Part shown: positions 1 through 5,669 of the stretch, piece by piece
Position numbering within the stretch: position 1 is the first letter of the stretch
How the letters are laid out: every line of letters starts with the position of its first letter
DNA from: a virus
Lineage: Duplodnaviria > Heunggongvirae > Uroviricota > Caudoviricetes
Strand: one strand, 5' to 3'
DNA: 5,669 bases
IMG/VR virus record: IMGVR_UViG_3300029253_000142
Made by a program: the position numbers and the translations under genes
The notes under the pieces: model-generated
Seen by the model: the letters and a program-made list of their open reading frames with translations, nothing else
Told to the model about the DNA's origin: nothing
Database searches by the model: none

Positions 1-102
1 ACTACTTATTTGGTGGACACCACTTTGTCTAATTCGTCAGATTCTGACCAGACGGTTCAGGCTGTACGCTTACGTTTTATCAGGGGAATTATCGGGAGGT
101 GA
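1..102 (+). CDS. 3' end of an upstream gene (partial, product unknown)
   Basis: Frame 1 is open from position 1 to a TGA at 100-102 (TTYLVDTTLSNSSDSDQTVQAVRLRFIRGIIGR*). The Shine-Dalgarno of the next gene (GGGAGG, 94-99) lies within its last codons, an operon-like arrangement. Too short to assign a product. Confidence 0.3.
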   Translation, partial: TTYLVDTTLSNSSDSDQTVQAVRLRFIRGIIGR

Positions 103-106
103 TGCT

Positions 107-340
107 GTGAGTACATCGGCTACCATTCTCGACATGTGCTGTGGCAGTCGCATGCTCTGGTTCGATAAGAATGACGAATGGTCGATATTTAGCGATATCA
201 GGAAAGAGGAACATTCGCTATGTGATGGACGTCACCCGATTATTAATCCCGACATTATAGCTGATTTTCGTGCGCTGCCGTGGTTGTCTGCTTTGCATCA
301 AAAGCAGACATTACCAGATTTAGACATCTGTTTCCGATAG
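107..340 (+). CDS. 77-aa hypothetical protein; N-terminus resembles a class I SAM-dependent methyltransferase fragment (possible remnant)
   Basis: GTG start at 107 is preceded by a strong SD (GGGAGG, 94-99). Residues ILDMCCGS resemble SAM-binding motif I (hhDxGCGxG) and [10 protein letters not shown] resembles the DAxxLPF motif of small-molecule methyltransferases. At 77 aa it is too short to be a complete methyltransferase fold. Confidence 0.45.
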
Positions 341-393
341 CCCGTTCTGATGCTACACTTTTTGCTATTTTCATGAACCTCATAAACACATTT

Positions 394-1059
394 ATGACTG
401 TTGCTGATTTCAAACGCCCCAAATTGGAGCTCCCAAACGGGGCAAAAAAACTATTACTGCACTCTTGCTGTGCTCCATGTTCCGGTGAAGTGATGGAGGC
501 GCTTCAGGCCTCGGGAATCGACTACACCATCTTTTTCTACAACCCGAACATTCATCCTCAGAAAGAGTATTTAATTCGTAAGGATGAGAATATTCGCTTT
601 GCTAAACAACACGGCGTGCCATTTATTGATGCTGATTACGACACAGACAACTGGTTTGAGCGAGCCAAAGGAATGGAATGGGAGCCTGAACGAGGGATCC
701 GTTGTACCATGTGTTTTGACATGCGTTTTGAGCGGACTGCGCTGTATGCCGCTGAAAATGGTTTCAGTGTGATCAGTAGCTCACTGGGCATTTCACGCTG
801 GAAAAATATGCAGCAGGTTAACGACTGTGGACGGCGAGCCGTCGCGTATTATCCGGGCATGGTGTACTGGGATTATAACTGGCGAAAGCAGGGCGGCTCT
901 TCCCGCATGATTGAAATCAGCAAGCGCGAACAATTCTATCAGCAGGAATATTGTGGCTGCGTGTATTCACTGCGCGATACCAATCTACACCGCAAATCTC
1001 AGGGACGCCCTCTAATCAAAATTGGTCAACTCCACTACGGTAAAGAAGGCCAGGAATGA
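394..1059 (+). CDS. queH: QueH-like epoxyqueuosine reductase homolog (DUF208 family)
   Basis: Long ORF with CCAPC (466-480), CTMC and CGC cysteine motifs, consistent with my recollection of the QueH/DUF208 family. Start is uncertain: ATG 394 is preferred, ATG 373 and the ORF-track start 280 are alternatives, and none has a clear SD. Stop is TGA 1057-1059. Confidence 0.75.
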
Positions 1060-1138
1060 TTTTATATTATGCCAACGGAGCGTAGCAGTGTTTCTATATA
1101 TAGTACGCCTACCTTAATTTTCAAATAATCATGATTAA

Positions 1139-1173
1139 TGAGCAGGTCATCAGTGCAAGCAATGACCTGCTCA
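1139..1173 (+). terminator. Perfect 12-bp inverted repeat (TGAGCAGGTCAT / ATGACCTGCTCA, 11-nt loop) downstream of the queH-like gene; possible terminator or protein-binding site
   Basis: Arms at 1139-1150 and 1162-1173 are exact reverse complements. The downstream sequence TCTTGTTG is only weakly T-rich, so terminator function is uncertain. Confidence 0.3.
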
Positions 1174-1467
1174 TCTTGTTGAAATTAGAGGAAATCTTGC
1201 AGCCATGATATGGCTTAAAATAACGTTTGATTATTTTACCTGCTGTTTGTCCCTGGTTTAAAGTCGGTTGTCTGATTTGATTACGCGCAACTGACGCTTA
1301 CGTATTGAAGTAACGAGCACGAAGACACATATTTATCAGTGCCTGTATACGTCAAGAGCAGGAGATTTATGTGCTGGTTCTCAAATGCACGCTGGCTATT
1401 GTGGCTGTAATGGCAATTTATTGTCTTGTTATTGTTCTTATGGATCACCTTTCTGATTGATTTCATA

Positions 1468-1496
1468 TTGGAGAGGTAACGGTAGTTAAGTAGAAT
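1468..1496 (+). promoter_or_regulatory. Candidate sigma70 promoter for the hok mRNA (TTGGAG-N17-TAGAAT)
   Basis: -35 TTGGAG at 1468-1473, 17-bp spacer, -10 TAGAAT at 1491-1496. The predicted transcription start near 1503 coincides with the 5' segment that is complementary to the 3' end of the hok transcript. Confidence 0.4.
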
Positions 1497-1559
1497 GGCT
1501 GCGGGTGCTTGAGGCTATCTGCCTCGGGCATGAACACCAACGGCAGATAGAGAAAAGCC

Positions 1560-1625
1560 CCAGTTAACATTACGCGTCCTGCAAGACGCTTAACATTAAT
1601 CTGAGGCCAATTTCATGCTAGACAC
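1560..1625 (-). ncRNA. Candidate Sok-like antisense RNA covering the mok translation-initiation region
   Basis: By analogy with hok/sok loci, Sok is encoded antisense to the mok SD/start. A weak minus-strand promoter (TTGCCT, plus 1658-1653; TAACCT, plus 1635-1630) would start transcription near 1623. A hairpin GCGTC/GACGC (1574-1589) is flanked by a 9-bp direct repeat TTAACATTA. Boundaries are guesses. Confidence 0.2.
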
Positions 1626-1827
1626 ATGTAGGTTAGCCTCTTACGTGCCGAAAGGCAAGGAGAAGCAGGCTATGAAGCAGCAAAAGGCGATGTTAATCGC
1701 CCTGATCGTCATCTGTTTAACCGTCATAGTGACGGCACTGGTAACGAGGAAAGACCTCTGCGAGGTACGAATCCGAACCGGCCAGACGGAGGTCGCTGTC
1801 TTCACAGCTTACGAACCTGAGGAGTAA
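1615..1827 (+). CDS. mok-like reading frame (in-frame upstream extension of hok)
   Basis: ATG at 1615 with GAGG at 1603-1606 upstream; 70 codons in the same frame and with the same stop as hok, matching the Mok/Hok arrangement as I recall it from annotated chromosomal hok loci. Confidence 0.4.
   Translation: MLDTCRLASYVPKGKEKQAMKQQKAMLIALIVICLTVIVTALVTRKDLCEVRIRTGQTEVAVFTAYEPEE
1672..1827 (+). CDS. hokD: Hok/Gef-family type I toxin, 51 aa, matching HokD (RelF) as recalled
   Basis: Translation MKQQKAMLIALIVICLTVIVTALVTRKDLCEVRIRTGQTEVAVFTAYEPEE has a single transmembrane helix and the Hok signature, and matches my recollection of HokD/RelF. Strong SD AAGGAG (1656-1661) precedes ATG 1672; stop TAA at 1825-1827. 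Confidence 0.9.
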   Translation: MKQQKAMLIALIVICLTVIVTALVTRKDLCEVRIRTGQTEVAVFTAYEPEE

Positions 1828-1834
1828 GAGACCC

Positions 1835-1856
1835 GGCGAGGGAGAAATCCCTCGCC
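1835..1856 (+). promoter_or_regulatory. Perfect 9-bp stem with GAAA tetraloop in the hok 3' UTR
   Basis: GGCGAGGGA (1835-1843), GAAA loop, TCCCTCGCC (1848-1856), immediately after the hok stop codon. Plausibly part of the folded hok mRNA 3' region. Confidence 0.45.
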
Positions 1857-1895
1857 ACCTCTGATGTGGCAGGCATTCTCAACGCACCCGCACTT

Positions 1896-1926
1896 AACCC
1901 GCTTCGGCGGGTTTTTGTTTTTATTT
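1896..1926 (+). terminator. Rho-independent terminator of the hok transcript
   Basis: Stem CCCGC (1898-1902) / GCGGG (1907-1911) with TTCG loop, followed by TTTTTGTTTTTATTTT. Confidence 0.7.
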
Positions 1927-2043
1927 TCAACGCATTTGAAGTTCTGGACGGTGCCGGAATAGAATCAAAAATACTTAAGTAGCGCGCAGGGATAAGAGGG
2001 ATGGTCCCTTAAAGGGGAGAGCTAATTATCCGGAAGGATTCTG

Positions 2044-2295
2044 ATGATGAACATCGAAGAACTGCGTAAAATTTTTTGTGAAGATGGCCTCTATGCTGTG
2101 TGCGTTGAAAATGGAAATATTGTTAGTCATTACCGCATTGTGTGTTTGCAAAAAAATGGGGCTGCGTTAATTAATTTTGTGGATGCCCGAGTGACGGACG
2201 GATTTATCTTGCGCGACGGTGAGTTTGTCACTTCATTACAGGTATTGAAAGAGCTCGGAATAAAAGCTGGCTTTTTTGCTTTTTCAGAAGAATAA
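2044..2295 (+). CDS. rem: Rem-like small protein (83 aa), function unknown
   Basis: ORF with SD GGAAGGA (2032-2038) before ATG 2044. The 83-aa length and its position between hokD and a ydfU-like gene match the rem gene of the K-12 Qin prophage. The symbol is assigned from synteny and size, not from a remembered sequence. Confidence 0.6.
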   Translation: MMNIEELRKIFCEDGLYAVCVENGNIVSHYRIVCLQKNGAALINFVDARVTDGFILRDGEFVTSLQVLKELGIKAGFFAFSEE

Positions 2296-2361
2296 ACTCA
2301 TCTACAATCTTGCGCGGGGCTGAACTCCTGCTGAGTAACACCGTGCCACCGGAGAAAACCG

Positions 2362-2640
2362 ATGGCACGCAACGCAAAATATTACAAACATGATAATTCG
2401 ACCGTTCTTGCCCACACGCACGAGCGGTATTCTCACGCATTTAAGTCAGACTGGTACCAGCATCCCCCATGCACTGAAGAACAGGCCGAATGGCTCATTC
2501 AGTGTTACCGCAGGCGCGGATGCGAGGTTAAAAAAGCCCTTAGCCTCGACTACCGTCACTGGATAATCTCCGTCAGGCTTCCTTACTCCGAACGCCCACC
2601 GCGTCCGTCCCGCACATTCCAGCAACGCATCTGGAGGTAA
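2362..2640 (+). CDS. Hypothetical protein, 92 aa, apparently translationally coupled to the ydfU-like gene
   Basis: SD GGAGA (2351-2355) before ATG 2362. Stop TAA at 2638-2640 lies 1 nt before the GTG start of the next gene. No recognisable family. Confidence 0.45.
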   Translation: MARNAKYYKHDNSTVLAHTHERYSHAFKSDWYQHPPCTEEQAEWLIQCYRRRGCEVKKALSLDYRHWIISVRLPYSERPPRPSRTFQQRIWR

Positions 2641-2641
2641 C

Positions 2642-3691
2642 GTGCGGGTATTACTTCGACCTGTTCTGGTACCGGAGCTCGGGCTGGTGATCGTTAAGCC
2701 GGGCCGTGAATCCATGCCGGTATTCCACAATACCCGGGTACTGGTGGAGCCGGAACCGAAAAGCATGCGTAATCTGTCGTCCGGGGTCGTTCCTGCCGTT
2801 CGCCAGCCGCTGGCGGAGGATAAATCATTACTGCCATTTTTCAGCGACGAACGAGTGATTCGTGCTGCTGGTGGTGCTGGCGCATTGTCTGACTGGTTAC
2901 TGCGCCATGTTAAATCCTGCCAGTGGCCACACGGCGATTATCACCACAGTGAAACCGTCATTCACCGTTATGGTACCGGCGCAATGGTGTTGTGCTGGCA
3001 CTGCGACAACCAGCTGCGTGACCAGACATCCGAATCACTCGGGCAACTTGCTCATCAAAACCTGTCTGCATGGATGATTGACGTCATCGGTCACGCAATA
3101 AGCGGTACGCAGGAGCGTGAATTATCTCTGGCTGAATTATCCTGGTGGGCGGTCCGCAATCAGGTGGCGGACGCGCTACCGGAAGCGGTATTACGTCGTT
3201 CGCTGGGGTTGCGTGCGGAAAAAATCCGCTCAATGTACCGTGAAAGCGACATCGTACCGGGAGAGCAGACCGCCACCAGCATACTGAAACAGCGCACAAA
3301 AAATCTTGCGCCGCTGCCTCACGCCCACCAGCAACAGAACCCACCACAGGAAAAGGCGGTGGTCAGTATCGCCGTTGATCCGGAGTCTCCGGAATCTTTC
3401 ATGAAGCGGCCTAAACGTCGCCGTTGGGTAAATGAGAAATACAAACGCTGGGTAAAGACACAGCCGTGCGTGTGTTGTGGTAAGCCAGCCGACGATCCCC
3501 ATCACCTGATTGGTCATGGTCAGGGAGGTATGGGGACAAAAGCCCACGATATTTTCACGCTACCGCTGTGTCGGGAGCATCACAACGAGCTTCATGCGGA
3601 TCCGCTGGCGTTCGAAGAAAAGCATGGTTCTCAGGTTGATTTAATTTTTCGTTTTCTTGATCACGCCTTTGCAACTGGCGTGCTTGGGTAA
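2642..3691 (+). CDS. ydfU: YdfU-like DUF968 protein (349 aa) with Cys/His-rich, HNH/zinc-finger-like motifs
   Basis: GTG 2642 preceded by SD GGAGG (2633-2637). The C-terminus carries CVCCGKP...HH...CREHHNELH and an internal CQWPHGDYHH...CWHCDNQ cluster. Size and position upstream of Q match Qin-prophage YdfU. Confidence 0.8.
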   Translation: MRVLLRPVLVPELGLVIVKPGRESMPVFHNTRVLVEPEPKSMRNLSSGVVPAVRQPLAEDKSLLPFFSDERVIRAAGGAGALSDWLLRHVKSCQWPHGDYHHSETVIHRYGTGAMVLCWHCDNQLRDQTSESLGQLAHQNLSAWMIDVIGHAISGTQERELSLAELSWWAVRNQVADALPEAVLRRSLGLRAEKIRSMYRESDIVPGEQTATSILKQRTKNLAPLPHAHQQQNPPQEKAVVSIAVDPESPESFMKRPKRRRWVNEKYKRWVKTQPCVCCGKPADDPHHLIGHGQGGMGTKAHDIFTLPLCREHHNELHADPLAFEEKHGSQVDLIFRFLDHAFATGVLG

Positions 3692-3703
3692 AAGAGGTGA
3701 CTG

Positions 3704-4063
3704 ATGCTCATAGATTTGGTTTTACCTTACCCGCCGACGGTGAACACTTACTGGCGACGCCGTGGCAGCACATATTTTATCTCGGAGGAGGGAAAGCGTT
3801 ATCGCCGGGCTGTGGCGCTTATTGTTCGCCAGCAGCGGCTGAAATTAAGCCTGTCCGGAAGGCTGGTAATCAGGATTATTGCAGAGCCACCGGATAATCG
3901 CCGTCGCGACCTGGACAATATCCTGAAAGCGCCGCTGGATGCGCTGACGCATGCAGGACTGTTAATGGACGATGAGCAGTTTGATGAAATCAATATTGTA
4001 CGTGGCCAGCCAGTATCAGGTGGACGGCTGGAGATAAAAATTACAGAGGTGGGGTGTGCATGA
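3704..4063 (+). CDS. rusA: RusA-family crossover junction endodeoxyribonuclease (Holliday junction resolvase)
   Basis: 119 aa with the conserved RusA pattern (PDNRRRDLDN, LDAL, GGRLE near the C-terminus), closely paralleling E. coli RusA as I recall it. SD AAGAGGT (3692-3698) precedes ATG 3704. Confidence 0.9.
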   Translation: MLIDLVLPYPPTVNTYWRRRGSTYFISEEGKRYRRAVALIVRQQRLKLSLSGRLVIRIIAEPPDNRRRDLDNILKAPLDALTHAGLLMDDEQFDEINIVRGQPVSGGRLEIKITEVGCA

Positions 4064-4749
4064 ATAACCAGTATTTACAGTTTGTTCGTGAGCAACTCAT
4101 GATTGCCACAGCGGATCTCAGTGGGCCGACAAAAGGCCAGCTGGAAGCCTGGCAGGAAAATGCCCTGTTCGATACAGGGCGTTACAGACGCAAAAAAATT
4201 CGTTACCGCGATGAGGTAACCGGAAAAATGATCACGCGGGATAACCCACCGATCCCGGGTAAACAATCACTGGCGAAAGGCTCATCAATTGCGCTGGTCA
4301 GTCCGGTTGAGTTTGCAACATCATCGTGGCGGCGTGCCGTTCTGGAACTGGAAGAACATCAGAAGGCGTGGTTGTTGTGGTGTTATGGCGGAAACATTTG
4401 CTGGGAGCATCAGATCGCGATAACGCAGTGGGTGTGGAGTGAATTTAAAACTCAGTCCGGCTCCAGAAAAATTGCAGTGAAAACGCTGGAGCGTGTGAAG
4501 AAGTTGATCTGGCTGGCGGCACAGGATGTCAGAGGATGGGTTACCGGGTGTGAGGTCTACCAGAGACAGGAGCTTGCCAGACTGTGTGGAGTTAAGCCTG
4601 ATAACTGGAGCCATAATTATGCGAACTACTGGCGTGAGATGTGCGATATTTTTAAGCGCCTCGATAGAGAATCCTTGATTTGCTCCGTGAAAATAAGAGC
4701 GCAACAAAAAGCGACCTTTTCACGACGAGATATTGCAAAAGTCAATTAA
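4060..4749 (+). CDS. Putative late-gene antitermination protein Q (QuuQ/YdfT-like)
   Basis: 229-aa ORF whose ATG (4060) overlaps the rusA stop (ATGA), with SD GAGGT at 4046-4050. It sits directly downstream of rusA/ydfU, where lambdoid phages carry Q, and is followed by promoter-like elements and an intrinsic terminator. The assignment is mainly positional; I do not recognise the Q fold from sequence. Confidence 0.55.
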   Translation: MNNQYLQFVREQLMIATADLSGPTKGQLEAWQENALFDTGRYRRKKIRYRDEVTGKMITRDNPPIPGKQSLAKGSSIALVSPVEFATSSWRRAVLELEEHQKAWLLWCYGGNICWEHQIAITQWVWSEFKTQSGSRKIAVKTLERVKKLIWLAAQDVRGWVTGCEVYQRQELARLCGVKPDNWSHNYANYWREMCDIFKRLDRESLICSVKIRAQQKATFSRRDIAKVN

Positions 4750-4761
4750 ATCGCGTATGTT
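4733..4761 (+). promoter_or_regulatory. Candidate late promoter (PR'-like, TTGCAA-N17-TATGTT) overlapping the Q stop codon, with -10-like repeats downstream
   Basis: -35 TTGCAA at 4733-4738, 17-bp spacer, -10 TATGTT at 4756-4761. -10-like elements TATAAA (4765-4770) and GATATT (4774-4779) fall in the predicted early transcribed region, reminiscent of sigma-dependent pause elements at qut sites. Not validated. Confidence 0.25.
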
Positions 4762-4810
4762 TCGTATAAATCTGATATTTTGCCGATTTTGTACGTGATG
4801 GCAAAGTAAG

Positions 4811-4839
4811 AAAAAACCACCGCCAGGTGGTTTTTTTTA
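4811..4839 (+). terminator. Rho-independent terminator after Q (possible tR'), A-tract/T-tract flanked
   Basis: AAAAAA, stem CCACC (4817-4821) / GGTGG (4826-4830) with GCCA loop, then TTTTTTTT (4831-4838). The symmetric A/T flanks mean it could terminate in both directions. Confidence 0.7.
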
Positions 4840-4961
4840 TGTCCGAAAATCGCGTCAGTACAGTAAATGCGCTGGTGGCGGTGAATACCTGTCTTTCAGC
4901 TTGCTGGCTTTTTCGACAAGAGTTATTGGTGTGTCACGTTAACCGGAAAAGGGAAAAAGAC

Positions 4962-5159
4962 ATGCTAAAACAGCAGGATATGACAGAAACCGCCAGAGTA
5001 GTGTTTAATGAATTAAGCGTTACCGAACCGGCGACAGTCGGGGAGATTGCACAGAATACTTACCTTTCACGCGAACGCTGCCAGTTAATACTGACCCAGC
5101 TGGTTATGGCGGGTCTGGCAGACTATCAGTTCGGTTGTTACAGACGCCTTCCGCAGTGA
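4962..5159 (+). CDS. Small hypothetical protein (about 66 aa) of unknown function
   Basis: ATG 4962 is preceded by AAGGGA (about 4948-4953). The sequence MLKQQDMTETARVVFNELSVTEPATVGEIAQNTYLSRERCQLILTQLVMAGLADY has the feel of a helix-turn-helix or winged-helix regulator, but this is only an impression. The in-frame ATG 4839 is an alternative start but lies in the terminator T-tract with no SD. Confidence 0.5.
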   Translation: MLKQQDMTETARVVFNELSVTEPATVGEIAQNTYLSRERCQLILTQLVMAGLADYQFGCYRRLPQ

Positions 5160-5172
5160 AGGCTTTTTTATT
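5146..5172 (+). terminator. Rho-independent terminator at the end of the small ORF
   Basis: Stem GCCTTC (5146-5151) / GAAGGC (5158-5163), 6-nt loop containing the stop codon, followed by TTTTTTATTT. Confidence 0.6.
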
Positions 5173-5186
5173 TGTGGTAAATGGGC

Positions 5187-5217
5187 GGCTGGTGGGTGTT
5201 AGGGGCACCCACCAGCC
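5187..5217. repeat. Perfect 12-bp GC-rich inverted repeat (GGCTGGTGGGTG / CACCCACCAGCC, 7-nt loop)
   Basis: Exact reverse-complement arms at 5187-5198 and 5206-5217. No U-tract follows on either strand, so it is not a classical terminator; function unknown. Confidence 0.5.
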
Positions 5218-5258
5218 ATCTGCTCATGCGTCCGGATCACAAGCAAACCTCAGGCCCA

Positions 5259-5277
5259 CTGCTTTGCGCAAAAGCAG
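5259..5277. promoter_or_regulatory. Palindrome CTGCTTTGCGCAAAAGCAG about 33 bp upstream of the methyltransferase start; candidate operator
   Basis: 7-bp arms CTGCTTT / AAAGCAG around a GCGCA centre, with a perfectly palindromic TTTGCGCAAA core. Its position suggests a regulator-binding site in the methyltransferase promoter region. Confidence 0.3.
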
Positions 5278-5309
5278 AATGAGCCTATCAGAGACAGGCT
5301 TAATGATCC

Positions 5310-5669
5310 ATGCTTAATACTGTAAAAATATCCAGTTGTGAGTTAATCAACGCCGACTGCCTGGAATTTATCCGGTCGTTACCCGAAAATTCTGTTGACC
5401 TGATAGTCACGGACCCGCCGTACTTTAAAGTGAAGCCTGAGGGCTGGGATAACCAGTGGAAGGGCGACGATGATTACCTGAAGTGGCTGGACCAGTGTCT
5501 GGCGCAGTTCTGGCGGGTGCTGAAACCTGCCGGAAGTCTTTACCTGTTCTGTGGTCATCGCCTGGCATCTGATATCGAAATCATGATGCGTGAACGCTTC
5601 AGTGTGCTGAACCATATTATCTGGGCGAAGCCGTCCGGACGCTGGAACGGATGCAACAAGGAAAGCCTG
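5310..5669 (+). CDS. DNA N6-adenine methyltransferase, beta-class, YhdJ-like (5' partial; runs off window end)
   Basis: Translation MLNTVKISSCELINADCLEFIRSLPENSVDLIVTDPPYF... carries the DPPY catalytic motif preceded by a region resembling the N-terminus of E. coli YhdJ (VDLIFADPPYN). In-frame stops at 5301-5306 fix ATG 5310 as the first possible start; the SD is weak. The frame is open to the last base of the window. Confidence 0.85.
   Translation, partial: MLNTVKISSCELINADCLEFIRSLPENSVDLIVTDPPYFKVKPEGWDNQWKGDDDYLKWLDQCLAQFWRVLKPAGSLYLFCGHRLASDIEIMMRERFSVLNHIIWAKPSGRWNGCNKESL

What the first reader, a model, noticed from the sequence alone, without database searches (positions are those of the whole stretch)
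107..340. Methyltransferase-like 77-aa ORF upstream of queH: remnant or small protein?
The ORF has a strong SD and two motifs typical of class I SAM methyltransferases (ILDMCCGS, and DFRALPW resembling DAxxLPF), but it ends after 77 aa, too short for a complete fold. It may be the 5' stump of a methyltransferase gene truncated when the queH-like cassette arrived, which would mark a recombination junction around 340-394.
Basis: inference. Interest (0 to 1): 0.35.

Follow-up and report, generated by a model that had tools for sequence, protein, structure and literature searches.

The report
Truncated phage methyltransferase pseudogene beside queH
The 77-codon reading frame is the dead front third of a small phage methyltransferase gene, cut off where a queH gene cassette was joined to it in an E. 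coli prophage; it is an ordinary gene remnant that public annotation already marks as a pseudogene.

Summary
The ORF is real: 107-340, GTG start, GGAGG 7 nt upstream, 77 aa. Its first 59 codons are clearly homologous to a very large family of ~156-170-aa phage and prophage class I SAM-dependent methyltransferases (PHROG 11564 and 954, E 1e-24 to 1e-28, residues 3-61 only). Intact members continue with the motif IV strand VVFDPPH and about 100 more residues. None of that is present anywhere in the window.

DNA homology to methyltransferase genes stops at window 279-281. Exactly there, homology begins to the leader of a queH cassette that sits in 921 other E. coli genomes without any methyltransferase. 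So the junction lies inside the ORF, not at 340-394, and the last 18 codons are read-through into foreign non-coding leader.

The stump carries F17L, R25W and L44P at near-invariant family positions, which fits decay. NCBI's PGAP pipeline already annotates it as "methyltransferase, incomplete, missing C-terminus" in 72 complete E. coli genomes.

Similar-length 78-aa proteins in Klebsiella-type phages are an independent in-frame chimera with the tail of a C5-cytosine methylase, not orthologues.

The feature is ordinary and already known.

The parts
1..73 (-). Terminal 73 bp of an IS66-family element (ISEc8-like), ending in the inverted repeat ...GGCTGTACGCTTAC. The rest of the IS lies off the left end of the window.
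   Evidence: Bases 1-84 match thousands of multi-copy places on E. coli chromosomes and plasmids. In PCN033 and on a plasmid of an O157:H7 strain the match is the end of annotated ISEc8 (tnpA/tnpB/transposase). The end is defined by sequence.
74..81 (.). 8-bp target-site duplication GTTTTATC of the IS insertion.
   Evidence: PCN033 has the same insertion with GTTTTATC on both sides of the IS. An uninterrupted DUF977 gene (E. coli C) reads ...CTGACGTTTTATCAGG....
74..110 (+). Last 11 codons plus the stop of the DUF977-family gene, cut off from its 5' part by the IS.
   Evidence: Annotated DUF977 CDS ends at this position in E. coli C and AMSCJX02. Upstream of 74 the frame contains stops (read).
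95..99 (+). Shine-Dalgarno GGAGG, 7 nt before the GTG start.
   Evidence: Read from the sequence.
107..281 (+). Methyltransferase-derived part of the ORF (codons 1-58/59): motif [10 protein letters not shown], the conserved D30, and ADFRALP.
   Evidence: PHROG hits cover residues 3-61. DNA alignment to intact genes is 80-84% identical up to about 279-281. Column conservation. PGAP pseudogene 'methyltransferase, missing C-terminus' at window 107-292.
279..281 (.). Recombination junction (+/-2 nt) with about 3 nt of microhomology (CGT).
   Evidence: The megablast match to the methyltransferase-less queH loci starts at window 279. Methyltransferase homology ends at CCGT.
282..340 (+). Foreign tail of the ORF: 18 codons plus the TAG stop, read from the queH-cassette leader.
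   Evidence: 86% identical to the region upstream of queH in JJ1887 and O157 Z887. Seven differences between the two alleles, 5 non-synonymous and 2 synonymous (read). No significant similarity to the rest of intact methyltransferase genes or to the Klebsiella-type tails.
285..310 (.). Perfect 10-bp inverted repeat TGTCTGCTTT / AAAGCAGACA with a 6-nt spacer, just right of the junction. Degenerate in the JJ1887 allele, so probably not functional.
   Evidence: comparison with JJ1887.
279..393 (+). Leader of the queH cassette. A possible extended -10 TGcTACACT at about 350-358 is inference only.
   Evidence: Homology to other queH loci begins at 279, 324 or 346 depending on context. The consensus promoter scan found nothing here.
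394..1059 (+). queH (epoxyqueuosine reductase, DUF208), the gene whose cassette replaced the 3' two-thirds of the methyltransferase gene.
   Evidence: Pfam QueH E=2.7e-65. Annotated as QueH in RefSeq.

Best explanation
The ORF is a non-functional remnant (pseudogene) of a small phage-encoded class I SAM-dependent methyltransferase. That gene normally follows, and is translationally coupled to, the DUF977 gene in the early-right operon of Qin-like lambdoid prophages.

An illegitimate recombination with about 3 nt of microhomology at window 279-281 joined codon 58/59 of this gene to the leader of a queH cassette. About 100 codons were removed, including the motif IV strand VVFDPPH and the whole C-terminal half of the fold.

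The start codon and ribosome-binding site survive, so ribosomes may still make a 77-aa peptide that runs 18 codons into foreign sequence. That peptide has only roughly the first three strands of a seven-strand fold, so it cannot methylate anything. The stump is now accumulating damaging substitutions.

Shown: the homology limits, the junction position, the absence of the 3' half, and the substitutions at invariant sites. Inferred: lack of function, the order of events, and whether the ORF is translated.
For: (1) Intact relatives are 156-170 aa: 80 loci, and 7788 protein clusters. They contain an invariant FDPPH after the breakpoint.
(2) Profile similarity covers only residues 3-61.
(3) DNA homology to methyltransferase genes ends at 279-281. 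From 279 to 1065 the window is 93% identical to queH loci in 921 E. coli genomes that have DUF977, then 58 bp, then queH, with no methyltransferase.
(4) tblastn finds no trace of methyltransferase residues 63-164 anywhere in the window.
(5) At 28 columns that are >=96% conserved in 68 intact members, the stump has three replacements never seen in intact members: F17L, R25W and L44P. 52 of 68 intact members have none and only 2 of 68 have three or more.
(6) Rare population variants of the 77-aa protein hit invariant motif I residues (D9E, C12F, R15S), and a frameshift variant exists.
(7) The tail differs from the JJ1887 allele by 5 non-synonymous and 2 synonymous changes, as expected for non-coding DNA.
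(8) PGAP flags it as an incomplete pseudogene in RefSeq genomes.
Against: The ORF is still open, with a strong SD, in 72 complete genomes and on at least 1000 contigs. However, these copies are >=99% identical, so there has been little time for decay.

Pairwise dN/dS to the nearest intact allele is 0.09. dS is about 1, so this mostly reflects history before the truncation and does not test the stump.

Other lineages also keep open N-terminal fragments of about 60-90 aa. Function of a fragment therefore cannot be formally excluded. No expression data were available.
Confidence: 0.88

Rival explanations
1. The stump is kept as a translated upstream ORF. Its translation, or the leader it overlaps, modulates queH expression, for example by shielding read-through transcripts from Rho-dependent polarity or by placing ribosomes 54 nt before the queH start.
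For: A strong SD and an open frame end 54 nt upstream of queH. queH itself has no obvious SD. No consensus promoter was found between 107 and 394, so queH may depend partly on upstream transcription.
Against: 921 genomes carry the same cassette with no stump, and other contexts start the cassette at 324 or 346. The stump is therefore dispensable for queH. In this window an IS element has cut the region off from the early operon anyway.
Confidence: 0.06
2. The N-terminal 60 residues of this methyltransferase family have a function of their own as a small protein, for example a SAM-binding or dominant-negative mini-domain. That would explain why open N-terminal fragments recur in several phage lineages.
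For: Independent open fragments exist (64-135 aa). The Klebsiella-type 78-aa form is open in three alleles with dS 0.4-1.3 and omega 0.05-0.19 in both the N-terminal part and the tail, and it keeps all invariant residues. Several breakpoints cluster at residues 56-66.
Against: The low omega of the 78-aa forms can be inherited from the two functional parent genes. The junction lies in a shared LPFA(E/D)A microhomology that can recombine repeatedly.

The protein search returned nothing longer than 135 aa, presumably a length limit relative to the query, so it returned truncated forms only.

The window's stump, unlike the Klebsiella-type forms, has non-conservative changes at invariant sites. By general knowledge of the fold, half of a Rossmann-like fold is not expected to be stable.
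Confidence: 0.05
3. The truncation arose in situ by a frameshift or internal deletion within the methyltransferase gene, not by joining to a queH cassette.
For: Such variants do exist in the family: frameshift forms P0005, P0032 and P0036, and the internal in-frame deletion P0013.
Against: The tail has no significant similarity to any part of intact genes in any frame. It is instead homologous to the queH leader of methyltransferase-less loci. No 3' half is present in the window.
Confidence: 0.01

Closest known systems
Small (~160-aa) phage/prophage class I SAM-dependent methyltransferases (PHROG 954 / 11564). Examples: Erwinia phage vB_EhrS_49 gp30, Pectobacterium phage ZF40 'putative methylase', Klebsiella phage ST13-OXA48phi12.4 QBQ71947, E. 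coli WP_038348394.1.
   Same: Residues 1-59 are homologous (71-79% aa identity to enterobacterial members). The genomic slot is the same, directly after and overlapping the DUF977 gene. The motif I sequence is the same ([10 protein letters not shown]).
   Different: It lacks residues ~60-160, including the invariant FDPPH and the C-terminal strands. It has F17L, R25W and L44P at near-invariant positions and carries an 18-aa foreign tail. The biochemical target of the intact family (DNA or RNA) is not established by anything I found; 'DNA methyltransferase' is only an annotation label.
RefSeq/PGAP pseudogene 'methyltransferase; incomplete; missing C-terminus' (e.g. DIZ83_RS24200 in E. coli C, DUT84_RS24595 in AMSCJX02), and GenBank/UniRef protein 'methyltransferase [Escherichia coli]' A0A2S5UDG1.
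   Same: This is the identical sequence and locus (99.9-100% over 69-1200).
   Different: In this window an ISEc8-like element additionally interrupts the upstream DUF977 gene 33 bp before the ORF.
78-aa chimeric ORFs of Klebsiella-type lambdoid phages (P0008, P0017, P0019).
   Same: Same N-terminal methyltransferase fragment, nearly the same length, and a breakpoint within about 10 nt of this one.
   Different: An independent event. Their tail is the last 17 codons (motif X region...PPPFAEALVRANLPE...) of a 715-aa C5-cytosine methylase that precedes dinI, joined in frame at an LPFA microhomology. There is no queH, and the tails are unrelated at DNA level.

Membership tests
Class I (Rossmann-like) SAM-dependent methyltransferase, functional enzyme | Motif I: strand 1 followed by a Gly-containing SAM-binding loop | tested here: met
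   ILDMCCGSR aligns to columns 85-100% conserved in 68 intact members and to VLDLACGVG of PDB 1ve3 in a non-significant profile match.
Class I (Rossmann-like) SAM-dependent methyltransferase, functional enzyme | Acidic residue at the end of strand 2 (ribose contact) | tested here: met
   D30 (FSDIR) is in a 100% conserved D column. Its structural role is inferred from general knowledge of the fold.
Class I (Rossmann-like) SAM-dependent methyltransferase, functional enzyme | Motif IV / catalytic strand 4 (here FDPPH) | tested here: not met
   Invariant F69-D70-P71-P72-H73 in intact members. Absent from the 77-aa product and from the whole window.
Class I (Rossmann-like) SAM-dependent methyltransferase, functional enzyme | Complete seven-strand core (about 150 aa or more) | tested here: not met
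   Only 59 homologous residues, against 156-170 aa in intact members.
Class I (Rossmann-like) SAM-dependent methyltransferase, functional enzyme | Match to curated profiles (Pfam Methyltransf_11/25, NCBIfam) | tested here: not met
   No hit at E<=1 for the 77-aa product. Intact members are only borderline.
Phage small methyltransferase family (PHROG 954 / 11564), by descent | Significant profile match | tested here: met
   E=2.9e-28 and 1.4e-24, but only for residues 3-61, against profile positions 3-61 of 117 and 50-108 of 229.
Pseudogene (truncated remnant) | Shorter than all functional relatives, with the homology break explained by a rearrangement | tested here: met
   Junction at 279-281 to the queH-cassette leader. 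No 3' half in the window.
Pseudogene (truncated remnant) | Signs of relaxed constraint | tested here: met
   Three never-seen replacements at columns >=96% conserved. Rare variants at D9, C12 and R15 plus a frameshift allele. Power is limited because the copies are >=99% identical.
Conserved stand-alone small protein | Orthologues of the same architecture (same junction and tail) conserved across diverged lineages | tested here: not met
   Copies with this junction are all >=95% identical: 71 genomes at >=99%, 1 at 95-99%, and the next class at <=84% is intact or differently truncated. The 78-aa look-alikes have a different tail and origin.
Conserved stand-alone small protein | Evidence of expression | not testable with these tools
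   No transcript, ribosome-profiling or proteomic data were accessible.

The most novel reading that the evidence does not exclude
N-terminal fragments of about 60 aa of this small phage methyltransferase might be retained repeatedly because they do something on their own, for example sequestering SAM or poisoning a related enzyme. Examples are the 77-aa form here and the 78-aa in-frame chimeras in Klebsiella-type phages, which stay open over dS of about 0.4-1.3. On this reading the E. coli ORF would be a functional microprotein rather than debris.
Probability: 0.05. Interest if true: 0.55.

Novelty: already known. Interest (0 to 1): 0.1.

Why it matters
It matters little. It is a textbook mosaic junction in a lambdoid prophage, and it helps delimit the queH cassette, whose left end is at window 279 in this lineage. 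It also shows that the cassette displaced part of a methyltransferase gene. Its practical value is for annotation: the deposited 77-aa 'methyltransferase' proteins should be treated as pseudogene products, and their last 18 residues are not methyltransferase sequence.

Tried and rejected
- **Pfam and NCBIfam scans of the 77-aa product:** no hits.
- **PDB sequence and profile searches with intact relatives:** only non-significant class I methyltransferase matches, E 0.36-0.5.
- **AlphaFold2 model of an intact member (P0063, 30-sequence alignment):** mean pLDDT 57 with the N-terminal 45 residues below 50. Too poor for a fold search, so it was not used.
- **Homology between the window's tail and the Klebsiella 78-aa tail** (A-L...L-P-D/E-L...C looked similar by eye): rejected. 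Local DNA alignment was no better than shuffles, with 63 of 300 shuffles reaching the observed score. The Klebsiella tail was traced to a C5-cytosine methylase C-terminus.
- **The tail as a diverged middle part of the methyltransferase gene** (MAFFT aligned it there): rejected by the shuffle test.
- **Group II intron or another RNA element at the left end:** Rfam found nothing there. It is an ISEc8 end.
- **Pairwise dN/dS of the stump against intact alleles:** uninformative for the period after truncation, because dS is about 1.
- **Literature search for prophage QueH:** nothing relevant.

Full report
**Observation.** The window carries an ORF at 107-340 on the + strand: GTG start, 77 codons, TAG stop. 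GGAGG lies at 95-99, 7 nt upstream. The GTG overlaps the TGA of the preceding gene (GTGA, 107-110), which is the usual translational-coupling arrangement. In an alignment with 68 intact relatives, ILDMCCGSR and DFRxLP fall in columns that are 85-100% conserved.

**Context.** The window is part of a Qin-like lambdoid prophage of E. coli. Downstream of the ORF lie:
- queH (394-1059; Pfam QueH, E=2.7e-65)
- sok/hokD (Rfam sok, 115 bits, 1503-1677; Hok Pfam)
- rem
- a DUF968 gene (ydfU)
- rusA
- a Q antiterminator

RefSeq loci that are 99.9-100% identical over 69-1200 carry the gene names dicB, hokD, rem, ydfU, ydfT and rrrQ.

The first 73 bases of the window are the end of an IS66-family element (ISEc8-like), with its 8-bp target duplication GTTTTATC at 74-81. 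It is inserted into the 3' end of the DUF977 gene, 33 bp before the ORF.

**What the ORF is related to.** Pfam and NCBIfam find nothing in the 77-aa product. The phage family library matches it strongly, but only over residues 3-61: PHROG 11564 at E=2.9e-28 and PHROG 954 at E=1.4e-24, both labelled 'DNA methyltransferase'.

Intact relatives are 156-170 aa:
- Erwinia phage 49 gp30, 156 aa
- Klebsiella phage phi12.4, 160 aa
- E. coli VL7S7 WP_038348394.1, 164 aa
- 80 loci across Enterobacterales, Pseudomonas and Brucella
- 7788 protein clusters at E<=1e-10

Some members carry a ~248-aa extended form. After ...ADFRALPF they all continue with ADASFPVVVFDPPHLERVG... and about 90 further residues. 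F-D-P-P-H is invariant. The family sits in the same slot as here, directly after and overlapping DUF977.

**Where homology breaks.** At the DNA level the window aligns with intact or longer methyltransferase genes (80-84% identity) up to ...GCGCTGCCGT, and then all similarity ends.

Independently, 921 E. coli genomes have a queH locus about 93% identical to the window. Their match starts at window 279 and runs to about 1065. In those genomes (JJ1887, O157:H7 Z887) queH follows DUF977 after 58 unrelated bases plus this leader, with no methyltransferase sequence.

The junction is therefore at 279-281 (+/-2), with only about 3 nt (CGT) shared by both parents. It lies inside the ORF, after codon 58/59. 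Codons 60-77 ([18 protein letters not shown]) come from the cassette leader.

Further points on the junction:
- Between the window and JJ1887 alleles the tail differs by 5 non-synonymous and 2 synonymous changes, and the leader is only 86% identical against 93% for queH. That is non-coding behaviour.
- tblastn with intact proteins finds residues 1-62 (E=6e-30) and nothing else in the 5.7 kb. The 3' two-thirds of the gene was deleted or replaced, not displaced.
- queH occurs in other prophage contexts whose homology starts at 324 or 346. It behaves as a movable cassette with variable left ends.

**Is the stump decaying?** At the 28 columns (window residues 7-58) that are >=96% conserved among 68 intact members, the stump has three replacements that occur in no intact member: F17L, R25W and L44P. 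Of the intact members, 52 of 68 have no deviation and only 2 of 68 have three or more.

The exact 77-aa protein is in public databases on at least 1000 contigs. Its rare variants include D9E, C12F and R15S in motif I, and a frameshift allele exists.

No intact allele closer than 84% nucleotide identity exists in 5426 complete E. coli genomes. Pairwise dN/dS against that allele is 0.09 at dS of about 1. This reflects the long functional history before truncation and says nothing about the time after it.

**The one surprise, and its explanation.** The protein search returned three 78-aa proteins (P0008, P0017, P0019). They have the same N-terminus, all invariant residues intact, and a tail EALVRANLPELCQQKEMAA that looked faintly like the window's. 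They come from Klebsiella-type lambdoid phages, are not followed by queH, and show omega of 0.05-0.19 in both the N-terminal part and the tail.

Follow-up removed it:
- The tails are not similar to the window's beyond chance.
- Their breakpoint is about 10 nt further 3'.
- The tail is the last 17 codons of a 715-aa C5-cytosine methylase that normally precedes dinI (...GNAVPPPFAEALVRANLPEMC...). It is joined in frame at the LPFA(E/D)A microhomology shared by the two methylase genes.
- Their low omega can therefore be inherited from two functional parent genes.

They are independent chimeras, not orthologues of this ORF. The first search listed only truncated forms because it returned nothing longer than 135 aa, presumably a length limit relative to the query.

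**Mechanism.** The best-supported reading (about 0.88) is a pseudogene. Recombination between a methyltransferase-bearing prophage and a queH-bearing one removed motif IV and the C-terminal half of the fold. The surviving start signals may still drive synthesis of a 77-aa peptide. That peptide comprises roughly strands 1-3 of a seven-strand fold plus 18 random residues, and it cannot be a methyltransferase. In this particular window the ISEc8 insertion also separates the region from the early operon.

The rivals are an upstream ORF acting on queH expression and a functional N-terminal microprotein. Neither is excluded by experiment. Both are disfavoured by the 921 stump-less queH loci and by the damaging substitutions.

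**Novelty.** None. PGAP already annotates window 107-292 as 'methyltransferase; incomplete; missing C-terminus' in RefSeq genomes. What this analysis adds is the exact junction, the origin of the tail, the evidence of decay, and the explanation of the look-alike 78-aa proteins.

Noticed in passing
window 1-81: End of an ISEc8-like IS66-family element (terminal repeat ...GTACGCTTAC at 64-73) with the 8-bp duplication GTTTTATC. It is inserted in the last 12 codons of the DUF977 gene. E. coli PCN033 has an insertion at the identical site.
   Followed up: yes
window 279-1444: queH (epoxyqueuosine reductase, DUF208) is carried as a cassette in lambdoid prophages of 995 of 5426 complete E. coli genomes, between DUF977 and sok/hokD. 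Its left ends vary (279, 324, 346). To my knowledge E. coli already has the unrelated QueG for this step, so why prophages carry queH is unexplained.
   Followed up: partly
window 1066-1437: A 372-bp segment between queH and sok/hok is absent from the JJ1887-type cassette but present at 80% identity in strain GPEC657. It contains a perfect 13-bp stem, ATGAGCAGGTCAT...ATGACCTGCTCAT, at about 1139-1175.
   Followed up: partly
window 1503-1827: Complete sok antisense RNA / mok-hokD type I toxin-antitoxin module (Rfam sok 115 bits; Pfam HOK_GEF 3e-23).
   Followed up: no
window 1836-1917 and 4759-4837: Two weak matches to the Salmonella prophage sRNA isrK (26.6 and 19.4 bits, both below the gathering score of 50). 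One lies just after hokD, the other just after the Q antiterminator gene.
   Followed up: no
L016:4001-4237, L019:229-465, L023:1147-1383: 78-aa in-frame chimeras in Klebsiella-type phages. Codons 1-61 of the small methyltransferase are fused at an LPFA microhomology to the last 17 codons of a 715-aa C5-cytosine methylase. The frame is open in three alleles with omega of about 0.05-0.19.
   Followed up: partly
family-wide (proteins P0002-P0059): The small methyltransferase gene is broken in many different ways in enterobacterial prophages: a 118-aa form common in E. coli and Shigella, frameshift forms, an internal in-frame deletion that removes DPPH, and an in-frame stop in Klebsiella phage phi5.1. 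Several breakpoints cluster at residues 56-66.
   Followed up: partly
window 373 vs 394: queH has two in-frame ATG candidates. RefSeq uses 394 and phage HannyBb's annotation uses 373. Neither has a recognisable Shine-Dalgarno sequence.
   Followed up: no

What the first reader, a model, noticed from the sequence alone, without database searches (positions are those of the whole stretch)
373..1059. QueH-like (DUF208) epoxyqueuosine reductase homolog as prophage cargo
The ORF carries the CCAPC, CxxC and CxC cysteine clusters I associate with QueH, the cobalamin-independent epoxyqueuosine reductase. Flanking genes (hokD, ydfU, rusA) place it in an enterobacterial lambdoid prophage, and E. coli normally finishes queuosine synthesis with the B12-dependent QueG. 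A phage-borne QueH could keep tRNA queuosine maturation going under B12 limitation, or act on a 7-deazaguanine intermediate in some other way. Its start codon lacks an obvious SD, and a truncated methyltransferase-like ORF lies just upstream, so it looks like an acquired accessory cassette.
Basis: partly seen in the sequence, partly recalled or inferred. Interest (0 to 1): 0.6.

Follow-up and report, generated by a model that had tools for sequence, protein, structure and literature searches.

The report
Prophage-borne B12-independent queuosine enzyme QueH
The ORF is an intact, strongly conserved QueH (cobalamin-independent epoxyqueuosine reductase) carried as a small self-promoted cargo gene in Qin-like lambdoid prophages of about 18% of E. 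coli; databases already name it, but its role next to the host's universal B12-dependent QueG is untested.

Summary
The ORF ending at 1059 matches Pfam QueH end to end (E=3e-65) and solved T. maritima QueH (E=8e-22), and keeps all six QueH cysteines. The likelier start is ATG 394 (221 aa), not 373.

It lies in a fixed slot of lambdoid (Qin-like) prophages, DUF977 > queH > hok/sok > ydfU > rusA > Q. This holds in 80 of 80 IMG/VR contigs, in the isolated phage HannyBb and in E. coli B REL606.

- **Prevalence:** 995 of 5426 complete E. coli genomes carry it, and all 5426 carry queG.
- **Selection:** prophage alleles give dN/dS of 0.03-0.06 with dS up to 0.45.
- **Origin:** the closest relatives (86-92% aa) are chromosomal queH genes of Scandinavium, Kluyvera, Enterobacter and Erwinia. 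They share a TGCTACA(C/A)T extended -10-like motif upstream, so the ~790-bp cassette probably brought its own promoter.

Best reading: an active QueH that makes the last queuosine step independent of B12 in lysogens. The enzymology rests on homology; the benefit is inferred.

It is not new as an annotation, since RefSeq already calls it QueH. PHROGs lists it as unknown function, and I found no paper on it. BL21(DE3) has a clean 1,361-bp deletion of it relative to REL606, which gives a ready natural test pair.

The parts
394..1059 (+). queH coding sequence (221 aa plus stop). ATG 373 is an alternative in-frame start that is not conserved.
   Evidence: Pfam PF02677 E=3e-65, full length. PDB 7lc5 E=8e-22. 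The PGAP CDS for WP_021568046.1 starts here. The ORF is intact in 80 of 80 IMG/VR copies. dN/dS is 0.03-0.06.
351..371 (+). Putative cassette promoter: two extended -10-like motifs, TGcTACACT (351-359) and TGcTATTTT (363-371), 43 and 31 nt upstream of ATG 394. No Shine-Dalgarno follows.
   Evidence: Both motifs are conserved in all five prophage lineages compared and in 80 of 80 IMG/VR copies. The first motif also lies upstream of chromosomal queH in Scandinavium, Kluyvera, Enterobacter, Symbiopectobacterium and Erwinia. The consensus scan, which needs a -35 match, did not report it. Function is inferred.
274..393 (+). Left end of the queH cassette, comprising the junction with the truncated methyltransferase gene and the 5' non-coding region.
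   Evidence: Homology to an intact class I SAM methyltransferase gene (strain 95JB1) ends near window 273. Other queH-bearing lineages and E. albertii align only from 279.
107..292 (+). Methyltransferase pseudogene, N-terminal part only, truncated where the queH cassette begins.
   Evidence: RefSeq annotates it as 'methyltransferase; incomplete; missing C-terminus'. It matches PHROG DNA methyltransferase families at E=3e-28. The intact homolog is 157 aa.
1060..1065 (+). Right end of the minimal queH cassette.
   Evidence: In the L003/L008 lineages and in E. albertii the sequence jumps from window 1065 straight to 1438, the hok/sok region.
1066..1437 (.). Lineage-specific spacer between queH and hok/sok. 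It contains a 13-bp hairpin at 1138-1174 that may act as a terminator for queH.
   Evidence: The spacer is present in the window, REL606 and L010 lineages and absent in most others. The hairpin folds at -22 kcal/mol, z=-3.8, and is followed by a weak U-tract. The terminator scan did not call it.
1503..1827 (+). hok/sok type I toxin-antitoxin locus, the invariant downstream neighbour of queH.
   Evidence: Rfam sok, 115 bits. Pfam Hok/gef E=3e-23. It follows queH in all 80 IMG/VR loci whose sequence extends that far.

Best explanation
Window 394-1059 encodes a functional QueH, the iron-sulfur, cobalamin-independent epoxyqueuosine reductase. It is carried as a ~790-bp cassette (about 274/279 to 1065) in the early-right region of Qin-like lambdoid prophages, between the replication module (DUF977) and hok/sok-ydfU-rusA-Q.

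A phage captured the cassette from a chromosomal queH of another member of the Enterobacterales, together with that gene's own extended -10 promoter. It is therefore probably transcribed in the lysogen independently of prophage induction. It also lies in the sense orientation of the early-right operon and would be co-transcribed on induction.

The enzyme reduces epoxyqueuosine (oQ34) to queuosine (Q34) on tRNA-Asp, -Asn, -His and -Tyr, the same reaction as host QueG. E. coli cannot make cobalamin de novo, so QueG works only when corrinoids are imported. A lysogen carrying QueH can complete queuosine synthesis without B12.

Shown here: family membership, ligand conservation, purifying selection, prophage location, prevalence, and co-occurrence with queG. 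Inferred: enzymatic activity (by homology), the promoter, expression in the lysogen, and any fitness benefit.
For: - **Family and ligands:** full-length Pfam QueH match, E=3e-65, and a match to solved QueH, E=8e-22. All six QueH cysteines are conserved, and the seventh position is Cys as in all 80 proteobacterial homologs.
- **Similarity to housekeeping genes:** 86-92% aa identity to chromosomal QueH of Scandinavium, Kluyvera, Enterobacter and Erwinia. Those genes sit in core chromosomal contexts such as purL-queH-glrK in Erwinia and next to tmcA in Providencia.
- **Selection:** dN/dS is 0.03-0.06 between prophage alleles with dS up to 0.45. The 221-aa ORF is intact in 80 of 80 IMG/VR copies, with only 6 protein variants across 21 DNA alleles. 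Of the 995 E. coli genomes with the gene, 985 have at least 80% coverage.
- **Location:** the slot is fixed in prophages with different replication and Q modules, in the isolated phage HannyBb and in E. coli B REL606.
- **Promoter:** the TGCTACA(C/A)T motif is shared between the prophage cassettes and chromosomal queH genes.
- **Redundancy:** queG is in 5426 of 5426 genomes.
- **Established knowledge (from my memory):** QueG needs cobalamin and E. coli accumulates oQ without B12 (Frey et al. 1988; Miles et al. 2011). DUF208/QueH replaces QueG (Zallot et al. 2017). T. maritima QueH has a [4Fe-4S] cluster plus an adjacent iron (Li et al. 2021).
Against: - No activity or expression data exist for this protein. 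NCBIfam has no model hit for it.
- The start codon has no Shine-Dalgarno sequence, and the generic sigma-70 scan found no promoter upstream.
- The position that is Asp13 in the solved T. maritima enzyme is Cys here. All close homologs share this, but I could not check it against an experimentally characterised CCAPC-type enzyme.
- It is unknown whether oQ-tRNA and Q-tRNA differ enough in function for the gene to matter. A queG deletion had no growth effect in one E. coli K-12 study (PMC11841063).
- BL21(DE3) lost the gene without obvious harm.
Confidence: 0.75

Rival explanations
1. The same enzyme serves the phage rather than the host. It is expressed mainly with the early-right operon after induction, or it presets the host's tRNA state. 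It shifts oQ to Q to tune decoding of NAU/NAC codons during lytic growth, or to manipulate a host response to (super)infection that runs through the oQ-to-Q step.
For: The gene is co-oriented with, and embedded in, the delayed-early operon between the replication genes and Q. In Shewanella, phage infection induces queG, lowers oQ and raises Q, with effects on biofilm formation and on the evolution of phage resistance (preprint 10.64898/2026.03.05.709803). queG frameshifts recurred in phage-challenged Vibrio isolates. The slot also hosts defence and addiction cargo: Kiwa, relBE and hok/sok.
Against: The cassette keeps the promoter motif of the chromosomal housekeeping genes, which argues for expression that does not depend on induction. 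Many carriers are defective prophages such as Qin in REL606, yet the ORF stays under purifying selection. This reading is not exclusive of the main explanation.
Confidence: 0.15
2. The protein acts on a different 7-deazaguanine substrate, for example as part of a phage DNA modification or anti-restriction pathway, or on a free nucleoside or base.
For: Phages are known to use 7-deazaguanine chemistry on their DNA (PMC6884629). The CCAPC motif differs from the CCAPD motif of the solved enzyme.
Against: The annotated prophage or phage has no DpdA/TGT-like transglycosylase and no preQ0-synthesis genes. The protein is 75-92% identical to chromosomal QueH across Proteobacteria, and all of those also carry CCAPC. 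Hutinet et al. found QueA/QueG/QueH absent from phages that carry deazaguanine DNA systems.
Confidence: 0.03
3. It is a component of an anti-phage defence system, alone or together with neighbouring genes, rather than a metabolic enzyme.
For: The gene occupies a variable cargo slot that holds a Kiwa system directly downstream in some lineages, and toxin-antitoxin modules in others.
Against: QueH has no PADLOC match. Kiwa is absent from the window and from most queH loci. No partner gene is consistently linked apart from hok/sok, which also occurs without queH.
Confidence: 0.04
4. It is a neutral hitchhiker: a captured gene with no current function, spreading with successful prophages.
For: It is redundant with the universal queG. 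It was lost in BL21(DE3) and truncated in a few genomes.
Against: dN/dS is 0.03-0.06 over dS up to 0.45, and no stop codons occur in 80 of 80 copies. About 99% of copies in 995 genomes are full length.
Confidence: 0.03

Closest known systems
QueH (DUF208, PF02677/IPR003828), cobalamin-independent epoxyqueuosine reductase; solved structure from Thermotoga maritima (PDB 7lc5/7lc7)
   Same: It matches the Pfam profile over its full length. All six cysteines of the T. maritima enzyme align (C9, C10, C87, C90, C169, C171). Length and domain content are the same.
   Different: Asp13 of the T. maritima enzyme is Cys29 here (CCAPC rather than CCAPD), as in all 80 proteobacterial homologs examined. The gene is on a prophage in a host that already has QueG, rather than being the organism's only oQ reductase.
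Chromosomal queH of Enterobacterales (Scandinavium 92%, Kluyvera and Enterobacter 88-90%, Erwinia 86% aa identity)
   Same: The protein is near-identical. The same extended -10-like motif, TGCTACA(C/A)T, lies about 35-45 nt upstream of the start.
   Different: Those genes sit in core chromosomal neighbourhoods. Here the gene is a ~790-bp insert in a lambdoid prophage that truncates a phage methyltransferase gene.
QueG, the cobalamin- and [4Fe-4S]-dependent epoxyqueuosine reductase of E. coli (b4166)
   Same: It is predicted to catalyse the same reaction, oQ34 to Q34 in tRNA. The two genes co-occur in every carrier genome.
   Different: The two are unrelated in sequence and fold, and QueH needs no corrinoid. 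queG is core (5426 of 5426 genomes), whereas queH is accessory (995 of 5426).
Lambdoid prophage morons and cargo in the slot between the replication genes and Q (relBE and flxA in K-12 Qin; Kiwa; hok/sok)
   Same: The position is the same. The gene is present or absent among otherwise related phages, and it is compact with its own putative promoter.
   Different: The cargo is a tRNA-modification enzyme rather than a toxin-antitoxin, defence or virulence gene.

Membership tests
QueH (PF02677) | Significant, full-length match to the family profile above the curated cutoff | tested here: met
   E=3e-65, 220 bits against a cutoff of 23.5, profile positions 1-174 of 175.
QueH (PF02677) | Sequence homology to an experimentally solved QueH | tested here: met
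   T. maritima QueH 7lc5: E=8e-22, with residues 27-203 of the 228-aa translation (from ATG 373) aligned to residues 4-178 of the chain.
QueH (PF02677) | Six conserved cysteines (CC...CxxC...CxC) that hold the [4Fe-4S] cluster and the adjacent iron | tested here: met
   C25, C26, C104, C107, C187 and C189 align with T. maritima C9, C10, C87, C90, C169 and C171. They are invariant in 82 of 82 aligned sequences.
QueH (PF02677) | Third residue of the CCAPx motif (Asp13 in the solved enzyme; PDB also holds a CCAPN variant) | tested here: inconclusive
   The residue is Cys29 here (CCAPC), as in 81 of 82 aligned sequences; only T. maritima has Asp. Cys can also bind metal. The primary papers were not available to confirm the ligand assignment.
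QueH (PF02677) | Reduces epoxyqueuosine to queuosine in tRNA without cobalamin | not testable with these tools
   This needs complementation of a queG mutant, or LC-MS of tRNA nucleosides.
QueH (PF02677) | The host makes the substrate, that is, it has the rest of the queuosine pathway (tgt, queA) | not tested
   This is established knowledge for E. coli. Only queG was checked here and it is universal.
Lambdoid prophage moron / accessory cassette | Lies within a lambdoid prophage between conserved modules, and is present or absent among related phages | tested here: met
   The order DUF977 > queH > hok/sok holds in 80 of 80 IMG/VR loci. The gene is absent at the same slot in mEp460, K-12 Qin and BL21(DE3).
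Lambdoid prophage moron / accessory cassette | Own promoter and terminator allowing expression from the repressed prophage | tested here: inconclusive
   Conserved extended -10-like motifs are present, and some lineages have a hairpin. The generic scans called neither, and there are no expression data.
Phage 7-deazaguanine DNA-modification systems (Dpd) | DpdA/TGT-like transglycosylase plus preQ0-synthesis genes in the phage | tested here: not met
   No such genes appear in the annotated prophage or phage regions. They are also absent from the window's ORFs.
Known anti-phage defence systems (PADLOC) | Match to a defence-system protein model | tested here: not met
   QueH has no PADLOC match. 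By contrast, the neighbouring genes in other lineages match KwaA and KwaB strongly.

The most novel reading that the evidence does not exclude
The prophage QueH is a true lysogenic-conversion factor. It uncouples the oQ-to-Q step, which at least one bacterium regulates during phage infection, from corrinoid supply in roughly one in five E. coli strains. It thereby changes NAU/NAC decoding, stress or virulence traits, or the outcome of superinfection in B12-poor niches. That would make it the first documented temperate-phage auxiliary gene for tRNA anticodon modification in E. coli. It would also be an unrecognised cause of differences in Q/oQ content between strains, for example REL606 against BL21(DE3) and K-12.
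Probability: 0.3. Interest if true: 0.55.

Novelty: already known. Interest (0 to 1): 0.3.

Why it matters
If the gene is active, about 18% of E. coli strains, including the Lenski ancestor REL606, complete queuosine synthesis without vitamin B12, while K-12 and BL21(DE3) cannot. That bears on how tRNA-modification and codon-decoding data are compared between strains. It also bears on the biology of extraintestinal and environmental niches where corrinoids are scarce.

It would also be a clear case of a temperate phage carrying a tRNA-modification enzyme as cargo. A 2019 survey of viruses found no QueA, QueG or QueH homologs, and PHROGs still lists this family as 'unknown function'.

As a sequence annotation, though, it is ordinary: a canonical family member that RefSeq already names correctly.

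Tried and rejected
- **NCBIfam:** no model hit for QueH. Pfam was used instead.
- **Promoter and terminator scan:** nothing was called next to queH. The promoter proposal rests on comparative conservation.
- **Literature:** eight searches (QueH+prophage, DUF208, epoxyqueuosine reductase+phage, epoxyqueuosine+BL21 and others) found no paper on an E. coli prophage QueH. Many 'QueH' hits were the author name Quehenberger. The key primary papers, Zallot 2017 and Li 2021, are not held, so statements about them come from my memory.
- **QueH in other phages:** besides HannyBb, 24 INPHARED records hold homologs. The one examined, MT835504 ('UNVERIFIED'), is bacterial chromosome carrying ABC transporters, argH, asd and topA. 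The very large 'Acinetobacter' and 'Staphylococcus' phage records look equally doubtful, so I do not count them as phage-borne QueH.
- **ATG 373 as the start:** rejected in favour of 394.
- **Methyltransferase-QueH fusion through the GTG-280 ORF:** rejected. The methyltransferase frame differs and the upstream stretch is not conserved as coding sequence.
- **Rfam:** no riboswitch or other RNA near queH, only sok.
- **Structure prediction and fold search:** not run, because sequence-level evidence was already decisive.

Full report
**1. The observation**

The window has an ORF in frame 1 that ends at TGA 1057-1059, with in-frame ATGs at 373 and 394.
- Its product matches Pfam PF02677 (QueH) at E=3e-65, covering profile positions 1-174 of 175.
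- It matches the solved Thermotoga maritima QueH (7lc5) at E=8e-22.
In the numbering of the 221-aa protein they are C25-C26-A-P-C29, C104-x-x-C107 and C187-x-C189.
- In an alignment with T. maritima QueH and 80 proteobacterial homologs, the six cysteines that align with T. maritima C9, C10, C87, C90, C169 and C171 are invariant in 82 of 82 sequences.
- The position of T. maritima Asp13 is Cys in the query and in all 80 homologs. CCAPC is therefore the usual form in this clade, and T. maritima's CCAPD is the exception.

The flanking genes are as described: hok/sok (Pfam Hok/gef; Rfam sok at 1503-1677), rem, ydfU (DUF968), rusA and a Q antiterminator. RefSeq annotates the small ORF upstream (107-292) as a methyltransferase pseudogene lacking its C-terminus, and it matches PHROG DNA-methyltransferase families.

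**2. Start codon**

PGAP starts the gene at window 394 (MTVADFKRP...; WP_021568046.1). ATG 373 is not conserved: in the divergent L010 lineage it reads ATT, and the sequence between 373 and 393 varies. The N-termini of homologs from other genera line up with 394.

**3. Where it sits and how common it is**

*Annotated genomes*
- The queH DNA is found in 995 of 5426 complete E. coli genomes, at 1016 places of which 1013 are chromosomal. RefSeq annotates it everywhere as 'epoxyqueuosine reductase QueH', and 985 genomes hold at least 80% of the gene.
- Annotated examples place it in Qin-like or lambdoid prophages next to rspAB. It lies downstream of the cI/cro-like, YdaT, replication and DUF977 genes, and upstream of hokD-rem-ydfU-(rusA)-Q.
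- E. coli B REL606 carries the identical protein and the same truncated methyltransferase.
- One isolated temperate phage, Escherichia phage HannyBb, carries a 99.6%-identical copy, annotated there as a hypothetical protein.

*IMG/VR contigs*
- IMG/VR holds 189 viral contigs with close relatives.
- In the best 80, the ORF is always an intact 221 codons, with 6 protein variants and 21 DNA alleles.
- The order is always DUF977 > (methyltransferase fragment) > queH > (spacer) > hok/sok > (rem) > ydfU > rusA > Q, whichever replication module the prophage has.

*What else occupies the slot*
- K-12 Qin has relBE, ydfV and flxA there and no queH.
- mEp460 has an unrelated reverse-strand gene.
- Some queH lineages have a complete Kiwa defence pair between queH and hokD, with KwaA at E=1e-101 and KwaB at E=3e-159.

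**4. Cassette limits and origin**

*Limits*
- Homology to an intact 157-aa class I SAM methyltransferase gene in a queH-less prophage (strain 95JB1) stops near window 273.
- The other queH lineages, and an E. albertii prophage, align with the window only from 279.
- On the right, those lineages jump from window 1065 directly to 1438.
- The minimal shared module therefore runs from about 274/279 to 1065, roughly 790 bp, and consists of little more than the gene and about 115 nt of upstream sequence.
- Window 1066-1437 is a lineage-specific spacer with a 13-bp hairpin at 1138-1174 (-22 kcal/mol, z=-3.8).

*Origin*
- The closest proteins outside Escherichia are chromosomal QueH of Scandinavium (92% aa, 86% nt), Kluyvera and Enterobacter (88-90%), Symbiopectobacterium (87%) and Erwinia (86%).
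- Where I looked at gene neighbourhoods, these are core chromosomal contexts: purL-queH-glrK-glrR-glnB-hmp-glyA in an Erwinia, and next to tmcA in Providencia. The 90%-identical metagenomic relatives are flanked by LysR, acetyltransferase, CsbD and EAL genes.
- The gene thus looks like a housekeeping queH captured by a lambdoid phage.

**5. A promoter carried along**

An extended -10-like motif, TGcTACACT (351-359), lies 43 nt upstream of ATG 394. A second one, TGcTATTTT (363-371), lies 31 nt upstream.
- Both are present in all five prophage lineages compared, including one whose further upstream sequence is unrelated, and in 80 of 80 IMG/VR copies.
- The first motif recurs at the same distance upstream of chromosomal queH in several genera:
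  - Scandinavium: TGCTACAAT
  - Kluyvera: TGCTACAAT
  - Enterobacter quasihormaechei: TGCTACACT
  - Symbiopectobacterium: TGCTACACT
  - Erwinia: TGCTACACT

- The generic sigma-70 scan, which requires a -35 match, did not report it.

I infer that the cassette carries the native queH promoter and can be transcribed from a repressed prophage. This has not been shown.

**6. Selection**

Pairwise Nei-Gojobori estimates between the window allele and four other prophage alleles give dS of 0.18-0.41 and dN of 0.010-0.014, so dN/dS is 0.03-0.06. Together with the uniformly intact ORFs, this rules out a decaying passenger. A few genomes have truncated copies.

**7. Relation to the host pathway**

K-12 queG DNA finds a full-length match in 5426 of 5426 genomes. 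Every queH carrier therefore also has the cobalamin-dependent enzyme.

The following comes from established knowledge, cited from memory because the papers are not held:
- QueG needs cobalamin.
- E. coli cannot synthesise cobalamin de novo.
- E. coli accumulates oQ in tRNA when grown without B12.
- DUF208/QueH was identified as the non-orthologous replacement of QueG.
- The T. maritima enzyme has a [4Fe-4S] cluster with an adjacent iron.

Papers that are held confirm the general picture. [quoted passage not shown] QueG is cobalamin-dependent and QueH is iron-dependent. Some bacteria, such as S. aureus, carry both enzymes, apparently used according to cofactor availability.

**8. Most likely mechanism**

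The gene most likely encodes an active QueH, expressed from its own promoter in lysogens and also by read-through of the early-right operon after induction. It would convert oQ34 to Q34 on tRNA-Asp, -Asn, -His and -Tyr without B12. I put about 0.9 on the enzymatic identity and about 0.75 on the whole statement, including activity in the lysogen. The adaptive value is inferred.

Its value may be small. A queG deletion had no growth phenotype in one K-12 study, and BL21(DE3) has lost queH.

**9. Rivals**

- **(a) A phage-centred role for the same activity.** A 2026 preprint reports that phage infection of Shewanella induces queG, lowers oQ and raises Q, with consequences for biofilm formation and resistance evolution. 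A Vibrio study found recurrent queG frameshifts in phage-challenged isolates. A prophage that controls this step could influence its own lytic growth or superinfection. This is compatible with the main explanation and untested.
- **(b) Action on another 7-deazaguanine substrate.** The prophage has no DpdA/TGT or preQ0 genes, and the protein is a near-copy of housekeeping QueH. This is unlikely.
- **(c) A defence component.** There is no PADLOC match, and no gene is consistently linked apart from hok/sok. This is unlikely.
- **(d) A neutral hitchhiker.** The selection data contradict this.

**10. Comparison with what is known, and novelty**

By every sequence criterion I could test, this is a member of the QueH family. 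The only difference from the solved enzyme is Cys in place of Asp13, a feature shared with its whole clade. RefSeq already names it QueH, so the identification is not new.

Two things appear undescribed, at least in the 8 million papers searched: that it is carried on prophages, and what that carriage implies.
- Hutinet et al. 2019 state that no QueA, QueG or QueH homologs were found in the viruses they analysed.
- PHROGs v4 lists the family (phrog_3217) as 'unknown function', with a profile that begins only at residue 34, after the CCAPC motif. That suggests miscalled starts in phage annotations.
- Outside the Escherichia lambdoid group I found no convincing phage-borne QueH. The 'Bacteriophage sp.' record I examined is bacterial chromosome.

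**11. A ready-made test**

BL21(DE3) differs from REL606 at this locus by a clean 1,361-bp deletion. It removes the 3' end of the DUF977 gene, the methyltransferase fragment, queH and most of the spacer, and the flanks are 100% identical. REL606, BL21(DE3) and K-12 thus form a natural queH+/queH- panel. Measuring Q and oQ in their tRNA with and without B12 would settle the central claim.

**12. Verdict**

The finding is real and correctly interpreted, and the checks run here bear that out, but it is an already annotated, canonical enzyme. Interest is modest. It lies in the unusual carrier and the untested physiological consequence, not in the molecule itself.

Noticed in passing
window 1-~73: The first ~73 nt are the terminal segment of an IS66-family element (ISEc8; tnpA/tnpB/transposase lie next to the matching segment in strain 7386Nal). 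It matches 9847 places in 3462 E. coli genomes. In this window it interrupts the 3' part of the DUF977 gene, and homology to queH-bearing relatives without the IS begins at 69.
   Followed up: partly
L183 (BL21(DE3) NC_012971.2, 1591224-1591485) against L007 (REL606) 4901-6261: BL21(DE3) has a clean 1,361-bp deletion relative to REL606. It removes the end of the DUF977 gene, the methyltransferase fragment, queH and most of the spacer. The flanks are 100% identical and there is a 2-nt overlap at the junction.
   Followed up: yes
L008 4896-6535; L009 4887-6526: In some queH-bearing prophages a complete Kiwa defence pair is inserted between queH and hokD (KwaA at PADLOC E=1e-101, KwaB at E=3e-159). 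RefSeq names only the second gene, as 'KwaB-like'.
   Followed up: partly
window 394-1059 against phrog_3217: PHROGs v4 holds this family as 'unknown function'. Its 188-position profile aligns only from residue 34, downstream of the CCAPC motif, which suggests truncated gene calls in phage genomes.
   Followed up: no
L184 (MT835504.1, 'UNVERIFIED: Bacteriophage sp.'): This phage-database record with a QueH homolog encodes ABC transporters, argininosuccinate lyase, aspartate-semialdehyde dehydrogenase and topoisomerase I around the gene. It is bacterial chromosome, not phage. Other such records are likely similar.
   Followed up: partly
L023-L102 (genome-contig loci): This QueH clade is unusually conserved, at 75-80% aa identity between Enterobacterales and Alphaproteobacteria such as Sphingomonas and Bradyrhizobium. 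A few hits carry odd labels: a 'Bacillus subtilis' contig, 'Candidatus Avacidaminococcus' and 'Kingella' MAGs at 78-86%. These may be contamination or recent transfer.
   Followed up: no
window 1066-1437 (hairpin 1138-1174; minus-strand ORF 1281-1466): A spacer is present only in the window, REL606 and L010 lineages. It has a strong hairpin (-22 kcal/mol, z=-3.8) and a 61-aa minus-strand ORF with no PHROG match. HannyBb annotates hypothetical genes there.
   Followed up: partly
window 4827-5159: The ORF downstream of Q matches phrog_331 (unknown function, E=4e-46). It has a weak, sub-threshold TrmB-like helix-turn-helix hit, and RefSeq calls a shorter version a TrmB family regulator.
   Followed up: no
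window 2642-3691: ydfU is a DUF968 protein with a sub-threshold HNH-nuclease-like C-terminal match (PF16784, E=2.6e-5). HannyBb annotates it as an HNH endonuclease.
   Followed up: no
L185 (K-12 Qin) 5347-6738: In K-12 the slot homologous to the queH position holds relBE, ydfV and flxA. The region between the replication genes and hokD is therefore a general cargo hotspot of Qin-like prophages.
   Followed up: partly

What the first reader, a model, noticed from the sequence alone, without database searches (positions are those of the whole stretch)
1468..1926. Apparently intact hok/mok/sok locus with long-range 5'-3' complementarity
Beyond the hokD-like toxin ORF, the window has the features of a full hok-family transcript. 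There is a promoter (TTGGAG-N17-TAGAAT) giving a start near 1503, a 70-codon in-frame mok extension, and an intrinsic terminator about 420 nt downstream. The 5' segment GCGGGTGC-TTGAG (1501-1513) is complementary, with one bulge, to 1877-1891 near the 3' end, which is the fold-back pairing that keeps full-length hok mRNA inactive. In K-12 hokD sits downstream of relBE; here no relBE lies upstream, so this copy may retain the ancestral regulated architecture.
Basis: partly seen in the sequence, partly recalled or inferred. Interest (0 to 1): 0.5.

Follow-up and report, generated by a model that had tools for sequence, protein, structure and literature searches.

The report
Intact prophage hokD/mok/sok toxin–antitoxin locus

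Summary
Window 1468-1926 carries a full hok-family type I toxin-antitoxin cassette.

- **Parts present:** promoter, a roughly 415-nt mRNA starting near 1503, a 70-codon mok in frame with a 51-codon hok, a convergent antisense Sok gene (about 1623 to 1549, minus strand), and an intrinsic terminator (1896-1913).
- **Family match:** the leader matches Rfam RF01794 at 115 bits (threshold 59).
- **Folding:** it reproduces the three canonical hok mRNA states. The nascent RNA forms a 5' hairpin. The full-length RNA forms tac/fbi pairing 1503-1514 with 1877-1889 (pair probabilities 0.97-1.0; 0.58 for the terminal G-U) and buries the mok Shine-Dalgarno. Several, but not all, 3'-shortened RNAs form tac/ucb pairing.
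- **Conservation:** the full-length structure is 97.8% paired across 63 distinct relatives, with 12 compensatory pairs.
- **Toxin identity:** the toxin is identical to K-12 HokD. K-12 homology starts only at about 1658, because relBE replaces the leader there. The "ancestral architecture" idea is therefore right.

None of this is new. The same cassette lies in 3819 of 5426 complete E. coli genomes. It is annotated as hokW/mokW/sokW in phage 933W (93.8% identical), it was shown to work in Sp5, and the relBE truncation of an ancestral 70-codon hokD is published. Verdict: already known, low interest.

The parts
1468..1496 (+). hok mRNA promoter: -35 TTGGAG 1468-1473, 17-nt spacer, -10 TAGAAT 1491-1496
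   Evidence: Read directly. One search reports the equivalent TGGAGA-16-TAGAAT. The -10 is conserved in 933W. Function is inferred.
1503..1917 (+). Full-length hok mRNA, about 415 nt. The 5' end is inferred at 1503 and the 3' end in the T-run after the terminator.
   Evidence: Rfam RF01794 model position 1 aligns to 1503, at 115.3 bits against a threshold of 59. Terminator. Fold -171 kcal/mol, z = -7.25.
1503..1514 (+). tac (translational activator element), GGGUGCUUGAGG
   Evidence: It pairs with fbi in the full-length fold, with ucb in several shortened forms, and with 1522-1531 in the nascent RNA. It is almost invariant in 63 relatives.
1522..1531 (+). Partner of tac in the metastable 5' hairpin of the nascent transcript
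   Evidence: The fold of 1503-1535 pairs 1505-1514 with 1522-1531. The model is described in PMC9841398.
1552..1561 (+). ucb / anti-Shine-Dalgarno, GAAAAGCCCC
   Evidence: In the full-length RNA it pairs with 1603-1607 and 1611-1614, with probability 0.86-0.99. In several shortened forms it pairs with tac 1503-1510. This matches the first stem of the Rfam consensus.
1549..1623 (-). Sok antisense RNA gene: start near 1623, long hairpin (1558-1608), CUUUUCUCU tail
   Evidence: The sokW annotation of 933W maps to 1553-1623. Fold -30.5 kcal/mol, z = -6.1. Transcription is inferred.
1630..1658 (-). Sok promoter: -35 TTGCCT (1658-1653), 17-nt spacer, -10 TAACCT (1635-1630)
   Evidence: Read directly. 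The region is identical to the corresponding region of 933W hokW/sokW. Mutating the sokW promoter abolished antitoxin activity in Sp5 (PMC8621323). The consensus scan did not detect it, because the -10 is weak.
1603..1606 (+). mok Shine-Dalgarno, GAGG, 8 nt before the mok ATG
   Evidence: Read directly. It is sequestered by ucb in the full-length fold and paired with dcb in the open forms. It is invariant in relatives.
1615..1827 (+). mok reading frame, 70 codons, same frame and stop as hok
   Evidence: It has the same layout as mokW/hokW of 933W.
1635..1640 (+). dcb (downstream complementary box), AGCCUC; overlaps the Sok -10 on the other strand
   Evidence: It pairs with 1603-1607 in the open (truncated-form) folds and in the Rfam consensus hairpin. 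The helix is 92% paired in relatives.
1672..1827 (+). hok toxin gene (HokD), 51 codons, Shine-Dalgarno AGGAG 1658-1662
   Evidence: Pfam PF01848, 3e-23. A 100%-identical locus is annotated hokD with protein WP_000813254.1, the same accession as K-12 HokD. The start region 1665-1681 is paired with 1795-1812.
1835..1856 (+). G+C-rich 3' stem-loop, the likely protective end of the processed mRNA
   Evidence: A 9-bp helix in all folds, with compensatory changes in relatives (helix 18). Its role is inferred from the R1 model (PMC9841398).
1877..1889 (+). fbi (fold-back inhibition element), UCUCAACGCACCC
   Evidence: It pairs with tac. The helix is 99.6% paired in 63 relatives. Between-clade compensatory changes appear.
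1896..1926 (+). Intrinsic terminator: stem 1896-1913 plus T-run
   Evidence: It is shared with K-12 hokD.

Best explanation
Window 1468-1926 is an intact hok/mok/sok type I toxin-antitoxin cassette of the hokD/hokW clade. It sits in the nin region of a Qin-like lambdoid prophage, between queH and rem.

Mechanism, with shown and inferred steps marked:

1. A sigma-70 promoter gives a roughly 415-nt mRNA starting near 1503 (inferred).
2. While the RNA is being made, its 5' end is held in a local hairpin, 1505-1514 with 1522-1531 (in silico).
3. Once the 3' end is transcribed, the 5' tac element pairs with fbi (1877-1889). The ucb box (1552-1561) then covers the mok Shine-Dalgarno. The full-length RNA should therefore be neither translatable nor open to Sok (in silico, conserved in relatives).
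4. Slow 3' trimming removes fbi. Tac can then switch to ucb, and the mok Shine-Dalgarno moves into a hairpin with dcb whose loop is the Sok target (in silico for the refolding, which appears at several but not all tested end points; the trimming step is taken from plasmid R1).
5. Ribosomes translating mok open the structured hok start, and the membrane toxin HokD is made (inferred from the family).
6. A short, unstable antisense Sok RNA is made from the opposite strand (about 1623 to 1549). It pairs with the mok start region and blocks translation, leading to duplex cleavage (inferred; shown for sokW).

The result is killing or lysis help when Sok supply stops, for example on prophage loss or induction.
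For: - **Family match:** Rfam hok-leader model at 115.3 bits against a threshold of 59, spanning 1503-1677 on the + strand. Pfam HOK_GEF 3e-23.
- **Folding states:** the closed full-length state and the nascent hairpin are recovered directly from sequence, and the open state appears at four of the shortened end points tested. tac/fbi pair probabilities are 0.97-1.0, apart from 0.58 for the terminal G-U.
- **Conservation:** across 63 distinct relatives, 97.8% of cells are paired in the full-length structure, against 33-41% when partners are slid. Twelve pairs carry compensatory changes, against 2.5 +/- 1.1 in shuffles.
- **Open-state helices:** 99.5% and 92.2% paired.
- **tac/fbi across clades:** the pairing is kept through different sequences. 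R1-type is GGCGCUUGAGGC with GCCUGAAGCGCC. The Vibrio plasmid has GGGUGCUCUUGG with CCAACGAGCACCC. The Aeromonas plasmid has no bulge.
- **Sok:** the hairpin plus U-rich tail has z = -6.1. The Sok promoter is identical to that of sokW. 933W annotates mokW, hokW and sokW at the homologous positions, at 93.8% identity.
- **Function in close relatives:** hokW-sokW was shown to be a working type I system (PMC8621323). The HokD peptide was toxic when expressed (bioRxiv 10.1101/2025.08.07.668861).
- **Canonical model:** PMC9841398.
Against: - No expression data exist for this copy. The promoter match is not significant on its own.
- The Sok -10 (TAACCT) is weak, and the consensus scan missed it.
- Minimum-free-energy folds of 3'-shortened RNAs alternate between open and closed leader states depending on the exact end. 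The switch is therefore near iso-energetic in silico, not clean.
- Within the hokD/W clade, the tac/fbi helix shows conservation but no compensatory change.
- Chromosomal hok loci tested in the past did not mediate post-segregational killing (Pedersen and Gerdes 1999, as summarised).
- The window has a rare U at 1877, which weakens the last tac/fbi pair to G-U (61 of 63 relatives have C).
Confidence: 0.9

Rival explanations
1. The cassette is structurally intact but is a silent relic. Its sequence elements are kept by recent spread of the prophage module, and it no longer kills or is no longer regulated in its host.
For: [quoted passage not shown] The Sok -10 and the hok -35 are weak matches. 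Close relatives differ by few substitutions, so conservation partly reflects recency.
Against: All regulatory boxes are intact. tac, ucb, the mok Shine-Dalgarno and the hok start are nearly invariant, while neighbouring segments vary. Substitutions in stems are wobble or compensatory. The 93.8%-identical hokW-sokW is functional (PMC8621323). The HokD coding sequence is toxic.
Confidence: 0.08
2. The 5'-3' complementarity is a chance match between two G+C-rich segments and has no regulatory role.
For: Duplex energy of the 14-nt 5' end with the real 3' region (-19.8 kcal/mol) is matched by 64 of 2000 shuffled 3' regions. Comparable duplexes exist elsewhere in the window.
Against: The partner lies just upstream of the terminator at transcript positions 352-400 in eight of ten loci spanning five lineages. 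The pairing survives through different sequences in R1-type, Vibrio and Aeromonas loci. Pair probabilities are about 1 in the ensemble. The helix is 99.6% paired in 63 relatives, and the only common changes are G-C to G-U or sit in the bulge.
Confidence: 0.01
3. In this nin-region position, hok is expressed mainly as part of read-through early prophage transcripts (from pR, in the same direction as rem, rusA and Q) and not from its own promoter. The 5'-end-dependent switch would then be bypassed on induction.
For: hok has the same orientation as all flanking prophage genes from queH to Q. Sp5 HokW production depends on RecA and prophage induction, and the trigger is unexplained (PMC8621323).
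Against: The cassette carries its own promoter-like site and terminator. It moves as a unit with boundaries near 1438/1484 and 1899/1922 into quite different contexts: the 933W right end, P1-like plasmids and paa-adjacent sites. That argues for autonomous expression. In K-12, hokD is read from the relBE promoter only because the leader was lost.
Confidence: 0.1

Closest known systems
hokW / mokW / sokW of Shiga-toxin phage 933W and Sakai prophage Sp5
   Same: 93.8% DNA identity over window 1484-1899. It shares the tac, ucb, mok Shine-Dalgarno, dcb and Sok promoter, the in-frame 70-codon mok and the 51-codon hok. It was shown experimentally to be a type I toxin-antitoxin pair that helps phage release (PMC8621323).
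   Different: - **Genomic position:** right end of 933W near attR, against the nin region between queH and rem here.
- **Flanks:** the -35 region and the sequence after fbi differ, and 933W lacks the 1896-1913 terminator.
- **Sok 5' tail:** the Sok 5'-tail / mok-start segment is a different allele, CTCAATCCATGCTGAAC against CCAATTTCATGCTAGAC.
- **Toxin C-terminus:** FVDYESEK against FTAYEPEE.
hokD (relF) of the relBEF operon, Qin prophage, E. coli K-12
   Same: The Hok protein is identical (WP_000813254.1). DNA is 99% identical from window ~1658 through fbi, the terminator and on into rem. Downstream synteny rem-hyp-DUF968-Q is shared.
   Different: K-12 lacks everything upstream of ~1658: the promoter, tac, ucb, the Sok gene and the mok start. 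relB-relE and a spacer sit there instead, and hokD is co-transcribed with relBE. The K-12 junction occurs in 1165 of 5426 genomes. The leader-bearing form occurs in 3819.
hok/sok (parB) of plasmid R1 and related IncF plasmids
   Same: Same regulatory logic and element order: tac, metastable hairpin, ucb, Sok target, mok, hok, 3' stem-loop, fbi, terminator. The same Rfam leader family hits both (model in PMC9841398).
   Different: Hok is only about 43-45% identical. tac/fbi use GGCGC with GCGCC instead of GGGUGC with GCACCC. In R1-type plasmid loci mok is in a different frame and ends inside hok (Mok 458-610 against Hok 555-674 in L011). Here mok is an in-frame extension. The R1 locus is plasmid-borne, not prophage-borne.

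Membership tests
[quoted passage not shown] | Small hydrophobic Hok/Gef toxin reading frame | tested here: met
   Pfam PF01848 at 3e-23, 81.6 bits against a cut-off of 22. NCBIfam Hok family hit at 1.2e-12, but 47.5 bits is below the curated cut-off of 73; this was scored on the 70-aa Mok form.
[quoted passage not shown] | Overlapping upstream mok frame with its own Shine-Dalgarno | tested here: met
   ATG 1615 with GAGG 1603-1606, 70 codons ending at the hok stop. The layout is the same as annotated mokW.
[quoted passage not shown] | hok mRNA leader with the family's conserved sequence and structure | tested here: met
   Rfam RF01794 at 115.3 bits against a gathering score of 59, full model 1-157, window 1503-1677, + strand.
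[quoted passage not shown] | Long-range tac/fbi pairing of the 5' end with a box just upstream of the terminator | tested here: met
   A 12-pair helix 1503-1514/1877-1889 in the minimum-free-energy fold, with probabilities 0.97-1.0 except 0.58 for the terminal G-U. It is 99.6% paired in 63 relatives, with between-clade compensatory changes.
[quoted passage not shown] | Alternative pairings: ucb with the mok Shine-Dalgarno (closed), tac with ucb plus Shine-Dalgarno with dcb (open), and a metastable 5' hairpin | tested here: met
   All three states appear as minimum-free-energy folds of full-length, shortened and nascent RNAs, but shortened RNAs alternate between open and closed depending on the exact end. 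Open-state helices are 99.5% and 92.2% paired in relatives. This is in silico only.
[quoted passage not shown] | Cis-encoded antisense Sok RNA with its own promoter and terminator, overlapping the mok start | tested here: met
   TTGCCT-17-TAACCT on the minus strand, start near 1623, hairpin plus U-rich tail with z = -6.1. It coincides with annotated sokW, and its promoter is identical to that of sokW. Only the sequence features were tested, not transcription.
[quoted passage not shown] | 3' exonucleolytic processing that activates the mRNA, and RNase III cleavage of the Sok-mRNA duplex | not testable with these tools
   This needs a rifampicin chase with Northern blots or RACE. It is known for R1 (PMC9841398) and only suggested for hokW (PMC8621323).
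[quoted passage not shown] | Toxicity of Hok and neutralisation by Sok | not testable with these tools
   Shown for the 93.8%-identical hokW-sokW (PMC8621323). The HokD peptide was reported toxic. Neither was tested for this copy.
hokD (relF) orthologue group | Same protein and same prophage neighbourhood as K-12 hokD | tested here: met
   An identical locus is annotated hokD with WP_000813254.1, the K-12 accession. rem, DUF968 and Q lie downstream in both.
relBEF operon arrangement (K-12 type) | relB-relE immediately upstream of a leaderless hokD | tested here: not met
   No relBE is present in the window. queH and 600 nt of non-coding DNA, including the hok leader, lie upstream. K-12 homology starts at about 1658.

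The most novel reading that the evidence does not exclude
The only part of the cassette that varies strongly among close relatives is the 17-nt segment 1607-1623, where the 5' tail of Sok meets the mok start. It falls into two main alleles plus rarer ones, and one copy has a replaced Sok hairpin body. This could mean that prophage hok/sok cassettes have split into Sok-specificity types, so that several co-resident copies (median 2 and up to 9 matching places per genome) are each controlled only by their own antitoxin. That would resemble incompatibility groups. Separately, the co-orientation with the early prophage operon here could couple Hok release to induction through read-through transcription that silences the convergent Sok promoter.
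Probability: 0.2. Interest if true: 0.35.

Novelty: already known. Interest (0 to 1): 0.1.

Why it matters
It matters little as a discovery. The hok/sok mechanism is a textbook case of RNA-controlled killing, and this clade is annotated in phage 933W. It has been tested in Sp5, it is found in most complete E. coli genomes, and the K-12 truncation by relBE has been described. The result is useful mainly as a clean worked example. A full-length reference for hokD shows which regulatory parts K-12 lacks, which is relevant to anyone who interprets K-12 hokD/relF data as typical of the locus.

Tried and rejected
- **Cross-clade alignment:** a MAFFT alignment of ten full transcripts from different clades misaligned the fbi boxes. 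No column-based covariation count across clades was possible, so I used per-locus duplex predictions instead.
- **Cross-matrix of 5' ends against 3' regions:** it separates R1-type and Vibrio 5' ends from foreign 3' regions by 5-10 kcal/mol. It does not separate the hokD-type 5' end, which also finds G+C-rich partners in foreign 3' regions. Duplex energy alone is therefore weak evidence.
- **Shuffle test of the window's own duplex:** 64 of 2000 shuffles were as good.
- **Consensus promoter scan:** not informative on its own, and it missed the Sok promoter.
- **Folds of 3'-shortened RNAs:** they flip between open and closed leaders with small changes of end point. No single 'processed' end could be inferred.
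- **Sub-threshold Rfam hits** (isrK, rsmX, ceN48, Fungi_SRP over the locus): rejected as chance matches to hairpins.
- **Small hydrophobic frame at 1371-1460:** no family match and no annotation. Left open.
- **Whole-window searches:** no record covered 80% or more of the 5669 bases. The exact source genome was not identified, and the window is a mosaic of common prophage modules.

Full report
**What is in the window.** The 5669 bases are a piece of a lambda-like prophage, with all genes on the + strand:

| Feature | Coordinates |
|---|---|
| Methyltransferase remnant | 107-292 |
| queH | 394-1059 |
| hok locus | 1468-1926 |
| rem | 2044-2295 |
| Small unnamed gene | 2362-2640 |
| DUF968/ydfU-type gene | 2642-3691 |
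| rusA | 3704-4063 |
| Q antiterminator | 4054-4749 |
| Start of a DNA methylase | 5310 onward |

The gene order after hok matches the Qin prophage of E. coli K-12. No record in the collections holds the whole window, so it is a mosaic of common modules.

**Checking the observation.** The hexamers TTGGAG (1468-1473) and TAGAAT (1491-1496) are 17 nt apart. The scan lists the equivalent TGGAGA-16-TAGAAT.
- Such matches are expected by chance at about 1.6 per kb here, so the hexamers alone prove nothing.
- The Rfam family RF01794 matches 1503-1677 on the + strand over its whole length, at 115.3 bits against a threshold of 59. Its first position falls on 1503, 7 nt after the -10.
- That family is named 'sok', but its consensus starts with the hok mRNA 5' end and finishes at the hok AUG. 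It therefore models the sense leader.
- The 70-codon frame 1615-1827 contains the 51-codon hok frame (1672-1827) in the same phase. It carries the Hok/Gef domain at 3e-23.
- An intrinsic terminator lies at 1896-1913.

**The long-range pairing.** Folding 1503-1920 gives -171.2 kcal/mol, z = -7.25 against 100 shuffles.
1503-1508 pairs with 1884-1889 and 1509-1514 pairs with 1877-1882, with C1883 bulged.
- In the Boltzmann ensemble, eleven of the twelve pairs have probability 0.97-1.00. The closing G1514-U1877 has 0.58.

**The rest of the switch.** Folding RNAs of increasing length reproduced the three states described for plasmid R1 (PMC9841398).
- **Nascent:** up to 1535, the 5' end forms a local hairpin (1505-1514 with 1522-1531).
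- **Full length:** at 1890 or longer, tac pairs with fbi. The box 1552-1561 (ucb) covers the mok Shine-Dalgarno GAGG 1603-1606, with pair probabilities 0.86-0.99.
- **Shortened:** RNAs ending at 1645, 1760, 1830 or 1870 pair tac with ucb (1503-1510 with 1555-1561). The Shine-Dalgarno then pairs with 1636-1640 (dcb).
- Other end points (1680, 1860, 1876) give the closed leader. The two states are therefore close in energy, and the exact processed end cannot be read from the sequence.
- The hok start region 1665-1681 is paired with 1795-1812 in all folds. This fits translation that depends on ribosomes arriving from mok; that last step is inference.

**The antisense gene.** On the minus strand, TTGCCT (1658-1653) and TAACCT (1635-1630) are 17 nt apart.
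- A start about 7 nt downstream falls at 1623. This is where the sokW annotation of phage 933W maps (933W locus 2937-3007, equal to window 1553-1623).
- The RNA from 1623 to about 1546 folds into a long hairpin followed by CUUUUCUCU (-30.5 kcal/mol, z = -6.1).
- The stretch 1624-1674, which holds this promoter, is identical in the window and in 933W.
- In Sp5, which carries hokW-sokW, mutating the sokW promoter unmasked toxicity. Supplying sokW in trans relieved it (PMC8621323).

**Comparative support.** A scan of viral contigs gave 80 close relatives. Together with four other loci, they yield 63 distinct transcripts.
- On the window's full-length structure, 97.8% of sequence-by-pair cells are standard pairs. 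With partners slid by 1-3 columns the figure is 33-41%.
- Twelve pairs carry changes on both sides, against 2.5 +/- 1.1 in shuffles and 3-6 in the slid controls. One example is A-U to G-C at columns 15/47 in seven sequences.
- The structure was derived from one of these sequences, which favours it on percentage paired.
- The tac/fbi helix itself is 99.6% paired but has no compensatory change within this clade. Its common changes are G-C to G-U, or fall in the bulged base.
- Between clades the pairing is kept through different sequences. R1-type plasmid loci use GGCGCUUGAGGC with GCCUGAAGCGCC. A Vibrio plasmid uses GGGUGCUCUUGG with CCAACGAGCACCC. An Aeromonas plasmid has nine contiguous pairs without a bulge.
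- In eight of the ten loci the partner sits at transcript positions 352-400.
- The open-state helices are 99.5% and 92.2% paired.

**How common it is, and the K-12 comparison.** The 521 bases 1440-1960 occur at 80% or more coverage in 3819 of 5426 complete E. coli genomes, annotated hokD. They also occur in 110 phage records.
- K-12 strains match only query positions 219-521, that is window 1658 onward.
- The alignment shows relE and a spacer in place of the promoter, tac, ucb, Sok gene and mok start.
- The K-12 relE-hokD junction is found in 1165 genomes.
- The K-12 sequence from relE to the hok start codon is nearly identical to a Citrobacter plasmid. There the same relB and relE proteins precede a different, R1-type hok. 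The two diverge right after ATGAA.
- The K-12 arrangement therefore looks like a recombinant, joined in the conserved Shine-Dalgarno/start segment.
- This agrees with published work. PMC6379469, citing Ramisetty and Santhosh 2016, states that the ancestral hokD frame of about 70 codons was reduced to 51 by integration of plasmid-derived relBE. In K-12, hokD is co-transcribed with relBE (PMC3598666).

**Verdict.** [quoted passage not shown] Transcription, 3' processing, RNase III cleavage and toxicity could not be tested here, and rest on the close relatives hokW-sokW and R1.
- It differs from the R1 prototype in having an in-frame mok, as in mokW, and in being prophage-borne.
- It differs from hokW mainly in genomic position, flanks and the Sok 5'-tail allele.

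Nothing here is new, so I rate it as already known, with low interest.

**Side observation.** Among the 63 relatives, the most variable segment by far is 1607-1623, where the Sok 5' tail meets the mok start. Its mean minor-allele fraction is 0.131 and it has two main alleles. By contrast tac, ucb, the mok Shine-Dalgarno and the hok start are almost invariant. This may reflect diversification of antitoxin specificity among co-resident copies. I did not test that.

Noticed in passing
window 1607-1623 (alignment A4 columns 107-124): The Sok 5'-tail / mok-start segment is the most variable part of the cassette among 63 close relatives. Its mean minor-allele fraction is 0.131 and 7 of 17 columns vary. 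There are two main alleles, CCAATTTCATGCTAGAC (window type, 38) and CTCAATCCATGCTGAAC (933W type, 16). tac, ucb, the mok Shine-Dalgarno and the hok start are nearly invariant. This may reflect Sok specificity types.
   Followed up: partly
L004:385-410 (E. coli UTAK-13, next to paa): This copy keeps tac, ucb, mok, hok, fbi and the terminator. The body of the Sok hairpin is replaced by a shorter, unrelated sequence. It still scores 103.9 bits with the Rfam leader model.
   Followed up: no
L003:2380-2520 and L015:354-525, against window 1640-1680: The K-12 relE 3' end plus spacer is nearly identical to a Citrobacter IncFIB plasmid. There the same RelB/RelE proteins precede a different (R1-type) hok. 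The sequences diverge just after the hok ATG. The relBE-hok junction therefore looks like a recombination in the conserved Shine-Dalgarno/start segment, consistent with PMC6379469.
   Followed up: partly
window 1877: The window has T where 61 of 63 relatives, and also K-12, have C. This turns the closing tac/fbi pair G1514-C into G-U, with pair probability 0.58. An E. coli EC931 locus is 100% identical, so this is a natural variant.
   Followed up: yes
window 1810-1813: The Tyr47 codon TAC followed by G forms the TACG motif. TadA edits this motif (Tyr to Cys) in K-12 hokC, hokD and hokE mRNAs (PMC5630033). The site lies in the helix 1665-1681/1795-1812 of the predicted fold.
   Followed up: partly
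window 1503-1677: Rfam RF01794 is named 'sok antitoxin' but matches the + (hok mRNA) strand. Its consensus runs from the hok 5' end to the hok AUG, so it models the sense leader and not the antisense RNA.
   Followed up: yes
window 1371-1460 (+): An unannotated 29-codon frame, GTG start, 6 nt after AGGAG 1360-1364, encodes a very hydrophobic peptide (MLVLKCTLAIVAVMAIYCLVIVLMDHLSD). It has no family match. The surrounding 1090-1437 is rare, at 68 of 5426 genomes with 80% or more coverage. The widely shared hok cassette starts near 1438.
   Followed up: partly
window 107-1059: A queH (epoxyqueuosine reductase) gene, Pfam 4.3e-65, sits in the prophage early region next to a truncated methyltransferase. 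Its role in a prophage was not explored.
   Followed up: no
window 4756-4840: Directly after the Q antiterminator gene there is a strong hairpin-plus-T-run terminator (AAAAAACCACCGCCAGGTGGTTTTTTTT). It draws sub-threshold Rfam hits (isrK, STnc370, Phe_leader). It looks like the short late-promoter leader RNA region of lambdoid phages.
   Followed up: no
L001:447-535 (phage 933W): An Rfam sRNA-Xcc1 match above threshold (69.1 bits against 53) lies about 2.4 kb upstream of hokW in 933W. It is unrelated to the window.
   Followed up: no

What the first reader, a model, noticed from the sequence alone, without database searches (positions are those of the whole stretch)
2362..4749. Tightly coupled block: 92-aa ORF, ydfU-like, rusA, Q
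The four ORFs are packed with 1-nt gaps or overlaps: TAA at 2638-2640 then GTG 2642; SD AAGAGGT straight after the ydfU stop; rusA TGA overlapping the Q ATG as ATGA. This implies translational coupling and co-function. The DUF968 protein carries two Cys/His clusters resembling HNH or zinc-finger nuclease motifs and sits beside the RusA resolvase, suggesting a DNA-processing role. The 92-aa ORF is not a gene I can place.
Basis: partly seen in the sequence, partly recalled or inferred. Interest (0 to 1): 0.45.

Follow-up and report, generated by a model that had tools for sequence, protein, structure and literature searches.

The report
Prophage recombination-nuclease and Q gene cassette
This is the ordinary "nin-region" end of a lambda-like prophage of E. 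coli/Shigella: a small conserved protein of unknown role, an HNH-type DNA nuclease (YdfU), the RusA junction resolvase and the Q late-gene switch, packed head to tail as in thousands of sequenced genomes.

Summary
Four same-strand genes lie at 2362-4749, and their junctions are conserved across about 160 related prophage loci. The small ORF stops 1 nt before the ydfU GTG. A 12-nt spacer with a ribosome-binding site precedes rusA. The rusA stop overlaps the Q start as ATGA.

The block is the promoter-distal part of the early-right (nin) operon of a Qin/Stx-type lambdoid prophage. It is present in most E. coli genomes and is already annotated in RefSeq.

The 92-aa ORF is a real gene in PHROG 1212. 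Its C-terminal 66 residues are under purifying selection (pN/pS 0.14) and recur at 37-50% identity in phages of several other enterobacterial genera. Its N-terminal 26 residues are Escherichia/Shigella-specific, weakly constrained and predicted disordered. The fold gives no functional clue.

What this analysis adds is modest. The small gene sits directly upstream of three different nin-region nuclease families, and it is unannotated in K-12 MG1655. Low interest.

The parts
2351..2356 (+). GGAGAA ribosome-binding site of the small ORF
   Evidence: Read from the sequence, 5 nt upstream of ATG 2362. GGAG(A/G)A is kept in about 90 of 169 related loci and is the weaker AGAGA in the rest.
2362..2640 (+). 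92-aa ORF, a small basic protein of PHROG 1212 (function unknown)
   Evidence: phrog_1212 E 4.9e-36 over residues 27-92. RefSeq 'hypothetical protein' in related genomes. Intact in 71 of 72 unique sequences. ATG 2362 is the only in-frame start in 169 of 169 loci. pI 9.8.
2362..2439 (+). N-terminal 26-codon extension, specific to Escherichia/Shigella
   Evidence: Absent from the 66-aa homologues. pN/pS 0.70 and no codon-position periodicity, entropy 0.47/0.43/0.48. AlphaFold pLDDT below 50.
2440..2637 (+). Conserved 66-residue core of the small protein (beta-alpha-beta-beta plus a basic C-terminal helix)
2633..2637 (+). GGAGG ribosome-binding site of ydfU, embedded in the last sense codons of the small ORF
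   Evidence: Sequence. TGGAGGTAA(C/T)GTG is conserved with a 1-nt gap in 161 of 161 loci.
2642..3691 (+). YdfU-like DUF968 protein, 349 aa, GTG start
   Evidence: PF06147 E 4e-77 over residues 160-346. phrog_96 E 4e-174. 85% identical to K-12 YdfU. The N-terminus aligns with those of P1 PdcB and the Vibrio pVa-1 homologue, which supports the GTG start.
2918..3010 (+). N-terminal Cys/His cluster (C93 ... H101 ... L-C118-W-H120-C121-D-N123), a putative structural zinc site in a domain of unknown function
   Evidence: C93, Q94, L117, C118, W119, H120, D122 and N123 are invariant from E. coli to P1 PdcB (28% identity) and Vibrio pVa-1 (35%), with Cys/His swaps at positions 101 and 121. phrog_11007 covers residues 2-134. 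No Pfam family. The model is of low confidence here.
3458..3631 (+). His-Me (HNH) finger nuclease domain, residues 273-330: C276-x2-C279, H287-H288, C310-R-E-H313-H314-x3-H318
3692..3699 (+). AAGAGGTG ribosome-binding site of rusA in the 12-nt spacer
   Evidence: Sequence. Conserved in 65 of 66 loci.
3704..4063 (+). RusA-family Holliday-junction resolvase, 119 aa
   Evidence: PF05866 E 3e-17. phrog_34. 44% identical to K-12 RusA, with the RRRDLDN and DD motifs aligned.
4060..4749 (+). Q antiterminator, 229 aa, ATG overlapping the rusA stop (ATGA)
   Evidence: PF06323 E 4.6e-84. phrog_304. RefSeq homologue coordinates.
4811..4838 (.). Intrinsic terminator hairpin flanked by an A-run and a T-run, 62 nt after Q. 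Probably the tR'-type terminator that Q reads through.
   Evidence: Terminator scan on both strands and the sequence. SfV carries an annotated terminator in the same place after Q. Its role as the Q target is inferred.

Best explanation
The block is the promoter-distal end of the delayed-early rightward ('nin') operon of a Qin/Stx-type lambdoid prophage of E. coli/Shigella.

After induction it is read as one transcript (inferred). Ribosomes pass from gene to gene because each start codon lies within 12 nt of, or overlaps, the preceding stop, with its Shine-Dalgarno sequence in or just after the upstream gene. This anatomy is shown and conserved. The coupling itself is inferred.

The four products:
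1. A small basic protein whose conserved unit is a 66-residue beta-alpha-beta-beta core with an Arg/Pro-rich tail. Its role is unknown. I think it most likely binds nucleic acid or acts as an accessory in the same recombination step as the nuclease that follows it.
2. YdfU, a two-domain protein. It has an N-terminal zinc-cluster domain of unknown function and a C-terminal His-Me (HNH) finger homologous to those of P1 Ref and ΦNM1 Gp16. By inference it nicks or cuts recombination or replication intermediates, possibly RecA-bound D-loops. It occupies the slot that NinG/Rap or YbcO fills in other lambdoid phages.
3. RusA, which resolves Holliday junctions.
4. Q, which loads onto RNA polymerase at the late promoter and lets it read through the terminator at 4811-4838 into the late genes.

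The block is a standard mosaic cassette, not a dedicated four-protein machine.
For: Identity of the module:
- Pfam, PHROG and NCBIfam assignments.
- RefSeq annotation of near-identical prophages, with replication genes upstream and lysis genes downstream.
- K-12 Qin has rem, ydfU and ydfT/Q in the same order.
- The rem-to-ydfU segment is present in 4532 of 5426 complete E. coli genomes.

Junction anatomy is conserved in about 160 loci.

The small ORF is a real gene:
- Core pN/pS 0.14 with third-position variation.
- Distant homologues in other genera.

The small ORF sits in the nin slot next to the nuclease:
- DUF968 lies directly downstream in 162 of 164 loci of the 92-aa type.
- A His-Me nuclease lies directly downstream in 24 of 28 loci of the 66-aa type: 17 NinG plus 2 NinG remnants, 3 YbcO, and 2 YbcO/DUF968-like 97-aa HNH proteins.

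YdfU HNH domain:
- Direct homology to Gp16. Gp16 was shown experimentally to be a RecA-stimulated nickase whose zinc-finger residues are required (PMC12817073).
- Ref is a RecA-dependent D-loop nuclease (PMC4330346, PMC3973344).
- Published classification of DUF968 with YbcO as His-Me group 7, with RusA and Q as neighbours (PMC5714182).

RusA motifs are conserved. A terminator follows Q.
Against: - No expression, activity or interaction data exist for this locus.
- The YdfU model as a whole is of low confidence (mean pLDDT 58.7). Only the C-terminal domain supports a fold comparison.
- Sequence-only searches of the PDB give nothing significant.
- RecA dependence is extrapolated from two relatives that share only the roughly 60-residue HNH core.
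- P1 PdcB, a full-length YdfU homologue, lacks the two helix histidines and can be disrupted by insertion in P1 (PMC10067587). The HNH chemistry may therefore not be the conserved function of the whole family.
- In K-12 a very strong Rho-dependent terminator is reported upstream of ydfU (PMC9160355). In the lysogen this stretch is therefore largely silent.
Confidence: 0.8

Rival explanations
1. The small protein is a dedicated partner of the nin-region His-Me nucleases. It could be an inhibitor or chaperone that keeps a potentially toxic nuclease in check, or a DNA-targeting subunit. In this reading the small ORF and ydfU form a two-component enzyme made in fixed proportion by translational coupling.
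For: - It is invariably adjacent to the nuclease with a 1-nt gap in Escherichia (161 of 161).
- It lies directly upstream of NinG, YbcO or DUF968-like nucleases in 24 of 28 distant loci, with gaps of -4 to +5 nt.
- One natural in-frame fusion of the small protein and YdfU exists, P0192.
- Relatives of the nuclease are toxic or growth-inhibiting when expressed (Gp16, PMC12817073).
- The protein is basic with an Arg-rich tail.
Against: - Small proteins 88% identical precede nucleases of different families: YbcO in mEp237 and NinG in L187. There is no partner-specific co-evolution.
- Full-length YdfU homologues in P1, SfV and Vibrio phages have no such gene, and P1 PdcA is unrelated.
- Homologues in PY54, Erwinia phage 59 and an Enterobacter phage are not next to a nuclease.
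- Unrelated small genes occupy the same slot elsewhere (ninE in DLP12; ninF).
- The fusion is a single contig and may be an error.
- No complex prediction could be run.
Confidence: 0.25
2. The 92-aa ORF matters only as a translated leader. Its translation delivers ribosomes to the weak GTG start of ydfU and shields the RNA from Rho. The peptide itself has no function.
For: - The ydfU start is GTG, and its GGAGG lies inside the upstream ORF.
- A strong Rho-dependent terminator is reported upstream of ydfU in K-12.
- The RNA is C-rich and G-poor at 2340-2460 and 2540-2620.
- The N-terminal 26 codons show no protein-level constraint.
Against: - The 66-residue core is under strong purifying selection (pN/pS 0.14) and is conserved at 37-50% identity across genera, with 15 invariant residues.
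- It folds confidently (pLDDT about 87).
- It persists where no nuclease follows.
- A leader role can coexist with a protein function but cannot be the whole story.
Confidence: 0.05
3. YdfU is an HNH protein of the DNA-packaging type, a terminase accessory like HK97 gp74, or an anti-phage defence or toxin nuclease carried as a moron. In this reading it is not a recombination enzyme.
For: - HNH nucleases serve packaging in many phages (cited in PMC12817073).
- Structural neighbours include the CBASS effector Cap5 and McrA.
- The module lies next to hok/sok and rem, which are accessory genes.
Against: - The gene lies between the replication genes and Q, several kb from any terminase, in the slot of NinG/YbcO and beside RusA.
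- There are no PADLOC hits.
- Cap5 and McrA match at lower Z than Ref, and only over the shared HNH core.
Confidence: 0.05

Closest known systems
E. coli K-12 Qin prophage rem-ydfU-ydfT(quuQ) region, and the equivalent region of Stx/PPompW-type prophages
   Same: Same genes in the same order. YdfU is 85% identical. The 92-aa ORF is intact and 87% identical in K-12. Rem lies upstream and a Q gene downstream.
   Different: K-12 Qin has no rusA between ydfU and Q, and MG1655 does not annotate the small ORF. The window's version carries RusA and a PF06323-type Q.
DLP12 / phage 82 / lambda nin region (ybcN-ninE-ybcO-rusA-ylcG-quuD; lambda ninF-ninG(rap)-ninH-ninI-Q)
   Same: Same position between the replication genes and Q. 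Same logic: a small ORF, then a His-Me nuclease, then RusA, then Q, with overlapping or abutting genes. phiES15 and mEp237 carry the window's small-gene family in exactly the ninE slot, before YbcO.
Bacteriophage P1 Ref (PDB 3plw), a RecA-dependent HNH nuclease
   Different: There is no significant sequence match. The Pfam RecA_dep_nuc family is not reached: only E 0.011 in a close homologue, below the cut-off. Ref lacks the large N-terminal zinc-cluster domain. RecA dependence of YdfU is untested.
Staphylococcus phage ΦNM1 Gp16 (HNHc_6/DUF968), a RecA-stimulated nickase (NAR 2026, PMC12817073)
   Same: The HNH cores are homologous: 41% identity over 59 aa, with matching CxxC ... H ... C-R-E-H-H-N-E-x-H motifs and spacing. 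Gp16 also passes the Pfam DUF968 threshold. A RusA gene lies in the same early region.
   Different: The N-terminal domains are unrelated. Gp16 has a NinB/Orf-like domain, while YdfU has the CQ...LCWH[CH]DN domain (one search aligns only residues 273-330). The host and phage lineage differ.
Bacteriophage P1 PdcB (with PdcA upstream)
   Same: Full-length homologue of YdfU (28% identity), including the N-terminal cluster and the N-terminus. It is also preceded by a 66-aa ORF.
   Different: PdcA is not homologous to the window's small protein. PdcB lacks H314 and H318. It lies after phd-doc, not in a nin region. Its function is unknown and it tolerates insertion.

Membership tests
His-Me finger (HNH) nuclease superfamily - YdfU C-terminal domain | beta-beta-alpha-metal fold | tested here: met
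His-Me finger (HNH) nuclease superfamily - YdfU C-terminal domain | Four-ligand zinc site (CxxC ... CxxH/C) bracketing the finger | tested here: met
   C276, C279, C310 and H313 are present. C276, C279 and C310 are invariant in 55 homologues. Position 313 is Cys in the natural variant P0155. They align with Gp16 C145, C148, C181 and H184; of these, C148A, C181A and H184A were tested and abolish growth inhibition.
His-Me finger (HNH) nuclease superfamily - YdfU C-terminal domain | Catalytic His on the first strand and metal-binding His/Asn on the helix | tested here: met
   H287-H288, and H314 and H318 in C-R-E-H-H-N-E-L-H, align with Gp16 H157, H185 and H189.
His-Me finger (HNH) nuclease superfamily - YdfU C-terminal domain | Metal-dependent nuclease activity | not testable with these tools
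   Needs a biochemical assay.
Pfam DUF968 (PF06147) | Score above the gathering threshold | tested here: met
   258.5 bits against 27.8, residues 160-346.
RecA-dependent nucleases (P1 Ref / ΦNM1 Gp16 type) | Membership of Pfam RecA_dep_nuc (PF16786) or HNHc_6 (PF16784) above threshold | tested here: not met
   HNHc_6 scores 24.4 bits against a cut-off of 26.6. RecA_dep_nuc is seen only at E 0.011 and 16.3 bits in the homologue P0193. The HNH core is homologous, but YdfU is not a member of either family model.
RecA-dependent nucleases (P1 Ref / ΦNM1 Gp16 type) | Cleavage requires or is stimulated by RecA filaments or D-loops | not testable with these tools
   Inference from two relatives only.
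RusA Holliday-junction resolvase family (PF05866) | Score above threshold, with the acidic catalytic residues conserved | tested here: met
   63.8 bits against 22.8. 44% identical to K-12 RusA, with R-R-R-D-L-D-N and D-D aligned. That these Asp residues (D70, D72 and D91 of E. coli RusA) are catalytic is from my own knowledge of the RusA literature. The NCBIfam PRK09786 'exception' cut-off of 200 bits is not reached (94.9), so it is a family member but not the K-12 equivalog.
Phage antitermination protein Q (PF06323) | Score above threshold, located just upstream of a late promoter and terminator | tested here: met
   282 bits against 25. A terminator lies at 4811-4838, 62 nt downstream. The promoter and the Q-binding site were not identified.
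PHROG 1212 (small nin-region protein, function unknown) - the 92-aa ORF | Profile match over the whole 66-position model | tested here: met
   E 4.9e-36, residues 27-92 against profile positions 1-66 of 66.
NinE (PF05322) / P1 PdcA - other small ORFs found upstream of these nucleases | Detectable sequence homology | tested here: not met
   hhalign probability 0.05% to DLP12 NinE and 0.14% to P1 PdcA. There is no Pfam hit at all.
Known anti-phage defence systems (PADLOC) | Any model hit for the small ORF, YdfU or Rem | tested here: not met
   No hits at E of 0.01 or better.

The most novel reading that the evidence does not exclude
The 66-residue core protein (PHROG 1212) is a generic accessory factor for nin-region His-Me recombination nucleases. 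It would be a small basic subunit or regulator that works with DUF968, YbcO and NinG alike, for example by binding the shared HNH core or the branched-DNA substrate. Translational coupling would supply it in fixed stoichiometry. YdfU would then be a third, enterobacterial example of a RecA-directed phage nuclease, after P1 Ref and ΦNM1 Gp16.
Probability: 0.2. Interest if true: 0.45.

Novelty: already known. Interest (0 to 1): 0.22.

Why it matters
The practical value is small.

- It shows that a conserved, selected gene lies in what MG1655 annotates as the rem-ydfU intergenic gap.
- It links the uncharacterised y-gene ydfU to two experimentally studied RecA-dependent nucleases, which makes an assay obvious.
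- It flags a small protein family that tracks the nin-region nuclease slot across three nuclease families.

If the small protein proved to be a nuclease partner, or YdfU proved RecA-directed, that would add one piece to lambdoid phage recombination. It could also bear on why these cassettes are so common in Stx and other E. coli prophages. It would not change any general picture.

Tried and rejected
- **Homology of the small protein to NinE or P1 PdcA.** Rejected, as was homology to the 96-aa ORF upstream of the Vibrio YdfU homologue.
- **Sequence searches of YdfU against the PDB.** Nothing significant. YbcO 3g27 came top, but only at E 0.93.
- **Defence-system or toxin reading.** No PADLOC hits. 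I found nothing to support the 'toxin to Rem' label seen in two phage records.
- **An RNA element or minus-strand gene explaining the odd N-terminal 26 codons.** Rfam found only sok, far upstream. All six frames have pN/pS of 0.57-0.86. Unresolved. Treated as a weakly constrained disordered leader.
- **Diverse profile A3 on genome contigs.** A2 was used instead.
- **Depth of the YdfU alignment.** This probably explains the low-confidence model.
Full report
**1. What is in the window**

The 5669-nt window is a piece of a lambdoid prophage. In order it encodes:
- QueH;
- a hok/sok toxin-antitoxin locus (Hok PF01848; sok RNA at 1503-1677, 115 bits);
- Rem (2044-2295);
- the four genes of the finding;
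- a terminator;
- a small TrmB-like ORF;
- the start of a DNA methyltransferase.

Near-identical stretches occur in E. coli and Shigella prophages. Positions 1930-2700 are 100% identical to E. coli EC931. The small ORF is 98% identical to one in Shigella flexneri SFBU0723. In those genomes, replication genes (O/P-like, DUF1627, DUF977) lie upstream, and holin and lysis genes lie downstream of Q. The rem-to-ydfU segment matches 4532 of 5426 complete E. coli genomes. K-12's cryptic prophage Qin has the same rem-ydfU-ydfT(Q) order.

**2. The observation**

- TAA 2638-2640, one base, then GTG 2642. GGAGG at 2633-2637 lies inside the last two sense codons of the small ORF.
- TAA 3689-3691, AAGAGGTG at 3692-3699, ATG 3704. 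This is a 12-nt spacer, not a 1-nt gap.
- ATGA at 4060-4063 joins rusA and Q.

Across the related loci I collected, the junctions are essentially invariant:
- 1-nt gap in 161 of 161 loci;
- 12-nt spacer in 65 of 66;
- 4-nt overlap in 33 of 36.

The same tight packing holds for nearly all neighbouring genes of these prophages. It is a property of the operon, not a special mark of these four genes.

**3. The 92-aa ORF**

It has no Pfam or NCBIfam family. It matches PHROG 1212, a 66-position family of unknown function, over residues 27-92 (E 5e-36). RefSeq calls it 'hypothetical protein' in many genomes. MG1655 leaves the rem-ydfU gap empty, although an intact ORF that is 87% identical lies there.

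Distribution:
- tblastn finds 66-aa homologues at 37-50% identity in phages of Salmonella, Klebsiella, Cronobacter, Citrobacter, Yersinia (PY54), Edwardsiella, Erwinia and Hafnia.
- An exhaustive profile search of 1.84 billion representative proteins finds only 105 clusters, nearly all stand-alone proteins of about 66 aa.
- This is a narrow family of enterobacterial phages.

Selection, measured on 71 intact unique sequences out of 72:
- The core (codons 27-92) has pN/pS 0.14 and codon-position entropies of 0.13/0.15/0.56. That is a clear coding signature.
- The N-terminal 26 codons have pN/pS 0.70 and flat entropies of 0.47/0.43/0.48.

The N-terminal extension occurs only in Escherichia/Shigella and is predicted disordered (pLDDT below 50). 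ATG 2362 is nevertheless the only in-frame start in 169 of 169 loci. The extension is therefore translated but barely constrained.

**4. Genomic context of the small gene**

- In the Escherichia (92-aa) type, DUF968 follows directly in 162 of 164 informative loci. The two exceptions are a decayed DUF968 and an insertion.
- In the 66-aa type, 24 of 28 loci have a His-Me nuclease directly downstream, with gaps of -4 to +5 nt. These are NinG in 17 plus 2 NinG remnants, YbcO in 3, and a 97-aa protein intermediate between YbcO and DUF968 in 2.
- In phiES15 and mEp237 the gene sits exactly where ninE sits in DLP12 (ybcN-ninE-ybcO-rusA). It is not homologous to NinE.

Several observations argue against a specific partnership with the nuclease:
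- Small proteins 88% identical precede YbcO in one phage and NinG in another.
- PY54, Erwinia phage 59 and an Enterobacter phage carry the gene away from any nuclease.
- Full-length YdfU homologues in P1 (PdcB), SfV (orf45) and Vibrio phages lack it. P1's 66-aa PdcA is unrelated.
- A single natural in-frame fusion of the small protein with YdfU exists (P0192, one contig). I give it little weight.

My reading is that the small gene is a nin-region gene that travels in the slot just before the nuclease. A functional link is possible but unproven.

**5. YdfU (DUF968)**

Pfam DUF968 covers residues 160-346 (E 4e-77). HNHc_6 is hit just below threshold. PHROG 96 is labelled HNH endonuclease.

The literature already places DUF968 with DUF1364/YbcO (PDB 3g27) as group 7 of the His-Me finger superfamily. 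It names YdfU and notes RusA and Q as neighbours (PMC5714182). Gram-positive DUF968 proteins have been described as an Orf-like domain fused to HNH (PMC4118853).

Independently, the HNH core aligns with Staphylococcus phage ΦNM1 Gp16 at 41% identity over 59 residues (BLASTP E 1e-10; hhalign probability 95.9%). The motifs correspond as follows:
- YdfU C276-x2-C279, H287/H288, C310-R-E-H313-H314-x3-H318;
- Gp16 C145-x2-C148, H157, C181-R-E-H184-H185-x3-H189.

Gp16 belongs to HNHc_6 and also passes the DUF968 threshold. It was shown in 2026 to be a RecA-interacting nickase that RecA stimulates, and its zinc-finger residues are required (PMC12817073). Ref is a RecA-dependent D-loop nuclease. The best available inference is that YdfU is a nicking His-Me nuclease acting on recombination intermediates, possibly RecA-bound ones. 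It fills the role that NinG/Rap or YbcO fills in other lambdoid phages. RecA dependence is extrapolation and is not shown.

**6. The N-terminal Cys/His cluster**

C121) is real and better conserved than I expected. C93-Q94 and L117-C118-W119-H120-x-D122-N123 are invariant from E. coli to P1 PdcB (28% identity) and Vibrio pVa-1 (35%). Cys/His exchanges at positions 101 and 121 are typical of a structural zinc site.

This domain (PHROG 11007) has no Pfam family, and no fold could be assigned. It is not detectably NinB/Orf-like.

P1 PdcB lacks the two helix histidines of the HNH motif, and pdcB tolerates insertion in P1. The conserved function of the whole family may therefore reside partly in the N-terminal domain.

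**7. RusA and Q**

- RusA is 44% identical to K-12 RusA, with the acidic motifs aligned.
- RusA is facultative in this cassette. 43 loci with YdfU lack it, as does K-12 Qin.
- Q is a PF06323 antiterminator.
- A strong hairpin flanked by an A-run and a T-run at 4811-4838 follows it. SfV has an annotated terminator at the same place. This fits the usual arrangement of late promoter and tR'. The promoter itself was not identified.

**8. Verdict**

The finding is a correct description of a very common and already annotated prophage module. The HNH idea is right, but it was published in 2017.

The new points are minor:
- The conserved unit of the small ORF is a 66-residue core.
- Its position just upstream of three different nuclease families is consistent.
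- It is missing from the K-12 annotation.
- YdfU is linked to Ref and Gp16.

Nothing here would surprise a phage specialist. The most interesting reading still open is that the small protein is a generic accessory of nin-region nucleases and that YdfU is RecA-directed. I put this at about 0.2.

Noticed in passing
L003 2307-2585 (minus strand) = NC_000913.3 about 1644306-1644584: E. coli K-12 MG1655 has an intact 92-aa ORF, 87% identical to the window's, between rem and ydfU. The reference annotation lists no gene there.
   Followed up: partly
window 2340-2460 and 2540-2620: The RNA is C-rich and G-poor in these stretches (GC skew -0.25 and -0.40). A 'very strong' Rho-dependent terminator is reported upstream of ydfU in K-12 Qin (PMC9160355). 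That would place a rut-like region inside the small ORF and could relate to the unconstrained N-terminal codons.
   Followed up: partly
window 2362-2439: The first 26 codons of the small ORF show no codon-position periodicity (pN/pS 0.70), yet they stay open with a fixed ATG in 169 of 169 loci. The minus-strand frame that carries the 70-aa ORF 2228-2440 is also stop-free in all sequences, and RefSeq annotates a minus-strand hypothetical protein there in some genomes (L001 4217-4396).
   Followed up: partly
window 1503-1827, terminator-like hairpin 1896-1913: A complete hok/sok type I toxin-antitoxin locus: sok RNA RF01794 at 115 bits, Hok PF01848 and a downstream terminator-like hairpin. It lies just upstream of rem.
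   Followed up: no
window 280-1059 (probable start near 394): A prophage-borne epoxyqueuosine reductase QueH (PF02677, E 4e-65) lies between the replication genes and hok. It is also annotated in related prophages.
   Followed up: no
window 4811-4838, 4962-5159 and 5311-5669: After Q come a hairpin terminator flanked by an A-run and a T-run, a small ORF that RefSeq labels TrmB-family or hypothetical, a second terminator-like hairpin at 5146-5163, and the start of a DNA methyltransferase. In related prophages three tRNA genes follow.
   Followed up: no
P0192 (438 aa; one NCBI contig of 420673 bp): An in-frame fusion of the K-12-type small protein (lacking its last three residues) to full-length YdfU. 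It is either a roughly 10-nt deletion at the 1-nt junction or an assembly error.
   Followed up: no
L203 1177-2448 (phage P1 pdcA-pdcB): P1 PdcB is a full-length YdfU homologue (28% identity). It keeps the N-terminal CQ...LCWH[CH]DN cluster but has lost the two helix histidines of the HNH motif. It is preceded by an unrelated 66-aa ORF, pdcA.
   Followed up: partly
L184 3192-3488 and L186 3201-3494: These 97-aa stand-alone HNH proteins hit both Pfam YbcO and DUF968 below threshold. They look like an intermediate between the two families. They also sit directly after the small gene and before RusA or Q.
   Followed up: partly
P0153-P0156 (proteins): Several YdfU homologues carry internal tandem duplications of 30-100 residues, for example a repeat of residues of about 160-255 in P0153. 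They are single sequences and may be assembly artefacts.
   Followed up: no
window 107-340: A 77-aa ORF ([14 protein letters not shown]...) looks like the N-terminal fragment of a methyltransferase-type gene, truncated before QueH. It was not examined.
   Followed up: no

What the first reader, a model, noticed from the sequence alone, without database searches (positions are those of the whole stretch)
4733..4839. Candidate late promoter/qut region and a short tR'-like terminator right after Q
About 60 bp after the putative Q stop lies a strong intrinsic terminator. Promoter-like elements (TTGCAA-N17-TATGTT) overlap the end of Q, with -10-like repeats in the early transcribed region. This resembles a PR'-qut-tR' unit producing a short, roughly 70-nt, terminated RNA unless Q modifies the polymerase. 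If so, the small ORF and methyltransferase downstream are Q-dependent late-operon cargo.
Basis: inference. Interest (0 to 1): 0.4.

Follow-up and report, generated by a model that had tools for sequence, protein, structure and literature searches.

The report
Phage-82-type late promoter and terminator
Right after the prophage's Q antiterminator gene sits an ordinary phage-82-type late-gene switch: a promoter, a built-in RNA polymerase pause site where Q loads, and a terminator that cuts off a ~71-nt RNA unless Q is present.

Summary
No experiment was possible.

The gene at 4060-4749 is a Q82-family antiterminator (Pfam PF06323, 282 bits; 67% identical to phage 82 Q). With TTGCAA (4733-38), N17, TATGTT (4756-61) as promoter, the start falls at A4768. 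In that register every published positional feature of the phage 82 pR' pause signal is present:
- extended -10-like TGaTATTTT at +6..+14
- GCC at +15-17
- an AT-rich +18-25
- U at +25

An intrinsic terminator (4811-4838) follows, predicting a ~71-nt RNA.

The same layout is present in all 92 Q82-family loci examined that show it (Q identity 33-98%; E. coli, Klebsiella, Enterobacter, Cronobacter, Morganella). The terminator hairpins differ in sequence, yet a terminator is almost always present. The layout occurs once in the window and in 0 of 200 shuffles. The module is found in 1112 of 5426 complete E. coli genomes.

Downstream, in the nearest genome, lie a small wHTH ORF, a methyltransferase, tRNAs and the lysis genes, all on one strand. 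This is a known kind of element and of low interest. The only open point is whether the short RNA, whose 5' hairpin is partly conserved, also acts as an sRNA.

The parts
4060..4749 (+). Q antiterminator gene, Q82 family. The mechanical ORF call starts at GTG 4054; RefSeq relatives start at ATG 4060.
   Evidence: Pfam PF06323, 282 bits, E 4.6e-84. 66.8% aa identity to phage 82 Q and 63.5% to phage 434 Q. PF06323 is the Q82 family (PMC9388147). RefSeq annotation of the 98%-identical locus.
4733..4738 (+). PR' -35 hexamer TTGCAA, inside the last codons of Q
   Evidence: Present in 34 of 35 unique variants (TTGAAA in phiES15). Phage Flotzy keeps it although it lies outside the Q ORF there, so its conservation is not a coding effect.
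4739..4755 (+). 17-bp spacer with the Q stop codon; candidate location of the Q-binding element (inferred)
   Evidence: For 82 pR', the -31..+30 segment carries the QBE plus the pause element (PMC4914094). ATTAAA at -23..-18 is nearly invariant, but this is confounded by the stop codon. The QBE itself was not identified.
4756..4761 (+). PR' -10 hexamer TATGTT
   Evidence: A at -11 and T at -7 are present in all loci. Positions -10 and -9 vary (TATGTT, TACATT, TATATT, CATATT).
4768..4768 (+). Predicted transcription start (A, +1)
   Evidence: It is the 7th base after the -10 hexamer. This register places GCC at +15-17 and T at +25, as published for 82 pR'. Inferred, not mapped.
4773..4781 (+). 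Sigma70-dependent pause element: extended -10-like TGaTATTTT (+6..+14)
   Evidence: TG, TAT and the final T are invariant in 35 of 35 unique variants. It matches the description of 82 pR': a -10-like element with an extended -10, ending at +14.
4782..4784 (+). Discriminator-like GCC (+15..+17)
   Evidence: PMC5001585 reports that 82 pR' +15-17 GCC is required for the pause. GCC is present in about 30 of 35 variants, CGC in the Enterobacter clade.
4785..4793 (+). AT-rich segment GATTTTGT(A), with predicted pause sites at +25 (T4792) and +26 (A4793)
   Evidence: 82 pR' pauses at +25/+26 with a natural U at +25 and an AT-rich +18-25. T at +25 is present in 32 of 35 variants.
4776..4808 (+). RNA hairpin 1 (UAUUUUGCC ... 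GGCAAAGUA); the 5' arm overlaps the pause element
   Evidence: -9.5 kcal/mol. Arm complementarity beats shuffles in the E. coli clade (p about 0.004) and in the Klebsiella clade, which has different arm sequences (p about 0.0005). It is weak or absent in other clades and missing in the 434, L048 and phiES15 types.
4811..4838 (+). Intrinsic terminator tR': AAAAAACCACC-GCCA-GGTGGTTTTTT plus a U-run of 8
   Evidence: 45 of 47 unique relatives have a terminator 52-98 nt from the predicted start, with unrelated hairpin sequences. The equivalent hairpin is annotated as a terminator in phage 434.
4768..4838 (+). Predicted short PR' transcript, about 70-71 nt
   Evidence: -26.3 kcal/mol with two hairpins. 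No Rfam family reaches its gathering score. Short late-promoter RNAs are documented for lambda, 21, phi80, 82 and P22 (PMC7547250).
4962..5159 (+). Small winged-helix ORF (65 aa), the first late-operon cargo gene
   Evidence: Weak TrmB match (18 bits, below cutoff). RefSeq annotates it as a hypothetical protein or a TrmB family regulator. It is shared with Stx2 phages that carry other Q types.
5146..5170 (+). Second intrinsic terminator, at the stop of the small ORF
   Evidence: GCCTTCCGCAGTGAAGGC followed by TTTTTTATTT; -7.5 kcal/mol.
5310..5669 (+). N6/N4 DNA methyltransferase gene, cut by the window end
   Evidence: PF01555, 61.6 bits. In the nearest genome it is followed by tRNA-Ile/Arg/Arg, an esterase, holin, lysozyme and Rz1 on the same strand.

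Best explanation
Positions 4733-4838 are the late-gene control unit (PR'-qut-tR') of a lambdoid prophage whose antiterminator belongs to the phage 82 family.

Proposed mechanism, by homology with phage 82:
1. Host sigma70 RNA polymerase starts constitutively at about A4768 from TTGCAA-N17-TATGTT.
2. Sigma70 re-binds the extended -10-like TGATATTTT at +6..+14.
3. Together with GCC (+15-17) and the AT-rich stretch, this holds the polymerase paused at about +25/+26 (4792/4793).
4. Without Q, the polymerase escapes and terminates at the hairpin and U8 (4811-4838), releasing a ~71-nt RNA.
5. When Q is made from the early operon, it binds DNA in the promoter region, loads onto the paused complex (helped by NusA) and makes it terminator-resistant.
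6. Transcription then runs through tR' and the second terminator at 5146-5170 into the small ORF, the methyltransferase, the tRNAs and the lysis and morphogenesis genes.

Shown here: gene family, sequence architecture, conservation, and the fold and terminator features. Inferred: start site, pause, Q loading, and Q-dependence of the cargo.
For: - Q is PF06323 (282 bits), 67% identical to phage 82 Q. PF06323 is the Q82 family.
- In the register set by the -10 hexamer, the window has the extended -10-like element at +6..+14, GCC at +15-17, an AT-rich +18-25 and U at +25. These are the features reported for 82 pR'.
- The composite pattern occurs once in the window and in 0 of 200 shuffles.
- 90 of 90 loci with sequence after a Q82-type gene (Q identity 48-98%) carry the same layout. 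So do Morganella IME1369_02 (39%) and phage Flotzy (33%); in Flotzy the -35 lies outside the Q ORF.
- 45 of 47 unique variants have an intrinsic terminator 52-98 nt from the predicted start. The hairpin sequences differ, so the structure and position are conserved rather than the sequence.
- The last 30 nt of phage 82 Q are identical to those of loci L079/L080, whose downstream region is window-like.
- Similarity to Stx2 phages with other Q types starts at the terminator (window 4813). Q and PR' therefore travel as one cassette, and the terminator plus cargo as another.
- In the nearest genome the cargo is followed by the lysis genes on the same strand.
- No promoter-like site was scored between 4840 and 5310 on the + strand.
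Against: - There are no transcript data, so the start site, pause and Q-dependence are inferred.
- The promoter hexamers match the consensus at only 8 of 12 positions and fell below the generic scan's threshold.
- The actual 82 pR' sequence could not be retrieved: X92588 ends at the Q stop and no paper text holds it. The match is therefore to published positional descriptions, not to the sequence.
- The Q-binding element was not identified.
- The prophage may be defective, so the unit could be intact in sequence but idle.
Confidence: 0.87

Rival explanations
1. The ~71-nt terminated RNA is not just a by-product. In the lysogen it would act as a trans-acting, probably Hfq-binding, small RNA, as StxS does in Stx phages. 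This adds to the antitermination role rather than excluding it.
For: - StxS is a PR'-tR' transcript with sRNA function. Its authors propose that antiterminated phage promoters are a source of sRNAs (PMC7547250).
- The RNA has an sRNA-like build: a 5' hairpin, the A-rich AAGAAAAAA stretch, then a terminator with U8.
- The 3' arm of hairpin 1 lies beyond +30, outside the segment sufficient for Q action in phage 82. It is nevertheless complementary to the 5' arm in two clades with different arm sequences.
- The module is present in 1112 of 5426 complete E. coli genomes.
Against: - There are no expression, Hfq-binding or target data.
- Hairpin 1 is weak or absent in several clades, and in the 434, L048 and phiES15 types the terminator follows the pause site directly.
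- RNAalifold found no consensus structure on the MAFFT alignment.
- No Rfam family reaches its threshold.
- Conservation of +27..+43 could simply reflect recent exchange of the cassette.
Confidence: 0.25
2. The hairpin is only the terminator ending the early (nin/Q) operon, and the promoter-like hexamers and -10-like repeats are chance AT-rich matches. No transcript would start here.
For: The hexamers match the consensus at 8 of 12 positions and were not picked up by the scan, which found as many promoter-like sites as in shuffles (7 versus 7.0). The terminator would also stop unmodified transcripts coming from upstream.
Against: - The composite pattern was found in 0 of 200 shuffles.
- The layout and spacing are invariant in all Q82-family loci down to 33% Q identity across five genera.
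- The positions agree with the experimentally defined 82 pR' pause signal.
- In Flotzy the -35 is conserved outside coding sequence.
Confidence: 0.04
3. The element acts mainly on the minus strand. The symmetric A6/T8 hairpin would terminate, and TTGCCA-N16-CAAAAT (4804-4777) would start, an antisense RNA running into Q, like lambda paQ RNA.
For: - The scan lists a minus-strand promoter-like site (9 of 12) and an 11-bp minus-strand terminator.
- The phage 434 record annotates a CII site and a paQ -35 on the minus strand at the end of Q.
- There is a weak minus-strand Rfam hit to STnc370 (30 bits against a gathering score of 54).
Against: - The minus-strand hexamers are the reverse complement of the conserved pause element and hairpin arm, so they are expected by-products.
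- The CII-type repeat is degenerate in the window (TTGC-N6-TCGT).
- Every gene in the window with a Pfam match, and every annotated gene from Q through the lysis genes in the nearest genome apart from two pseudogene fragments, is on the + strand, so there is nothing convergent to terminate.
- The Rfam hit is far below threshold and driven by the terminator.
Confidence: 0.03

Closest known systems
Phage 82 late promoter unit (82 pR' with QBE, sigma70-dependent pause at +25, downstream terminator) acted on by Q82
   Same: - Q is from the same Pfam family (PF06323) and 67% identical.
- The promoter lies at the end of Q.
- The extended -10-like pause element ends at +14, with GCC at +15-17, an AT-rich +18-25 and U at +25.
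- A short terminated RNA is produced.

   Different: - The Q protein differs in a third of its residues, and the spacer (candidate QBE) differs from the 82/434-type spacer (AAGTCAATTAAATCGCG against AACTGGATTAAAAAGCA in the 82-like loci L079/L080).
- The -10 hexamer is TATGTT rather than the TATATT seen in the 82-like loci.
- The 82 pR' sequence itself was not available for a base-by-base comparison.
Lambda PR'-qut-tR' and its 6S RNA (Q-lambda, PF03589)
   Same: Same logic: a constitutive promoter after Q, a -10-like element in the initial transcribed region causing a sigma70-dependent pause, Q loading, an intrinsic terminator and a short RNA in lysogens.
   Different: - The Q family is unrelated.
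- The lambda pause element is AACGAT at +1..+6 with GGG at +7-9 and pauses at +16/17.
- From my own knowledge, lambda 6S RNA is about 194 nt, against about 71 nt here.
StxS, the sRNA made by termination of the Stx-phage PR' transcript at tR' (PMC7547250)
   Same: It is a short RNA made from the antiterminated late promoter directly after Q. The downstream cargo layout is of the Stx-phage type: methyltransferase, tRNA-Ile/Arg/Arg, esterase, lysis genes.
   Different: - StxS goes with a 144-aa Q of another clade and is processed by RNase E to 74 nt.
- No sequence relation to the window RNA was found, and there is no Rfam hit.
- sRNA function is untested here.
IsrK of Salmonella Gifsy-1 (Rfam RF01394)
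   Same: It lies directly downstream of a Q82-family gene (Gifsy-1 Q is 62% identical over residues 2-220). [quoted passage not shown]
   Different: It is not homologous. The window scores 19.4 bits against a gathering score of 50. The Gifsy-1 region lacks the TTGCAA...TGATAT layout and is instead a P1-type c4/a1b1 antirepressor leader.
Phage 21-type PR' units (Q21 family, PF06530), for example in Sakai prophage Sp10
   Same: The position after Q and a terminator about 100 nt downstream, before tRNA genes.
   Different: The Q family is different (DUF1133/PF06530) and the cis sequence is unrelated. Whether the sRNA HnrS of Sp9/10/12 (PMC13502914) comes from that PR' was not established.

Membership tests
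Phage-82-type PR'-qut-tR' late control unit | A Q82-family (PF06323) antiterminator gene immediately upstream | tested here: met
   PF06323, 282 bits, full-length match. 66.8% identity to phage 82 Q. Family assignment from PMC9388147.
Phage-82-type PR'-qut-tR' late control unit | A sigma70 promoter at or just after the 3' end of Q | tested here: inconclusive
   TTGCAA-N17-TATGTT is present and conserved in all relatives. It matches the consensus at only 8 of 12 positions, and promoter activity cannot be tested with these tools.
Phage-82-type PR'-qut-tR' late control unit | An extended -10-like pause element ending at +14, a GC-rich discriminator at +15-17, an AT-rich +18-25 and U at +25 | tested here: met
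   TGaTATTTT at 4773-4781, GCC at 4782-4784, GATTTTGT at 4785-4792 and T at 4792, in the register set by the -10 hexamer. These match PMC5001585. The core bases are invariant in 35 unique variants.
Phage-82-type PR'-qut-tR' late control unit | A Q-binding element in the promoter region (within -31..+30 for phage 82) | tested here: inconclusive
   The spacer has conserved ATTAAA and GC positions, but they overlap the Q stop codon. The 82 QBE sequence could not be obtained.
Phage-82-type PR'-qut-tR' late control unit | An intrinsic terminator shortly downstream, giving a short RNA | tested here: met
   An 11-bp stem plus U8 at 4811-4838. A terminator is present in 45 of 47 unique relatives at 52-98 nt. 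The equivalent hairpin is annotated as a terminator in phage 434.
Phage-82-type PR'-qut-tR' late control unit | Late (lysis and morphogenesis) genes downstream on the same strand | tested here: met
   A 98%-identical genome has Q, small ORF, methyltransferase, 3 tRNAs, esterase, holin, lysozyme and Rz1, all on the + strand. The window itself ends in the methyltransferase.
Phage-82-type PR'-qut-tR' late control unit | A sigma70-dependent pause and Q-dependent terminator readthrough | not testable with these tools
   This needs in vitro transcription with and without Q and NusA, or in vivo reporters.
PR'-derived regulatory sRNA (StxS-like) | A stable short transcript in lysogens that binds Hfq and base-pairs with targets | not testable with these tools
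   Only the sequence build could be seen: a 5' hairpin, an A-rich stretch and a terminator with U8.
PR'-derived regulatory sRNA (StxS-like) | Sequence or structure membership in a described RNA family | tested here: not met
   No Rfam 15 family reaches its gathering score over 4720-4860. The best + strand hits are Phe_leader at 28 bits (gathering 55) and isrK at 19 bits (gathering 50), both driven by the terminator.
IsrK (RF01394) | A match to the covariance model at the gathering score, and homology of the locus | tested here: not met
   19.4 bits against 50. The genuine IsrK in Gifsy-1 scores 79 bits and its locus has a different sequence and context.

The most novel reading that the evidence does not exclude
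The ~71-nt RNA released at tR' may be a widespread prophage-encoded, Hfq-type regulatory sRNA, present in about a fifth of complete E. coli genomes. Its 5' hairpin, which covaries between the E. coli and Klebsiella clades and is not needed for Q action, would be kept for RNA stability or function. That would make 82-type late promoters a second StxS-like source of host-regulating sRNAs.
Probability: 0.25. Interest if true: 0.45.

Novelty: already known. Interest (0 to 1): 0.13.

Why it matters
The result mainly helps annotation. It marks the true start of the late operon in a very common class of E. coli prophages. It also shows that the small ORF, the methyltransferase, the tRNAs and, in Stx phages with this cargo module, the toxin genes sit behind one or two terminators that need Q to be read through.

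The cross-genus consensus found here is TTGCAA-N17-nAnnnT-N11-TGATATnnT-GCC followed by a terminator. It could be used to annotate 82-type PR' units automatically, and it gives natural sequence variation for the one Q family that still has no solved structure. Nothing here changes the current understanding of Q antitermination.

Tried and rejected
- **Rfam.** Nothing reached a gathering score. The weak isrK, Phe_leader, RNAI, OrzO-P and STnc370 hits are driven by the terminator.
- **IsrK homology.** Rejected after reading the Gifsy-1 locus. Its post-Q region is a c4/a1b1 antirepressor leader with no TTGCAA...TGATAT layout.
- **HnrS (EcOnc10-12; PMC13502914).** I checked whether it could be this RNA. 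Sakai Sp10 carries a DUF1133/PF06530 Q with an unrelated downstream sequence, so it is not homologous. The HnrS sequence itself was not available.
- **K-12 Qin quuQ.** It is not related to this Q (BLASTP E 0.54), and its downstream region carries AACGATGGG, which I recognise from memory as the lambda-type pause element. It gives no transferable transcript data.
- **Retrieving the 82 pR' sequence.** GenBank X92588 stops at the Q stop codon. String searches of the paper library found nothing relevant. Supplements of PMC4914094 and PMC5001585 are not held, and PMC3058920 is not held.
- **RNAalifold on +1..+46 of 21 variants.** It gave no consensus structure because the 3' arms are out of register between clades. 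I replaced it with a per-clade arm-complementarity shuffle test, which gave mixed results.
- **PDB sequence search with Q.** No solved relative was found.
- **TATAAA (4765-4770) as an alternative -10.** Rejected: there is no -35 at 16-18 bp, and it is not conserved (GTAAA or GCAAA in relatives).
- **A longer ORF from ATG 4839.** Rejected: the frame is interrupted in Stx2_EH2201, and phiP27 has no ATG there.

Full report
**Context**

The window is the early-right/late junction of an E. coli lambdoid prophage. Reading left to right on the + strand it holds:
- a QueH homologue (280-1059)
- a sok/hok module (sok RNA 1503-1677, 115 bits; hok ORF to 1827)
- a DUF968/HNH protein (2642-3691)
- RusA (3704-4063)
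- a 229-231-aa protein (4054/4060-4749)
- a 65-aa winged-helix ORF (4962-5159)
- the 5' part of an N6/N4 DNA methyltransferase (5310 to the window end)

The 4054-4749 protein matches Pfam PF06323 end to end (282 bits). It is 66.8% identical to the Q protein of phage 82 and 63.5% identical to that of phage 434. PF06323 is the Q82 family, one of three unrelated Q families (PMC9388147). No solved structure exists for a relative.

**The observation**

- The sequence reads TTGCAA (4733-38), a 17-bp spacer containing the Q stop codon, then TATGTT (4756-61).
- An intrinsic terminator lies at 4811-4838. It has a CCACC/GGTGG core extended by A6/U6 to 11 bp (-13.8 kcal/mol), followed by eight T. It starts 61 nt after the Q stop.
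- The two hexamers match the sigma70 consensus at only 8 of 12 positions. The generic scan did not list them, and it found no more promoter-like sites in the window than in shuffles. The promoter call therefore cannot rest on the hexamers.

**What makes it more than chance**

Published work on phage 82 pR' gives position-specific features (PMC5001585):
- a -10-like pause-inducing element that is closer to TATAAT than lambda's and carries an extended -10
- insertions at +9 move the whole signal, while insertions at +15 separate the -10-like element from a discriminator-like GCC at +15-17
- an AT-rich +18-25
- pausing at +25 (natural U) and +26

Suppose TATGTT is the -10 hexamer and the start is the seventh base after it (A4768). 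The window then has TG at +6/+7, TATTTT at +9..+14, GCC at +15-17, GATTTTGT at +18-25 and T at +25. Every feature falls in register. The composite pattern TTGNAA-N17-NANNNT-N11-TGRTATNNTSSC occurs once in the window and in none of 200 dinucleotide-preserving shuffles.

**Comparative evidence**

I collected 80 viral contigs encoding relatives of this Q (67-98% identity). To these I added phage 434 and nine Klebsiella, Enterobacter, Cronobacter and E. coli phages (48-65% identity).

- Every locus with sequence after Q (90 of 90) carries the same layout with the same spacings.
- Across 35 unique -60..+30 variants, these are invariant or nearly so: the -35, A-11, T-7, T-6, the TG, the TAT and final T of the pause element, GCC, and T+25. 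Flanking positions vary.
- The layout persists in Morganella phage IME1369_02 (39% Q identity) and E. coli phage Flotzy (33%).
- In Flotzy the whole unit lies about 35 bp after the Q stop. Conservation of TTGCAA is therefore not a side effect of coding for the Q C-terminus.
- PY54 and N15 (23-31% identity) lack the layout.
- 45 of 47 unique variants have an intrinsic terminator 52-98 nt from the predicted start. The hairpins are unrelated in sequence (CCACCGCCAGGTGG, CTGCCGTCAGGCGG, CCCGCCGATAAGCGGG, AAGCCCGAGG...CCTTGGGCTT and others), which is what selection for function rather than sequence predicts.
- The phage 434 record annotates the equivalent hairpin as a terminator.
- The last 30 nt of phage 82 Q are identical to those of loci L079/L080, whose downstream sequence is window-like from +1 to +43.

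**Modularity and cargo**

Megablast against phage genomes shows that similarity to Stx2-converting phages begins at window 4813, that is, at the terminator. Those phages (Stx2_EH2201, phiP27) have a different gene and a different sequence upstream. In Stx2_EH2201 it is a 126-aa Q of another type. They then carry a terminator of the same kind and the same small ORF, methyltransferase and tRNAs. Q plus PR'/qut is therefore one exchangeable cassette, and the terminator plus cargo is another.

In the closest complete genome (98% identical) the order is: Q, small ORF, methyltransferase, tRNA-Ile/Arg/Arg, SASA esterase, holin, lysozyme, Rz1, all on one strand. No promoter-like site was scored on the + strand between 4840 and 5310, and a second terminator sits at 5146-5170. 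It does not prove it.

**Mechanism**

By homology with phage 82:
1. Sigma70 holoenzyme starts at about 4768.
2. [quoted passage not shown]
3. Q bound to promoter-region DNA loads onto the paused complex, with NusA.
4. The modified polymerase reads through tR'.
5. Without Q, a ~71-nt RNA is released.

Short late-promoter RNAs of this kind are documented for lambda, 21, phi80, 82 and P22 (PMC7547250). The Q-binding element could not be pinned down. For phage 82 it lies within -31..+30 (PMC4914094). The spacer here has conserved positions, but they overlap the stop codon.

**The short RNA**

The predicted transcript folds into two hairpins (-26 to -27 kcal/mol, z = -5.5). In hairpin 1 (4776-4808) the 5' arm is the pause element plus GCC, and the 3' arm lies beyond +30.

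- Arm complementarity exceeds shuffles in the main E. coli clade (p about 0.004).
- It also does so in a Klebsiella clade with different arms, AUGCUGCC/GGCGGCAU (p about 0.0005).
- It is marginal or absent elsewhere, and the hairpin is missing in the 434, L048 and phiES15 types, where the terminator follows the pause site directly.
- RNAalifold gave no consensus structure.

The hairpin is thus frequent but dispensable for Q action. It may stabilise the RNA or serve an sRNA role like that of StxS. This is the only non-routine possibility, and it is untested.

**Things checked and set aside**

- No Rfam family reaches its threshold.
- The weak isrK hit is not homology, because the Gifsy-1 IsrK locus is a different kind of sequence.
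- HnrS of Sakai Sp9/10/12 sits in prophages with another Q type.
- K-12 QuuQ is unrelated to this Q.

**Prevalence and verdict**

The 115-bp module is found in 1112 of 5426 complete E. coli genomes, and 136 records carry it at 99% identity or more. This is a standard phage-82-type PR'-qut-tR' unit. Novelty is nil and interest is low.

Noticed in passing
window 280-1059 (+): A QueH-type epoxyqueuosine reductase homologue (PF02677, 219 bits) sits in the early region of this prophage. From memory, E. coli itself uses QueG, so this is unusual cargo. The closest complete genome has different genes at this position.
   Followed up: no
window 1503-1917 (+): A complete sok/hok type I toxin-antitoxin module: sok RNA at 115 bits (Rfam) and a Hok ORF ending at 1827. 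It is followed by a terminator at 1896-1913, which gives a sub-threshold isrK-like hit (26.6 bits against 50). That hit is probably just the 3' end of the hok mRNA.
   Followed up: no
window 5146-5170 (+): A second intrinsic terminator (GCCTTCCGCAGTGAAGGC plus T6) lies exactly at the stop of the small winged-helix ORF and before the methyltransferase. Two terminators therefore separate PR' from the methyltransferase.
   Followed up: partly
window 4813 onward; L096 1000-1160; L097 950-1110: There is a mosaic joint at the terminator. Stx2 phages with other sequences upstream (a 126-aa Q of another type in Stx2_EH2201) share the terminator-plus-cargo segment (small ORF, methyltransferase, tRNAs) at 92-96% identity, but not the Q/PR' cassette.
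   Followed up: yes
window 4839-5159 (+): An ATG directly after the terminator T-run is in frame with the small ORF and would give 106 aa. The frame has a stop in Stx2_EH2201, and phiP27 has no ATG there, so this is probably not coding.
   Followed up: partly
window 4725-4738 and 4777-4804 (- strand); L001 2169-2182: Phages 82 and 434 have a TTGC-N6-TTGC CII-type site on the minus strand overlapping the PR' -35. It is annotated as paQ in the 434 record. The window has TTGC-N6-TCGT, one mismatch. A minus-strand promoter-like TTGCCA-N16-CAAAAT lies within hairpin 1.
   Followed up: partly
L098 (Morganella phage IME1369_02) about 1195-1297: A homologue of the small ORF (it starts MLKQKDMTT..., against MLKQQDMTE... 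here) also follows the 82-type PR'/terminator in a Morganella phage whose Q is only 39% identical. The small winged-helix gene may therefore be a long-standing first gene of this late operon.
   Followed up: no
L095 4360-4480 (- strand; E. coli K-12 Qin prophage): Downstream of quuQ, K-12 Qin carries AACGATGGG, which I recognise from memory as the lambda-type pause element, followed by a short terminator (AAACCCGCTGATGAGCGGGTTTT). This looks like a lambda-type PR'-tR' remnant in the cryptic prophage.
   Followed up: no
L085 15565-15705 (Sakai prophage Sp10): Between the DUF1133/PF06530-type antiterminator ECs_1958 and tRNA ileZ4 lies a terminator (GAACCCGCCATTGAGCGGGTTTTTT). This is a plausible place for the 66-nt sRNA HnrS described for Sp9/10/12, which would make HnrS another PR'-derived RNA.
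   Followed up: partly

What the first reader, a model, noticed from the sequence alone, without database searches (positions are those of the whole stretch)
4962..5669. Small ORF, palindromic site and orphan-looking adenine methyltransferase downstream of Q
A small ORF of about 66 aa ends in its own terminator (5146-5172). It is followed by a perfect 12-bp GC-rich hairpin (5187-5217) and a palindrome CTGCTTTGCGCAAAAGCAG (5259-5277) about 33 bp before a YhdJ-like DPPY adenine methyltransferase. If the small protein is a DNA-binding regulator, this resembles a controller-protein/operator/methyltransferase arrangement. No restriction gene is visible before the window ends, so it may instead be a phage self-protection (anti-restriction) methylase.
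Basis: partly seen in the sequence, partly recalled or inferred. Interest (0 to 1): 0.5.

Follow-up and report, generated by a model that had tools for sequence, protein, structure and literature searches.

The report
Prophage late-operon EcoGII-type adenine methylase cassette
This is the start of a lambdoid prophage late operon carrying a known "methylate-any-adenine" enzyme (M.EcoGII family) that phages are thought to use to evade restriction; the only new lead is that it travels with a small winged-helix gene and a folded leader that probably keep this toxic enzyme switched off.

Summary
The described features are real, with two small corrections. The ORF is 65 aa (4962-5159). The 19-mer palindrome is really 7-bp arms around a 5-nt spacer.

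The methyltransferase is not a mystery. [quoted passage not shown] The closest full-length relative is 91% identical and keeps DPPY and FxGxG.

About 110 related loci with downstream sequence were examined. What follows the methylase is tRNAs, stx or nanS, HicAB or lysis genes, never a restriction gene. The cassette sits after a phage-82-type Q and its terminator, and matches 2520 of 5426 complete E. coli genomes. The self-protection reading is therefore supported. The controller-protein/R-M reading is not, because the small protein is a winged helix, not an Xre-type C protein.

What seems undescribed in the literature I could search:
- The small gene and the methylase stay linked at about 150 nt across more than 12 genera.
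- The spacer is conserved far above neutral.
- The spacer folds into two hairpins supported by wobble and compensatory changes; the second buries the methylase start codon.

A Mu com-mom-like gate is plausible but untested. Overall this is an ordinary, known cassette with one modest new lead.

The parts
4054..4749 (+). Late-gene antiterminator Q (231 aa), phage-82 type
   Evidence: PF06323, E = 4.6e-84. 77% nt identity to phage 82 Q, record X92588.
4733..4770 (+). Inferred late promoter pR' / Q-loading region: TTGCAA-17 nt-TATGTT, then a -10-like TATAAA
   Evidence: Read from the sequence and placed by analogy with lambdoid pR'. It was not called by the consensus scan, so this is inference only. 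There is a weak isrK-like Rfam hit at 4759-4837, E = 0.69.
4811..4838 (+). tR'-type intrinsic terminator directly after pR'
   Evidence: 11-bp perfect stem plus a T8 run. MFE -16.7 kcal/mol, z = -5.6. Homology to Stx2 phages that carry other Q types begins here, at query position 64. A hairpin plus T-run is present at this place in most of the 24 loci aligned across genera, with different stem sequences.
4900..4937 (+). Conserved motif CTTGCTG-N17-TATTGG..TGTCAC about 25-60 nt before the small ORF; possibly a weak promoter
   Evidence: It is the only conserved block in an otherwise unconserved leader across 23 of the 24 loci aligned; Buttiauxella L108 lacks it. It has no consistent RNA fold. 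Its sigma-70 likeness is weak, so its function is unknown.
4962..5159 (+). Small ORF, 65 aa, minimal winged-helix protein (PHROG 331, 'TrmB family' in some RefSeq records)
5146..5172 (+). Second terminator-like hairpin (T2) overlapping the small ORF stop codon
   Evidence: Called. The hairpin is kept in other genera by changed stems (CTTC/GAAG; CTCC/GGAG or GGGG; CTCCGC/GCGGAG). The U-tract is strong only in Escherichia and Enterobacter.
5181..5227 (+). Hairpin A: 14-bp upper stem containing the 12-bp perfect repeat 5187-5217, a 4-nt internal loop and a 6-bp lower stem. The left arm contains Chi (5188-5195); the right arm contains Chi on the minus strand (5209-5216).
   Evidence: MFE -33.7 kcal/mol, z = -5.5. 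All 25 distinct variants fold, at -22 to -33 kcal/mol. Among close relatives the 3'-arm changes are C-to-U or A-to-G opposite G or U; more distant genera add a one-base bulge. Salmonella and Cronobacter keep the stem by compensatory changes that destroy Chi. The hairpin stays with the small ORF when the methylase is replaced in L013.
5234..5309 (+). Hairpin B: four-tier stem-loop whose closing helix GGAUCA/UGAUCC ends at -1 of the methylase AUG.
   Evidence: MFE -29 kcal/mol, z = -4.0. All 30 distinct variants adopt the same fold. 99% of cells are paired against 17-40% in slid controls. Covarying pairs include G-C/G-U/A-U in the closing pair, AAGCA/UGCUU with AAGCG/CGCUU, and CUG/CAG with CUG/CGG and CCG/CGG. 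No Shine-Dalgarno sequence precedes the AUG.
5310..5669 (+). First 120 codons of an M.EcoGI/M.EcoGII-family beta-class N6-adenine DNA methyltransferase; the gene runs off the window
   Evidence: 119/120 identical to M.EcoGII as printed in the PMC11551740 supplement. Pfam N6_N4_Mtase. The closest full-length relative (L001, 352 aa) is 91% identical to M.EcoGII and has DPPY and FFMGSGST.

Best explanation
The segment is the promoter-proximal 'moron' slot of a lambdoid (phage-82-type Q) prophage late operon. Its order is pR', tR', a small winged-helix gene, a second terminator, two RNA hairpins, and an M.EcoGII-family methyltransferase. In relatives this is followed by tRNAs, sometimes stx, nanS-p and the lysis genes.

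The methyltransferase is an orphan beta-class enzyme. By near-identity to M.EcoGII it should put N6-methyl on adenines in any sequence context. It is made only when Q lets RNA polymerase read through tR' and the second terminator late in lytic growth. Progeny phage DNA is then heavily methylated before packaging and escapes many restriction systems in the next host. In the lysogen the enzyme would be toxic and is kept off.

Three layers of silencing are visible or inferred.
1. Two intrinsic terminators lie between the constitutive late promoter and the gene. The sequence shows this directly; Q dependence is inferred from lambdoid biology.
2. The leader hairpin (B) pairs everything from -1 to about -15 of a start codon that has no Shine-Dalgarno sequence. 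The fold and its conservation are shown; the effect on translation is inferred.
3. The co-transcribed 65-aa winged-helix protein acts on this leader, most likely as a Com-like post-transcriptional activator. Under this model methylase is made only when late transcription is sustained. This step is inference from linkage and analogy and is the weakest.
For: Identity of the enzyme:
- 119/120 identical to M.EcoGII, and 91% over the full length of the nearest relative.
- The M.EcoGII paper names phage 1720a-02 as carrying a very similar enzyme. That phage is my best phage hit, at 96% nt identity.
- M.EcoGII is non-specific, silent in its lysogen and harmful when expressed (PMC5778455; PMC12707154).

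Orphan status:
- No restriction gene follows in L001, L002, 75 IMG/VR loci, 18 species-level genomes, or the Klebsiella, Salmonella, Pantoea, Cronobacter, Mixta and Erwinia contigs.
- PADLOC matches only methyltransferase models.

Late-operon position:
- Q (PF06323) lies immediately upstream, followed by tR'.
- Lysis genes lie downstream.

Linkage of the small gene and the methylase:
- 75 of 76 viral loci with room, and 18 of 18 species genomes, at a spacing of about 150 nt.

Constraint on the spacer:
- It is 70-77% identical to Klebsiella, against 39-44% at synonymous positions and 41-48% in the upstream leader.

RNA folds:
- z = -5.5 and -4.0.
- 25 and 30 distinct variants all fold.
- Substitutions are wobble-neutral or compensatory on the plus strand.

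Accessory rather than subunit:
- Erwinia has the methylase without the small ORF and without hairpins A and B, so they behave as one accessory unit.
Against: - The window ends after codon 120, so the intactness of this copy is not shown.
- No expression, methylation or binding data exist for this locus.
- pR' was placed by eye and was not called by the scan.
- Most pairs in the two hairpins never vary. Only 2 pairs show double changes in the automatic count, so the covariation evidence rests on a handful of events among related sequences.
- The small protein carries about -1 net charge and its third helix is largely hydrophobic (own reading of the sequence). It could therefore be a protein-binding rather than a nucleic-acid-binding winged helix.
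- Recombinant M.EcoGII works alone, and the Erwinia homologue lacks the partner, so the small protein is dispensable for catalysis.
- Linkage might only reflect inheritance of one block.
Confidence: 0.6

Rival explanations
1. The small winged-helix protein is a DNA-binding repressor or controller. As a dimer it binds the palindrome as a double-stranded operator between its own gene and the methylase, blocking a cryptic promoter or acting as a roadblock. This is a C-protein-like logic without an endonuclease.
For: The fold is that of MarR/ArsR/TrmB-type DNA binders. The core GCTTT..AAAGC is invariant, and in several genera it forms a perfect 16-bp palindrome GCTTTAGCGCTAAAGC. A second near-identical copy lies at window 288-307, with none expected by chance. 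The small gene has its own terminator and a conserved upstream motif, so it could be expressed separately.
Against: The distance between half-sites differs by 1 nt between Escherichia (5 nt) and other genera (6 nt). That is harmless for an RNA loop but awkward for an operator. G-U intermediates (CTG/CGG) are the commonest state in Stx2 phages. No convincing promoter lies in the spacer, and the -10-like TATCAG becomes TACCAG in many genera. The second copy is not kept as a palindrome in 39 of 80 queH loci, including two phages that carry the module. The protein is small and slightly acidic, and no separate dimerisation element is evident in the 65-aa model.
Confidence: 0.15
2. This is a remnant or variant of a C-protein-controlled Type II restriction-modification system whose endonuclease lies beyond the window or has been lost.
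For: The gene order is small regulator-like gene, palindrome, Type II-like methyltransferase. PADLOC matches MTase_II at 1.8e-158.
Against: No endonuclease is present in any related locus; the downstream genes are tRNAs, stx, nanS, HicAB or lysis genes. The small protein is not an Xre-type HTH. The enzyme's close relative has no sequence specificity, which is incompatible with a cognate endonuclease (PMC5778455).
Confidence: 0.03
3. The small ORF is an independent moron with its own weak promoter and terminator, for example a regulator of host or other phage genes. Its adjacency to the methylase is only shared inheritance. The spacer hairpins are then 3'-end stabilisers, an RNase III site, or Chi-related DNA.
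For: The small ORF plus T2 plus hairpin A persists where the methylase has been replaced (L013) or truncated (L084). The methylase exists alone in Erwinia. A conserved upstream motif and a terminator bracket the ORF. Chi is strongly enriched in the region and forms the left arm of hairpin A.
Against: Spacing is fixed and linkage near-universal across more than 12 genera, despite mosaic flanks with three Q types and several kinds of downstream cargo. Hairpin B, which abuts the methylase start, occurs only where the small ORF is present. Chi is lost while the stem is kept in Salmonella and Cronobacter.
Confidence: 0.2

Closest known systems
M.EcoGII / M.EcoGI (non-specific N6-adenine DNA/RNA methyltransferases of E. 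coli O104:H4 prophages; Murray et al. 2018, PMC5778455)
   Same: The 120 residues in the window are 119/120 identical; the single difference may be a machine-reading error in the supplement. The nearest full-length relative is 91% identical. Both share beta-class motif order (DPPY, TRD, FxGxG), a prophage location, and expected silence in the lysogen.
   Different: Only the N-terminal third is inside the window. Activity and lack of specificity are inferred, not measured, for this allele. The published work does not describe the Q/terminator context, the small upstream gene or the leader.
Phage Mu com-mom (small Com protein activates translation of the toxic DNA-modification gene mom by remodelling a start-site-occluding mRNA stem-loop; own knowledge. 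Mom and M.EcoGII are paired as 'silent in lysogens and toxic' in PMC12707154.)
   Same: A roughly 60-aa nucleic-acid-binding-type protein is encoded just upstream on the same late transcript. The downstream gene is a toxic, promiscuous DNA-modifying enzyme used against restriction. Its start codon is buried in a conserved stem-loop.
   Different: Com is a zinc-finger protein, whereas this one is a winged helix with only two conserved cysteines. com overlaps mom, whereas here there is a 150-nt spacer with a terminator. No homology exists, and neither binding nor activation has been tested.
Controller (C) proteins of Type II R-M systems (C.PvuII, C.AhdI, C.Esp1396I; own knowledge)
   Same: A small putative regulator sits next to a methyltransferase, with a nearby inverted repeat.
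   Different: C proteins are Xre-type all-alpha HTH dimers. They bind C-boxes upstream of their own gene and time the expression of an endonuclease. Here the fold is winged helix, the repeat is downstream, and there is no endonuclease.
[quoted passage not shown]
   Same: The position and gene order are the same. The pair has already been noted descriptively in Stx2a phages.
   Different: This window comes from a non-Stx context, and its nearest relative has no stx. Earlier reports gave no function for the pair.
YhdJ (E. coli chromosomal beta-class adenine methyltransferase)
   Same: Same Pfam family (PF01555), with the DPPY motif near the N-terminus.
   Different: It is not an orthologue: PRK11524 scores 111.9 bits against a cut-off of 292. 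The phage enzyme also carries a central insertion of about 100 residues (TRD).

Membership tests
M.EcoGI/M.EcoGII family of non-specific beta-class N6-adenine methyltransferases | High sequence identity to M.EcoGII over the catalytic core | tested here: met
   119/120 identical in the window. The L001 full-length relative is 318/349 identical. The reference sequence was taken from the PMC11551740 supplement.
M.EcoGI/M.EcoGII family of non-specific beta-class N6-adenine methyltransferases | Motif order DPPY (N-terminal), central TRD, FxGxG (C-terminal) | tested here: inconclusive
   DPPY is at residues 35-38 in the window. FFMGSGST was seen only in relatives, because the window ends at codon 120.
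M.EcoGI/M.EcoGII family of non-specific beta-class N6-adenine methyltransferases | Methylates adenine in any sequence context; silent in the lysogen; toxic when expressed | not testable with these tools
   Known for M.EcoGII itself (PMC5778455). Inferred here from identity.
Controller (C)-protein regulated Type II R-M system | Xre-type helix-turn-helix C protein | tested here: not met
Controller (C)-protein regulated Type II R-M system | Linked restriction endonuclease gene | tested here: not met
   None in about 110 related loci with downstream sequence.
Controller (C)-protein regulated Type II R-M system | C-box operator upstream of the C gene | tested here: not met
   The inverted repeat lies 100 nt downstream of the small ORF. 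The conserved upstream motif at 4900-4937 is not palindromic.
MarR/TrmB-type winged-helix transcription regulators | Sequence match above the family threshold | tested here: not met
   TrmB scores 18.0 bits against 25.6, MarR_2 scores 14.7 against 27. NCBIfam has nothing above 12.4 bits.
MarR/TrmB-type winged-helix transcription regulators | Winged-helix fold | tested here: met
Mu com-mom type translational gate (functional analogy, not homology) | mRNA stem-loop occluding the start site of the modification gene | tested here: met
   The closing helix of hairpin B ends at -1 of the AUG and there is no SD. z = -4.0, and the fold is kept in 30 variants. This is an in silico result only.
Mu com-mom type translational gate (functional analogy, not homology) | Zinc-finger Com protein that binds the mRNA | tested here: not met
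   Only two cysteines (C40, C59) are present and the fold is a winged helix. RNA binding is not testable here.
YhdJ orthologues | Score above the NCBIfam PRK11524 cut-off | tested here: not met
   111.9 bits against 292.
Lambdoid Q-dependent late operon | Q gene, then a terminator, then cargo and lysis genes on one strand | tested here: met
   Q is PF06323 and tR' is present. tRNAs, nanS, holin and lysozyme lie downstream in L001. Promoter and qut were not verified.

The most novel reading that the evidence does not exclude
The 65-aa winged-helix protein and the conserved 130-nt two-hairpin leader form a dedicated gate for a toxic, non-specific adenine methyltransferase. The protein would bind the leader RNA (hairpin A or the apical stem-loop of hairpin B) and free the buried start codon. 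Methylase would then be made only after sustained Q-dependent late transcription. This would be a convergent, non-homologous counterpart of Mu com-mom, and a natural regulator of the widely used EcoGII enzyme.
Probability: 0.2. Interest if true: 0.55.

Novelty: already known. Interest (0 to 1): 0.3.

Why it matters
M.EcoGII is a widely used tool enzyme. It is also a textbook example of a promiscuous phage methylase that is silent in lysogens, yet the published work I could read does not say how it is silenced. The context found here gives a concrete and testable answer:
- placement behind pR'-tR' plus a second terminator;
- a start codon buried in a conserved leader;
- a tightly linked winged-helix partner.

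If the partner really gates or modulates the enzyme, it would be a new example of post-transcriptional control of an anti-restriction function in the prophages that also carry Shiga toxin. It might also be a useful handle for controlling EcoGII expression. If it does not, the locus is simply a very common, already annotated prophage cassette.

Tried and rejected
- Rfam, at both E-value and gathering thresholds, has nothing credible in 4840-5310. The only hit there is a sub-threshold P26 match on the minus strand, E = 0.45.
- The 110-aa extended ORF (4827-5159) is rejected. Its upstream part is only 41-48% identical across genera and changes frame.
- A sigma-70 promoter inside the spacer is rejected. 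None was called, and the best candidate, TTGCGC-16-TATCAG, loses its -10 in other genera.
- A 12-aa upstream ORF (5279-5317) overlapping the methylase start is unlikely. It has no SD, ATG is replaced by GTG, its length differs in other genera, and it shows no synonymous substitution pattern.
- The second copy of the inverted repeat at 288-307 was tested as a second operator. It is significant in this window (local alignment score 30 against 14.9 +/- 2.0). However, it is not kept as a palindrome in most queH loci, nor in two phages that carry the module.
- Hairpin A as a conserved double Chi is rejected. Chi on both strands is specific to the Escherichia subgroup, and Salmonella and Cronobacter keep the stem but lose Chi.
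- The PDB holds no solved structure of a close relative; the best match is 6.5e-26.
- PADLOC gives nothing meaningful for the small protein.
- Viral and PDB fold libraries return only generic winged-helix matches.
- An exhaustive HMMER search finds only 61 representative clusters, so no deeper family could inform function.
Full report
**What is in the sequence.**
The window is a piece of a lambdoid prophage. In order it contains:
- an IS end (1-73);
- a truncated methyltransferase pseudogene and queH;
- sok/hokD;
- DUF968 and RusA;
- a Q antiterminator at 4054-4749 (PF06323, E = 4.6e-84), related to phage 82 Q.

- The small ORF runs from ATG 4962 to the stop at 5157-5159 and is 65 aa.
- A terminator-like hairpin (stem 5146-5163 plus a T-run) overlaps that stop codon.
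- A perfect 12-bp inverted repeat lies at 5187-5198 and 5206-5217.
- A 7-bp-arm inverted repeat with a 5-nt spacer lies at 5259-5277. It is not a perfect 19-mer.
- A DPPY methyltransferase starts at ATG 5310 and runs off the window after 120 codons.
- A further strong terminator at 4811-4838 lies directly after Q, between it and the small ORF.

**The methyltransferase is a known enzyme.**
- The 120 residues in the window are 119/120 identical to M.EcoGII as printed in the supplement of PMC11551740. The one difference (I versus H in NHIIWA) recurs in all sequences of that machine-read file and may be a reading error.
- The closest genome (98.4% nt identity, L001) encodes a 352-aa protein that is 91% identical to M.EcoGII, with both DPPY and FFMGSGST.
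- The M.EcoGII paper says a very similar enzyme is in phage 1720a-02. That phage is my best phage hit, at 96% nt identity.
- M.EcoGII methylates adenine in any context in DNA and RNA, is not expressed in its lysogen, and slows growth when expressed (PMC5778455).
- It is a relative of YhdJ, not an orthologue: 111.9 bits against a cut-off of 292.

**Context, and the question of a restriction gene.**
- The region matches 2520 of 5426 complete E. coli genomes and 32 phage records, mostly Stx2 phages.
- In annotated relatives the order is Q, hypothetical 65-aa protein, DNA methylase, tRNA-Ile/Met-Arg-Arg, then stx2AB or not, then nanS-p, holin and lysozyme.
- What follows the methylase in Klebsiella, Salmonella, Pantoea, Cronobacter, Mixta and Erwinia is HicAB, TerB-like genes or the lysis cassette. 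What precedes it is any of three antiterminator types.
- No endonuclease gene was seen in any locus, so the enzyme is an orphan in the late operon.
- Similarity to phages with other Q types begins at window 4813, which is the terminator. This fits pR'/qut belonging to Q and everything from tR' onward being a separate module.

**The small protein.**
- It is a real gene. Against Klebsiella, codon positions 1 and 2 are 82-91% identical while position 3 is only 39-44%. The sequence upstream of the ATG is unconserved, so the 110-aa extended ORF is not real.
- AlphaFold gives a confident minimal winged helix (pLDDT 91.7; H9-16, H26-33, H37-49, two strands).
- Pfam winged-helix hits fall below threshold. 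PHROG 331 has no assigned function.
- The family is tiny and confined to Enterobacterales prophages: 334 clusters, or 61 representatives out of 1.84 billion.
- It is therefore not a C protein in fold, operator position or genetic company.

**Linkage.**
- The small ORF is followed by the methylase at about 150 nt in 75 of 76 IMG/VR loci with enough downstream sequence. The same holds in 18 of 18 species-level genomes, covering E. albertii, Kluyvera, Salmonella, Klebsiella, Citrobacter, Pseudocitrobacter, Buttiauxella, Scandinavium, Phytobacter and Enterobacter.
- The pairing also holds in Pantoea, Cronobacter and Mixta. In Mixta the small ORF is 53% identical over its first 53 residues and was not called by the gene finder.
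- The exceptions are informative.
  - L013 keeps the small ORF, T2 and hairpin A, but the rest is replaced by another gene.
  - L084 has a truncated methylase.
  - Erwinia has the methylase (75% identical) with only a terminator upstream, with no small ORF and no hairpins A or B.
- The small ORF and the structured spacer therefore behave as one accessory unit, not as an obligatory subunit of the enzyme.

**The spacer is a conserved, structured leader.**
- Positions 5181-5309 are 70-77% identical to Klebsiella, far above the synonymous-site level.
- The spacer folds into hairpin A (5181-5227, -33.7 kcal/mol, z = -5.5) and hairpin B (5234-5309, -29 kcal/mol, z = -4.0).
- Hairpin A:
  - All 25 distinct variants fold.
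  - The G/U-rich 5' arm is almost invariant. Among close relatives the 3' arm toggles C/U and A/G opposite G and U, as expected for selection on plus-strand RNA pairing. More distant genera also carry a one-base bulge there.
  - Salmonella and Cronobacter carry compensatory changes.
- Hairpin B:
  - All 30 variants adopt the same four-tier fold.
  - Its closing helix ends at -1 of the AUG.
  - Several pairs covary: G-C/G-U/A-U; AAGCA/UGCUU with AAGCG/CGCUU; and CUG/CAG with CUG/CGG and CCG/CGG.
- On a 25-sequence alignment 99% of cells pair, against 17-40% in slid controls. However, most pairs never vary and only two show double changes, so the statistical support from covariation is modest.
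That suits an RNA loop better than a dimer operator.
- No Shine-Dalgarno sequence precedes the methylase AUG in any genus.

**How it most likely works.**
Shown:
- the identity of the enzyme;
- its orphan status;
- its place behind Q, tR' and a second terminator;
- the linked winged-helix gene;
- the conserved fold that buries the start codon.

Inferred from lambdoid biology (own knowledge; PMC7547250 for pR'/tR' in Stx phages):
- pR' is constitutive and terminated at tR' in lysogens;
- Q-modified polymerase reads through both terminators late in infection.

Inferred from M.EcoGII biochemistry:
- progeny DNA becomes heavily N6-methylated and resists many restriction enzymes;
- silence in the lysogen avoids toxicity.

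Most speculative:
- The winged-helix protein, made first from the same transcript, may act on the leader to allow translation. This would be analogous to Com acting on mom mRNA in phage Mu. A recent review already pairs Mom with M.EcoGII as silent and toxic (PMC12707154).
- An activator fits better than a repressor, because a start site that is both occluded and SD-less would otherwise give too little enzyme. Neither direction has been tested.

**Rivals.**
- A DNA-operator/repressor role for the small protein remains possible (about 0.15).
- An unrelated moron function, with the hairpins acting as 3' stabilisers or processing sites, is also possible (about 0.2).
- An R-M remnant is close to excluded (about 0.03).

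**Verdict.**
The self-protection reading is supported. The controller-protein reading is not supported as family membership, though a regulatory link is plausible. The cassette is common, annotated and built around a characterised enzyme, so overall novelty is low. The conserved partner gene and leader are a modest, testable new lead.

Noticed in passing
window 2867, 4871, 5188 (+) and 3273, 3325, 5209 (-); L111 whole phage: Chi (GCTGGTGG) occurs 6 times in 5.7 kb, against 0.2 expected. Phage 1720a-02 has 21 Chi in 47 kb, 17 of them in the direction of late transcription. From my own knowledge, that is the orientation recognised by RecBCD entering from the right cos end.
   Followed up: partly
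window 288-307: There is a second copy of the inverted repeat, CTGCTTTGCATCAAAAGCAG, against CTGCTTTGCGCAAAAGCAG at 5259-5277. It lies about 90 nt upstream of queH, exactly where a truncated methyltransferase pseudogene ends. None is expected by chance. It is not kept as a palindrome in most queH loci.
   Followed up: yes
window 1-73: This is the end of an insertion sequence, matching ISEc8-type ends in Stx2 phages at 99-100%. It abuts the DUF977/methyltransferase-pseudogene/queH block, which is 99.9% identical to a prophage of E. coli C and B.
   Followed up: partly
window 1503-1827: A sok antisense RNA (Rfam RF01794, 115 bits) and the hokD toxin ORF form a type I toxin-antitoxin pair. A sub-threshold isrK-like hit follows at 1836-1917 (E = 0.009).
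   Followed up: no
window 4900-4937: The motif CTTGCTG-N17-TAT(T/C)(G/T)G..TGTCA is conserved in 23 of the 24 loci aligned (missing in Buttiauxella L108), at a fixed distance before the small ORF, inside an otherwise unconserved leader. It has weak sigma-70 likeness and no consistent RNA fold. If it is a promoter, the small gene is a self-contained moron that could be expressed in lysogens.
   Followed up: partly
window 4759-4837: The roughly 70-nt stretch from the inferred pR' start to tR' would give a short constitutive RNA, comparable to lambda 6S or StxS. Only weak Rfam similarity to isrK and Phe_leader was found (E = 0.13-0.69).
   Followed up: no
window 5234-5237 and 5305-5308: The two arms of the closing helix of hairpin B each contain a GATC (Dam) site. 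The 3' site, next to the start codon, is kept in 29 of the 30 variants (the L110 MAG has TAATCC), while the 5' site is often GGTC. Its significance is unknown.
   Followed up: no
L195 (Erwinia endophytica contig) 2440-3003: A 75%-identical methylase sits behind a terminator only, with no small ORF and no hairpins A or B. This is a natural 'minus-accessory' comparator.
   Followed up: partly
small protein residues 40 and 59: The only two cysteines are invariant across the 21 aligned homologues. That is too few for a zinc finger. A possible structural or redox role was not examined.
   Followed up: no
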